Shown: piece after piece, positions 1 to 64,000 of the stretch
Numbering within the stretch: position 1 is the first letter of the stretch
How the letters are laid out: each line of letters opens with the position of its first letter
Assembly (NCBI GenBank): GCA_000708835.1
Contig: DF236950.1
Coordinates: 477,866 to 541,865 of the forward strand
Direction: 5' to 3'
Length of the DNA stretch: 64,000 bases
Source: Klebsormidium nitens
Taxonomy: Eukaryota; Plantae; Klebsormidiophyceae
Program-made: the position numbers and the translations under genes
The notes under the pieces: model-generated
What the model saw: the letters and a program-made list of their open reading frames with translations, nothing else
Told to the model about the DNA's origin: nothing
Databases searched by the model: none

Positions 1-2
1 TT

Positions 3-548
3 GTGCACGTTCAAATTGCTTGCCCTGACTTTGGCGCCATTCGATTTGTTAAAAGAACGAGCCCCTTCCGCTCCTGCTGCGCAGCTTCCCATTGGTGGCA
101 GGTCGTCCTGGTTGCTGCAGCGGCCGCCTCCGTTGTCGACGCTCTCGTCTTCGCCCGCATCTCCTCGAGGGCCGTGCACGGCCTTGCATTGGCCATGGCC
201 TTGACGGGCGACTTTGGCGAGGTTGGCGAGCGGCGGCGGTTCTCGGGCGTGCGGCCAGCGCTGAAGAAGCAGAGTGCGATGATCGAGATGGAGGGCGAGG
301 TGCAGAAGGCTCTGCCGAACGCCATGTTCCAGGTGGCGCTGGACAACGGGTGCCAGGTGCTGGCGCACATCTCGGGCAAAATCCGGCGCAACAGAATTGA
401 GATCTTCCAGGGGGACCGTGTCAAGGTTGAGATCTCACCTTACGACCTTACAAGAGGTCGCATCACGCACAGGAACAGGCGGGCAGGGCAAGGGCCGGCC
501 ACTCCAGGCGGGCCCAATCCTCCGGGGGGCAACCCTGTGCCAGCATGA
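3..548 (+). CDS. infA: Translation initiation factor IF-1 (bacterial/plastid type), nuclear-encoded, with N- and C-terminal extensions; 5' end may lie outside the window
   Basis: The translation contains [64 protein letters not shown], a recognisable IF-1 S1/OB domain. The ORF is open from position 3 (GTG); an in-frame ATG (MALTG) near 195 is an alternative start. Confidence 0.93.
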
Positions 549-1900
549 GAACAAAGGCGGTTTTAGCGTGTCCTTGATCGAGAGCACTAGGCGTGCCTCA
601 CCCATTTGACTGACCTGTATTGCTTGTAAAGGTGGTTGGTGGTATTATGGGAGCGTATAGTGGGCGGTTGCTGTGGTCACCAGCTTTACCCAGTACGGTG
701 TTGTGTACCATAGGATATATACTTAGGCATGGTCAATTGCCAGGAGACTTACTGCAATAAGCGGGACGCCGCTGCTATGTAGCAAGCACCTCACGTCGAT
801 TTCCATTCATACAGCACTCACACTGAGTAAGCTTGATTGGTCGGGCGTGCAACCTGGTGGAAGCTTTTCCAAAGCCACAAAGCCAGTGGCCGTCCACGGT
901 GCCCATCTATCAAGTATGTTTGATATAGTGTTTTGGAAGGTAACCATAACACATGGTTCTTACACATGCAAAGGAACCCTTCCGTCGGCATCATTATCGG
1001 AGGCGGCGGTCAAGCTTCGTGTTGAAGATGCCGGGAGGACAGATATCATGTGAGCCTGGCCTAGCCTGCTTATGATCATATAAGCAGGACTTAAATCAGG
1101 ACATGAGTCCGCGTCACCATGTCGTACGTGGCGCATGCACTGAACCATGGAGTCCTCAATTGATCGCGCGTGTGCACGCATGCCTAAGTGCATGTGCTGA
1201 AAGCTAGATCCGGCCGTCAGTGATGTCTGACTTGGACCGATCATAAAACAATTAATTGCATACGGGTACATGTGGCCCCGGCCGGTGACGTACAAGTTCT
1301 CAGCCGGCTGCATGAGAACTCGTACGTGATTGCAACAGGATTTTGCTGTATACAATCAGAAGCATGCGCATGCAGTCATCTATGTAGCTAGCTGCAGCTA
1401 AAGGTCATGCTGATTGGTAAAATGTTCAATGGATTCAACGGTGTAGGCTCGCAGCTGTTGTTTGGCGTATACCGTCATGTGCGCACTCTCATATATGTCC
1501 ATGCTCGGGCGATCGCGATATCGAGCATGCCCTCAACCGGATCCGGATTGTGTGAGCCTTAGCTCTGACTACAAGGTCATGCTGTGCGGGATCGTCCTTA
1601 CGAACTTAATTGTTGTCAGCAGCTACTATACCAGTACTCTGAACCGCCTACAGCTTTTAGAATTGTTGCAAAGTCGCATGTGCTCCACTGACCGTCGTTC
1701 GTTTTGATTGGTATAATCAGGCGGCCGCGCATGTCCTTTTGAAATGGCGGGAGAGCACTTGAATGACATGTACTGCGAGCAGATCAAACCTTACATCAGA
1801 ACTGTAATCATACATTCCTCATGTCATTAGCGTGCATGCCGCAGAATTAGTCTTTCCGTGTAACAGGAAGATCGAGAGTGTTCCCTCATGCACTCGAGCC

Positions 1901-4900
1901 TCAATGGGTCGCTTCTGCAGCTGCCAGTACTCTGGCGCAGTACACTTGCGAGCGGTGTTTTTGCATCACTTTGCGCACCGCCTCTTCTACCTGCACTCCC
2001 CTCACTCGCGCCGCCACTTCGAGCGCGCTGCACACGGCGGCCTGCACGCGCGCATCCGGGTCGTCCATGTGCACCAGCATGCCGTCCACCAGCTCGCGCA
2101 CCTCCGCCCCGTCCTCGTGCGGCGGCAGGCTCGCAAACAGCTGCCGCGCGGCGCCTGTGATCTCGATCCTGATCTCGTCGTTGCTGTCGTCCAGCCGCTT
2201 CAGCACGTCCTTGTACAGGGCCCGCCGCTGCTCCCCGCTCAGCGCCGGCCCGGCGACCCGCACCAGGTGCTCCGCCACGTGGCAGGCTGCGCGGCGCGTG
2301 TCCACGTAGTAGTCCTCCTCCAGGCAGGAGCGCACCACCGCCAGCAGCGAGCTGCCGCTCAGCACGCCCAGCAGGTCCTCCTGGAACGTACGGGTGACGT
2401 GGTCGCTAACATTGAAAAGTTCAGGCATAAGCTTGAGGGCTGTGATTACGAACTGACCTCAGCATCCGATTCATTGCCTGCCATGCCATGTTCCTCAACC
2501 AGCGGCTGCTCCGCGCTGGTCATTGGAACCGAGCCAGTCCTCGCTTCTCGATGTGCCTTCGCTCGCCTTCTGTCCCCCCCGCCGGGGCCTCACCTGGGTG
2601 CAGAGGTCGTTTCTGAGCAGCGTTCCGGTGGCCACCATGGCGGCGTGGCGCACGGCGGCGGCCACCTTGCCGGCCCGCCACACCCCGCACGGCACCAGCA
2701 TCTCGGCGAGCAGGCGCGCGGCCCGGCGACGCCAAGTGGCGGCCAGGGCAGGCACCTCCAGCAGCTCGTCCACCAGCTGCGCCGCAGAAGCAGGAGTGAC
2801 AGAGTGCGGCAAAGACACCGTACATGCGGAAACCGAAACGCTGGGCATGCTTGAGTAGAAAGAGATAAATGGCGACGCATTTTGAGCCCTTGCAACAAAG
2901 GTGGTCTGCACAATGAACCTGGCGCCCTGACAATCATGCCTTCAGCTTCAGCGATCCGGACGCAACATACCAGAAGAAGCTGCGAATCGACCCGACAACC
3001 AGCAGGCCAGGCCTTTCATCAATCTAGCAGGGTGCACCGCACAGCTGGGGTCCTAACCTGCAGAGCACTGATCCTGAGCGCCGCCTCCCTCTCCTGCTGC
3101 ACCACCCCCGCCAGCACGGGGAGTGCCTGCTCCAGGCCCGGCCCCGCAGCGGCCCCGGCCGCGTGCAGCAACGCCTGGAAGAGCTGCCAGCCGGGCGACA
3201 CGGACACCCATTGCGCATGGTCCGCGGTCGCTGTGGCCAGGAGCCCTGACAGGTGCTCCGAGAACAGCGACGACACCGACGAGTGCCCAGTAGCGCGCGC
3301 GAGTGCGGACGTGACTTCTGCAGCGGAGTGCTGGAGGGGGACATCGTTGGGGGTGGCCTGGAGCTGCAGAGTGATGAGACGAGAGCGTCAGAAGGTGAGG
3401 AGACGAGCGAGCTGGCACCAACGCCATGTCAGTCGGGCACTACGAACGGCGCCGATGGCAGACTGATGGCCGCACATAGAGCGACGCTGGATGACCGTCG
3501 ACTCTCAAAGCCTTGAAAGCCCGGGTTCCGTTTTCCACAGGGAGTCTTGTACGAGAGACACGTCTCACGAGTAGTCGAAGCAATGAAGATCTAAGCAACG
3601 GTCATAAGGTCACTGTACCTAACATGGTCCAGAGCACCAGGCTGGCACAAAGTAGCGTATGCAAGCGACGCGGACCCATACCTGCAGGAGCGTTTGCAGG
3701 AGGGGCAGGGTGACGGGCCCACAGGCGGGCCCCGCCGCACGGACCAGGTTGGTCACCACCGCCAGCAACTGGGTGCGCACCGCCGCATGCTCGGCGCACC
3801 GCAGTTCCTCCCCGGCCACGATCTGAGCGATCTGCAGGGACGCGAAGCGATTCGGGTCGGTACGAGAGTGGCCTCGTCATGTGAGGACGTGACCGAGGGA
3901 CCCTGGATTTCACGTTGGAAGTCTGCTCCTTGCTCTGGTCAATCACGTGACGCGAGACAGGGTCTAGGAACAAAGCGTGTGCGAAGAGGGCCCGAGTAGA
4001 GCAGTTTCGTCGCTTTGCAACACCGCTTACGAAAGCTGCGGAGGCGTCACGCAACCCACCTGCGCGACATGCTCCGCAGCGAGGCCCCCCTCTTCCGTGG
4101 CGTGCAGCAGCGCCGCCAGGACGACCAGCCGGTTGGCCTTTTGCGCAGCGCTGGCGCGCGGCGCCGTAAGCTCGTCCCCCATGATGGGCACCCACATCGC
4201 GGGCCGCACCGCCGCCCCCACCACGTGGCCGCAGCTCACTATCCGCTTTGCCACGTCAGCATCCTCGTCGCCCACCGCAGCGCACAGCATGGGCACGATA
4301 ACGTCTACGTGGCCCGTCACGTTCTCCCCCCCCAGGACCAGGACCGTGTGCAAGACTCGCGCCGCCCCTTGGCGCAAGGCCACGGTCCACTCGCGCAGCT
4401 CCTTTTGCAGCGGCCGCAGCAGCTCCCGCAAGTGCGTCGCCACGACCTTCTGGATGCCGGGGGCCGGCCGCCCCTTGTACCGGGGCGGCAGAGGGGGGCC
4501 GCGCCACGNNNNNNNNNNNNNNNNNNNNNNNNNNNNNNNNNNNNNNNNNNNNNNNNNNNNNNNNNNNNNNNNNNNNNNNNNNNNNNNNNNNNNNNNNNNN
4601 NNNNNNNNNNNNNNNNNNNNNNNNNNNNNNNNNNNNNNNNNNNNNNNNNNNNNNNNNNNNNNNNNNNNNNNNNNNNNNNNNNNNNNNNNNNNNNNNNNNN
4701 NNNNNNNNNNNNNNNNNNNNNNNNNNNNNNNNNNNNNNNNNNNNNNNNNNNNNNNNNNNNNNNNNNNNNNNNNNNNNNNNNNNNNNNNNNNNNNNNNNNN
4801 NNNNNNNNNNNNNNNNNNNNNNNNNNNNNNNNNNNNNNNNNNNNNNNNNNNNNNNNNNNNNNNNNNNNNNNNNNNNNNNNNNNNNNNNNNNNNNNNNNNN

Positions 4901-7479
4901 NNNNNNNNNNNNNNNNNNNNNNNNNNNNNNNNNNNNNNNNNNNNNNNNNNNNNNNNNNNNNNNNNNNNNNNNNNNNNNNNNNNNNNNNNNNNNNNNNNNN
5001 NNNNNNNNNNNNGCCATTGCGTCGCGGGGGCTGTCGGGAGGCTCGGCCAGGCGATCGCCGACTTGCTCGGCGAGCTCGAGCGTGCGGGACGCGATGTCGG
5101 AGGAGGGGTCGGTGACGCCCACCAGGAGCAGCGGCAGGAGGTCCAGCACGTACGGCTGGGGGTCGAAGGCGGGCGGGGGGGGGAGGGGCAGACTGCCGGA
5201 CGGGGCGCCCAGCCAGTGAGCAATGGACGAAAAGAGGAGCTGCAGCGAGAAAGACCATCAAAACGAGGATCAGCATAGAGCTCTTCATTCGTTGGTCTCG
5301 AGAGCGATTCGAACGGCAATTTCTACAGCCTCTATTATTGCATGTACGATGTATACGGAGCTCCTGTTGCCCACACTTTGTGGCAAAAGCGCGGCGGCTG
5401 ACCTGGCGGACTGCGGCGGCCTTGTCGAAGGCAAGGGGCTTGATGCCAGGGGGGAGGACGTCCGTGAGGCTGCCCGCGGGCAAGCCGCCAGTCGCAACCA
5501 CCCCATCCAGCGCCTGCAGGACGGCAGTCCGGACCTGCGCGAGGCGGCACACGAGAGTATCCAGGCTCAGGCACAATAGAGGAGTTGCCTTGCTGAGTCT
5601 TTGCATGATGTCACGGGTCGGACTTCATGGAATCTGTCAGGCAACCTCTAGACTACGAGCTGACCCTTTGAAGCCCGACAAATAAGGTCAAAACGCAACA
5701 GAACGTATCGATTCTTCGAGAGGGAACGTCTTGCTTAAGGCGAGCTGACGACCAGCAAAGAAAAGGCTCTCTTTTTTTTGTCCCGACTCGCCGGCTTTCT
5801 CAGACTACTGGCTTGTAAAGGCGCCTGAGCTACTAATGACCACCTCCAGCTCTTACCCGTGAGTGTGGATGGGCCACGTTCTGGAGCAGTGCTTTCATCA
5901 GCCCCTCCGCGTGAGGTGCCAACGCTCCGGGGCACTGCCGTGCGCCTGCCACGATGCCGCGACAGGCCGCCTTCTTGATCTCGTGGAAAGGATCTTGCAG
6001 CACCTGGCTTAGCACCTGCACTCATTGGGTGGCCTCAGCAACTACACCCTCAGCTTGGGCGCTCTGCTTGTAGGAGGCCAGCTACGAACCACAACCCCTT
6101 TGGCATGGACATTTGGCACAAGCTCGGAGCCAGAGGGTCCGCTGAGCCTTGAGGGACGCAAGCGAGGGCGACGGTTCGTGTCCTTACTGCTGCTACATCT
6201 TGTGCGGCGGCCTGCGAGGGCTGCTGCGTGCACCGGGGCAGCAGGCTGTCCGCCAGCAGGGCCACCAGCTGGAGGCGCACCTCCTCCGACGTCTCCGCCA
6301 CGGGGCTCACGCCTGCAACGACACCCTGGGCAGCTCAGAAGACGGGGGAAACCTCCTCTGGCTGACGAGGGAAGGTTTGGCAAGAGTAGCACAGGGACGA
6401 GGCGTCAGGAGTCGGGCAGAAGCTGTTATTAATCATGAGGGTGTATCACTTTGGCAGCTGGCGGAGCATTGCAATGGAGCTCACCGATGCGGGCTCTGAC
6501 AGGGGGCATGACCTGGTCCATCACAGTGCCCACCTGCATGGACTACGCGCAGTGAGCAATGCAGCTGTTGTTCAAGATTGAGAAGGCACCAGATTGAGTC
6601 CTACGAAAAATAAAAAGCAAGCATACTTCGCTCTGTATGGGGCCCTACAATCAGCTGGGCACCGAAAACGGGACCGAACAGTCCCCCACCAATGCAGAAG
6701 TATACCTGAGGTAGCTTGGAGGTGACGGCCTGCATGATCCCCAGGGCCAGCTCACGGCACTTCTCAACAGGGTCACTCAGCAGCTGAAGGAACGGAGGCA
6801 GCAGCCCAGAAGCGCACAGGGCCTGCAAGGATACATGTTGTGTCTCAGTGAGGAATAAAAACCTTTGGACAGTTTGCAATGCAAGCATGGCCCTCGAGCA
6901 GAGCAGAATACAGCCCCAGCTGCACCACCCTTTTTAAAACATCTTCTGTGCAATGAGATGGTCCATACCTCCAGGTACGGCCCATCAGGTGCCACAGTCC
7001 CCGCGCCCGTCGGTGCCAACAGCTTTTTGAAAGTTTCAAGAGCAGCTCGCCGCACAGATCTATCCGGGTCTTGCAAGCGATTGAATTCTCGCTGGTGTGC
7101 CTGCAACATACATTAGCTACAGGTTGGACACATACCACCTGAAAGGAATTGCTTGATGCAGCTCAAACATAATCCTTGAGGGAGCCAATCGCTTTTGCAA
7201 GCTAGTGGAATGTATTCCAGCAACTAGGCAAGCTTGCGGGCTAATAACAGCTGAAAAGCGAAGGCGTTCGAGGAGATACATGCCAGTGCTTGAGTAGCAG
7301 GGTTCCTTTCAACAGTCCGTACTTGCACCACCAAAGCCTACTTTCCAGGGCGTGAAGACAGCGAGTTCAAGAACGTTTGGCAGCGTATTGTGGGCACAAT
7401 TCTGCGTTTTAGCCAAATTCACCTGAAAGAAAGAGCCAAGTCTCTCTGTGCCATCCAGATTGGTCCCCTGGACCGCCAT
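1901..7479 (-). CDS. DNAAF5: Multi-exon HEAT/ARM-repeat protein, dynein axonemal assembly factor 5 (HEATR2)-like
   Basis: Phase-consistent GT-AG exons give MAVQGTNLDGTERLGSFFQ|AHQREFNRLQDPDRSVRRAALETFKKLL, LLPPFLQLLSDPVEKCRELAL, LLVGVTDPSSDIA, LVVLAALLH and KRLDDSNDEIRI...LVHMDDPDARVQAAVCSAL...EATH*. The HEAT-repeat pattern is direct. DNAAF5 orthology is from my recall of the family layout. One exon region is lost in the N gap. Confidence 0.75.
4509..5012. other. Assembly gap (504 N) inside the HEAT-repeat gene
   Basis: A run of N is directly visible, flanked by coding sequence on both sides. Confidence 0.99.
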
Positions 7480-7728
7480 CACTCCAGAATCGGCGTCGGC
7501 ATTCAAACCACCTTACAGAACGCTCTGAGCATTAGCTCGTTTGCAGTGCAACTAAGGATCTAACAGATTTAATTCAATCTAGGCAGAGCGCGGCAGGGCG
7601 GACGCCCTCGATTGCTGCTCTTTGCAGAGACATTGTGAGCTGGAAAGACATTTTAGATTTCTGCTGCAATCTGCTCAAAAAGGAAGGAAAAAGGACGTCT
7701 GTCTCGAGCATTTATCCGACAAACAATA

Positions 7729-7738
7729 TTTAGGGTTT
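7729..7738 (-). promoter_or_regulatory. Telo-box-like motif (AAACCCTAAA) about 250 bp upstream of the HEAT gene start
   Basis: The + strand reads TTTAGGGTTT. Telo-boxes are known plant promoter elements, but a single 10-mer could occur by chance. Confidence 0.3.
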
Positions 7739-8816
7739 TGGCATTGCTCCCGGCAGCGCAAGCCTGAGGCGCGCCGCCGCGGCCGCGTGTTGGCGCTGCC
7801 GTACGGAGCCGGCCGCGCAGCCGGCCAGGTGGCCAGGAAAACTTAGGCAGCTAAACTCCAGAGCTGCCACAATCGGTCCCGGGCAAATGGTTCGATAGAC
7901 TTTTCCGTCATCGTGCGCCGTCAAATCGTTCATCGCACGGCCGGAGTTCAGTTTAAACCATTACATCGCAAAATTGGACCCGTCGAACGAAACTCATTAA
8001 GCTTTGCCTTAGGACTCAGGTGCAAAAAGTGCGCGGCACTGCACTCGGGTATTGTCGTACTGCCCGGCTGAAATATGAAAGTGGTCGGGATTACAAAATT
8101 TTAGTGCGGCCGAGTGACCGCGGGACTGCATCCGGTAGGTACTTATCGAAATTTAAAATTCTTCACGGAAGTCGGTGATTTCCGACCCGCCGAAAGGCCT
8201 TGTTTCCACTGAACACTGAGTTACACTCACTGAATTAAAGGGCTACAAGCCGCGCACGAGGCCTGTAGCCCCAAATTCGCCGGCGACTCCGACTCTAATC
8301 GACCGGGCCTCGCGCGGGAGGCTGTACTACTGTTCTACTAGTAAAGTAGGCTGCGCCGAGGCTGCAGTGGCCAATATCCGGGCCTCCGAAGCGTTACATA
8401 GCTGAGACTTCAGACTTGCTGTTCGATAGCCTCTCGTGAGTTGGATTTCCTAGGGTCCGGACCGGTTGTGGCGCGCTCAGCTCAAGGACGAAATGGCTGC
8501 ATGCATGTATGTTGCTGTTGCTGTTGCACATGTTGCTGTTGCTGGTAGATTATTGCATTCTTGACGCCCAACTTTGATACCTCGTCCTAAGGTGTGTTTC
8601 TTCAGAAAGAATTGGGTGTCAAGCCTCTTGAGCTCCATGCACAACTGAACATTCTTGTTCGGCTTCAATCGGCCTTGCCAGGCCTTGAATCAACTAGGTA
8701 CTATCCTCGGCTTGGGGTGTGCTTCAAGGTTGTGCGGACTAGCGGACTACCTGTACTTGGTTTGGGAATATCCGCTTATCAAGGAGTCGCAGCAAGCAGC
8801 TTCAAGATTTGCCAAG

Positions 8817-10837
8817 ATGATTGGTTTCATCGTAGTGGGGTTGGGCATCGCTGCCGCTTTGTACATGCTGCGGCCCAAGGACCCAATCATTAAGGTGGTA
8901 CAGGTTCACATCAAGGGGTTTAGTGTCCGGACACAAGTCACCCCCATACCTGCGGTTCTTGTCGACCTGGAGGTTTCGATGGATGTCTTGTGCAAGAATC
9001 TGAACCCTGTTCCCATCTCCTGCAGTGAGGTGAGTCCAGCCTTATCTTGCTCGTTCTAGGTTCAATGATCTTTCATTTGGATTGACGTGAGGTGCGATCC
9101 AAGCCCAACCGACAGGCTTCGTGGACTGCATGAATGACCATCTCTGACCTCCGCTTGAGAATGCTGAGTAATTGGAAAGAAGGTGCAGTGGGCCTGCTCA
9201 TATTGCCTCGGTCATTTTGCAAGGCCTTGCTGGGACAGAGATGCTTTTGTCGTCAAGTTTGTGATCTATCGCTTCTAGTTGTCATGGGCAGAGATTAAGT
9301 CGCAGTAGGTGGCTTCCTTTTGAAGTATTATTGTGCACGTCAGGCAATTGTTGTTTTGGATCTCGCTTCTTCTGACAGTATTCTTTTGCGCAGGCGCTCA
9401 TGGATATTGTCTACGAGGGACAGAAACTTGGTACTGGAGATGTCCCCTTCAGCGAACAGCCCGGTTGCAGCAGCAGAATCATCACCATCCCAGGGAAGAT
9501 CAGCAGCATTGCTGGTGAGTTCTCCTCGGTAATATGCTCTGGCGGAGACAAGGTCAGGATAACATGCCCAGGAAAGGCGAACATTCTTTTGAATTGATGC
9601 TGGGGTGTCCATTGACAGGGCAGTTCTACTAGGGCAAGACTCTTTCAATTGCAACTATACACCAAAACGGTTTGGCTCTTCAGTGGGCACTTGGTCCCCG
9701 TAGTTTCCTTCAACCTGGAGGACGTAGAAGCATTCGCACGGATAGAATCATATGTCGGAACTGCGCGTCTCAGTTTCAAGTTCAAATGTATTCGGCCCTG
9801 AAGGGACTCACGGGATGTCCTTTTTCGAGGGAGCTCTTACCCGTACACAACCCAAGGGCTCTGTACTTCAAGCGGGGACTTTAGGTCACTTTACCTGGCG
9901 GACTGGCTAGTTCCAACGAGTGCTAGGTCACCCAATGTTTTAGTTTCTTCCCATGTCTTATTGGTTGCTCAACAAGTTGTTTCGATTTCGCAAAGGCAAT
10001 TACACGGAAGGGTCTCTTGAATGGAAAGAGGAATTTTTAAGGGTGAAGTCTTGTTGCGTCTAGTCTGTAGTAGACAACTTTGACCTCTTTTACAGATACT
10101 GATGACCAAATTGTCGCATTGTCTGTCTCAGTCTCATTTGCACATTTACAGGGCAGGCTTCGAAGAAGAGTCTCGCCTCTGCAAATCCCTGAATTGGTGC
10201 AATTGCATTCGCAGCTCTGGGCACACTTGGCCCAAAGTTGTTATCGGACATCGCTAAGCGGGAGGTCAAGCTCACGGGAATAGTAACCCTGAAGGGAGTC
10301 GCCAAGCTAGGTGCAATCAAGCATCGATTCAACGTAAGCTTCTTGCTTCAGGAGACTGTCTCTCTCTGTTTAAAATATCACTTTGGAATCGTTGAGCATA
10401 CTACTGTGCCCCTTCGATGCTTTCGTCTCCAAAAAGTCGTTCAGCTGCGTTGCAAAAGTGGTTTTGGTCTGGCCTTCAACTTCAAGATTGCTCGCCCTTC
10501 TCTGGATTCTGGAAAATAGTTCGTTCACTGGCGAAAGTCTGTTCTGTTTTCTAGCATGTAGGATGTATTCAAGCAAGCGTTATTTGCGAGGCAAAGCCCT
10601 TTTCTGCATAATCGACGACTTTTACTCCTAGTTTCCCCTCACATTGACATCACACATCTTTCATTCCGGCCTTGAAGCTAAAAGTCACAAAACTCTTCTT
10701 TTGTGCAGGTAGGGGTCAACTGCGACGTAGTGGTTGACCCGCTCATGGTCGATGTGATCAGGAGCAGTAGTGAATGTGACATGGATCTTTTCCCAACACT
10801 GAAGGGCGATGATCAAAATCCGGGAAAGACGGAGTAG
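8817..10837 (+). CDS. LEA_2 (late embryogenesis abundant 2 / NDR1-HIN1-like) domain protein, 4 exons, N-terminal TM anchor
   Basis: Exons 8817-9029, 9394-9514, 10217-10333 and 10709-10837 splice in frame: MIGFIVVGLGIAAALYMLRPKDPIIKVVQVHIKGF...NLNPVPISCSE|ALMDIVYEGQKLGTGDVP...|ALGTLGPKLLSDIAKREVKLTG...|VGVNCDVVVDP...TE*. TM followed by PxxP, an NxNP motif and xxYxGxxLG is typical of LEA_2. Confidence 0.85.
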
Positions 10838-11669
10838 ACCTTTAATGCTACATTCCTCTGAATATCAAATCGGAACAGTCTGGCATCAGGTAAGTTCGAG
10901 TCTATCAGAGTGTCCACAATCTTAGGGTCCCACGTGTAGCATCTCATCGTTTTCAAAATTCAGGGTCTGTACCGGGTATAAGCGCGCGGCAGGCCATTTT
11001 TGAAACCTGACACCCTCTTCTGAGCATTGTAAGGGGCGTGCACATTGCATGGGCCGGACACCCTCTTAGACCGTACGACCCATAATCAACATACTGGCGC
11101 TGAATCTGTTCTCAACAACTATAGTTGATACTGCTCTCAAACGCTAGTGAGAGCCCCGATCGAGTCCGCCCCAGGCAACCAATTCGTTGGGGGCCTTATA
11201 TGTACTAACTGATTCATCATGTGAGCTATATATACCATGTTGTCACCGTCACATGTGCTGCACCAACTAAAGAATAGATATATTAGCTTATATACATATA
11301 TGCGACTGATGTTGCACATTCAGAGACCTCATCGTTACATACTGTGGTACTCTGCACGCAATCGTGTGCCCCTGTCACATGGCAGTGTATGCATATATCA
11401 ATGCGCGCTCGATCTGATAAATTGATAAAATAAATGCGTTGATCAGTTCCTGCATGGGACATGGCTGCATGCACATGGCGCAGTGAATCATTGGCTGCAG
11501 AGCCTGTCATGCTGATCTTCAATTGCTCGGAAACCGTCTAGCAAGCACCGTCACCTTCGTCTTGGAGTTGGTGCACATATAGCGCGCATGGGTAAACATG
11601 TTAAGGCGCATGATTTGCGCGGGCACACTATATACGGCTGTGCCTTGCAACTACTTCCGAGTATGTGGC

Positions 11670-14600
11670 TCATGTGACCGTCAAGAGATCCTGTCTTTTG
11701 CTGAGGGCGCTATTTACTATTGTTTCGAGGTCTTTCGTTGCTTTGGCGACGTCTGGCTGATCAAACACTCCCGACACAATGGCTACTCCATCAGGACCTT
11801 TTGTATTCGCCTTGGCGGCCGACAGTACTTCAGCTGCATTCGTCGTTTTGATCCCTCCTATGGCAACGACCGGAAGCGGAGTGCTCTCGCAGACCTCGAG
11901 CAGACCTTTTATCCCAATCGTTACGTTATTTTCTTTTGTGTTGGTCGGAAAGACGCCCCCTGACCCGAGGTAATCCGCCCCATCTTCAAGTGCCTTTCGC
12001 GCCTGCTCTGGCGTCTTGGTAGATATCCCGATGATCCTGTCCGGCCCCAGCAGGGCACGTGCCAGCCTGAGCGGCATGTCCGACTGCCCGATGTGCACCC
12101 CGTCGGCCCCCACCGCCAGCGCGACGTCGATCCGATCATTGATCACGAGCGGGACTCCCGCTTCCCGCGCCAGCGCCACCACCTCTTGCGCCTCCTTCAC
12201 AAAGTCCCCGGTGCCGATGTCCTTCTCCCGCAGCTGCAGAATGGTGGCGCCCCCCTCAATGGCGGCCCGCATCGCCTCCACGTTGCTGCGGCCCCACCGC
12301 GCGTTCATGCGCGAGTCGCTGACGGCGTACACCGCCAGGTCGGATGGCCGGAAGCGCGCGCGGGGGGACTCCCGCGAGGTACCCCATGACGTTGTCCCGT
12401 AAAAGTGATTCAGCGGGCCTGCAAAACGGGGATACGGGGAAAGCACGCAAAGTCAGCACTTTTCAGATGTCTTCGGTTTGCAAGAAAGTCTAGGTCAGCG
12501 GCTGATGCAGCCCGTGCTTTTGAACATTCGAAGCTGCGCCAGGAATGCGGACTCTACTGAGGCACGCACGTCGTGAGAATCTCGATCCTGTGAAAAGCAC
12601 GAAGAGCAGCAAGATCGTGCGGACAGTTACTTGCAGATCCGCCCAGCAACGTGCCTGATTTGCCGCAAGCTTTGCCGCAGTCCTCACCGTGCTTCCCCTG
12701 GCCCAGCTGCAACCAGGCGCTGCTCTTGAGGGCCTCCGTGAGGTACCCCTTGGCCGCGCTCACTGCCGCCACGAGCGGCCGCCCCTTGGCCAGCTCCGCC
12801 GCGATGCCCGACGCCAGCGTGCACCCCGTCCCGTGCGTGTTCCGCGTGTCGACCCACCCCGCCTCCAGCTCGTGCAGCCTCTCGCCGTCAAACAACACAT
12901 CCACCGCCAGTCTTCCCCCTGCCACGTGCCCCCCCTTGACCAGCACGGCCTTGGGCCCCAGCTCGAACAGTGCCGTGGCGGCCCGCTTCATGCCCTCCAG
13001 GTCCGTGATGTCTTCTTCCCACCCCAGTAGAGCCTTGGCCTCGGGCAGGTTGGGCGTGATGACGTCAGCGCGCGGCAGGAGCAGCTCTCGCAGCGCCCCG
13101 AGCGTGTCCCCGCCCACCAGCACATCCCCGCTGGTCGCCACCATGACGGGGTCCACCACCAGCCGCACCGCGGGCCGCTTCGCCAAGCACTCAACGACCG
13201 CGCGGATGATGTCAGCAGACGGCAGCATGCCCGTCTTGACGCAGTCGCACCCGATGTCTGACAGCACCGCCTCGACCTGCGCTCGCACGAAGTCGGCTGG
13301 CACGGGGTGGATGCCCTGCACGCCCGCCGTGTTCTGTGCGGTCAGCGCCGTGACGACGGACATGGAGTACACCCCGAGCGCGCCGGCCGTCTTCATGTCC
13401 GCCTGAATTCCCGCACCCCCGCCCGAGTCCGACCCCGCTATCGTCAGCATGCGGGGGACTATGGGCGCCTGCCCTGCCGCCTTCTCGACCTGGGCTGAGA
13501 GCGTGTACAGAGTGGCGCGCCCGGTCGATGCGGAGGCCAATGCGCGGGAGGGGCTAGCGGAGAAGTTTCCGGCTGGGCTGCCGTTTCCAGTGGGTGGGGG
13601 TGTTGGGCGCGTGGCGGGCTGACGACAGACGTCCAGCAGGCGGTCAATCTCTGACCAGGACTGGGCCTGGAGCAGGCGGCCCGTGCCCCTGCGGCTCTCC
13701 ACTGGGCGGTCCTGATGCTGTGCCAGAAACTCGGGGACGGCCTGGAGGGTGACCCCAAACGCACGGCAGACGCGCTCAGCGCTGGCGCTGCAGCCCAGCA
13801 GCACGCCCAGATCTGCGCTGACCAGGGGCAGCAGGTCCGTCACGCTGTCGCCAACGTACACAGTCAGGCCCTGTGACTCGGCGGGCTTCCTCGCACTTGG
13901 AGGAGAGGCGCCGGGGGGCGCAGCTGCGGAGGCCAGCCGTTCGAAGCAGGCCTCCTTGTGGAGGGGCGTGTGGATGCCCCCCGAGAGGGCCCCAGTAGAG
14001 ACCTCGCCCTGCTGTTCCAGCTCGTTGCTCAAAATCTCAGGAGGGGGCGTAACAGCTGCATCAAGGAGGCGATAGCGTTAGAATGCAAATCGAAGGCGTG
14101 AAAGGGATAGTCTTCTCGAATTCTGTAGAGGAGTCGGGACCAACAGACAGCAGGCAGGTATGAGGACATGTTTTGAACTTGACCTCCTTCGGATGGATGC
14201 GCATCAGTACAGCGATTGAAGCAACTGCCTAGTTAGCCAATCCACCATATTATAGATCGGCTCTTCCCTGAAACACAGAGAAGTGGAGGCAGGAGCTTCT
14301 TATGGACCTTGGTGAAGATTTTGCGTGGGGAATTTCGTTGTACCTGGCCAGGCGTCCAGGTGCAGGGCCGCAGAGAGGAGCTCTCGGGAGGGGTTCACGG
14401 AGAGGACGGACACAGCGATTTTGTCATGAGCACAGCGGTGCAGCACGCGCAGGCAGCCCTCCTGCAGGGGAACACGCCCCGCCCTGACGGCGTCCGCAAT
14501 GGCGGGGCGGGAGACGCCTGCCAGCAGCTTGTTGCGCACCAGGTCGTCCATGCTGGCCTGCTCCATGACAGACATGGCCGCCAGGAAGCGCCGCAGGGCA

Positions 14601-15740
14601 GGCAGGTCAAATGCCTCACGGCGCTGGGGGGCCTGCGAGGAGGCCGCCCACAGTCAGTGCAAGGATAGAGTGAGAGAACCGTGAAGGACAACGATGAGGG
14701 ATCATGTCGCAGGAGCTGTATTCTTTAAAAGCATACCAAGCAGTACAACTGGTTGTAGCTCTGGCTAGATTGCGCACCAGAACTTGTTTCCTTTAGTCCA
14801 CTGCATCATCTTCAGACAGGAAATGTTTTTGTTAGAAGCTGTGGGTGAGGTGAACATGGTCTGGCCCCACCTCCTGCAGTGCCAGGGCCATGGCCTTGTC
14901 GTACTGCTCCATGTACGCCAGCCCCGCTTCTTTCCAGGCCTGCCGGATCGCCGCCCCTCTCTCAAGATCATTCCGCGCCTCCGCCTCCTCTGCCGCTAGT
15001 TCTCCGTACAGGGCAGTGGTGTCACGCTGTGTGCACGTAGAATCAAAGTCCACCACCAGCCTCGAGACACAGCTGCCGCGAGGGCTGCCCATCGGAGCCA
15101 GCGGAGCAGTGCGGCCAGAAATGGTGGTAGCACCAGCTGTCGTGCGGGTCAAGGATGCTTGATACCCGGCAGTGACGGGTCTGTCGAGGCCCCTCTCGCG
15201 GTTGATGCGGCTGAAGGACAAAGGCCTGTGGGGTCGCCTGGGCACCTGAGGAGAGGGTGGACACTGCAAGGACTTGATGGTGGTTGGTGGTTGCAAACCC
15301 CCGACAATCTTTGCAACACTGGGGCTAATAGCAACGAGGAAGAGAACGTGGACAAAACATGGTGGTGGTATATATTGCACCAGAAACCATAACAAAACCC
15401 TGTCAGAGGCGTGGAAAGTGATGGGAACATTGCCTCTGCAATGCTGTCCATCGGAGGTCCCCCACAGACCGCTGAGCAATGAGATTCAATTTCAGGGATG
15501 GCGGAGATATGCCAGGCTCTGGATTGTGAGATGAATGCATGGCCAGTTGATCAAGCACAGCGCCACTGCAGGCTTGCCGATGCGACCAAGGTCACTCACC
15601 GGCCTTATTGATGGTGGCAGCACGGCGCTCCGAGCAGGGGACGCGTGAGCTTTCCCAGGTTTGCTTGATAGATTCCACTGCCACCTGCAGCTTCCAACAA
15701 CTCTGGACCGAATTAGTGAAGCCGCAAGCGGAGAACCCAT
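11670..15740 (-). CDS. TH1: Fused thiamine enzyme: TH2-type HAD phosphatase + HMP(-P) kinase (ThiD) + thiamine-phosphate synthase (ThiE), with a putative transit peptide
   Basis: Exons ~15210-14871, 14632-14344, 14055-12688 and 12418-11670 join with matching phases (0, 1, 1). HAD motifs: VVDFDSTCT, VLSVN, PLHK, YVGDSVTDL. ThiD: LTIAGSDSGGGAGIQADMKT, KTGML, VVDPVMVATSG, VLVKGGH, NTHGTGCTLAS. ThiE: LQLREK, PLVINDRIDVA, GVHIGQSD, DYLGSGGVFPTNTK, VVAIGGI. The 5'-most exon (15740-15600) is tentative. Confidence 0.9.
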
Positions 15741-16475
15741 TGCAGCTCCCACATCCGAGACGTCTCCAGTCCAGCCAGATGTTGCGACCGATAAGTTGCT
15801 GGCACCACCTCTGATGATTTTATAAGGTCATTGCTCCCATTGCCGATCAATTGCATGAGAATGAACCAAGAAGGGTGCACCGTGCAGCATCAGCAGCGCC
15901 ACATTTCAGCGATCAGCTGGCCATAGGTCATATAGGTACATGGCATGCAGTCCTGAACACGAAGGGAAGGGTTGAGCTTTAACCTTCTAAGTGATTTCGC
16001 ATTTCTTTATTAACCGTCGTGGCCTCGAAGTGAGTACCGTAACCCACCTCTGTTGACCCACCGTATACCCCACGTCTGTCGGGTTACGTAAAGCTCGGGT
16101 TAGCAGCTACCGGCCCAGGTCAGGTTAAAGTCGTGTTGCAAAAGAAACATCTAACCAAGATTCTGGAATCTCCGTTGTCCAATCAATGCAATGCAATGCA
16201 CTGCCCTTTGCTTTGCCCTGGAGGCTGGGGCCGGGCCTCTGCTTTGCCGTTTGCTTTTTGGCATTGCGCAGCAGCTTGAACCTCTTTGGATCAGACTGAG
16301 AAGTTCGGGGAGCGTCCTTGACGAGTCCTTTATGGGCCGTTTGCCGCAGCTAGGCAACAGGGCTGCTGAGGTTTCGGAGGGGTGCTTTGAAGGTTGCATG
16401 CATGAAGAGTACGAGGCGGGAGGTTCAGTAAGGAGTTGATTGCAGCTAAGCGGCTGAACTGCCTTTCTCCCGAAG

Positions 16476-19400
16476 ATGGTGGAGCCACGTGGGCAGCTCC
16501 AGTTGACGTTGGCGAGTCTTTCCTCCAACATGCATGACGCCCTGCTACAGCTGACCTCCAATGACGATTCCGACAAGAATGACAATGCGGAGTCTGCATT
16601 GGCCCCATTCGAGCATCCCCAGCTCCCACTGTTTCTCCATAAGCTGGACAAGCTGAAAGCGCAACTAAACAAGACGTGTGATGGTTGGAGGAGTAGATGT
16701 GTTGAACTGCAAACGCAGGCTGGGAGGCAGATGCAGCACTTTCAACGCAGCCTACAAGCAACCGCCCAAAGACTCCCACACCAATTTAAGCGTCCTCCCG
16801 GCCAAAGTCCTCGCAGGAGAAAGGCGAATCGAGGTTTGCACTTAGTCAGTGCGGTCGGCAATCCTGCACGTGCAAAGGTTGGGGCAAGCAGCAGCGCATC
16901 CGGTGTGGGGGCCAGCAAGAATGCACTTGCGGGGGGCCTGGCCGGGGGCTTGGTCGCCTTGTCTCTGTATCCGGTGGACACCATCAAGACCCTGGTACAG
17001 GCAGAGACAGGGGCTGGCCAGCGGTCAATTCCCCGCATCTTCCAGAAGCTGGTGGAGAAACATGGTGAGGGCAGCCCAGAGTGGTAGAATTGAACCAGTC
17101 TCCTACTTCTCTCTCAAGTCTAACTGGCCCCTCTGGTGGCAAGTGGGGATCTATATCTCTTTGAACAGCTTGAAAGCTTCAGTTCGAGAGTCAGTGCACA
17201 TTCATCTTCACTTTGGAATGTGAACAAAGTGCTCTGCAGCGACGGAACCACACAACCAATTGTAAGCAGTATTTGAAGTTCAAGGTACAATTGGAATGTG
17301 TGGCTGGATTGAGATCCTGCTTGCGAATGCCGATGAGGCACACGATGCTCACACTCCATGCCTCGCCAGGGATGTTTGGGCTGTATCGAGGATTGGGCAG
17401 CAACCTAGTGACGGCCACCCCGATCTCTGCCATCTATGCCAGCACGTACGAGGCCGTGAAAGAGGTGCTGCTGCCCCACCTGCCACCGGTGAGGGACTCG
17501 CTGCGCCCTTCGATATGTAAGCTTGCCCCTGTGCATCTGCGGGCAGTGTTTATAGTAACTTTGTGGATTTGTAATGCACAACAACATGCTTTAATCTGTT
17601 GGTGGTAGATAGTGCCTGTGGCCATGGGACATTCTCTAGGAGAGGTTTACATTGCAAAGGACTTGTGGCTGTGCAGAAGTTCCAGTCGGTGGCCCACTGT
17701 AGCGCGGGGGCAGCCGCCAGCGTGGCCACCTCGTTTGTGTTTACCCCCAGCGAGGTGGTCAAGCAGCGCATGCAGTACACCAGCCAGTACGCCAACAGCT
17801 GGTCAGCCCCAGCCCTGCCTCGCTGCCTGCCTTCCTCGCCTGTTCGGAAATGATGTTGCAGAGTATCGTCCTCTGGAAGGATAACACCTCTCACATCTCT
17901 CTAACCATTTGTTTAATATGGAGAGTGATCTTTGTCTCAACTGCTTCTCAGTTTCTCCAACGTAGTGTTGACCTGTTGAAGTTTGAGGCCAAGATCGCTG
18001 TTCTGGCTGCGTTCAGGTCGGCTTTCTTGGGCATTCTGCGAACAGAGGGGATCACCTCGCTGTACAACGGGTGGGGAGCTGTGCTCGCCAGAAACATTCC
18101 GAACTCCATTATCAAGGTTGGCTTCCAAAATGGGAGCAGCTCCTCCTGCCTTGACCTGATTGACCTGTTGACTTGATGGCCTGATCAAATGGATGCTTAG
18201 GCGCATGTTTGGTGGCTAGTGTAGCTTCCAGGAGTAAGATTCTGCTTTCACGAGTCGAAGAGAATCCTTTGGTGGATATTCGGCTCATGATCAGTGTATC
18301 CCATCACTCAAGAGTCAATGGGTCACAGCGCTCTGTGAGCTAGTCAAAGAAGCGAGTCGACTTTCCATGCATCGCTTTTGTCAGAAGTCGAGGGGAGTTT
18401 TGCGCTTCGTTAAGATTTCAGCACGTTTCGATGTTGTTGCAAGGGGTTATCGCAGGCAGACCTCTAGTTGGTAACGAGCACAAACCAGAATGCGCCACAG
18501 CTTATTGTACCCGCTACTGAATGTTATGCGCTTGGTTACAAGAGCAGTGTGCTCTTCGTAGCGACGCCTCAGGTCCCGTGAGGAAAGCCATTCATCAATG
18601 TCTAACAGTCGCTCGTTGTTGGTTGTGCAGTTCTACACGTACGAGAGTCTCAAGAAGCTGGCTCTGGACAGGCGGCCCGGAGCCACCCGGCTCACGCAAC
18701 TAGAGTCGGTGAGCCTCTCACTGGTGCCCCTCACTGAGCCGTCACTCCGTTCGCGGTCTAGCTTCAGGGCCCATTCGGGGCCAGCTGTGAAGAGTAAGGC
18801 AGTAGTGCAGTTGCCACGCAACGATAGAACCGCTCCGTGCTTTGAATCCCGACTGTGAGCAATGGCGGCTTAGGATGTCGAGCTCACACAAGCTGGAAAA
18901 CTGACGCTTCTTGTCCGGTTTCGCAGCTCGTGATTGGCGGCGTGTCCGGCGTCTCGGCGGCCTTCTGCACTACACCCTTCGACGTGGTCAAGACCAGGCT
19001 GCAGAACCAGGTACTGCGGTCCTGGAATTTGCCATTCCTCCTGAGAAACGCCGGCCATCTCTTCGTCTCGTCTCCGCACTGCCTCCACTGTCGCCCTTTT
19101 TACTTTTGCCAAATGTTTATGCGCACAAAGGACTCAACAGGGGCAGGATGGCCCGCACTTGACCGCGTCGCATGACCGGTGCAGATGCCGGGCCAGACGA
19201 TCCAGTACGGCGGGGTCACGGAGTGCTTAAGAAAGATTGTCGCGGAAGAAGGCGTGGCCGGCCTGTACCGGTGAGGGCACATCCGTCCGCTGATGTCCTC
19301 GAGGTCCAAGAAGTCGCTGGCAGGGCTCGCCGAGCCGTTTCTTGCAACGCTCCCCTCAACCTCTCGTTGCACCACTCTGAAATAGGTGTGGGTACAGTGT

Positions 19401-19735
19401 TTAGAGCGCTCTGCGTCCTCTATCTGCAATGACAGGCTGAATGCGAAGAAGCCCCCGAGTATTCTCACGCCGTGCAGTCTCGTCGGGGCTTCTTGCCGTC
19501 AGATCTATAGATATGGAGGCAGCGTCGCAGAAGTGATGGTTTCCATGTTCGCCGCAGGGGAGTCGGGCCGCGCCTCTTCATCTACGTTTCTCAGGGGGCC
19601 ATCTTCTTTGCATCGTACGAAGTGCTCAAACGCGTGCTGCAAGACGAGTGGCGCATTGCGCCAAGAGAAGGGGGCACAATCGGATACAAGGAATCCGCGC
19701 CCGCCCCGTTGCAGAAGGCGGCCAAGATAGGATAG
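16476..19735 (+). CDS. Mitochondrial carrier family protein (SAM-carrier-like clade) with long N-terminal extension, 8 exons
   Basis: Three carrier repeats carry Px[DE]xx[KR] signatures: LYPVDTIKT, FTPSEVVKQRMQ and TPFDVVKTRLQ. Other motifs are GLYRGLG, SLYNGWGAVLARNIP and GLYRGVGPRLFIY. All splice sites are GT-AG; the stop is TAG at 19733-19735. Confidence 0.9.
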
Positions 19736-20939
19736 CTGTTTCACGGGGAGCCCGATTGCGACATGATGTAACGATGTGTGTTTGGACGTCGAATTTCATG
19801 TTGTGCATGTCAACCAACGCATACTGTCTGATGGAAGAGCACCTGGTTCTTGACTGGTCCAATCTTCCGGGAAACGTTTCAAAGCACGCGCGTCTTGGGA
19901 AAGGCACCGCTGTTTTGCTTCGAAATGCGGCTTTGCTTTTCTGAATTCGATGGAGTACATCAAGAACTGAACTAGGGAAGTTGAGATTTCCGAGGAGAGT
20001 ACAACCCGCTCACGAACGTCCTCTACAGGTGATAGGCATTCAATGAAGCAGCTTGCTAGGGTAAAAACTTCAACTACGCACATCTAAATCGGTCGCATGA
20101 AGGTCCAATATCAGCAGGTCCAATATCATAATAGAATCAGAGCGCGCGGCCGAACAATCACACACATGCGACATGGCCCGTGCATGTTTGTCATTCAAAA
20201 TGTTGCCAACTGCAGCAACGAAGGATCGAAGACTATCCATTACGAGATTATATTATAAAAGACTATCAATAAAGGTAACCTGGCAATCAAAACGAGTCAC
20301 TGAATGTTGTGCAAGAGATGAGAGCGACCAGAGGTCTCGTGCTGCAGTCGCCTGGATAGCACGACTTCGGACACCTCAGGCTCAGCACTATATTTGCCAT
20401 TTGGGCCTGGTATGTGGCCGCATGCTCAACGCGGTACTACGTTCGACGTCGTCTTCTTCCCGCTCTCGTTAGCCCTTGTCTGGCGAGTGTCAAGCTTTAC
20501 CGCCTGCTCATTACCGTGTCGAATCGGAGAGCGACAGCTGTGCAGAGCTAAAGTAGCTAGAGCCTCTGTGAGTTCTTAAAATTCTACATTCAAAGCTAGA
20601 ACCAGTGGGTGGAGGCGTGCCTCTCAAATCCTCAGCTATGGGTACACCAATCTTGTCATTCTTGTCACGTTAGAGTCAGACCATCCTTCAAGATCAGGAG
20701 AGCTATCACCTCTAAGGATCGTTGCATCATTGCTTCCCTCGTTTGCATCTATTAGAGAATTTGTTTGACCGCTTATAGTTGGCAAGGGTTAGTGAGTGCT
20801 AAGCAGGCCAGCTTTCTCACCCGGTAGTTCTGGGCACTACTCTGGGTGCTCCTCATGAGCTGAGCGGGGCGAAGGCGCCTGCGAGGCGATGTAACTGTTT
20901 GGGAGGAAGGGCAGCCTTCTTCCACCTGGTTCAGCAAGG

Positions 20940-23567
20940 ATGGTGTTCTTTTTCAAAGCCCGGCCGTCGGTTGGGGACATCATGATATACATGGGGCTGG
21001 ACAAGTACGAGAATGAGGACCTGATCAAGTACGGCCTGCCGGAGGACGTCTGGTGAGACATTGACTTGATTGTGGGATGCTCGATGTGTGGTGGTTGTGG
21101 CAAGAACCAGTGTGACCTGATGTATGTTGCAAGTGCAACTTCAGGACCATGCTCCTTGTGGTCGGCAAATTACAAAGCCTTCAAGAAACGTATGTTCGTT
21201 TGAAACTGGCAAATTTGTTAAAGCTGGAGGGCTTGCCGGGGCGCCGTTTAAAAAGTAAGTGGCGTCGTGCGGATTGTTGTGTGCAATGCTGGCACGCTAT
21301 GTGTGTCAACTCACGCTTGCTGTGGTTGTGTACAGGTTCCACGTGGACAAGATGTCGTCGGCGCACGTGTACTGCCGCCTGGCCAAGCACCAGTCCATTG
21401 AGAGCATGTCGGAGGAGCTGCTGGAGGACTGCGCCCAGCTGGTCAAGGCCAACTCCATCCAAGGTACACCACCTGCCGCAGCCCCCAGCGGGACCTGCAA
21501 TGCAACCTTCTCTTTTGAGACTTCTTGTGTTCTGTCTCACGCAAGTCTGCCATGTTGAGGTGGCCACTTGCTTGCCCCTCCGTGTGGCTACAGGCTGGGG
21601 CTGTGGTGGGCTTATGTTGCCGACCACCAGACCTTACAAATCTGAGAAGGTTGTGTCAATAAAAACGAGCCTGTGTCAGACCTTGAGGTGAACACCTCAT
21701 TATTGTGCGCAGTGCATGGCTCAGAAACGAAACACCTCGCCTGGAGCTACTGACTCGAAAACGGTCGTTTATGTGCGATCATCTCTCTGGATGTGAGAGC
21801 GACCCCTTGGGTATGCAGGAGGGTCCATCCTAACGGTGTGTTGCCGATGTTGCCGATGTGCTTATGCCATCTTAAGTTTCGGAGACCTCTAAGATCTGAG
21901 AAAGTCAAAGCTCGCCCAAGTGTCTTGAAGGAACTCCAATGCTGTATTAGTGTTATTCTTGAAACGTACGGAAGTCTCAAATCCTGTTGGTGTGTTCCTT
22001 CTTGCTGGAATATGCTCTGACATTTTATCAATGTGAAATGCTGGCAAGCTTTGAAATTTCCTCATGGTCGTTGGCAGACTCGGGTGAGGTTTGAAGTCTA
22101 TTCTTTTGAGCTGGCCATGTCCGCTGGCCAGGTCGCCAGTGCCAAAACGCGCAGATCAATGATTGACGTTTTGCTAGAGGGACTCCCGCCCACTGGGGGC
22201 CAGCATCCTAAGCATGCGCTCCCTGCTCTTGTCTGCTCCTACAAGACTGGAATTACTCTTACTGCCACTCCCAATTCAGGAGCCTCATTCAGCAAAGTAT
22301 GGAATGTGCGAGACTGGTCATCTGCCGAGGGGAAACGGTGTCAGAGGCCAATTGAAGCCCGTCATCATTGATGGGACCTGTTGGATCGAAGCCGCCATAT
22401 GACTCGTGTGTGCTTTGGATTGGCGCGGCCCATTGTTGCCCTGTGCCTCCCTCGAGCGGTCCCCTGAGCGGTGTGTGCGGTGCGTGCAGGCAACAAGGTG
22501 AACAACGTGGACGTGGTGTACACGCCGTGGGCCAACCTGAAGAAGACCCCCGGCATGGACGTCGGCCAGGTCGGCTTCCACAGCGGCAAGGCGGTGAGGC
22601 CCGCACTGCGCCAAGCGCTCAAGCTCAACCGTTCTTGATATCAGGTTTTGGGTCCGCGTATTTTCGTCACTGTTTCAGGGTTGTGTAATTTTGTCACTGA
22701 GTAACAAGGTCGGGCCGTTGGCTGCCTGTCGAGCTTACTCTGTTGCAGTAGCCGCGGTTTGGTTGTCTCCTCCAGTGAAGCCCACAACCAGATTGCTCGC
22801 TCAACTCCTGCGCCCTGCTCGTTGCAGGTCAAGACCGTCCGGGTGGAGAAGCGGCTCAACGAGGTGGTGAACCGACTGAACAAGACGAGGGTCGAGAGGA
22901 AGGTGGACCTCAAAGGTAATCGTTCATGCGATTTGCTCCGCTGATCGCGAGATCAGAGCGATCAGCAGAGATATTTGATCCATGGTCCTTCGAAATCGAC
23001 TCCGACTCTGGCAAGTCCCGAAGCCGCATCCGAGCCTGTCCCCGCAACATAATTCTTCATCAGCGCGGTGTGGCCGTTAGATGCTATTTCTGCTCTGCTT
23101 GGCTGGCCCCGGGTGCTCATCGGTGCCAGTGGCTGTGTGCAGCGGAGCGCGAAGCGTACGATGCCGCGGAGAGGGCGGTCAGGAAACAGCAGGCCAAGGA
23201 AAAGGTGCGTCAGGCGCCATGGGCTGGTCTTTTATTCTGGATTGATGACGTGTCCGGTGTATCTGCAAAATTCAAAGATCCGTGCCGAATGTAGCGCTGG
23301 CTCATACGGTTCTTGTCGTCTCAGCGGTCTCTCTCGGTAGGCCCGAGGGTGTAACAGCAGGCCGTGACGTAGACGGGGCGCACGTGCTAAGTGGATGGCG
23401 CGCACCTGCAGATGAAGCGCGAGCTGGAGGCCAAGGCGCAGAACGAGCGGGACAAGGAGCTGCAGAGCTACAAGGGGCTGATGGACAAGAGCACCAAGAT
23501 GGTGTCCAACAAGGACATCGACCTCAAGGGCAAGTCCGTGCGCGAGATCGAAGAGGACTTCATGTAG
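20940..23567 (+). CDS. CCDC25: Coiled-coil domain-containing protein 25 (NFACT-R/DUF814 domain), 6 exons
   Basis: The spliced product is MVFFFKARP...[23 protein letters not shown]|[12 protein letters not shown]...[12 protein letters not shown]|[31 protein letters not shown]...EEDFM*, the highly conserved CCDC25 sequence. Confidence 0.95.
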
Positions 23568-24248
23568 CCGTGCACCAGGGTAGCTCGTCGGCTGTTGTCG
23601 CTTAGGCGGATGAGGGATGGATTGATTCACCTGATGCATTATGCAGCCTGTGGATCCGAGGCAGGTAGCTTTTTGTTAAGCTGCCGAGAGAAATGCCCAA
23701 GTAAATTGAAGGTACCGGGTTTTCCAACGCCTGTACCCCGACATGCAACGTGAATTGGGACTCGATCAAGAGCTCGCACAATGATGTCAACTTGATTACA
23801 TCCACAGCACCGTGACAAGGACACTAGTATGCCAAAGAGAATTCTCACTGGCAGTGCGACCATTAATGGTCGCATGGGCTACCTGGAGTGATACATGTAG
23901 AGGACCTTCAAGCCGAAGTACGGAGGAAGGTATCCTCAGTCCGAAGCGAAGGAAGACCTGCGTATTCTGTCCCGTCCTCAATGGCTGATTGAGGCTAAGG
24001 GGTTCATATGATGAATTTTCATTTCTCCCGGTAGTTACGCCATGATGAGGTAGCATGTCATCTGAGTCATGTTGCTTTGTCGCTGGTAATCGCTTGGTAA
24101 CTAGAATAGAAACTTTTCCGATGAAGCCCGAACTCCGAAATATTGCTTGTTTCTGCGCCACATGGGCGCCCAGGTGCCTAAGCGTGTACAAATAGAAGTG
24201 ACCATGCAAAGTGGAAGTTGACCATCGACGATTAATTTGGACGTGAAC

Positions 24249-24445
24249 TAGTCGGATCACATAAATGTGCGTTAACAAGAATCGACACTTTGATTGATTT
24301 GCATGCCATCTAGCTAGTAAGACATTGGACATGACTTGCAGCCGTAGCAAGCTGCAGAGTCAACTCATTGTACCGTCCCGGTCTCACCGGCAGACTTTGC
24401 CTGATGGCTCTATGTGGCTCAGGGCGTTAATAAACCGTAAGTTAC
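24249..24445. repeat. Dispersed repeat, copy 1 (homologous to 54738-54911)
   Basis: Shared blocks occur in the same order and orientation: TAGT(C/T)GGATCA, TGGACATGACT(T/C)G(C/T)AGCCGTAGCAAGCTGC(A/G)GAGTCAA, and GTGGCT(C/A)AGGGCGTTAATAAA..G.AAGTTAC. Confidence 0.75.
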
Positions 24446-25146
24446 CATTGATGCTAATATATAAGCAGAAAGATTGGTATGTCTTATTTAGTTATGATAT
24501 TGTATGCCAAGGGCCCCACATGCTTGGCTTGGTATCGTTGTTCATGTTAGTGACTCGCAGCATGTCGCAATTTCCAGGTCGGGACTCGGGGTATACCGCG
24601 TTACACAATCCGCAGTGATTGCTTTGCTTGCAGCACAGTACGTGCTTGCAGCTCGACGTCAGCAAGTTCCGTGAGTTGTCAGGGATACATGAACAAAAGT
24701 GTTGTTCGAATTTAAAACCAAATGTTTTCCGTCTTTTCCAGCATCCACTCTCTCACACCACAGCGTCAATTCAGGACGTGCGTTCAAGTTTGACTCAGGA
24801 AGGTAGGCTATCACCAAACTTCGGCGTTTCGAAAATTCAGTTGGTGGAATCGCTTCAATTAGCGTCCACACACGTGCAGGCTTCAAATCCTGTATAACTA
24901 TCATCAAAAATATTGCTCCACTTACCAAGAGGTGTCAAACCGTAAACGACCCGTGACATCGACCATGACGACATGACCAACGAGTACCTTGACTTCAGTT
25001 CTCGTATCACTACCGCACCATTAAACTTCCAACTAACTACAAATTTGGTTGTTTCCGAGTCCCATATCTTAGCAGACTGCGGCTTAATTGCACGTGCACA
25101 GGCAGTCTGCCGTGGCTCTGCTCCGGAACCCGCAGCGCCTCTGCGC

Positions 25147-28100
25147 CTAGAAGCCGCGCACCTGGGCGCACATGGTGCTCATGGTGTCGGGCGTCACGGT
25201 GGAGTCCGAGGACGAGAGGCCCAGCGCGTCGTGCATCGCGAAGTAGACGCGAGTGTTGTCCTGCAGCACCGCACAGCCCAGTCAGCGACGCTCTCAGACG
25301 TACTCCGACTCAAACGGGAGGGATGCTAAGTGTGAACGCCAGCGAAGCGTGACTCCTTAAGCTGTAGTATGTGGGGGCGAGATCAAAGAACCGGTCTCGG
25401 GAGCCCAAAATAACGGCAAAGCTTTAGAAATCACGACCACGACAAGCATCAGGAAGCCAGGCCGGAAAACACCCAAGAGGACCGACCGCTTTTTGTGCTG
25501 AAGGCCGACTTCCCGCTTGAAAGGCATGGAAGTAACTCACCTGCACTCTAGCCAATGCGATCGAGCCCGGGCCTGCGAGGGAAAGGCGTACAAAGTGTGA
25601 GTACTGGCGTCCGTGATGCAACAGCTGTGTTAGCACAGTATGCCACCGCCGGTTGGCAAGGAGAAGCGCAGAGGTTCTTAGACCAGCCTTCGATATCGGG
25701 GTTCCATTCCGCCGGGGTGTGTTCGGCCGAGTGCGGCGGCTCACCCTGGGCAAAGACGGGGACGTCGGTGAGGGTGTGCACGCCCTGGCTCTGGGCGGGG
25801 TCCAGGTTGCCGTTCTGCGTGATGCCGCCAACGGAGTCCTTGGGGTTGGCCACGTAGTACGTCTGGGGCCGCGACGCGTTGAAGGTCGAAAAGTTGGAGC
25901 CGCCGGCCGGCACTGCCGGCGTGCGCACGCCAGACATCTTGACCTGCACCCCAGCCCAGGCTACGTCAGCAGGGCGCGACTCGAGCAGGCGCAGGCGGAG
26001 CAGCCGCGCTGCTACTAAATGGTGAGACTGGTAAAGCAGCCACGCCGCAACCGATTAGTGAGCCTGGTAAGGATAAGACTCATAGCATGTATCCATCGCA
26101 ACAATATTCTCGTGCATCTGATGGTCAGGGGCAACACCAGAACGACGATACATGAGGCAGCCTCTGGCCTTGACCAGAGCAGAGAAAGCGCAAGGCAACC
26201 TGCAGCTAAGGAGTAAGTCTGACCTGGAAGTTCTCGTTGAAAGGGGGGAAGTCCGCCACTCCCTGAGCCAGGGTGTAGCGAGGGGCCCACGTGTCGGGGA
26301 AGTTGTCCACCTACAAGACAGAGCAGGAGTCCGTCAGTGGGCCGCCCCTCGAGATCCCGGTCCACGAGACTTATTCACTCCTCAAGGTTACTATAAGCTA
26401 ACCCACTTCGTCTTTCTTGCTTGAGAAAGGGTAGGAGCCATCGCCTCTTCTAAACCCAACGATCCGCTAATCGCTGGGGGCCACCGCTTTCCAACCGACA
26501 TACAGCGTTCCATTAACGACTTTCTGAACGTTCGCTTGTTTACCAAGCTGAAAGGAAAAGCAAAGGTCGTCTCGATGCATCGAAGGGTTTTCGCTGATAA
26601 GAACTGCTGGCAGGCTGAGCGCTACAACAGGTGGGCGGCCTTACATCCTCGTTGGTGTATCCCGGGTACCCCGCCGCCTGGTACACGCCGATGGCCTTGC
26701 GCTTCTCCGCATCGCTTGCGTTGGCCGTCACCGCGGCGTTGAAAACTGCAACGATGCACGAAGAAGACGACGTTCCACGGTTAGGAAGGCTTGAAATCTG
26801 GACGCATGCCCTGTACCGTGGTGCAAACAGTAGGGGATGGTAAGAAACGTAGACCCGACTCAACCAGTTCAGCTACGCTATGAATGAATTAGCGGCTGCA
26901 CCCATAAGCAGGGCTGCCGGCTGTGGCGGAAGAGTGTGCCAGCTGGCAGGCGGCCGGGGCGGTGGTGCGCGCCTCACCCTGAGTGTCAACGGTACCCCAC
27001 ACGTCGTAGGCGTGCCCGTGGTCCGCGGTGGCGATGATGAGCGTGTCGTTGCCGCGCGCCGCGTTCCAGGCCAGAGCGTACCCAACAGCCTCGTCGAACT
27101 CAATCAGCTCGCCGAGCATGCGCTCCTACATGCACCACGACTAGAGATGAGCAAGCAACGTCGCTCTTGAGAGTCTTGTTAATTGAAGTGGTTGCTGCCT
27201 GTGAAGCAACGGACAACTTTTGTGGTCACACAACGTGTAGCTCAAAGACTTTGTGGCATACGATCACCCACCCCACGTCCTCCCCTCCGCCACCCCGTGT
27301 CCCTCCTTCCTTCCTCCCCCCCTTCCCCGTCCCCCTCGACATCTTGCAACACGTGCGAGCGAGCTCGAGCGGCACTGCCTCACCCAGTCGAGGGCGTGCG
27401 CCATCTTGTCAACGGAGGCAGCCTCAACCATGAGGTAGAAGCCGTTGGGGTTCTTGGAGAGGACCGACAGCGACACATTCACCATGTCCACCAGGCCGGG
27501 CTGGTCCGTGGCTGCGCGGCCGGACCCATCGGGGTACTCCTTCTGGGCAGCGATGTTCTGGGGGTACACGTTGCGGTCCACTGCACACACGCACAGAATA
27601 GAACGGCCTGAGCAATCGGGACTGCTGATTCGAGGGAGTGCAAAAGGGAAAGATATACAGACCAAGGCAAAGCACAGCGTGCGGCCATCGAGCTGTTCCA
27701 TGTCCCCTGATTTCACCGATGCTTGGGGGAATGGGATAAGCGGTGCCCGAGACGGTTGCCAGGCTAGTAGGTGCCGACTCACGCCACTTGTCCATGTTGC
27801 CCTCGTGGAAGATGCCCAGCACCTTGGAGGCGCCCCCGGCGGCGGCCGCATACATGGCCGTCTTGTTGAGCGCAACGCTGTAGCCCTGCCCCGCGGCAAC
27901 GCCGTAGTAGTCCTGTGAATTGAGCGACTTGGGCGCGTGGAAGTAGGCGCCGCCGCCGCCCATGATGACCTCCATGTTGAGGCCCTTGCCGGACACCACG
28001 CTGAAGGCGCCGTTGCTGACGTTGGTCCCGAAGAACATCTGGTCCGTGATGAAGTTCTTGTCGTCACGGCGCCGCGTGCTGCGAGCAAGCGCGGCAGGCC

Positions 28101-31100
28101 CCATCAGCAGGCCGTCTGGTTACTAGATTCCCGGATTGGAACACGAGTTCCAATCAAAAGGATATGTTTCATAGTTTCATCTTTGAGAAAGCCCCTTTCA
28201 TAAGTAGGGCTGTGCACCTGCCTCGAACACTCACGAATAGTGATGCAAAGAGTGTGCAGCGCCAGCTTACTGAGCGAAGACGGCGGCAGGGGTGGCATCC
28301 TGGATCTCAGCGGTGGAAACGACACCAACCGCCATCCCGCGGCGACGCTTGGCCTGCAATAGCACGCAATGAGTGAGAAAGATGAAGGGCATGGTGAAAT
28401 GAGGATTTATTTGCACAAGCCAAGACACAGACAGACGCAAGCTTCGAACCCATCTCGACCACAACAAGCAGAAGCGGGTTCATGGCGAAGAGACACTGCA
28501 GATGAGCATCGGGGGTGCACCTGCTCCCCAATGGTCTCGATCTTGGCGTGCCCCAGGTTGTTGGAGGTGGTGTCAGCATACACCTGAAATGCAGCGAGCA
28601 AAGGGGAGAGGTCACTTGGGGCTGCCAGCATTGCCAAAGCCAGTTCTTGGAGAAACGGAACAAACTCAAGAGTATGCAAGACAGGCACAACCCACAGTCG
28701 CCAAGCCTTTCTGCCACAGATAAAGTGTTGCTGCCATGATCATCAAGAAGAAAACCGTCCGAGAAGTTTGGCGATCAACACCGGAGCCGAACTTGGGAGG
28801 CTTCAACTAGACTCACGTTCAGCGCGTTCACCGCAGACTTGTGCCCAGTGTTGTAGGCCCTGCAAACCAAAGGCGTCAGACTTAGTCTGTTATTAGGCAA
28901 CGACCGCTATCTTACAGCCCTTCTGAGAGAAACAAAGACCTGCAGTCGGCCCAAGCACGCTTGAATGAGGATGCAGTAAGCCTAAGCGCAGAGCATGGTC
29001 TATCTCCCTACACAAACTGGTCTAATCCCCTGCACAAAGTGGTCATAATGGCTATGCAGCTATTCAGCAGAGGCGGCAGCAGCGGGGTGGCTCACGTTGC
29101 AGAGTTGGCAGAGTCCGTGATGATGGCATCGTATCCGCTGGTGTGCGCCAGGCCCACGTACGGCATGGTGTCCATGTACATGGGACGACGGAACTTGCCC
29201 GCAGCCTGTCCGCGGCTAACCTGCAGCGCACCACGCACAGTGAGGGAGATTTCGAAACCACAGGGGCCACATGAAGGAGCATGACGCAGAAGCTCCCAGC
29301 GTCAGGGCCAGCATACACATACTCCTAGGGACTCTCATGACCAGTGGGCCTCCTTCATGATGAACATCAAAGGAGGAGTGAGACCAGCCAGAGTGACACC
29401 AAGAGCCTATTAGAGGCCGCAGAAGGGCACAGCCTGTGGTCACATGCAGGCTGATCCTAGCACTGTCCTTACCAGCCTGGCTGCCGTGATCATAGGGACC
29501 TGCAAAGAGATGCAACGGCGTCAGAGCGTTGTCACTTTGATTCTTGGGTACTGGCTCCCACTTTGAAAGTCAATGTGCAGGCTGCGGAGGCAGGCCAGAA
29601 CAGCACAGCTCTTGCGTAGTACACAGCAGATGACGGCCCCCAGCAACCACGCGGCATGGGCTCACCGTCATGCCATCCGCAATGAACAGGATGACGTTGG
29701 TGGCTTTGCGGGTAGTGACGGGGCGGATGGTCCAGGACACCTTGGTCACCTGCCCGCCGGCAGTGGTGAGGGTGACCGTGTACGTGCCAGGGTCGGTGAT
29801 CGTCACGTTGCGCCAGTACTCACCCACCGACTGCACACACCCCGCGAGAGCGTGTTAGCACCAACGGGGGCCAGACAGGGAACCACCAGCAGAGCAGTCA
29901 AGGACAGTCTCAGATGCAGCAATGCCTGTGTCAGGGGGCAAGGGGCTTTGCCCTCACGTTGTTCCTGACGGTGGCGCCTGAGTAGTCGGACACATAGGTG
30001 TAGGTGTAGGGGCTGGAGCTGGTGTTGGTTACACCAAAGTAGGAGTCCAGGCTCTGGGGGGTGCCCGCCGCCCCATTCTGAATGGTCACGGTGTGGGCCG
30101 TGCTGCCGTTCATGGCGCTGTGCACCTCCACGCGGATGTCAAACAGAGCACCCGACGAGAACTCTGCACAGTGGGACCCAGGGGTCAGGCAACAAAACAT
30201 CTGGCTAAAGCTGGTGTACCTGATGCGCATCTTGCTGTGCTGCAGCAACTGGGACTTTGGTTGTTTACAATCAGCTCTGCAAGTAAGGGGGGGGCTTGCA
30301 ATTTCAGGTGGATTATCGATTGTGTAAGTGGGTTCTTGCTCTTCAGCTTCTTGAGCTCTGTAAGAGCCAACACCACAATGATGAAGCTTCCCCATGCCAC
30401 CGAATGTTACTCGTCATGTGGTCACTCACACAGAGGAGACACTGGCTAATTTGGAAAGACCCCTTCTTCCCCAACCTTGCCCCCAAATCACCTCGACGCC
30501 CCCAAATCACCTCAACGCCCCCAAATCACCTCAACACCCCCAAATCACCTCAACACCCCCAAATCACCTCAACACCCCCAAATCCCCTTGATGATAAGAA
30601 CCCCCTCTGCCCCTTGACTCTGCTGCTATTGATACTAGCATCAGTCTTGTTCAAAACAATCTGATATGCTGCTCGTAACTTCTACTGACCCCTCCCAGGG
30701 TCAACAATTACAGAAATTGCACGTCATCGCAAGTTTACATCTTGCTCAGAATTCAAGACACTGCTTTACAATATGGATAGGTTCAGACCAAGTGCCAAGA
30801 GGTGATCACAGTGGTAGTATTCACAGGATTTTTTGGCCCTTAACCAAGGACGGTTCTGGGCAGGTTAAAATCTGGTTATCTGTCCAGTAGCCAGACTTGG
30901 GCGTTAAACAGCCTCGGAACAAGGTTGAAGCCCCGGTAAGCTGTCCAATAACCCAACGCCCAAGTCTGGTTACCAGCCTGGTTAGCAGCCAAAACTTCCT
31001 GTGATTAATCCTGGCTGCCATGATTCAAGAAACCAGACTGGCAACATACAATCTTCAAGTACCACAACGGGTAAAAGTCAATGCTCCAACAGCATTGCAC

Positions 31101-31395
31101 CAATTCATCAGGACAAGCAGAGAGCAGCTGCCACATCAAGCGCATGCACAAATCCCCAGATGTAACGGATACTGCATCAGTCGAAAGTGTCAGCGTGCTG
31201 CTCGCCTGCCAGGTCGGTGGGCCAGATGCAGCCGCCGGACTGCGCATTGCAGCCTGGGTTGTCCAAGTACTGCCCGATGGTGGGAGTGAGGCCCAGGCCA
31301 TTGGCGGAGGTGACGTTGGTGGTCCCCAGCTGGGCCAGCGCGGGGGGCAGCACAACGGCCAGGAGGCACACAGCGAGGGCGGCGCGCAGAGCCAT
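25147..31395 (-). CDS. Secreted alkaline phosphatase (PhoA family) with an N-terminal beta-rich accessory domain, ~13 exons
   Basis: The signal peptide is MALRAALAVCLLAVVLPPALA. Motifs: NVILFIADGM, the catalytic IITDSANSATAYNTGHK, GVVSTAEIQDATPAA, GFYLMVEAASVDKMAH, TLIIATADHGH, GVHTLTDVPVFAQGPGS, and DNTRVYFAMHDALG...GF*. Exon phases checked by hand. Intron 1 appears to be GC-AG. Confidence 0.92.
30480..30586. repeat. 19-bp minisatellite (AAATCACCTCAACACCCCC) x ~5.5 in intron 1 of the phosphatase gene
   Basis: AAATC recurs at 30485, 30504, 30523, 30542, 30561 and 30580, an exact period of 19. Confidence 0.95.
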
Positions 31396-33311
31396 GGTGC
31401 GAGGGAGATGGTCCCTGCAGCGGTCAGATCGTCCTTATCGGAGCTCCCTTACAAGTCACGTCAGCAGGCTCTGTTTGATCCAGATTTCTTGTGCCTTCGT
31501 TGTAAGAACGTAAATTTGACATCAAATACCTACTTCCATGGCCCTGGGTCAAGAGAAGAATCTTCTTTCTTCACAAACAGGATTGACGCCTTACTCCAAG
31601 CTGAATACCTACACAGCTTGGAGCATCTGTGGGTACCTAGTAGGTACCAATTACATTTTTGTGTGTTTCCCGTATACCTACCTGGCCGGGTGCTTCAGCC
31701 TTCAACTACCTAGGTACCTACCTAGGTACGCCTTTCTGGAATCTGCAGCACTGAATAAGCAATGAGCATCCTGATTCCTACCTGCCTTGCCCTGCCATGC
31801 AGCAGTCCGACCACCGCCGAATGCGACTGCCGCTAGGTACCTGTAGCGTACATGCAGTAGCTGATACCGGTAGGTACCCTCATGATCATACCTGCCTGCT
31901 ATACAGCTCCTGAGTCCATCTTGCAAGGTCGAAATCTGGGATCGAAGTGAGTCCGCTCAGGTCCTCCTGTCGTTGCTTCGCCGGGCAGCCAAAATGGACG
32001 CAACGTGGGCCCGGAAGCCGTGCAACCGACCGCTCGGACGGGGCAGGGCCCTACGGCACCGGTTGGTCGACATGCACACCGAAGTGTGAACACTACGATG
32101 GCGTGAAGTGTTGACATCAGCCTTCGGGAATCTTGGAGCTTTTGAGGGTGGCAGCTGATCTCATCATTGGAATCCAGCTCGTCACTTCCACGAAAAGATT
32201 CCTCAGGTAATGATTAGAACTTCGGTGTTCGACGCTTTTGCGGCTGTGGGGAAACTAAACATTCAAGCAATCAGACCCCTGGAAAAGTGCTCCACCACGC
32301 GAATCTATATCAGCCAATCACAAGGCCCTGCTTGGGATCATCATAAAGATTCCAAGCAAGCCGCACTTTGCCGTACGCTCGGTACACCTTTACCGACTTC
32401 CCATGTGATTCCTAATACATCATGATTTTTGCACGCGCAACTTGAAGGCCCGGTCGTAATCTTGAAAATTAGATTTAAGTTGCATGAAAATAAAGAGGCA
32501 GGACTATGATGTATGGGCTCCAACCAACAAATCCTAACCCAGCGATTTACCTACTCGCTCCGAGCCCGTCCACACCCTAACCTACCCGCTAACCCCCCAC
32601 TGGTTCAAGGCTGGCGCTCATTATTCCCATGACAAAATAAATCTAGTCCGAGCTCCCGGTTTGTGCCTGCTGAGTCAGAGGCCGCCATATGTCCTCCGGC
32701 CGGCCTCAACTTCAAGCTAGTCCAGAGTGATTGGCATTTCTGCAGAGCCAGCCGGCCGAGTCTCCGAGTATGGTAGGTACTCGGCTTGGACTACCTATAC
32801 CGGTACCCAGAAATTAGAATGCTGACTTCCAAATTTTGATCCCTAGACTAGTCTAGACTAGTCACTAGTGCCACAGCCTGTAGGTACCTAGCTCCAGGAA
32901 GACCCATTGTAGAATTCGGCCCCCGCATAAGGAGAAAGGATAAGCACAACCAACTGAACCCTGCTGTCAAGAACTTGAAAAGTTGAGCTGCGCCGGACAG
33001 CATTGGTTATATGGTCTCCATGTCCACGTCCTCTTGCTTTGATAGATCTGCTTGCGGTAACGACAAGTATTTAACTCTCTAGTTTGTTGTTGCTGTGCAC
33101 CGGAACGAAGCGTAGGGACGCGCTGAGAGATTGGGCCAGCTTGCTGCGTCTCAATCACCAGCTTGTAATGCAGTGGGCAAACAAGAGGACACAAAAGGAT
33201 AGTGCATGCGCCGGCAGGCTCTGATTGGACTTACAACCGCTCTGTTTTGGAGGGAACCTACTTTTCGTCGGATTGAAAGCAGGACATCAGGTCCTTGCTC
33301 TGCTGATCAAG

Positions 33312-36300
33312 ATGAGTGCTGTAAGCACGCTGGTGGGCCTTGTGCTGTTGTTGGGCACCACAGGTACGATTACTGCCCTTGGATCACCAGGTTTGCTTCG
33401 ACGATCATCTTCTCAGGTAAACAGTAGTCGAAGTCATTGTCTGAAAACTAGCATCAGTCCTTGGTAAGTACTGCCCAGGCAGAGTTGTTAGGTCTTGGCT
33501 TCGTGAGGGCAATCTGGCAGAGTTTCTTTCTTTGAAGCTGACGCAGACATGTCGTCCCGATTGGAATCTGCTGACAGCTTTTGCTGCTTCGCCCCTGCCA
33601 CCAGTTTGCCCTGCCGAGGCCCAGCTAGCTGCGCCGCATCACCACAGACGGCTGCACCAAGCAGGGGGTAAGTGACTGGTCACTGAACTGCAACGAGGTA
33701 CCCTGGTCGGGTTGTCCCCTTGCCAAAGCTTGGGTTGGATTCTGTTCTCTGCAGGCCTTAGGACGGAGCCATGTGCAAACCAAATTTCTGAAAGCGCCGG
33801 GACTTCTTATATGGCGGGACGACTAGCTTGCATGGGGTAGTGAGGACATGGTTTTGCATGACTTTCAATTTCTGTATGTGCATGTATTCTCCAGGAAACC
33901 CCACTAGGAAGGACACTGTGAGAGTCGCTGAAGTGCCGCTGATGCCGCTGCTTACTCTACCACACCCTACTTCTCTGTGCCTGCAGCGGCGCCCGCCCCC
34001 GTGGGCCAGGTGTGCTCCAACGGCCTGGTGTGTCCGGAGCACCAGCGCTGCGACACCACGCTGCTGTCCGGCAACGACGGCACCCAGGCGGTCATCCAGT
34101 GCCTCTGCGTGACCGGCTACAACGGCTCCGAATGCCCCAAGCCCTTCACGGTGCCCCCAGCCCCCACCGATGGCCCCGTTGCACCGTTGCGGCCAGCTGC
34201 AGGTTGGTATGCTTACTGCTGAGACAGCACGGTTCGGAGTCACTTCTGCCAGCTGTTTACCGTGTTCTTCGTACAGATGGCTTCAAAGATGCCTCCGGAA
34301 GCTCAGACTGTGAGCCAACGTACCGCCTAGATTGCGAGAAGGCGCATTCTGATATTTTGCGTGAAGTGAAACCTTGTGGTTGAGGTCCTGACTATGTTGT
34401 TATTGACAGCTTATGGCAATGTTATCTATCATCAGGATGGTTCGACTCGAAATAGCTCGGAAAGCAATCTTTGCAAAGCGGTTCGCATTATCTCGAACTT
34501 GAGGCGTCTTTGCTCTTCGTTCGTGGTTGAAGGAGTGAGACAGATTACCGGGAGCTCCTTCTTACCAGGTTGTGTCGGTGGGATCAAGTGCCCAATGTTG
34601 CGCTGGTTGTCCATGTAGGGTGATGTAGGTAGCATCGGGTGGAGTTCAACGAGCAGATACTCCGGAGGAAACTCGTTACGGTACTTTGTGGTTCTCCAGA
34701 GCATGGACATGTGCGTCGTGAAATTTCCATTCCGATATTTTATTGTGCAACACTGCCACACACCGCATCAAATCAGCCATTTATGTAGAGCTGTTGAGGA
34801 AGCCTATATTCCTGGCCGCAATCTTCTTACTATCTTGGGTTAAACTCTGGTCTGGCAGTGTACCTCCCTCTGTTTTTTCTCTCCCCACGCACGACCTTAC
34901 CCCACCCCCCCTCCCGCATGCCTGCAGTGGCGCCCGCGCCCGTGGGCCAGGTGTGCTCCAACGGCCTGGTGTGTCCGGAGCGCCAGCGCTGCGACACCAC
35001 GCTGCTGTCCGGCAACGACGGCACCCAGGCGGTCATCCAGTGCCTCTGCGTGACCGGCTACAACGGGCCCGAGTGCCCCAAGCCGTACACGGTGCCCCCA
35101 CCGCCGACCACTGCCCCAGTAGCGCCCGCTCCACCAACAAGTAAGCTGCGGTTGGGGCTTGGACGAGCAGTATCGAATGGATTTGCCGAAATGTGGGCGT
35201 CAACGCTCGGGCTTGCACTACTCAGCCTGCCACCGTCAGGCTGACGACTGCATCCCAGGAACGAGCCTTGCCACTGCTAACAAATCCGCCCTTGACGTGC
35301 TTGCGTACCCCTGTGGTAGGTACTGCCAGCAGCGCCGCCGCGGCAGCTGCCACGGTGGCCTCGCCGGGGTCCTCGTCATCCGCGCCTAAGGGGGGCTCCA
35401 GCGGACTAGGGGTGAGGGATGCCCGCTTCGTTTCCCCTCTGTAATGAGTCTGCCCATTTTGGCCCCCACAAGTTGCGGATAAGACACGGACGTATTAAGG
35501 TGGAGACGGTCTGGGGTGTCCAACCGGTTGAAAGAGAAGTTGGACCAAGACATGTTTCTATGCGGGGCCGTGCCTCTGTTTCGTCCTTCCTGCCCGAAGA
35601 CGTGCTTGAACACTGTGAACGTGGTGCATTTCCGCCCAGTCTTGAATGTCATTAACTCTACGAGACTTCTTGTCATGAGCTGCTCTTTCCAGGATGTGCA
35701 GCATAGAAGAGGTCATTTGCACCTCTGCGCGTCCCTAATAGGTGGAAGGCCACACCACTTCGGGGTTTGAAAGCGTACATAGGGGGAGATTACTTCTGTT
35801 TTTGGACCTTGCAATCCCCGCTTTAGCTCGTGGGGCGTGAGGGTCAAGACTTTCTTAGATTGGAACTTTTTCAGGGACTTTGCACTAGACTTGTGATGCG
35901 CGGCAACTCTTAACCAGATCAATCTCGGGCCCGTGCTATCATGAGAGACCGCAGCATGCAGCGCGGTTGACTCTTGGCAGACTTCTGGGTTGGGCTGCGG
36001 TCAGCGTTGTGCCTGGTCGGCCCGGCACCGCCAGCAGGCTGCCTCCCGCAGCTGGGCCTTAGTGGCTGTCCCTCCGGCTGTGCCAGCGCGGACCTGGCAG
36101 CCCCCAGTACCTCTGCTCGGACACGGCCAGTTTTGATGCCCTCGTCGAAACAGGATGCGCTTTGCCAGGCCGCTTCGGGAAAGTATCGCCCTCGTGACCT
36201 CGAGATGATGAGTCCGTTGGAGATGGGAAAGATTCACCGCCCGTCGAGGCTACGCTCGTAAACTCGTGCTTGCTGTAGGCTTCTCCCCTATGGATGCACC

Positions 36301-36688
36301 ACTGGCAGGTATTGGCACGCCAGAGAGGGCCCGAGGTGCTCACGTCCCCTGGCCCCTCATACGAGACTCTCACATTTGGAGAGTCTACGGGGGCTTGACA
36401 ATGAACTGCGTGGGCGTCTCTCACGCTTGAGGAGTTGAACGGTGACTCCCGTCGCGACCTGCTCCACTGAGCCCCTCTGGTGTGTGCGTGTCTCCCCAGG
36501 TGGGCGCCATCGTGGGAATCGTGGTGGGGTGCGTGCTCGGGGTGGGCCTGCTGGCGGCGGGTGTGCTGTACGGGATGCGGCGGCGGCGGGAGGAGCGGAA
36601 GGCGGTCGAGTTCCAGGACTTCCATCACGCACACCACAGTATGGACTCCCACCAGCAGCCGGCCGCGCCAACGGCCCCGGAAGCATGA
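33312..36688 (+). CDS. Type-I single-pass membrane protein with signal peptide, two tandem EGF-like domains, Ser/Ala/Pro-rich stalk, TM helix and short cytoplasmic tail
   Basis: Six exons splice in frame: MSAVSTLVGLVLLLGTT|AFAASP...; two exons (33987-34202 and 34928-35140) each encoding CSNGLVCPExQRCDTTLLSGNDGTQAVIQCLCVTGYNGxEC; a stalk exon; and VGAIVGIVVGCVLGVGLLAAGVLYGMRRRREERK...PEA*. Confidence 0.8.
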
Positions 36689-38128
36689 CGGCTGCAACGA
36701 GGTTTGGTGATGCTTTTCGCGGTTTTCCCCATCTTGGAGATGACGAATCCGACCTGGTTGACAAGAGCGGGCCATTTTGCCTCTGGCCTTCTGTTGATCC
36801 GCGACTTCGTCGAATGATTTTAACACGCCTCTTTTGAATGTATTACATTGTGATTATTAAGAGGAGGTTTGCTTTGGTGAGGTAGGTGCGTCGGTCCGAT
36901 TAGGTTGCCCCTGGTTTTGAAGCTAGTGGTAAGGAAATACGATGTAGAGCTGTATTTAAGAGACGCATCTGACCACCGTCGGTTGAGAATTCACCCTCTG
37001 CTCTACCTGGGTCCCTCTAGAATCCCGTACGTATGAGAATAGGTACAAGCGGAAGCTGCCATACTAGAGCCGCAGTGAGTGCACGCTAGCACGTACAAAG
37101 ACAGAGGAGAAGCGCCTTTTCGGGCGCTGCTTAGAGCATATACTCAAAGCAAGTTGTTGGGCACTTTTATCGCCGACTACATAATCGGGGGCACACGTAC
37201 TCAATCCGTTGAGGCACCACGATCATTGATGTACATAATCTGTAACATCGAGGCGCCTCCAAAGGCTTCTCGATCCGACAGTCCGTCGTGAGGCCCACAG
37301 AATCCAGCGGAGCTGCAGCCACCCCGCCGTCGCTGTCAGCCTAGCTTTCATATAGTGCATCTTGGGTAGAGCGGCTGCCATTTGATCTCACGCACATGCG
37401 AGTTTTATGCTAGTTCGTAAGCAACCCTCACGTGATTGTCATCCGACGGCGGGCGGACTCAAAATGAGACCATCGAACATCCTAAGCGGATATCGGTTTT
37501 AAGGTTTGCATATGATAGTGAAAAGCATCTGTGCTATGATTCAGATCGTCGGTAGTATAGCCTGGCACGTGGCTAGCCGGGTTCCAGAAAAGCTGCACAC
37601 TCGATCGTGACGGTGGCAGCCGCCACATAGAAGCCCTCATCATTGGGCCAAAGTTTGACTCCAGGCGGCTGCTGCCCCATGCATGGTCTGGCTAAATACC
37701 CGGCAATATATGTGGCATTGCATACAGATCGACGAACTATTGTCTCGGCCAACGCCGTGTCAACACATGGCCTGCTGAGTGACTTGATGCACGGCTTACT
37801 TTTGACACATTCTTGGACTACGCGTGAATTGCCGAGCACGATGTCTATCTTTTTGAAAGGTGAAGGGCTGACAACGCGGCTATCGGATTCCAGCCATGCG
37901 TTCGTTTCTCAGAGCCGCTGTAGATCGCGTAACTTCCCTTACCGCAGCCTGTGGCGGGACACGAATTATCTAGCGTGCGCCAACCGGTGGACGGGTCCAC
38001 TCCAGAGTCCCGGGGCATCCTTTACAACGTTGCTGATCCTCTGGTTGAGGGTGGTCACGCAAGCAGCCTACATGTCTAATTGACGTTCTGCTTGACATTT
38101 TCGGTCACTTTCTACTGCGCTTCCGGTG

Positions 38129-40915
38129 CTACAGGGCTGCCTTCTTCTTGTTGAAGGCCATGCCACTTATGCCGCTTGGATCAGTGACGAACCTGCGCAA
38201 CCGCACGGTAAGATCAGCCTGTCACCTCCCTAGGTCGAGCACCGACACCCTGGATCCTCAACGCCGGACGGCCAAGCTCCTGAAAGGCGCTTAAGCACAG
38301 TATCCAGCTCAGTTGGCACGCCAAACGAAAAGAAAAGTAGAAACGGAACAACGCAGGACGCTTTGCGTATCTCACCCTAGAGGCTTGTAAAACGACACGA
38401 CGTTGGGCTCCGCATACAGGTTGATGTTTACAATCCCCTGCGAGGAACAGAAGCACCGTCAGCGAGAGGAAGAGCGGGCCGAAACAACGGATAGGATGAC
38501 AAATCGAACAACGAGGATCATCTAAATGTGACAACAGACACGAAAACAAATCTCTTTCTGAAGTCGCCACTTCAAGTCTGTAGTCAAGCTGCTCAAAGAG
38601 AGAGGGAAGTTTGAGGCTTTCGGCTCCGTACTTGACTCAAAGCCCTGCCAACCAGGCGAGTGCAAAGAGCATTCGCAAGGCAACGCAGAGGTCTCGTGCA
38701 AGCAATCCCGGGGCCGCACTCTGCATTCCTCAGTTGCACGACGATTGTGCCACCCCGGCGGTCCAAGCAGGCGTGCTCGTTCTACCAATGTCCTGCGTGC
38801 TAGAATTGTATCCCGCACAATCAATCGAAGGTCGGGCCGATTGAGGTGACAGTGCTTTCTACGGGACACTCTTGGTCGCGACTGGTTGACAGATTCGGAT
38901 CAACGAAGTTGCCCAGCGGATGGTTGCTCTTACCCTATTTAGAAGCTCCGCCATCAGCCTTTCGATAACCGCCTGCAACAGATGAGAGAGGCTTCTCGAC
39001 TGGCCATTTCAGACACAAGCAGAGAAAGAGAACAGCAACTCTGATCGGAGGGCCTGAGATTGCATCACCAGCCTGCCTGGCAGGTTCAAGTCCGCCGTGA
39101 CGCGAGTATCGCCGCAAATGCACACCACCTTCCGTCCGCCTAAGCCAAACAAGCGTGCATCGCAACCGGCGAGCTCGTTTTGCCGTCCCTCCAATGGTTG
39201 GGCCATCACCTTGCCGAGGCCTTTCTTCTGCCAGCCCGGGTCCACCACCACGTCCCAGATGGTCTGCACCACAGCACACCCCCGCATCACCCGCACCGCC
39301 ACCATGACTCGAACTGATGTACGACGCCAAGAGCGAAATGCAGCATCGGCAGTCCAGGTCAAAAGCATTTCGCAGGCGACCAAGTTCGAATGCAGTATGG
39401 CGTCCAGGCATGTACTTACAGCATTAAAGACCGCGTCCCCAGTGGCTCTGGCAAATGCAATCAGCCGGTCGTTTTCCGTGTCTAGGAGCCAAACCATCTG
39501 CATGCGAGGATGTGTCAAAAGAGTGGTGGAAAAGGCAGGCAATCAAAGCAGGTAACTTGGGTGCACGAGTCCCAGCGGCAGCTGCGAGGTGCAGGCTAAG
39601 CTTACGTGCTGGCCCTTGATGCCCCTGGCCTTTCAGGGCTGAACGACAGAGCAATCTTCGTCTCCCAAAACATCAGCATATGGGCAGGAAGAGCAACCAG
39701 AGTCAGTGGTTCCATCGCCAAGCAATATCCATGGCGACAAGTGCCGCTTACCGCTAGGGTGTTTTGAAGTGCTATCCGCAGCTTGGACCGCTTTCTGTGA
39801 GGGAACCCAACCTGCAGGCACCCATGGAATGCGCAGATTAGCCACAGGCAGCACATAATTGGGGGAACACAAGAGCAGTGGATTCGTTTGGCATGGCCCT
39901 TCTTCTCCTCCAATCGGATGCTGCCTCCTTGCCTCGCATCTCTCCACACTCTCCTGTTCAGAAAGGAGGGCCCACGAGCCCTGTCCTGCCAAACGCACCC
40001 CCCCCCCATCATTCTGAGGCCGAGCGCCGTTCAATTAAGCCCCCGCTTATTTCAACTGGCGTTGGGTGCCCACCTTGCCAAACAGTCCGTTGAGCTGGTC
40101 CAGGTCGACGCTGTCACCTTCAGAGTTGAAGCGCAGCCCCTGCACCAGCGCACCAGCCTCCTGTGATCAGAGGCCTTCAAGCGGGGCCACACCAGAGTCT
40201 GCAGGAACATTCCTTTCGAATGAGCCTGCTCAGGATCTTGACAGCAAGGCCCCGCATGATGTGAACAGTCTTTGCTTCAACAGAGTGCTGGATAAGCTGA
40301 CGCTTCCCTCACCTCTTCTGAGAATTCCTCATCTGAGATGCTGAACTTCTGCACACAATAGAATTGACTGGTCATAATTCAAGCACAATGGTGGTGTGCC
40401 AAGTGGTACTGCCACTAATGAAGCCCAAAAGACTAACAACCTGATCAAAGCAAGGACAATGCGGGGCTGATTTGGACTCTGCATCAATGCTGCCAGCTGT
40501 GTGTGTGTGGGCGTTCTGGGGGCTCAAAAAGCAGACAGACCCTCACTCCTGACAAGGTGATCCCCGCAGCTTCTGTTGTGAGAAGCCTTTCTCGCAGTCC
40601 GCTGTCCTGCTGTGACTGGTGTACCCCCTCGATCAAGCACCTCGGTGTCCAACAGCCCATCCGTTTTCTGCCCTGCCTCACGCCTCGTTTCCCATTGAAC
40701 CTTTCCAGCTGTGGATTCAGCGGTGCACTTGTGCCGCCACATTGCAGCGACCGAAGTGGATGCCGCCTGTCTGTCCAGCACGCCCTGAGATTGTCGAAAA
40801 TGGGGCCAGGCTCCGCATGTAGCCGCGAATGCGCACCAGGCTCCCCCACTAGGGAGCCATTGTGTAGAGTGTTGTTGCACAGCTGCAATCTCCACCCTGC
40901 GGCGGTGGCACACAT
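38129..40915 (-). CDS. GNAT-family N-acetyltransferase, plastid GNAT1/GNAT2(NSI)/SNAT-like, multi-exon
   Basis: The spliced product is ...DSVDLDQLNGLFGK|VGFPHRKRSKLRIALQNTLA|MVWLLDTENDRLIAFARATGDAVFNA|TIWDVVVDPGWQKKGLGK|AVIERLMAELLNR|GIVNINLYAEPNVVSFYKPLG|FVTDPSGISGMAF...*, including the acetyl-CoA motif QxxGLG. The start at 40915 (transit-peptide-like exon) is tentative. Confidence 0.85.
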
Positions 40916-41269
40916 GGTGAGCTGTTCGTCAGCGCCACCAAGAGCAAGACTGGCTTGGTCTGTTCTTCAGCCTTTTGGGTCTCAAAGTCAGAAGCCGCCT
41001 TAGCTACCTAGGTGTCTAGCTAGCTTCCTGCGTTCCCTCGAGTTCTGCCAGTGCCAGAGACTTGAGTCCAGACTCGGAGCTTCTCGTCAGAACCTCTGCC
41101 ACTCCGACATCCACCACTGCCAGATCATGTTGAAACTTGAAGACGGGAGTCAGAGGTCGAGAAAAGGGCGCTGCATTTTGCCATGCCTTCAAGTTCACGG
41201 TTTTCCTGATGCAACAGTGCAGGTCGCCCCTTCTGTATCTAGTTTTAGTCCAGCGCACGCATTCATCTG

Positions 41270-44200
41270 ATGGCGGAGAGCTGGAAGATGGCGCACGACA
41301 ATAGCACCTCTTCTCAGCACCACGATTCGCCCCTTGTTTTTGCCTATTATGTCACAGGCCATGGGTTGGGTCATGCGACACGCGTTGTGGAGGTAAGCCA
41401 TTGCGCATACTGCGATCGGCAGCATAGAATAAGGACAATCTGTCTCCTCTGGAAAGATGCGAGCCACGCCACCTCCTGCAAATGGCTGTCTCCACCACAT
41501 CAACAGAATTGCCACCGCGCATGGTGATTTGTTTGTCAGGCTTAGAATATTGAGGCTGCGCTCCTCTTTTGTTGCAGGTGACGCGGCATCTCATCGATGC
41601 GGGCCATGTTGTGCACGTTGTTACGGCTGCGCCTGAGAATGTGTTCTTCAGAGAGATACAGTCTGCCAATTTGCACGTCAGGAAGGTGGGCTGGTCCCTG
41701 CGTGCACAGTTACTCCTTGTACGCTGCCCTGCTTGTGTGGTGGTGGTGGTGGTGGTGGTATATACAACAGTAGGGGGTGGTGGTGGTATGTTACTAGTGG
41801 TGTAAGTGAGCGCCTTGCCTGTGACACCCCCCTAAGCCTGGTCTGATCCTGAAGGATTTCACCTTCCTGATGCTGCTGGTTACAGCCACTGAACCAAAAC
41901 AGTACCCCTGAGTGGTGATGCATTTCATAGAATTCTGAACGCTTTTGGTTCTACCATGTGATTAACATAACAAGCAGAAAAAGCGATTGATTCTTACTTC
42001 CAGGTGGGAACATGAAAGTCCTGCCACTTTCTTTGCAGGTGTTGCTGGACACCGGCGCAGTGCAATCTGATGCTCTCACCGTCAACAGAATTGCTTCTTT
42101 GGAACAAGTAAGCACCTCGCCACCAACAGAATCATCGTGGGTCTTCATGGGCTACTATCTCAAACTTTTCTTTGAGCTCTTTCTGGTGGAATAAAGAATG
42201 ACGGTCAAACATCAACATTGCTCGCTGTTGGAATCAGTGGTTCGGGCACCAAAGGGATTTGTGCTCATATTGAATCTGCATATGGAAAACCCCTGCATCT
42301 GCTTGCGTGCAGTACATGAAGACGGCTGTCCTTCCCCGCGAGTCCTTACTCAAAGACGAAGCGGCATGGCTCAAGTCAGTGGGCGCCAACCTGGTGGTGA
42401 GGCTGCCCACCGGATGGCAGGCCCCGCTTGTTCCAATGCGAGGTCAATGATGTCGGTCCACCTTGAGCAGTTCACACAAACAGATAGATCAGTGCATCAG
42501 TACGCAAGTGTGCCTACCGCTTGAATTGTAGATTCGTGCTTCTGATTCTTGGATTGTACGCAAGATTGGTTTGCTGAACGACGCTGCAATCATCAAACAT
42601 GGGGCCAATCCCAAACTAGAGCCTCTTGAGTCGAACTGATATGGAGACATCAACACCTGTTCTTGGTAATAACATGTGAGACTCTTGACCCTTTCGTTCT
42701 TGACTTGGTCTTATTGGCTTTGATCACTCAGCGCAATCAGCCATATCAGTCTGTGAGCTACTTGAGCCTCTTGTTCCTTTTGAGAAGACAATTGTGGCTG
42801 TTGTGTTGCCAGGTGTCTGACGTGGTCCCGATTGCGTGCGCTGCCGCGTCTGCTGCGGGCATTCCCTCCATGTGCGTGTCCAACTTCTCGTGGGACTACA
42901 TCTTCGCGGAGTACGTCATCGTGGCCGGGGCCCACCACCGCTCCCTCCTCTGGCAGGTCAGCCCCCGCAGTGCCACCCCGCTGCGCCCCAGCCTCACAGC
43001 TGCAAACATCAGGTGCAGCTTTTTGCCTGCGGCCCCCTTCCTGGAGGGCGCTATCTCATCTAGGGACGTGCTTTCTACCACAATCGAGTGAATTGGGTTC
43101 TGACTGTCCTGGATCCCCCTGACCCCCCTGTTCTGGGCTGGCATTTATGCCAGATTGCGGACGACTACTCTCAAGCCCTGGGCCTCCTGCGCCTCCCTGG
43201 CTACTGCCCCAGTGAGCCGTCATATGCGCGCCTTTGCCTCTGCGTGGGTCTGCGGTGCATCAACTTTATACCCAGCCGTTCTTATACAAATCAATTGCTC
43301 GCTTCTCCTGGTGTACCCCTTTCCAGGGTGACAGCATGGTAGGGACTCTTCCTGAAGCCCTGTCCGTCCCTCTGTGCAGTGCCCGCTTTCCGCAACGTTC
43401 TGGATGTCCCACTGGTGGTGCGACCCGTCCGCCGCAGCCGCCAGCAGGTGAGCGCCACTGTTGCCGCTTCGTTTGCGCCTGCTTGTCCCAGGCTGCTGCC
43501 CGGCGCCCTGCACTGGCGTCTGAGATGCACTACTGATGGGGAATCAACGCCAACCAGCGCCGTCGAGGGATACGTGTATAAGGGGTCAGGGTGTGATGGC
43601 GACGACGGGTGGGGCAGCTCAAGTCGGGTCTTTGGCTCTGTGGGGCATCATCCAGTTGAGGCAGAAGCTGGTGTGAGCGATGCTTCCGGCGTTTGGGCGA
43701 TCCTGTGCGCGGGTTCCGCCCGGTTGCGTGACTGCGTTCATGGCGGTGTGGTGTGAGCAGGTGCGCGCGGAGCTGGGGGTCAGCGAGGATACCAAGCTGC
43801 TGCTCTTCAACTTCGGGGGGCAGGTGAGCGAGCACGGGCAATGGAGTGGAGCATGCAACGGAAGCCCCTGTTTCTTGATTTGGATCGCTGGAAACAGACA
43901 CGAGTTAGTCTCGTAGTGTCATCATTCTGATTGTTCTCGAAAGTATCACTGATCTAGAAGATCTTGAGATGAAACTACTGTAATTGGACACGACCTACTT
44001 TCTTAAATCCTTGATGAACATTTCTCGCAATTCCATCGATCCCAGAAGACCTTGGTTGTCGAACCACGATACTTCGGCACGGACTAATCCGGTACCTCCA
44101 TAATGGAGGTTTCGCGCAAAATGTCACTGAGTCTAGAAGACCTCGATAAGCGAACTACGACACATGGACACACCTACTCTCGTACTTCCGTAACCAACTT

Positions 44201-47200
44201 TTCTCATAATCCCGTTGAACTTAAGACTCTAATTTACGAATCACGATTCAGGCCTAAGCACTGCAAAGGATATACAGTCGTTCCTTTTGGACTCTATGGT
44301 CTGCTTCGAGGACGCGGTAAAAATGGTTGTTCCTGCCGAGGTTTGCTGCTGTGAGTAATCGGAAAAAACTCCCGTCGTGGAACATGTTCCTGCCTACTAA
44401 CGTGACCCCCTCTTGTTTTGCAGGACGCCAGCTGGCAGCTGCAGGCCAGCTTCCTCCCTCCCGGCTGGAAGTGTCTGGTGAGCTCCGCCTCTTTCTGTCT
44501 GCCCTGGCGCACAGCCCCGTGCATCTTCCGATGGCCCGCCTGCCGCCTCGCCTCTTTCCTGCGGGTGTCCCCCGGGTGAGCGCTGCGGTGCTGCGCTGCA
44601 GGTGTGCACCGCGCTGCCGGTGCCGGCGCTGCCCCCCAACTTCCTGCGCCCGCACCACGACGCCTACACCCCGGACCTCATCAACGCCTGCGACTGCATG
44701 CTGGGTAAGCACCAGCGCTGGCAGATCGGACTCGCAAAGCTTTGTATGGGAGCGGCTGAGGGCTGTTGCCTACGAGGTTGCACCCCCCTCCTCGGTGTGC
44801 TTGGGCTCTCAGTGCAGCAACACGCGGCTGGGGTTGCCGTTGTGCTGGTCGTGGCAGTGACCTTGGTGCCGTGTGCTGGTCCAGGCAAGATCGGGTACGG
44901 CACCGCGAGCGAGGCGCTGGCCATGAAGAAGCCGTTTGTGTTTGTGCGCCGTGACTACTTCAGCGAGGAGCCCTTCCTGCGCAAGATGCTCGAGGCAAGC
45001 TGCACAGCCCTGGGCGCCAGGCCCGCTGGCCGACGTCGTCATACTCTCTCTCACCCTTTCGTAGCAATGCATATTGTGAGGTGGAGTCACTGTCTCTTGC
45101 TGGTGCATGCCTTTGTTCCCATGCTCTGCCACTCTTGTAAACCCCGCCGTGGCTTGTTGCCCCAGATTCATCGCTGCGCAGTGGAGATGAAGCGGCAGGA
45201 CTTCTTCGAGGGCCGCTGGCAGTCGTACCTGGACCGTGCCGCCGTCATCCACCCCAACTACTCGGGCCGGCTGGACGGAGGCAAGGTATGTGCAGCCCCG
45301 CCACTATCCACCCGGGGCCCACAGGGATGGGAGCACCCACTAGGCGGACGAATCGTGCTGCACGATTCGCCATCGGAGAGTGCTCTTTGGATCAGTTTCT
45401 TGTAGCTTCATGAGACGAGGAGATGCAAAAGGCACGACGGCGTTGCAGGTGGTCCAAATGCGTCCGCCGGTGTTGTGCTGCGTGAAACGTCCGCTGATCC
45501 TGCGGTGTGCTGCAGGTGGCGGCTCGCCTGCTGCAGGACGCCGCGCTGGGCCGCCTGGACACCCGCCACCGTGTGAGCCCTCCGCCCAACTTACGCCCGC
45601 GCCTGGCCCAGGGCCGTCAGGGGAAACGGCGCGCTGTCCTTCTCAGGAATAAGAAGACCCGCTTCTGTGCTGGCTGTCATGCACAACTTCCATCGGCGGA
45701 TCTTGATCGCGTGCGATTGTCGAGTCATGTCTGCTTGTGCGGGTTGCCATGGCCCGCCCCTGAGGCTGGCTGTGTGTGGCCTGTGGCGTGCAGCAGGGCG
45801 ACGGCGTGGGCCGGCTGCGCGACGCGATCGTGCTGGGGTACCAGCTGCACCGCATGCCGGGCCGCCTGGACATCGACGTGCCCGAGTGGTACCACGCCTG
45901 GGCCAGCGAGGCCGCCTCCCCCGCGCCGTCCCCCCTCCACGGCAGCCCCCTCCCCGAGCTGCGCCTGCTCGACACGCAGCCCGCGCGCATGGCCGACCAG
46001 CTCACCGACAGGTGCGCCCACTAGGAGGATGTTGCCTGAGCGCACCGCCAAGCATGGGGATAGGTCGCTGGCGCATTGATGACCGAGAAAACGCTTTCAA
46101 CAGCTTGACTGCCGCTGCCCGCCTTAGCCCCCCGCCCTTGCCGTGCAGCGCGCTGGCGTCCTTCACCCTCCTCCACGGCGACCTGTCGGGGCGGCCCGAC
46201 ACGGCGGCGTTCCTGGTGACCCTGGCGCGGCTGCAGCAGGAGGGCGACCTGGCGGCCTCAGACAGCGCGGCGCAGCCGACGGAGCGCGAGAAGCTGGCGG
46301 CGGGCACGCTGTTCCGGTGGGAGGACGAGCTGGTGGTGGCGCGCGCGCCGGGGCGGCTGGACGTGATGGGCGGCATCGCGGACTACTCGGGCAGCCTCGT
46401 GCTGCAGATGCCCATCAAGGAGGCCGCGCACGTCGCGCTGCAGAGGAGCGACCCCGGTGAGCGCGCGTGCGACGACCGGAGACATACATGCTTCCAAACA
46501 GCCTGGGGGCATGAAGCGTCAGTCTGCTCGTCGGTGAACAAGGACCGGTATCGATGTCGGTCGATGAAACAGTAAAAATAGCGTTCACTATAGCTACGTA
46601 CAAAATAAATATTGCAACAAGTTACGATTGTGGGGGTGCCCCATCGCCCGCATGGTTGTTCTCAGTTGGTGTTAATCGCCATACTGTCTGTTGCTTTGCA
46701 CCTGCAGCCAAGGCGGTGCTGTGGAAACACACCATTGCGCGGCAGAAGGCCAAGGGGCGGTACCCGCAGGCGGCGCTGCACGTCGTGTCGTTTGGCGCGG
46801 ACAAGACCAACCGCTCGCCCACGTTCGACCTGGACCTGGCGGACCTGCTGGACCCCGCCACGGGGCAGCCCCTCGAGTACGCCGCGGCGCGCGCGCTGTT
46901 TGAGCGCGACCCCAGCCAGCGGTGGGCGGCGTATGTGGCCGGGACGGTGCTGGTCCTCATGCGCGAGAAGGGCCTGCGCTGCGGCGACAGCCTGGCCATC
47001 CTGGTGCAGTCGGCGGTGCCCGAGGGCAAGGGCGTCTCCTCCTCCGCGGCCGTCGAGGTGACGGCCACGCTGTCCAGCATGCCGCTGTCTCGTACTCGTC
47101 CGTCGACATGTTGTCACGGGGCAACAACTGTGTGCAGTGTCGAGCTTGTCGGAAAAAGTGCCGTTGCAACTTGTTCAGTCAGCGCAGACTTTTTCGAGCT

Positions 47201-48878
47201 CTTTCAATCTAGCATGTGCTTCATTCCTGCCGAGCGTTATGGCTGCGTCGCCCCTGATAGTTTCTCCGCTGCCTCTCGGTGCCAGGTGGCGACCATGACA
47301 GCAGTGGCTGCGGCGTTCGACCTGTCGATCCCGCCCGCGGAGCTGGCTGCGCTGTGCCAGCTGGTGGAGAACGCGGTGTGCGGCAGCCCGTGCGGCATCA
47401 TGGACCAGATGGCCTCCTGCTGCGGCCACGCCGGGAAGCTCCTCGCGCTCGTGTGCCAGCCCGCGCGCGTGCTGGGCCACGTGGACATCCCGCCGCACAT
47501 CGCGCTGTGGGGCGTCGACTCGGGCATCCGCCACGCCGTGACCGGCGCCGACTATGGCTCAGTGCGCGTGGGGGCCTTCATGGGCAAGCGCCTGATACAG
47601 GAGGCCGCGCACGGAGAGGCCGCGGGGGTGGCCACGCGCGATACCGGGGACGCGGACGGCGACGACGGGCTAGCCAGCGCGGCGCACGGGGACGCGCAGC
47701 TGGAGTACCTGGTCAACGTGCCGCCGCACAGGTGACCGCCGCCGACAGGGACACCGCCGGACGACTCTCTTTGAGTTCCTGAGGTCCATACCGCAAAGAG
47801 GGGGCAGGGTCAGTGCGACAGCCATGCGTGCTCAGTTGTCACATGCACTCCCGCTTTTGCTGACACAGCTGTTGCGCTGGGGCAGGTACGAAGCGCTGTA
47901 CGCCCCGCTGCTATCGGAGGAGATGACGGGGCACGAGTTTGTGGCACGCTACGGCAGCCACCACGACCCGGTGACCAGCATCGCGGCGGACAAGACGTAC
48001 CCGGTGCGCGCGCCCACAGCGCACCCGATCTACGAGCACTTCCGCGTCGCCGCCTTCTCGGAGCTGATGCGCGCCCCGCCCAGCGCCGCGCAGCTGCGCA
48101 TGCTGGGGGAGCTCATGTTCCAGGTACACCACCCCGCGCCCCGACGTGCAGCCAGCACGAGCAGCTGCCCGCTGAAGCGAACCCGAGTTGTCGTCAAGCG
48201 TCGCTGCCTGCAGATTTGCACTGTGTTGCCCGTCGTGCCGCTTGATCCCCTCTGACGCGGGGTGGCTGCCTGCTTTGCACGCAGTCCCACACGAGCTACG
48301 GGCGGTGCGGGCTGGGCAGCGACGGCACGGACCGCCTGGTGGGCCTGGTGCAGGGCCTGGCCGGGGACAGCAGCGGCGCCACGCCCGCGGCGGGGCTGTA
48401 CGGGGCCAAGATCACGGGGGGGGGCAGCGGCGGGACGGTCTGCGTGCTGGGGGCCGCAGGCGAGCAGAGCAAGGCGCAGATCAAGCAGGTGCGGGCAGCC
48501 GGCGTCTCGGCTTCTGTGGGACGTCACAACGTGAACGGCACAATCGCCTTCATTGACCGATCTCCGATGCAAGGAGGTTTGCCCAACTGTCTCTACTGGC
48601 TGGTGACATCTCGTTCTGCTGGTTGATGTGGAAAAGGGCAGTGTTTCGCTCAGAGATGGATGGACCATGAGAAGGCAAGCGTGGGCAGTGCCGGCCGTCC
48701 TGCTGACGGCGGCGGTGTGTCTGTGCAGCTGAAGCAGCGGTACAAGCGCGCCACCGGCCACAGCCCGTACATCTTCGAAGGCTCCTCCCCCGGTGCGGCG
48801 CAGTTCGGCCACCTGCGCATCCGCCGGCGCCCCGAGCAGGCCCCGCCCAGCAAGGCAGGGGAAGCAGCGCAGCGGTAA
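41270..48878 (+). CDS. ARA1: L-arabinokinase (N-terminal glycosyltransferase-like domain + C-terminal GHMP kinase), ~17 exons
   Basis: Motifs: [136 protein letters not shown] and [15 protein letters not shown]. These match plant arabinose kinase. Confidence 0.95.
41737..41759. repeat. (GTG)n microsatellite in ARA1 intron 2
   Basis: About 7-8 GTG units are directly visible, with a shorter GGT run a few bases downstream. Confidence 0.85.
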
Positions 48879-49639
48879 AGAGAATGTGTACCAGGGTGAG
48901 CATAGGACCCGCTGGTGCCATGTTGCGCACTCTGATAGGGCATGCCCGTGTACGTCTTCATCAACAGGGTGCAAAGCGCAAGGTGAGGTATACATACAAA
49001 CAAGTGGCAGGAAGAATCGGATGGTGGTGATTGATCAGCGGAAATTCAGCATCTACTGGGTCTACTTAAAACGCGGTGGCTATCAAGCCTTCAGCTTGCG
49101 ACTGTGGTATCCTCAGCGCTTGCAATACTCAGGCTCGCTGCTGCATTTAAAATCAGCCTCCCAAGGGGGCTGGATCGCAAGGTGGTGCCATTGATTCAGT
49201 TCCGTGGGTCCAGCCGGCTGGCACCTACTTCAACTAAAGCAGAACTAAGATGGCGGCAGCAACAGGAACCTGATTTTACTAAATCAATTACCATGATACG
49301 CTTGAGGACTTGGATCGCCGCCATGCCATATACATGCATCACCTTATAGAGCTCAAACTGAGGCATGGGACGTAATGGAGCACATGGGGTTGGGGCTCTG
49401 TTTCAATCCAGCAAGCTTGATCTATACCTGATCTGATCTGCCCGCATGGCCTGGTCTTTTGATGATTTCTAAAAGACTCGGGCTGAGCTAGGGTTGTCAT
49501 CATCAATTGCATCGCATAAATGTTTTGTCTGCACCTCCTTCTAGATATTCATCGACAACGATCTGAGACAACAATAAGTCCGCATATTGCTTCTACAGGG
49601 TCGAGAAAGTTACGAAAATTGGGTGAGAATTTTACCACT

Positions 49640-49815
49640 ATGGTACGGATTCTGCACACACAGGAACGGCACCATATTCATTCTAGAACGATTCTGGCAC
49701 CAGAATCGTACCATTATGCTACCATGTTCTCATGTACCATTCGTCCACCGTTCCGGCACCAGATCAACATGTTGCTTGAGTCCTGGTACTATAGCCTCAC
49801 CATGCCGTTCTGGTA
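49640..49815. repeat. Cluster of short direct and inverted repeats (CG(A/T)TTC(T/C)GG(C/T)ACC family); possible non-autonomous transposon remnant
   Basis: A perfect hairpin ACGATTCTGG-CA-CCAGAATCGT lies at ~49689-49710. TGGTACGGATTCTG (49640) is inverted relative to CAGAATCGTACCA, and variants CGTTCCGGCACC and CGTTCTGGTACC follow. Confidence 0.45.
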
Positions 49816-50537
49816 CCTTTACAGTCTCATTTTGCACCGGGGGGTGTTCTACAATGAAGTATATATTGCTTGTAGCATACACGAGACGGTGTACACCTAG
49901 GATATTTGAACAGTCTCAAAATGGTACGTGCGGAATTGATCAAGTACTTAAAATCTTTAGGGTGCAGATTGCCATTAAGCTCCTCGATCGACCACAAAGT
50001 TTTGCAACATGCGGAAATTGATCAAGCCTGCACATGGCATGCCATGATGCACAAAGACAAAATCAAAGAATGATACTCTCAACCAACTCAATTTTCAAAC
50101 TTAGGTAGTATAGGGTATTCAAGTAGACAATGGACCACATGTTGACCTGAGTACTATATGGAATTTTGTGTGCATAGCCTGAACAACCATAGTTTCATGG
50201 ACGATGGACCTTTTTGTTGAAGGTGTGAAAAGATGCTCAGCCTATGTAGTGCCAACGCATGATGTTAGGCGCAAAGCATGGTCCTAGGAGTAGGTTTCTC
50301 GCCTATGAGTACTGTACAACAGTTTGAACTTCAATGACACCGCGTCCAAAAGCATAATCCTTTCAAGTTGTCAAAGCAACCAACCTTTGCGACATCAAAG
50401 CCACACGCACACTTGTGTTTATCATTGACCTGTAATCCGTAGCCAAGACCAACTAAACCAAACCTGGTCCATCAATGTGATGGGTATCAATGTCCTACAT
50501 CCCCTTATCTGCCACAGTCCCCCTAAGGAGGACTGCA

Positions 50538-52906
50538 TCAATGCCAATCTAAGTTGCTCCGTCTCTTCTTAGAAGGAGGCACCTGAAGGCCCAAATCAGG
50601 GACCACAAACAGATCATCCGAATCGGGCACGACAGCCGGGCCCATATCATACGACGACCGCGCCTTGCCCTTCAAAGCGGATCCCCCACCCTTTCTTGGA
50701 ACAGCTGGGCTGTTGCTTGGCACCAAACCAGGGGACGGCGAATAGTCAAAGTTGGGCACCTCGTGCATTGACTCCGCGAAGGCGAGGTCGTCAAACATCC
50801 CAAGGTCAGCCGTCCAGTCAAAGTCACCCATAAGCGCGTCCATACCCTGCACAGACCGCACACAACTTGATCAGACCAGCTCACACATTCTGATTTGGAC
50901 ATTGTAAGGAGCGAACCCAAACATTGAAGAGGTGTGACCATACGAAACGTGCCCGGACGCAAGAAAATACCAGACTTTACAAGAATCCCTACAGTGATTG
51001 TCACAAGAGCTGCTAATGGACACATAGCAACTGCATGCGCCGTCTCAATGTGCAGCTTAGCTGCCTTGCATGCCAGTTGCTGACAGGGCGCTGCAACGAC
51101 AATCTCCTTCCAAAAGAAGGAGCGAACAAAAACTTGTTGACAGGTGGCCCAATGCACTTGTTGTTGCTCTCGCTTGATAACCAAAGAGAAATCACGCTTG
51201 ACAACTAAAGAGAAATTAGTGCATCGAACTGCACCATACCCAGCGTATTTGCACAAAAACCAGATATCTTTTGGCAGTCTCGTAATGACCCACAAATGCT
51301 CACCCTAAGACCTCATCAAAGCCAGCGCGCAGAATGTGCTGCCAATACAGGCACAGAACTTACCTTTGTAGACCCAATGTCATTAAGGCTGTATCCATCC
51401 GCTAGGTTTGGGATCCCCAAAATCTCATCCACGCTCCACACCGGCACCGTCGAGTCAGGAAGCTCATTTACATTCACGCTCTGCCCCCTCCTCAACCCAC
51501 TGCTGCTCGCACCCCCCCCTCGTGAGCTCGGCCCTGCCCCCGAGCTGCCCCCCCCAAAACCCCCACTAAACCCTGAACCCCCGCCACTGAAAGCTTCTGG
51601 AACGGGACTGGAAGGCACTGCCGTAGCTGACTTCTTCTTCGAGGGTTTCTGTTCGGCGGGCTGGTAAACAGGGACACGGGCAACTGGAGAGGTGGGCTTT
51701 GGAGGGAAGGGGGAACCGAGGACCTTAGACGGGGCAGATGTTGAGGGGGCCTCAGCCTGCTCGTCTGCCCCAAGATTTTCTAAGCCAACGCGGACTCCGG
51801 TCAGTAAAAACCGAGTGTGCTTCCGCGCTAGATCGTTGGCAGTGTGAATAGAGATGTCGCAATCCCGGCACAGGAGAGCGCGGTCCTCGAGGCAAAAGAA
51901 GAACGCCGCTCCCTCCTGAAATAAGAGCAAGTTTGCGTGGGCAGAACTTCAAGGGGCTCGATTGTGCTCAAGGTTTTGACAATTGCTGAGCCATACTCAA
52001 GCTAGAACCATGGACTCTTCAGATTTCAATAATTGCTTGCATAATAACCCAGCAATGCTCATACACAGGGCCAGTATGCTTAACCAAAGGTCGCATGCAC
52101 TGCAGCCTTTAGCAATTGGAGCTGGCTGCAGCAGCTGCCGGAACTATGCAACCTCATTGAGAAATCTTTATGCAACGAATCAGAGGTAGAACGCCCTTTT
52201 ACCCTCTCACTATTGCAGCCTGCAAGCTTCTGAGTATAACAACAGGTTAAGAGACACCGCTGTGACCTTGTGAGCTGGACGTAGACCTTTTCTGTTACTC
52301 AAGAAGCAGAGCAATCTGTCATGGACAATCTCTTTAAATGCTGCTCACAAACAGCGTTCACGCCCCCACAGCCTGGCAGCTGACCACTCGACAGCAGGTA
52401 TCTTGAGTGACAGATATCTTTACTTCCAAGCCATGGCAAATCAACTGTCATGGTTGGCACAAACGGAGGACCTTGACAGCATACATTGTAACGTTTCTGC
52501 AACATGATCAGTAAAACCAGATATGGTATTTTGTTGGAGCCCTCAACAGCCCAGCCTGAAGTGCCTGAGAAGCATGCAACAAAGGGCACTTGGAGTTGTA
52601 TGCCTCGCCATAACCGCAGTTGGTTCAGCACCCCTTCTGAGCTCAACTGTGAGCAATGCACCTCACATAACGTTTCCCCTGCTCGCTGCCATCAGGACTA
52701 AGGCCCTCACTGAATCCACCCACCTGGCATATGTCGCATTTTGACCCCTCTTTTGGCTGCGCCAGGAGAGGCACTCGCTGATGCTTGTTGGCCAGCCTGT
52801 TTGCTGCATGGACCCTTTTGTCGCAGTCCACACACAGCGCTGCCTCGTCTGCACAGCACATCACTGCCGCCACCGCATTCTCGCATGCGTCGCACTGAAT
52901 CTTCAT
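50538..52906 (-). CDS. Double B-box zinc-finger protein without CCT domain (structural group IV, BBX21-25/STO-like), 3 exons
   Basis: B-box1 is MKIQCDACENAVAAVMCCADEAALCVDCDKRVHAANRLANKHQRVPL. B-box2 is CDICQ|EGAAFFFCLEDRALLCRDCDISIHTANDLARKHTRFLLTGV. Later come WSVDEILG, a C-terminal VPDLG (VP motif) and PPSKKRR (NLS-like). Confidence 0.93.
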
Positions 52907-54089
52907 CGTGACCAAATGCACCCCCCCCCCCAGCCCCAAACTCCAACACTCCGCAGTTTCTTATTCTCCTATCACTGCCCTCCAATTGCAGAAACAATGA
53001 TGCACAAAACAGCGCAAAGCAAAGGCCGCCCTACGCAAACCAAAGTTGTGCGCCCCTTTCGCGCAAGGCAATCTGAGCGGCCACGAGCTGCAGCCTGGTT
53101 CTTGGCCAGCGTCGGCGAAGACCTTTCTGACCGCAGGAAAGCCCATGCTGGCAGGGCAAGCCTGCTTCAGGCAAACAGTGTCATTGTGATCAGGGGTACA
53201 TTAAGCATAAGTTGCTTGACACCAGTACTTTACGGTTCGTGCAACCCTAGCCACGCAGAAGCCCTTCTAGATGCATGAGCTTGCACGAATCCGACGGTTG
53301 AACGGCTCCCCATGGTCGGCGGCAATCTTGAATCTGCTGCGTCATGGAAGTTGTGCTGACGTACCTCTGGATACGCTCCGAAACCCGTCGTTATCAGTCC
53401 CGGAAATTTGGTCCATCGCTTTCGACGAAGATAAAAAGTGCATATCGAGAATGACGTCGACCGCAGATCGTTTGTCGACTTGTGATTCGCTGAAGTGAGA
53501 CAATCGGATTCGGTGCTTGGCCTCCGTATCGCGGATATTGTCCCCCTGCATGATCGATCCGGCAGTAACCGTCTGTACTGGATTCACGAATTAGGGGCGA
53601 TTCGCAGTGCGGTCGCCGAATCTAGATTTGCCAGGGGTTTTCGCTGAAATGATAGCGCAACCGTCGATCCGATCGGCAAGCGTGGCCTGCCGTTCGCCCA
53701 ATCAGCAGGTTGTCAGTGGTCACAATCTCACAATCTCACAATTGCCGCCTACCACCTGAGGGTTCTATTAGAGCCGCCCACAAGCATTATTCTCTCACAT
53801 TGGAACATTGCTCTCATCGTTTTGTATGCAGGGCGTGCCGCTTTGGATATAGGTAGTTCTGACCATTTGCTTCCGCCCCCCGCTCTCAGGATGGGGGCAT
53901 GATTCAGCTCGGCCACAGAACTGACAGAAGTCCACGATCCCATTCCCACGGGTTCTATCAATACAATCTGGCAATATGGGACTCGCTGCAAGTGGCTGTA
54001 TATTATCAAATTATACCACAGATTTGTGACCCATTGAAACAGTGACCAATGCCATCTGAGCGGAAGTAAGATGCCGGATCATTCATCCC

Positions 54090-54158
54090 CACAGGGTAAA
54101 GCTGGCGCAAAGTGAATAAGGATGTTCCAGATTCGCTTTGCGCCAGCTCTACCCTGTG
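54090..54158. other. Long near-perfect inverted repeat (28-bp stem, 13-nt loop)
   Basis: CACAGGGTAAAGCTGGCGCAAAGTGAAT (54090-54117) pairs with ATTCGCTTTGCGCCAGCTCTACCCTGTG (54131-54158), with one mismatch and one G-U. Confidence 0.9.
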
Positions 54159-54737
54159 TATGTATGCCTTTATTATTTATGTGTAGTATGTCTTTTTCAT
54201 TTATGTATGTCCTTATCATTAAGGCGGCACCAAGAGCTTCGAGGGCTCTTCTGCTACAGCCGCTGAGCCGGTCTCCCGTTCTTTCTGCTAGGTTCTGATG
54301 CAGATTGACTCAGCACGCGGCTGGGTCTCAAACTTGAATCATACATGCTCCTTTTCCTCAGAAGATTTGAAGTTTTTGAACCACCGTCGATTGCGAAGTC
54401 TTTATAATCCGACCTAAAGAGTCATTGCAAAGGAATAGCTTTAGACGATGCATGCATGAGCATCAGGGGATGCAGGCGCATCACAAGATATGTTGATGGA
54501 AACCTTGATGAAGGCTACCTGGCTACTGCAAGAGACAACATGAGCCGGGATGCACAGGACATGGGGAGGTCACTCAAACTTGAAAGGCACTCATACTTGG
54601 TCCAAGTACAGCCGGAGCTCGAGGGGACAAACTTTACTGAATAGCCCCCTATAGTCTTTGAAATCTGCAGTCTAGCTAATACTATAATCGGGTTTCCATC
54701 AGATAGTTGCACATTACTGTGGTGCGTTGACACAGAT

Positions 54738-54911
54738 TAGTTGGATCAGAAGATTGCGTAGTTTGCTAGGTCCATAGGATCTGCTTACTTCGTTCTCTGG
54801 ACATGACTCGTAGCCGTAGCAAGCTGCGGAGTCAAAAGACAATTCCCGGCCGCGCCGGAGACCGTGCTTCACGGCCATGGTGGCTAAGGGCGTTAATAAA
54901 TTGGAAGTTAC
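54738..54911. repeat. Dispersed repeat, copy 2 (homologous to 24249-24445)
   Basis: Carries the same conserved blocks as copy 1, in the same orientation. Confidence 0.75.
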
Positions 54912-55759
54912 TATCAAAATCTGTACTTAAAAAAGGCATCGGTGGACTGGTCCCATGATCCGACGAAAGTTGCATGCAGTGGTTTACGAGCGTACATGAG
55001 CATACAGCGAGCTGCCCAAGTATGTCAATTTTGAAAAATGTGTGTGCAAAAGAAAAATTGTTGCTCCGACCGGAATCGTTCGCTTGGATCCACAGTCAAA
55101 GTCGAGCACATTGGCCACTTGTGCTAAAATCCTCGTCCGTCCAAATCAAACCGGAAACTCGCAACTCGGGCCCCTGTTGACTTGAAGATCTTTAAGCCCG
55201 CGGGCCGTTGAGTGTACACATTTTAAGCGATCATCAACTTGGCGCTGACAAACCATGCAAGCAGAAGGATGCATTGAAAGGTGGATACGCACGGCCGTAG
55301 CCTTCAAACCCCACCCTAAAACGAATTCTCACTTTCAACATCTGCTTAAGAATGTACCATGTGAAAGAAGAGAGTCAACGGCAACCTCGAAATGAACCTC
55401 ACTAGCTTTAAACAATAGCATGTGTGTCGGATACACATATACATATGCCGAGCTTGGTCTTTGCTTCCAAGCACTCTTCACTGACTAACGGGAATCAATG
55501 CCAAGCCGCCTACGTAGAGGAATCTGAGCTGTATGAAAACCACTTCTATTGTACATTGGCAAACGCGAACGGCCAGCATTGACAGATTTTCAAGCGGCAG
55601 TAGAGGAAGCTGCCAGAATGGGAGTAAACAAAAGTTATCAACGACAGTCGTCGACGAAGTTTGCACAACCCCAACTGCACCACGACAAGGAGGGGGCGGT
55701 GATCCCGGCGCCCTGATGCACTCCGGTGCCGTCCACTGCCGTCTTCCTCCGCTGCCCCC

Positions 55760-58271
55760 CTACTGCTGCGTGAGGACGCCTTTCGAGCTGCACGGGAACA
55801 ATAGCGCGCGGCCGTCAGCTTCCGAAGGGGCGCACTGAGTCAGCCCTCCAAAGGGTGGCGCAAGGGATCACGGACACCGGTCATCTGCCCGTTCGAAGGA
55901 AGACCTACTCGAGAATGCCCCGTGCAAGTGACACGTCGCAATCACCTGGGGACAGTGCCCGCTCGCCGTGGATCATGTTCCGTAGCCTGCCGTAGCGCAC
56001 GTGCAAACGCCTTGAACGTGGCCTCCACGATGTGGTGCGAGTTCTTGCCCGCCAGCTACAGGCGCGCACTCAAGCCGGGTCAGCAAAGGGTAGCTGGTAC
56101 AGTCGCTCTTCAATATGAAGCACCCAGGGAATGCAAGCAGCCGTCAGAATTTGATTGCGATCCATAGGGCCGCATGAGCGCCCGGCATCAAGTGTGCCGC
56201 GGGGCTGACCTGGCGGATGTGCAGCGTCATGCCGGAGGTGTTGACCAGCGACTGGAAGAAGTGCTCCACCAGCTGCACGCAGCGGGGCAGGCGTGAGCGG
56301 AACGGCCCATCAACAAGCCTGCTGAGCGCGCAGGAAGGCGGGCAAGGTGCAAAGAAGCCTCCCAACCTGTGCCGCTAGGGGAAGGGCCAGCATGCAGGCG
56401 CATCATCCGCAGGCGCGTGAAACGGCGCTGCCCCAAAAGGGCGACGGCGGAGAGTACCATGAGTCAGCACACGGGACGCCTGCTTAGGGGCCAGTGGGCG
56501 CTGGGCCTCTGCTCGTACCTGTGTCTCGTAATTGCCTATCCGCTCTGTGGGCAGTGCCAGGTCGAAGCTCAGGTGGGGGCGGCCAGACAGGTCCTGCGCA
56601 CAGCGTGGCGCTCAACATGAAGAGGGAGAGCTGCGGATGTCTAGGAAAGGAGCCCACGAGGAGGAGCGCAAACACTTGAGTGGGGCTGGCTCCTGCGCAT
56701 GTGCCCCAGGAGCATGGCGGGACACAGGCAGGGACGGCAGCTGCTGGGGAGCAGGCCCAGCAGTGACCTTGCGCACACAACCGCCTCAATACATAAGAGG
56801 CAGAGTGTTGGGGGCGTGCGGGAGGGGCGCACCAGGACGACCTGCACGAGGGCCTCGTCCAGGGGGGCGCAGAAGTTGCCAAAGCGGTGGATGCCCTTGC
56901 GGTCGCCCAACGCGTCGGCCAGCGCCTGCACCCAGGGGAGGGGAAACGGGGGGGAACCGTCAGAGGAAAGGCAAGCCCAGGCAAAGCGACTGCGGCAACA
57001 TGGCAGGCATGGCTCATGGAAGACGAAAGCCAGGGCTCCACACTGTGGCGCTTGGCCGCAGGGTGTGCGGCGGGGGTGGCTTCTCACCTTGCCAAAGGCG
57101 AGAGCGAGGTCCTCGTTGGTGTGGTGGTCATCAATCCAGGTGTCGCCCTTGGCCCGCACACGCACGTCAAACAGACCGTGCGATGCAATTTGCTGTATTC
57201 AACAAACGCCGAGAGAGGCTGACTTCAAGCGGCCTGGATTGCTGAATATTTTATAGAAAATCTTCAAGTAGATGATGTTTGGCGCCGGATGCAGTACACC
57301 ATTATATCGCATGCTCTGGGTACGCAGAGCCCAATCAAGCCAACTACAACTGAAAATCTTGTTTCTCAAACCAGCATCTAGGAAGAAGTTAGTCACTTTG
57401 CCCTGTCTGAAGCTGATACGCTTAGAGCTTACTACGTGAGAGATGCTTCAAAGTTGCCCCCCCAAAACAGCTTGGGTATGCTACTCAGAAGAGCCTTCGT
57501 GGTGGCAACTGCAACTTCTGTAGCAATGACACCCTGTTTCCACGAGGCATCACACTGATTCCCCCCCTTCCCCGAACATGTGCATGCGCAGGCCCCCTCT
57601 TCCAGCCGGGCAGCGGCTGCTGCGGCTATTGCTCACATCCAGCATGTGGTCCAGGAAGTGGATGCCGCTCTGGTTGTCCGCGCGCCCGCTCCCATCCAGG
57701 TTCAGCGCCACGTCCACGGATGTCTCCTTTGTCTCACGCTGCACGCGCGCCACCCGCCCCTCCGCAGCGCTCCAGGCCGCCCCATTGCCCTCCACCGCTG
57801 CACGACAGCACACAAAGATGTCAGCTCACGCCATCAGCAGCTCGTCTAACTGCGCTTGCTGGCCGAGCAGCTTGAGCGTGGACCCCCAGAGAACCCGCTG
57901 ACTCCTCGGCCAGCGGCCCCGCCATATGGGGCGGGAGACCAGCTCCGCTCCTGGTCAACGTCGCACATACCTGTCTCAAGCGCCCCCCCTGCCACTGCCG
58001 ATGCTGCCATGCCCACACCACCTCTCCTCTCCCACTGTCTCCTTACTGACGGCCGCCACCCGAGGGGAACGCTCTGAGAACTGGGGGAGGGCGCCCCTCC
58101 AAACTCCCGGCCGCAGGAGAGCGGCCTCTCCCAGGTGGAGCTGCCGCAGACAGGCGGAAGCGCAGCGCCGCCAACGGTTGGGCGCGAAGGGGCAGACGCG
58201 CCTTCTGGCAGCGGCACAGAGCACGGGCACAGGGCAGGGCTGCGAAAGGCGCTAACGGCGTGGCCCACCAT
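55760..58271 (-). CDS. hisB: Imidazoleglycerol-phosphate dehydratase (plastid-targeted), 7 exons
   Basis: A transit-peptide-like exon 1 ([12 protein letters not shown]...) is followed by [16 protein letters not shown]...[11 protein letters not shown]|[10 protein letters not shown]...[52 protein letters not shown]|[24 protein letters not shown]...PS|SKGVLTQQ*. Both histidine-rich IGPD signatures are present. Confidence 0.96.
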
Positions 58272-58819
58272 GCTGCCAACGAGGAAGGCTGTGCTGCTGC
58301 GGGGCTGCTGCGGACTCAATCGCGCCGGCGGAGATCCGAGAGACGCCCTACAGTCTACTTGCCTACCCGGACCGTATGTGCTGCCTCTGTGCTTCAATTG
58401 GGTCACGTGCAACACATATATTGACAATTTTGCGATCCCAAGTCACTGCCAGCAGCACGGCAGCCTGCTGCCTCGGCCCTACTACCTACCTTCGGCACGT
58501 CCAAAGGACAAAAGGACCGGCAGGCTCCCAGGCTGGCCGCTGTAGTCTGGCCTTCGCCCCACAGTCTCTACCGTATTCGTTCAGAGAGTGCCACGTGTCA
58601 GTACGAGTGCACCGGGGCCGGTCCGGTGCTGCCAGGCGTCTAAAAATTCGGGCAGGTTTCATCCGCCCGTCGAGGGGGGCGGTAAGGGAAAATCCTCTAT
58701 GGTACATGATTCTGAAACTCCGTCAAAAGTGACGCTAAATCGGCTCAAAGTCCCGAACGCCGTCGATCTTGTCCGAGGGGGATCTGAGCCGTTCCTTTTA
58801 CCGTAGTCCAACGTGATCA

Positions 58820-61800
58820 TTCCGAACGGATTTTCCAAGTAATATTTTCCAACAATCCGACCAGGAATGCGGAATTACTTGTGCGGATTCCGACCAGAAT
58901 CCGAATGCCCTATGTTCAGACGCATTTTAGGGCTGATTTGAGCAGTTTTTGGCCTTCCGAAGCCTATTTCAGAATTATTTAATCTTTCCGAATTTCCACT
59001 TTCCGAACGGGAAACCTGAATTTCTGACTTTCCGAATGCAAATAATTATTTATTTATTCGGAATCATTACCTTGGACGACGGGTATGCCATTCTTCAGAT
59101 GGTACGTTGGCCCAGTCTGAGTCTGAGGGGGGAGGCAAGTCGGATCCGGCATTATTTTGACGGCCTGGATCCTTCTGGAAGGATCGGACGGTCACGATCC
59201 GGTAACGATCCTGCCGGTTTCGCCCGTGACGGTAAATTTCCTCGCAATTACTGTAGAGGAACGCCACGTCACACCCCCACGAAAGTTCCAGAAGTCTTTA
59301 CGAGCACCGGCGCGTCGAAACTTAAGAAGTTGCGACCGAGCACCGGGGGTATCTCGGGGTCGTGGTCGGTTGACTAGCTTAAGGAGTTGGGACTGGGCAG
59401 ATTCGTAGAGCAAAGGTGACCGGGAATTGCGGTCCGAGGCGCAAGGGGTAGAGCTGCCGGGCATTGTGTCTCACAAAGGCTGTGCCCAGGGAAGAGACAT
59501 CTGTAGCAAGGCAGCAAGGGGGGGAACTTGAAATGGAGACTCAGAGGGAGTGCACTACTCAGCCTGGGCAAGTTCAGGTAGAGAGAACCACTCTGGATCT
59601 TATTGCCTCGGATCACTTTAGGATCGATTATGAGAGGTGTCGAGAGCCGATAGCTGCCAAGCGGCGTCACATGTCTGCAACAACTGTGGGTCAAGGACAG
59701 GGAGGGTTGCTTGCGACTCACCTTTCGAAAGGCTCAGCAAAACAGCAACGTCCACAGGGGCTTTCTGATCAGTGCAGAAAGGCCAAGGCTGAAAAACACA
59801 AAGCAGGCCGCGTGCCTGAGCTGTATCGATAAGCTCCTCGGCACGATTGAGGAGAGTGCCGACGGGCTTTCTCTTGCTCTAACAAACAGAAAGGATGGCG
59901 GGGGCGACGCTTTGCTATTGCAGCGGCAGAGCCTCGATGCGCCGTGGACCCAGAGCCTGAAGCTGTCGAATGAGCTGGTGGCCTTTTTGACAGCACAAAA
60001 TGAGAGGACGGCTATGCGAAAGAAGCCACGGCTGACCGCGGCGGAACAGGGCACGCATAGAGCGATAACAAAGGGGCAGAAGGCGCGGGTTGGCGGTGTG
60101 CCGGGAGCCGAGGTGAGCAATCAATCTTTTCCTGACCTTATGTCAAGACAATTCAATCATGGCCTTTTGCAAGGCGCGTGACAACTGCCTCCATTGCAAA
60201 TGCGAACTAAACCATCGACGACCAAAACGAGCTGGCATTAAGGACTTTGATCTGGTCCTCAAGTTGCTTTATAAGAATCCCGACTTTGAGCTGATGGGCC
60301 ATAAGATACATGCCTTATTTCCCACCCGCGACTTTGACCGGTTTGGTGCACTTGTGTTTGAGTTGCCAGATGGAACAAAAGCTCGATTCATTGATCTGGT
60401 CGGCCCCTGCAGGAAAGCGACGATGGAGGAGAGTCGATGCGAGCAACGAGCATAAAGGCGCAGGCGCTACGCTACCTTGGGTTGATCGGCGAGGGGGTGT
60501 GCCTCGTAATACTGCCGGCTGGAGGAGGATCTCCGCCTCTGAGGCTCTACATGTCCGCCTGGGACCATAACGGCCTCGGCAGAGCAAAGCCGTTGGGTAG
60601 GCCATCAAAGGAGTGCGCGCTTTTGGAGCACGTCTGGTGGGATACCCTGGGCCGACTGAACTGCACGTGCCAGCGTGGGCGGCTCTCCGACAATGCACCC
60701 TGCGTTCACAAGCTCGCTCTTGCGGCGCTGAGCAATGATTGGATGCAGGAGGCCACTCTTCCGACGGCGCAGCGAGTCAAGCAAGGGGCTAGGAAAGAAA
60801 GGATTGGCTTCAAGGACGAGCTTGGGAGCTTCTTTGCGGTGGAGGACAGCCCGCAGGGGCCGAGCTCAAAACGGCGGATGCTGTTTCGTTCGACGGCGGG
60901 GTCATGGTATTGCGAGGGCAAAAACGACGGGTGCCCAGCAGTAAGCGATTGCTCGCATGTTGCCGCGGCAAAGGCGGCGGTTCGCGCGGGAGACGTTCCG
61001 GCGGCCTCGGGGCTGCTGGTCGGGTCCGAGGCTCTTGCAAGGGCAAAGCTGTGGCTCGAGCAATGGGGGGGGGAGGTGCCAATGATTAGGAATGTGCCCG
61101 CCGTGGGACACAGAGAGAAGCAAACTTGTCTATCGAGCGAGCAACGCAAACTCGTGGGGCTCCTCGCAAGACAGCCGCACGAGGGAGAGTTGTGCGCGGG
61201 CCCTTTGTGCTTTTGCCAGAGGCATGGGGCCCTGTTCGACGAGGCGCGACGGGACGAGGAGGCTCCGTCATTGGACGCCGCGTCGGAAAGCGCTCCGGAA
61301 GCAAAACGGCCGAGAAGGTCAAAAGCGTTTTGGAAGCACTCGCACGCCGCCCCCGTCGCCCCGACCATGAGGCCGGCCCCACCCGTTGATGCTCGGGGCA
61401 AGGACGCAATCCACGGCTGGGTCCTTGCTTGTTTTGAGTGCCCGCTCGCATCAAACGAATGTGCGCATGGGGAAGGGTCCCGCGTCCATTGCCCCGTCAT
61501 GCTTATCGGCACAGAAGCCGTTCAAATCTCAAAGCCCAAGCTGGCTCGGCTCAGCGATGCACCCACCTTTCATGACCCTTTGGTCACGGCCCTCAGGGGC
61601 GCTCCGATCCGGGTCAGCGAGCTCACGCATGCGAGCTTTGTGGAGCTGTCGGAGCGAGGCTTGCTGAGCGCCCCTTGCCCACTTCAACCCCCCCCTTGCG
61701 GCACGAGTTGGGCCGAAACGTGGGTAGAAGCCTCCGTCACGGCCTCGCAGTGGAGCCGAAGGGTCAAGGTACGGATATACACGTGCCAGTGCCTCGACAT

Positions 61801-64000
61801 AGCGCATACGGTCCACTTTGACGGCGAGCACCTCGGCCTGTACACGTGGAACGTGCGCACGCTGTTCGTACAGCAGAGCCTCCAACTCCTGCTTCAATCC
61901 ATGCACCACGGGGTCTCCTTCAAAGCCGCCCTCGCCATGAATCAAGCCGCTTTCCAGTGCCGTCCCGGATCGGAGGTGCTGAGCGAAACAACGTGGCGAC
62001 GGGCCTCGCTCGACTACTTCAAGCTCGTGGGCCTTGGGATTCGAGACTGCTGCACGCTCTGCGGCCTGCATCCAAAGGTGAGCTCGAAGCGTGTTCAATA
62101 GAAACGCGTACATTTGTAGATGTTGACAATACAACCCTTGACGCTTGATCAAGTTGGATTAGAGTCTTTCCATTCTCGAGTGAGCGACGGATAGAAGAGG
62201 CCCCCTTCATGAAGGCAAAACGATTGAGAGCAGATGTACACATTTTGATTGATAAAAACCTCCACCGAAAACGTGTACATCGTTGAAGTGATCCTGAATC
62301 ACGTAGTACATGTACACGATTTATTGTGACAGTTCTATCACTTTCAGCTCACTTCGAAACCCTCTATCGCCGTTTTGCAGGTGCTGTTATGCGACGGGAT
62401 TGTGGGCGTGGCAAATTCGGACGGTGGAAAGCGGCCGGGAGGGTTCGGGTCGGCGACCCTCGACGCTCGAAGAAGCATGACGCACCCGAGCCGCTCAAAG
62501 GAGGGGGAGCTGCTCCAGACGGCCTCCATTTCGGGCCGGGACTACTGCGGCGCGGGCCTGGAAGGTGGCGGCTTGAAGCGCCAGCTCGTCCTCCAGCCCG
62601 AGTTGCGCGAGGCGCTCGCGCGTCTTTCCCAGCACCGGCCGCGAGACGAGCGGCTCGGCCCGAGGCTTTCCGAAACCGGCTTCAAGAGCCTCCTGGACGG
62701 ATTGACGCACGAGGAGACGCGCGTCGTGAAGGCGTTCGGGCCCGCCGAAGCAGAGGGGCCGCTTCCGGAGGACGGTAGGCGGCGGTTGCTCACCGAGCAG
62801 CGAACGATGGTTAGGGATCGGGGGATGGCCGTATGCGAGCTTTTGGCGGGAATCCAGGACGACTTTCGAAGGAGGGGGATGAACCCGAAGCTCTGGGAGA
62901 GCTGGGTCGGAGAATGGAGCGAGCTTTTGTACTGCCTCGGAGCGCACGATGCAGATGAGGATCTGATCGGAACGGAAGGGCTGAGCGCCGTCCGCAAGCT
63001 GTTGCTGGGAGGGGAGGCGTCCATAGAGGACACCCGGCGGCTGGGGAGGGCGGCCCCAATCCTGAGACGAATCCTCGACGCCCACGGCGGCCTCGCGTTC
63101 CCTGGATTCTTCATGCCCGTCCTAAAACAACTCTACCTGCTCTGCCTCTTTGCAAAGGGCGCAACGGGTTTTGCGGCCGACGGAAACCTTGGCTGGGTGT
63201 ACGCGGCGATTCGGCCGTTCGACGCTGAGGCCGTTCGGCTGCTTGGGGAGGCGCGAAGACGGCCTTTAACGCCGGAAGAGGGAGAGGCGCTTGAGAACGA
63301 GCGCGCTGTGGCGAACGAGCTCCTTCCGGGCGTGGAGACTTTGCATCCGAGCCCCCAGCAATGGGGCTCGATGAGCGACCGGGAGAGGGCCCTCCTCTTG
63401 GAGCGTCTGGGACGCGACGAGGAGGGCTCATTGCTCCATCCGCTGCCGGTGGGGCACGCTTTCAGGGCCGAGCAAGACGCGCTCGCACACTACAGCTTCC
63501 CAGGATGGGAGCAGAAGCGGGGCTTGCCTCAGTACACGAGCTTCGAGCACTTTGACGGCCGCTCTCGGAGCTCGGAAGAGTTCAAATGTGCAACCGGAAT
63601 GACGGTCGGCGACTGGGATCGTGAGAACGCGTCCGGATTGGTGAAAGGGGGCGGGAAGGCGGCAAAAAAGGGGGGCACTTTGAAGCGCCCCAATCGGAGT
63701 CGAGGCGCCTTCGTCTTCTGCTGCCCCCACCGAGTGATCTACGGCTTTCACGTCATGCTGCGAGGGGAGAGCCCAAGGGACGCGTTTGCCGTGCTGTACA
63801 CGAGGATAGCGCGCGAGAACTTGCCCTCCGTCCTTGTGTACGACAACGCATGTGCCCTTCGCAACTACTGCATGCGCCGGGCTCCGGGCCACTTTGGAAA
63901 TGTCCGCTTCGTCGTCGACAGGTGAGAATCGACTCCAGATATGTGTAGGTTCAAGAAACGTGTACATGCGCAAACAAACATAGGGTCCGCCTTGGATGTG
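58820..64000 (+). mobile_element. Putative KDZ-superfamily (Kyakuja/Dileera/Zisupton) DNA transposon; right end outside the window, left boundary approximate
   Basis: Contains a transposase-like gene (next feature). The upstream region 58820-59063 carries six TTCCGA copies plus one inverted copy, consistent with subterminal repeats. No TIR or TSD can be verified in this window. Confidence 0.6.
59464..63921 (+). CDS. SWIM zinc-finger / CxC4-like / KDZ-type transposase, spliced, 3'-partial
   Basis: SWIM-like CTCQRGRLSDNAPCVH. CxC4-like CPLQPPPCGTSW...IYTCQC...HFDGEHLGLYTWN..TLF. CCTLCGLHPK|VLLCDG across an in-frame GT-AG intron (62078-62380). Then GAFVFCCPHRVIYGFHVMLRGESPRDAFAVL and VLVYDNACALRNYC...FVVDR|gt. 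These match the KDZ/HMGXB3-like catalytic region as I recall it. The 5' exons are tentative. Confidence 0.75.

What the first reader, a model, noticed from the sequence alone, without database searches (positions are those of the whole stretch)
11670..15740. Three-domain thiamine enzyme: HAD phosphatase fused to ThiD-ThiE (a TH2-type phosphatase joined to TH1)
Seen in sequence: one uninterrupted exon (14055-12688) carries the HAD C-terminal half (ILSNEL...PLHK...YVGDSVTDLLPLVSADLGVLLG), a Pro/Ser-rich linker and the whole ThiD domain. The flanking exons join in phase to HAD motif I (VVDFDSTCT), motif II (LSVN) and ThiE. All four HAD catalytic motifs look intact. I see no TenA domain in the ~1.3 kb before the divergent carrier gene. 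Established knowledge: land-plant TH1 is ThiD-ThiE only and is plastidial, while TMP is dephosphorylated by a separate TenA-HAD protein (Arabidopsis TH2) outside the plastid. Inference: this alga may make TMP and dephosphorylate it to thiamine on one, probably plastid-targeted, polypeptide. That could allow channelling and a different compartmentation of the pathway. I do not know of this architecture in eukaryotes, but cannot confirm its novelty without a search.
Basis: partly seen in the sequence, partly recalled or inferred. Interest (0 to 1): 0.8.

Follow-up and report, generated by a model that had tools for sequence, protein, structure and literature searches.

The report
Fused vitamin B1 enzyme, split in annotation
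In the alga Klebsormidium nitens one gene encodes a single 973-residue protein that joins a TH2-type phosphatase to the two-enzyme TH1 of vitamin B1 synthesis; the public annotation wrongly cuts it into two genes, and the same fusion is already present, unremarked, in many green algae.

Summary
On the minus strand, 15740-11670, five exons encode one 973-aa protein: an N-terminal presequence of about 105 aa, a HAD phosphatase, a Pro/Ser linker, ThiD and ThiE. The linker is under purifying selection, and two relatives keep its reading frame.

The organism is Klebsormidium nitens. Its public annotation splits the locus into a 411-aa HAD protein and a 485-aa ThiD-ThiE protein. That split needs a 166-nt intron that no contig shows, and its second model starts inside the ThiD domain.

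The HAD domain keeps all four catalytic motifs and folds confidently as a HAD-IB phosphatase. It is homologous to the HAD half of plant TH2. The ThiD-ThiE half is sister to land-plant TH1.

The novelty claim fails. At least 36 database proteins from chlorophyte algae (Chlamydomonas, Chlorella, Bryopsis, Tetraselmis and others) carry HAD-ThiD-ThiE, often with TenA in front. I found no paper describing this.

ThMP phosphatase activity, plastid targeting and channelling remain inferences. This scan had noted the same stretch once before.

The parts
15741..15942 (-). 5' UTR of about 200 nt. It holds 9 upstream ATGs. The last one (15754) opens a short out-of-frame uORF that overlaps the main start.
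   Evidence: RNA contigs run 96-142 nt beyond 15800.
15600..15740 (-). Coding exon 1 (aa 1-47), the start of a presequence rich in Ser/Thr/Arg/Pro/Ala.
   Evidence: ATG at 15740 is the first in-frame ATG after an upstream stop. Residues 1-105 have 2 acidic, 17 basic and 22 Ser/Thr residues. The exon is identical to the public model P0001.
15246..15599 (-). Intron 1 (354 nt). One run uses an alternative acceptor at 15263, which adds 6 in-frame residues.
   Evidence: Joints 15242/15597 (cut +3) in X3, X6 and X9, and 15263/15600 in X1.
14871..15245 (-). Coding exon 2 (aa 48-172): the rest of the presequence, then HAD motif I (DFDST, D113/D115/T117) and the start of the cap.
14344..14632 (-). Coding exon 3 (aa 173-268): HAD cap helices and motif II (S250 in SVLSVN).
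13706..14055 (-). First part of exon 4 (aa 269-385): the HAD C-terminal half with motif III (K302) and motif IV (GDSVTD, D338/D342).
   Evidence: Alignment A1 invariant columns. AF2 model pLDDT 89.6. dN/dS 0.18-0.32 against relatives.
13457..13705 (-). HAD tail plus Pro/Ser-rich linker (aa 386-468). It is coding, in frame, and has no stop.
   Evidence: Open frame. dN/dS 0.25 against L003 and 0.39 against L002, with one in-frame 3-codon indel. RNA contigs are continuous over 14055-12687.
13490..13655 (-). The 166-nt 'intron' of the public gene model KFL_000010785. It shifts the frame to ...RRRQGRRP-stop. Not supported.
   Evidence: P0001 matches the fused protein up to residue 403 and then diverges. 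No contig in four runs shows this joint.
12688..13456 (-). ThiD domain (HMP/HMP-P kinase), aa 469-724, with the GSDSGGGAGIQAD and HGTGC motifs.
   Evidence: Pfam PF08543 2.9e-92 and TIGR00097 2.9e-94. Motif positions. dN/dS 0.08-0.16.
12419..12687 (-). Intron 4 (269 nt), between ThiD and ThiE.
   Evidence: Joint 12417/12687 (cut +1) in all four runs.
11670..12418 (-). Coding exon 5 (aa 725-973 plus the TGA stop): end of ThiD (GKHGPLNHF spans the junction) and the ThiE thiamine-phosphate synthase domain (about 12332-11766).
   Evidence: Pfam PF02581 1.6e-61, profile 1-180 of 180; TIGR00693 1.2e-60.

Best explanation
This is one nuclear gene of the streptophyte alga Klebsormidium nitens. It makes one mRNA and one 973-aa protein. 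The order is an organelle-type presequence of about 105 aa, a TH2-type HAD-IB phosphatase (about aa 106-385), an 80-aa Pro/Ser linker, ThiD (HMP/HMP-P kinase) and ThiE (thiamine-phosphate synthase). Shown here: the gene structure, the single spliced transcript contig, the open and selected linker, intact catalytic motifs in all three domains, homology of the HAD part to the HAD half of plant TH2, and orthology of the ThiD-ThiE part to plant TH1. Inferred: ThiD makes HMP-PP, ThiE couples it with the thiazole phosphate to give thiamine monophosphate, and the attached HAD domain hydrolyses that product to thiamine. If so, the last three plastid-side steps sit on one polypeptide, and free thiamine rather than its monophosphate leaves that compartment for pyrophosphorylation. 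The public annotation (a 411-aa HAD gene plus a 485-aa ThiD-ThiE gene) is a mis-split of this gene. The architecture is not unique to this alga. It is the streptophyte representative of a fusion common in chlorophyte algae, where a TenA domain often sits in front.
For: Single gene:
- In each of four runs from four studies, one 3.06-3.24 kb contig covers all five exons with four GT..AG introns removed and runs unbroken through 14055-12687.
- There is no stop between HAD and ThiD.
- Linker dN/dS is 0.25-0.39, with an in-frame indel against two relatives that keep the same exon order.
- The public split model needs an unsupported 166-nt intron. Its ThiD-ThiE model starts at Met489, after the conserved GSDSGGGAGIQAD motif.

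Domains:
- Pfam and NCBIfam identify ThiD and ThiE and PF12710 identifies HAD.
- In a 31-sequence HAD alignment the invariant columns are exactly the HAD catalytic residues, and K. nitens keeps 41 of 52 conserved columns. The fern TH2 keeps 37 of 53.
- The AF2 model has pLDDT 89.6 and pTM 0.88. Its best Foldseek hits are phosphoserine phosphatases, cytosolic 5'-nucleotidase III and MtnX.

TH2 type:
- phmmer gives 85 bits (1e-25) to fern TenA-HAD P0182 and 89 bits to TenA-HAD P0004.
- In the Atlas search the best TM by query, 0.85 over 284 residues, is to a 600-aa TenA-containing cluster of Streptophyta.
- In the HAD tree K. nitens falls in a supported (95/93) 8-row clade with fern TH2.

TH1 orthology: the ThiD-ThiE tree places K. 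nitens as sister to Impatiens TH1, support 97/97.

Function by precedent: TH2/PALE1 is the TMP phosphatase of Arabidopsis (stated in PMC7868968). HAD ThMPase fused to ThiD is a recorded bacterial fusion (PMC4921024 Table S3).
Against: - All the RNA evidence is assembled contigs, not reads. A contig cannot prove that every molecule is full length. It cannot exclude a minor isoform or an internal start giving free ThiD-ThiE (for example at Met471).
- The HAD domain is only 28-34% identical to its relatives and sits on a long branch (3.03) in the tree. Its substrate cannot be read from sequence.
- Some family-conserved cap residues differ: W to P253, D to H301 and nine others.
- The Pfam HAD score only just reaches the cut-off (27.2 against 27).
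- The presequence was judged by composition only; no targeting predictor was available.
Confidence: 0.78

Rival explanations
1. There are two adjacent genes, as in the public K. nitens annotation: a stand-alone HAD protein of 411 aa that ends after a 166-nt intron in the linker, and a separate ThiD-ThiE protein of 485 aa.
For: The deposited annotation of GCA_000708835.1 has exactly these two models, 62 bp apart (P0001). The proposed intron has GT..AG ends. Contigs cannot exclude rare isoforms (tool caveat).
Against: No contig from four studies shows the 13655-13490 joint; all are continuous there. The linker is under purifying selection, and a relative at 72% identity keeps its frame through an in-frame indel. 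The 485-aa model starts at Met489, inside the ThiD domain, and loses the conserved GSDSGGGAGIQAD motif. At least 36 algal proteins carry the same domains fused in the same order.
Confidence: 0.05
2. The fusion is real, but the HAD domain does not hydrolyse thiamine monophosphate. It would act on another phosphoester, such as HMP-P/HMP-PP, thiazole phosphate or a damaged thiamine derivative, or it would serve a regulatory or structural role.
For: HAD substrate choice lies in the cap, and the K. nitens cap differs at several family-conserved positions. Identity to TH2-type HADs is only about 30%, on a long branch. Structurally similar stand-alone HADs of unknown function exist in fungi and cnidarians.
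Against: All catalytic residues are kept and the domain is under purifying selection. The closest characterised homologue is the TH2 HAD. Across green algae the domain travels with TenA, ThiD and ThiE, all of them thiamine enzymes. ThiE's product is the substrate of the next pathway step, which is the usual logic of such fusions (PMC4921024).
Confidence: 0.15
3. The K. nitens fusion arose independently of the chlorophyte ones, as a recent lineage-specific join of a HAD gene to TH1. It would not be an inherited state.
For: K. nitens lacks the TenA domain that most chlorophyte fusions carry. Its HAD does not group with chlorophyte fused HADs but with a clade that also holds unfused TenA-HAD proteins from a fern and a cryptophyte. 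I could not sample any other streptophyte alga.
Against: The domain order HAD-ThiD-ThiE is the same as in all chlorophyte fusions. Both halves sit where a vertically inherited streptophyte gene should: HAD with fern TH2, ThiD-ThiE with plant TH1. The clade holding K. nitens HAD also contains four-domain fusions P0016, P0090 and P0181.
Confidence: 0.35

Closest known systems
Chlorophyte HAD-ThiD-ThiE and TenA-HAD-ThiD-ThiE proteins. Examples: Chlorella vulgaris D9Q98_009111 (P0160), Micractinium conductrix 'thiamine biosynthetic bifunctional enzyme chloroplastic isoform C' (P0161), Chlamydomonas incerta HXX76_000153 (P0009), Bryopsis BSKO_08025 (P0011), Tetraselmis (P0005/P0188), Raphidocelis (P0172).
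   Same: They have the same domain order, the same TH2-type HAD family with identical catalytic columns, and ThiD-ThiE within one Viridiplantae clade.
   Different: Most carry a TenA domain in front; K. nitens and the Chlorellales do not. K. nitens is a streptophyte. Its HAD and ThiD-ThiE halves group with fern TH2 and plant TH1 rather than with the chlorophyte sequences. HAD identity is only 28-34%.
Land-plant TH2/PALE1 (TenA-HAD thiamine monophosphate phosphatase).
   Same: The HAD domains are homologous: 85 bits to the fern protein, TM 0.85 to the Streptophyta TenA-HAD cluster, and a shared clade with 95/93 support.
   Different: TH2 has an N-terminal TenA domain and no ThiD-ThiE. It is reported as cytosolic or mitochondrial (PMC7868968). 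Here the HAD is joined to TH1 behind a presequence, and no TenA lies in the window.
Land-plant TH1 (bifunctional ThiD-ThiE, chloroplastic).
   Same: The C-terminal 500 aa are its orthologue: sister to Impatiens TH1 with 97/97 support, and full-length ThiD and ThiE profiles.
   Different: Plant TH1 (556 aa in Impatiens) has only a transit peptide in front of ThiD. K. nitens has about 280 aa of HAD phosphatase plus a linker there.
Bacterial ThMPase(HAD)-ThiD fusions (Hasnain et al. 2016; Henry et al. 2016, Table S3, 'ThMPase1/ThiD').
   Same: A HAD phosphatase sits N-terminal to ThiD, and the fusion logic links TMP hydrolysis to thiamine synthesis.
   Different: These are a prokaryotic, two-domain form. 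Whether their HAD is the same subfamily as the TH2 type was not tested here.

Membership tests
HAD superfamily phosphatase (subfamily IB, C1 cap) | Motif I DxDxT, with the nucleophile and acid/base aspartates | tested here: met
   DFDST has D113, D115 and T117. These columns are invariant in all 31 aligned family members.
HAD superfamily phosphatase (subfamily IB, C1 cap) | Motif II Ser/Thr, motif III Lys, motif IV (G)DxxxD | tested here: met
   S250, K302 and G337-D338...D342 all fall in invariant columns.
HAD superfamily phosphatase (subfamily IB, C1 cap) | Rossmann-like core with a helical cap inserted after motif I | tested here: met
   The AF2 model has pLDDT 89.6 and pTM 0.88, with long helices 25-106 between strands 1 and 2. 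The top Foldseek matches are phosphoserine phosphatases, cN-III and MtnX, E 1e-8 to 3e-4.
HAD superfamily phosphatase (subfamily IB, C1 cap) | Pfam model above the gathering score | tested here: met
   PF12710 scores 27.2 bits against a cut-off of 27 on P0001, so it only just passes. It is not detected on single exons.
TH2/PALE1-type thiamine monophosphate phosphatase | HAD domain homologous to that of plant TH2 | tested here: met
   phmmer gives 1e-25 to fern TenA-HAD. The tree clade has 95/93 support. The Atlas structural match to the Streptophyta TenA-HAD cluster has TM 0.85.
TH2/PALE1-type thiamine monophosphate phosphatase | N-terminal TenA (thiaminase II/salvage) domain on the same polypeptide | tested here: not met
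   There is no TenA similarity in the N-terminus or anywhere in the 64-kb window; all tblastn hits have E > 0.7.
TH2/PALE1-type thiamine monophosphate phosphatase | Selective hydrolysis of thiamine monophosphate | not testable with these tools
   This needs an enzyme assay or complementation.
TH1 bifunctional HMP-P kinase / thiamine-phosphate synthase | Complete ThiD followed by complete ThiE | tested here: met
   PF08543 covers profile positions 1-241 of 246 at 2.9e-92. PF02581 covers 1-180 of 180 at 1.6e-61. TIGR00097 and TIGR00693 score above their cut-offs.
TH1 bifunctional HMP-P kinase / thiamine-phosphate synthase | Orthology to plant TH1 | tested here: met
   Sister to Impatiens TH1, support 97/97, inside a 100/100 green-lineage clade.
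TH1 bifunctional HMP-P kinase / thiamine-phosphate synthase | Plastid targeting | tested here: inconclusive
   The first 105 aa have 2 acidic, 17 basic and 22 Ser/Thr residues, a composition like a transit peptide. No predictor or localisation data were available.
TPP-riboswitch-controlled thiamine gene | TPP aptamer (RF00059) in a UTR or intron | tested here: not met
   No Rfam match at E <= 1 in 9000-19000 on either strand.

The most novel reading that the evidence does not exclude
The fused gene is the ancestral green-lineage state. Under this reading, a TenA-HAD-ThiD-ThiE 'TH2-TH1' polypeptide existed in the common ancestor of chlorophytes and streptophytes. K. nitens keeps the HAD-TH1 link. 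The separate TH2 and TH1 genes of land plants arose later by gene fission, which moved the thiamine monophosphate phosphatase step out of the plastid. That would date a change in pathway compartmentation to after the Klebsormidiophyceae branched off. I found no paper describing it.
Probability: 0.45. Interest if true: 0.55.

Novelty: new member of a known kind. Interest (0 to 1): 0.4.

Why it matters
1. It corrects the reference annotation of a model streptophyte alga. Two models, one of them starting inside a domain, become one three-enzyme gene.
2. It shows that the link between the TH2-type phosphatase and TH1 is not a chlorophyte oddity. It also occurs on the streptophyte side, with both halves orthologous to the plant genes. 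That is independent 'Rosetta stone' support for the role assigned to TH2.
3. It raises a testable question: when did land plants separate the two genes, and with them the compartments of the last steps of vitamin B1 synthesis?
4. It gives a natural fused enzyme in which channelling from ThiE to the phosphatase can be tested.

This is a modest advance, not a new kind of system.

Tried and rejected
- Pfam and NCBIfam on single exons found no HAD. The domain is split over three exons, and it was found only on the joined N-terminal protein P0001.
- Rfam with relaxed thresholds found no TPP riboswitch or any other RNA family in 9000-19000.
- The word-based protein search restricted to the HAD C-terminal half gave only 4 hits because of its length window. 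The exhaustive representative search was needed to see the long fusions.
- The search with TenA-HAD protein P0004 returned only 9 hits, none from K. nitens. Whether K. nitens has a separate TenA or TH2 gene is therefore open. I had no tool to search its genome.
- Eight literature searches and four papers read found no description of the algal fusion. The key paper, Mimura et al. 2016 (PMC5134987), is not held, so I cannot exclude that it mentions such fusions.
- A pseudo-enzyme reading of the HAD was rejected because the catalytic residues are intact and dN/dS is 0.18-0.32.
- The spliced full-length protein could not be passed to the database tools, which accept references only. Whole-protein analyses were run in scripts or on exon pieces.
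Full report
**What is in the sequence**

On the minus strand between 15740 and 11670 there are five coding exons:
- 15740-15600
- 15245-14871
- 14632-14344
- 14055-12688
- 12418-11670

All four introns have GT..AG ends. The exons join in phase to a 2922-nt CDS encoding 973 aa.

Exon 4 is one open frame. It holds the C-terminal half of a HAD domain, a Pro/Ser-rich linker and a complete ThiD domain. Exon 5 holds ThiE. Pfam and NCBIfam give:

| Domain | Pfam | NCBIfam |
|---|---|---|
| ThiD (exon 4) | Phos_pyr_kin 2.9e-92 | TIGR00097 2.9e-94 |
| ThiE (exon 5) | TMP-TENI 1.6e-61, full profile | TIGR00693 1.2e-60 |

. No TPP riboswitch or other Rfam family is found in 9000-19000. No TenA domain is found anywhere in the window.

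**Organism and public annotation**

A protein search returned an identical entry, KFL_000010785 of Klebsormidium nitens. It is 411 aa and carries HAD only. In the deposited assembly (GCA_000708835.1, DF236950.1) this model is followed 62 bp later by a separate 485-aa ThiD-ThiE model.

The 411-aa model matches my protein up to residue 403. It then uses a 166-nt intron (13655-13490) that shifts the frame into a stop. The 485-aa model would start at Met489. That is after the conserved GSDSGGGAGIQAD motif at residues 476-488, so it starts inside the ThiD domain.

**Transcript evidence**

Eighteen runs hold half or more of the sampled words of this stretch. The share of about 0.7 matches the exonic fraction of the stretch. 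I laid the contigs of four runs from four different studies.
- In each run, a single contig of 3062-3241 nt covers all five exons with the four introns removed (CT..AC on the plus strand). These are therefore spliced RNA.
- Each contig runs without a break from 14055 to 12687.
- No run shows the annotated 166-nt intron.
- Intron 1 has two acceptors: 15245 in three runs and 15263 in one, which adds 6 in-frame residues.
- Caveat: these are assembled contigs. They show that the fused form exists and dominates the assembly. They do not show that no minor isoform or internal start exists.

**Comparative evidence that the linker is coding**

Two relatives have genomic contigs with the same exon order. 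L003 is about 90% identical at the protein level and L002 about 72%. In both, HAD-C, linker and ThiD lie in one frame. dN/dS by segment:

| Segment | vs L003 | vs L002 |
|---|---|---|
| Linker (aa 386-468) | 0.25 | 0.39, with one 3-codon in-frame indel |
| HAD C-terminal half | 0.18 | 0.32 |
| ThiD | 0.08 | 0.16 |

Together with the RNA contigs, this makes the two-gene model very unlikely.

**The HAD domain**

Residues 100-400 match, over their full length, the HAD parts of 45 other stored proteins. These include TenA-HAD proteins of a fern (Adiantum, 85 bits) and a cryptophyte (Chroomonas; name).

In a 31-sequence alignment the invariant columns are D113, F114, D115, T117, S250, V251, K302, G337, D338, D342 and G352 in full-length numbering. 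They include the four HAD motifs. K. nitens keeps 41 of 52 columns that are at least 80% conserved, comparable to the fern TH2 at 37 of 53.

AlphaFold2 on this alignment gives pLDDT 89.6 and pTM 0.88. Foldseek against the PDB returns phosphoserine phosphatases, cytosolic 5'-nucleotidase III and MtnX. These are the capped HAD-IB type.

In the ESM Atlas, the highest TM by query (0.85 over 284 residues) is to a 600-aa TenA-containing cluster that is almost entirely Streptophyta. That is the land-plant TH2 family.

**How common the architecture is**

The exhaustive representative search with exon 4, followed by Pfam scans, a word search and name look-ups, shows at least 36 distinct database proteins that carry the TH2-type HAD joined to ThiD, usually with ThiE.
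- **TenA-HAD-ThiD-ThiE:** Chlamydomonas incerta, Bryopsis sp., Tetraselmis sp. (transcript-derived), Raphidocelis subcapitata, Myrmecia bisecta and Trebouxia spp.
- **HAD-ThiD-ThiE without TenA:** Chlorella vulgaris, Micractinium spp., Parachlorella kessleri and Auxenochlorella.

Sources label these 'thiamine phosphate synthase', 'bifunctional enzyme' or 'hypothetical protein'.

I found no paper that describes the algal fusion. Two algal thiamine papers treat algal TH1 as a plant-like bifunctional enzyme. A bacterial 'ThMPase1/ThiD' fusion is listed in Henry et al. 2016. Mimura et al. 2016 could not be read.

**Evolutionary placement**
- **ThiD-ThiE tree** (31 rows, LG+C20): K. nitens is sister to Impatiens TH1 with 97/97 support, inside a 100/100 clade that holds all the green-algal fusions.
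- **HAD tree:** K. nitens lies in a 95/93-supported group of eight. The group holds the fern TH2, the cryptophyte TenA-HAD and three four-domain fusions of unknown origin. It is separate from the core chlorophyte group. The K. nitens branch is long (3.03), so its exact position is uncertain.

Both halves behave as vertically inherited streptophyte genes: the HAD of TH2 and the whole of TH1. The simplest reading is that the HAD-TH1 link is old in the green lineage and was broken on the way to land plants. With only one streptophyte alga and one or two land-plant sequences sampled, an independent fusion is not excluded.

**Mechanism**

Shown: three intact catalytic domains on one polypeptide behind a presequence-like N-terminus. 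Residues 1-105 have 2 acidic, 17 basic and 22 Ser/Thr residues.

Inferred from the known roles of ThiD, ThiE and TH2 (TH2/PALE1 as TMP phosphatase: PMC7868968):
1. ThiD phosphorylates HMP(-P).
2. ThiE condenses HMP-PP with thiazole phosphate to give thiamine monophosphate.
3. The HAD domain removes the phosphate, giving thiamine for cytosolic pyrophosphorylation.

Because the ThiE and HAD steps are consecutive, the fusion could favour direct hand-over of the intermediate. It also places the phosphatase step wherever TH1 resides, probably the plastid. Substrate specificity, location and channelling are all untested.

**Verdict**

It is a new, streptophyte member of a fusion family that is common but apparently undescribed in green algae. 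Interest is moderate.

The same stretch was noted once before by this scan (s1-267621). Another note (s1-290840) reports riboswitch-bearing THI1 and THIC genes elsewhere in this genome. This gene, by contrast, has no riboswitch.

Noticed in passing
window 15741-15942 (minus strand): The 5' UTR of about 200 nt holds 9 upstream ATGs. The last one (15754) opens a 13-codon out-of-frame uORF that overlaps the main start codon, and it is conserved in relative L003. This could be translational control in a thiamine gene that lacks a riboswitch.
   Followed up: partly
window about 16476-19700 (plus strand); L001:2006-5010; L003:971-3707: A mitochondrial-carrier-family gene (367 aa, Pfam Mito_carr) is transcribed divergently. 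Its start codon lies about 530 bp from the thiamine gene's transcript start. The pairing is conserved in relative L003. The carrier's substrate was not determined.
   Followed up: no
window 15246-15263 (minus strand): Intron 1 has an alternative acceptor. One of the four runs uses 15263 instead of 15245, adding six in-frame residues (CPPSPQ) within the presequence.
   Followed up: partly
proteins P0117, P0138 (969 and 961 aa; contigs up to 290 kb): These proteins have TenA, then a gap of about 200 aa without a recognised domain, then ThiD-ThiE. They did not match the K. nitens HAD in phmmer but group with HAD-bearing P0124 in the ThiD-ThiE tree. They may carry a very divergent or degenerate HAD. 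Their taxon is unknown.
   Followed up: no
ESM Atlas clusters: Stand-alone HAD proteins of about 300 aa in Ascomycota and Cnidaria resemble the TH2-type HAD closely (feature score 0.98; TM 0.83). They could be unrecognised thiamine monophosphate phosphatases outside plants.
   Followed up: no
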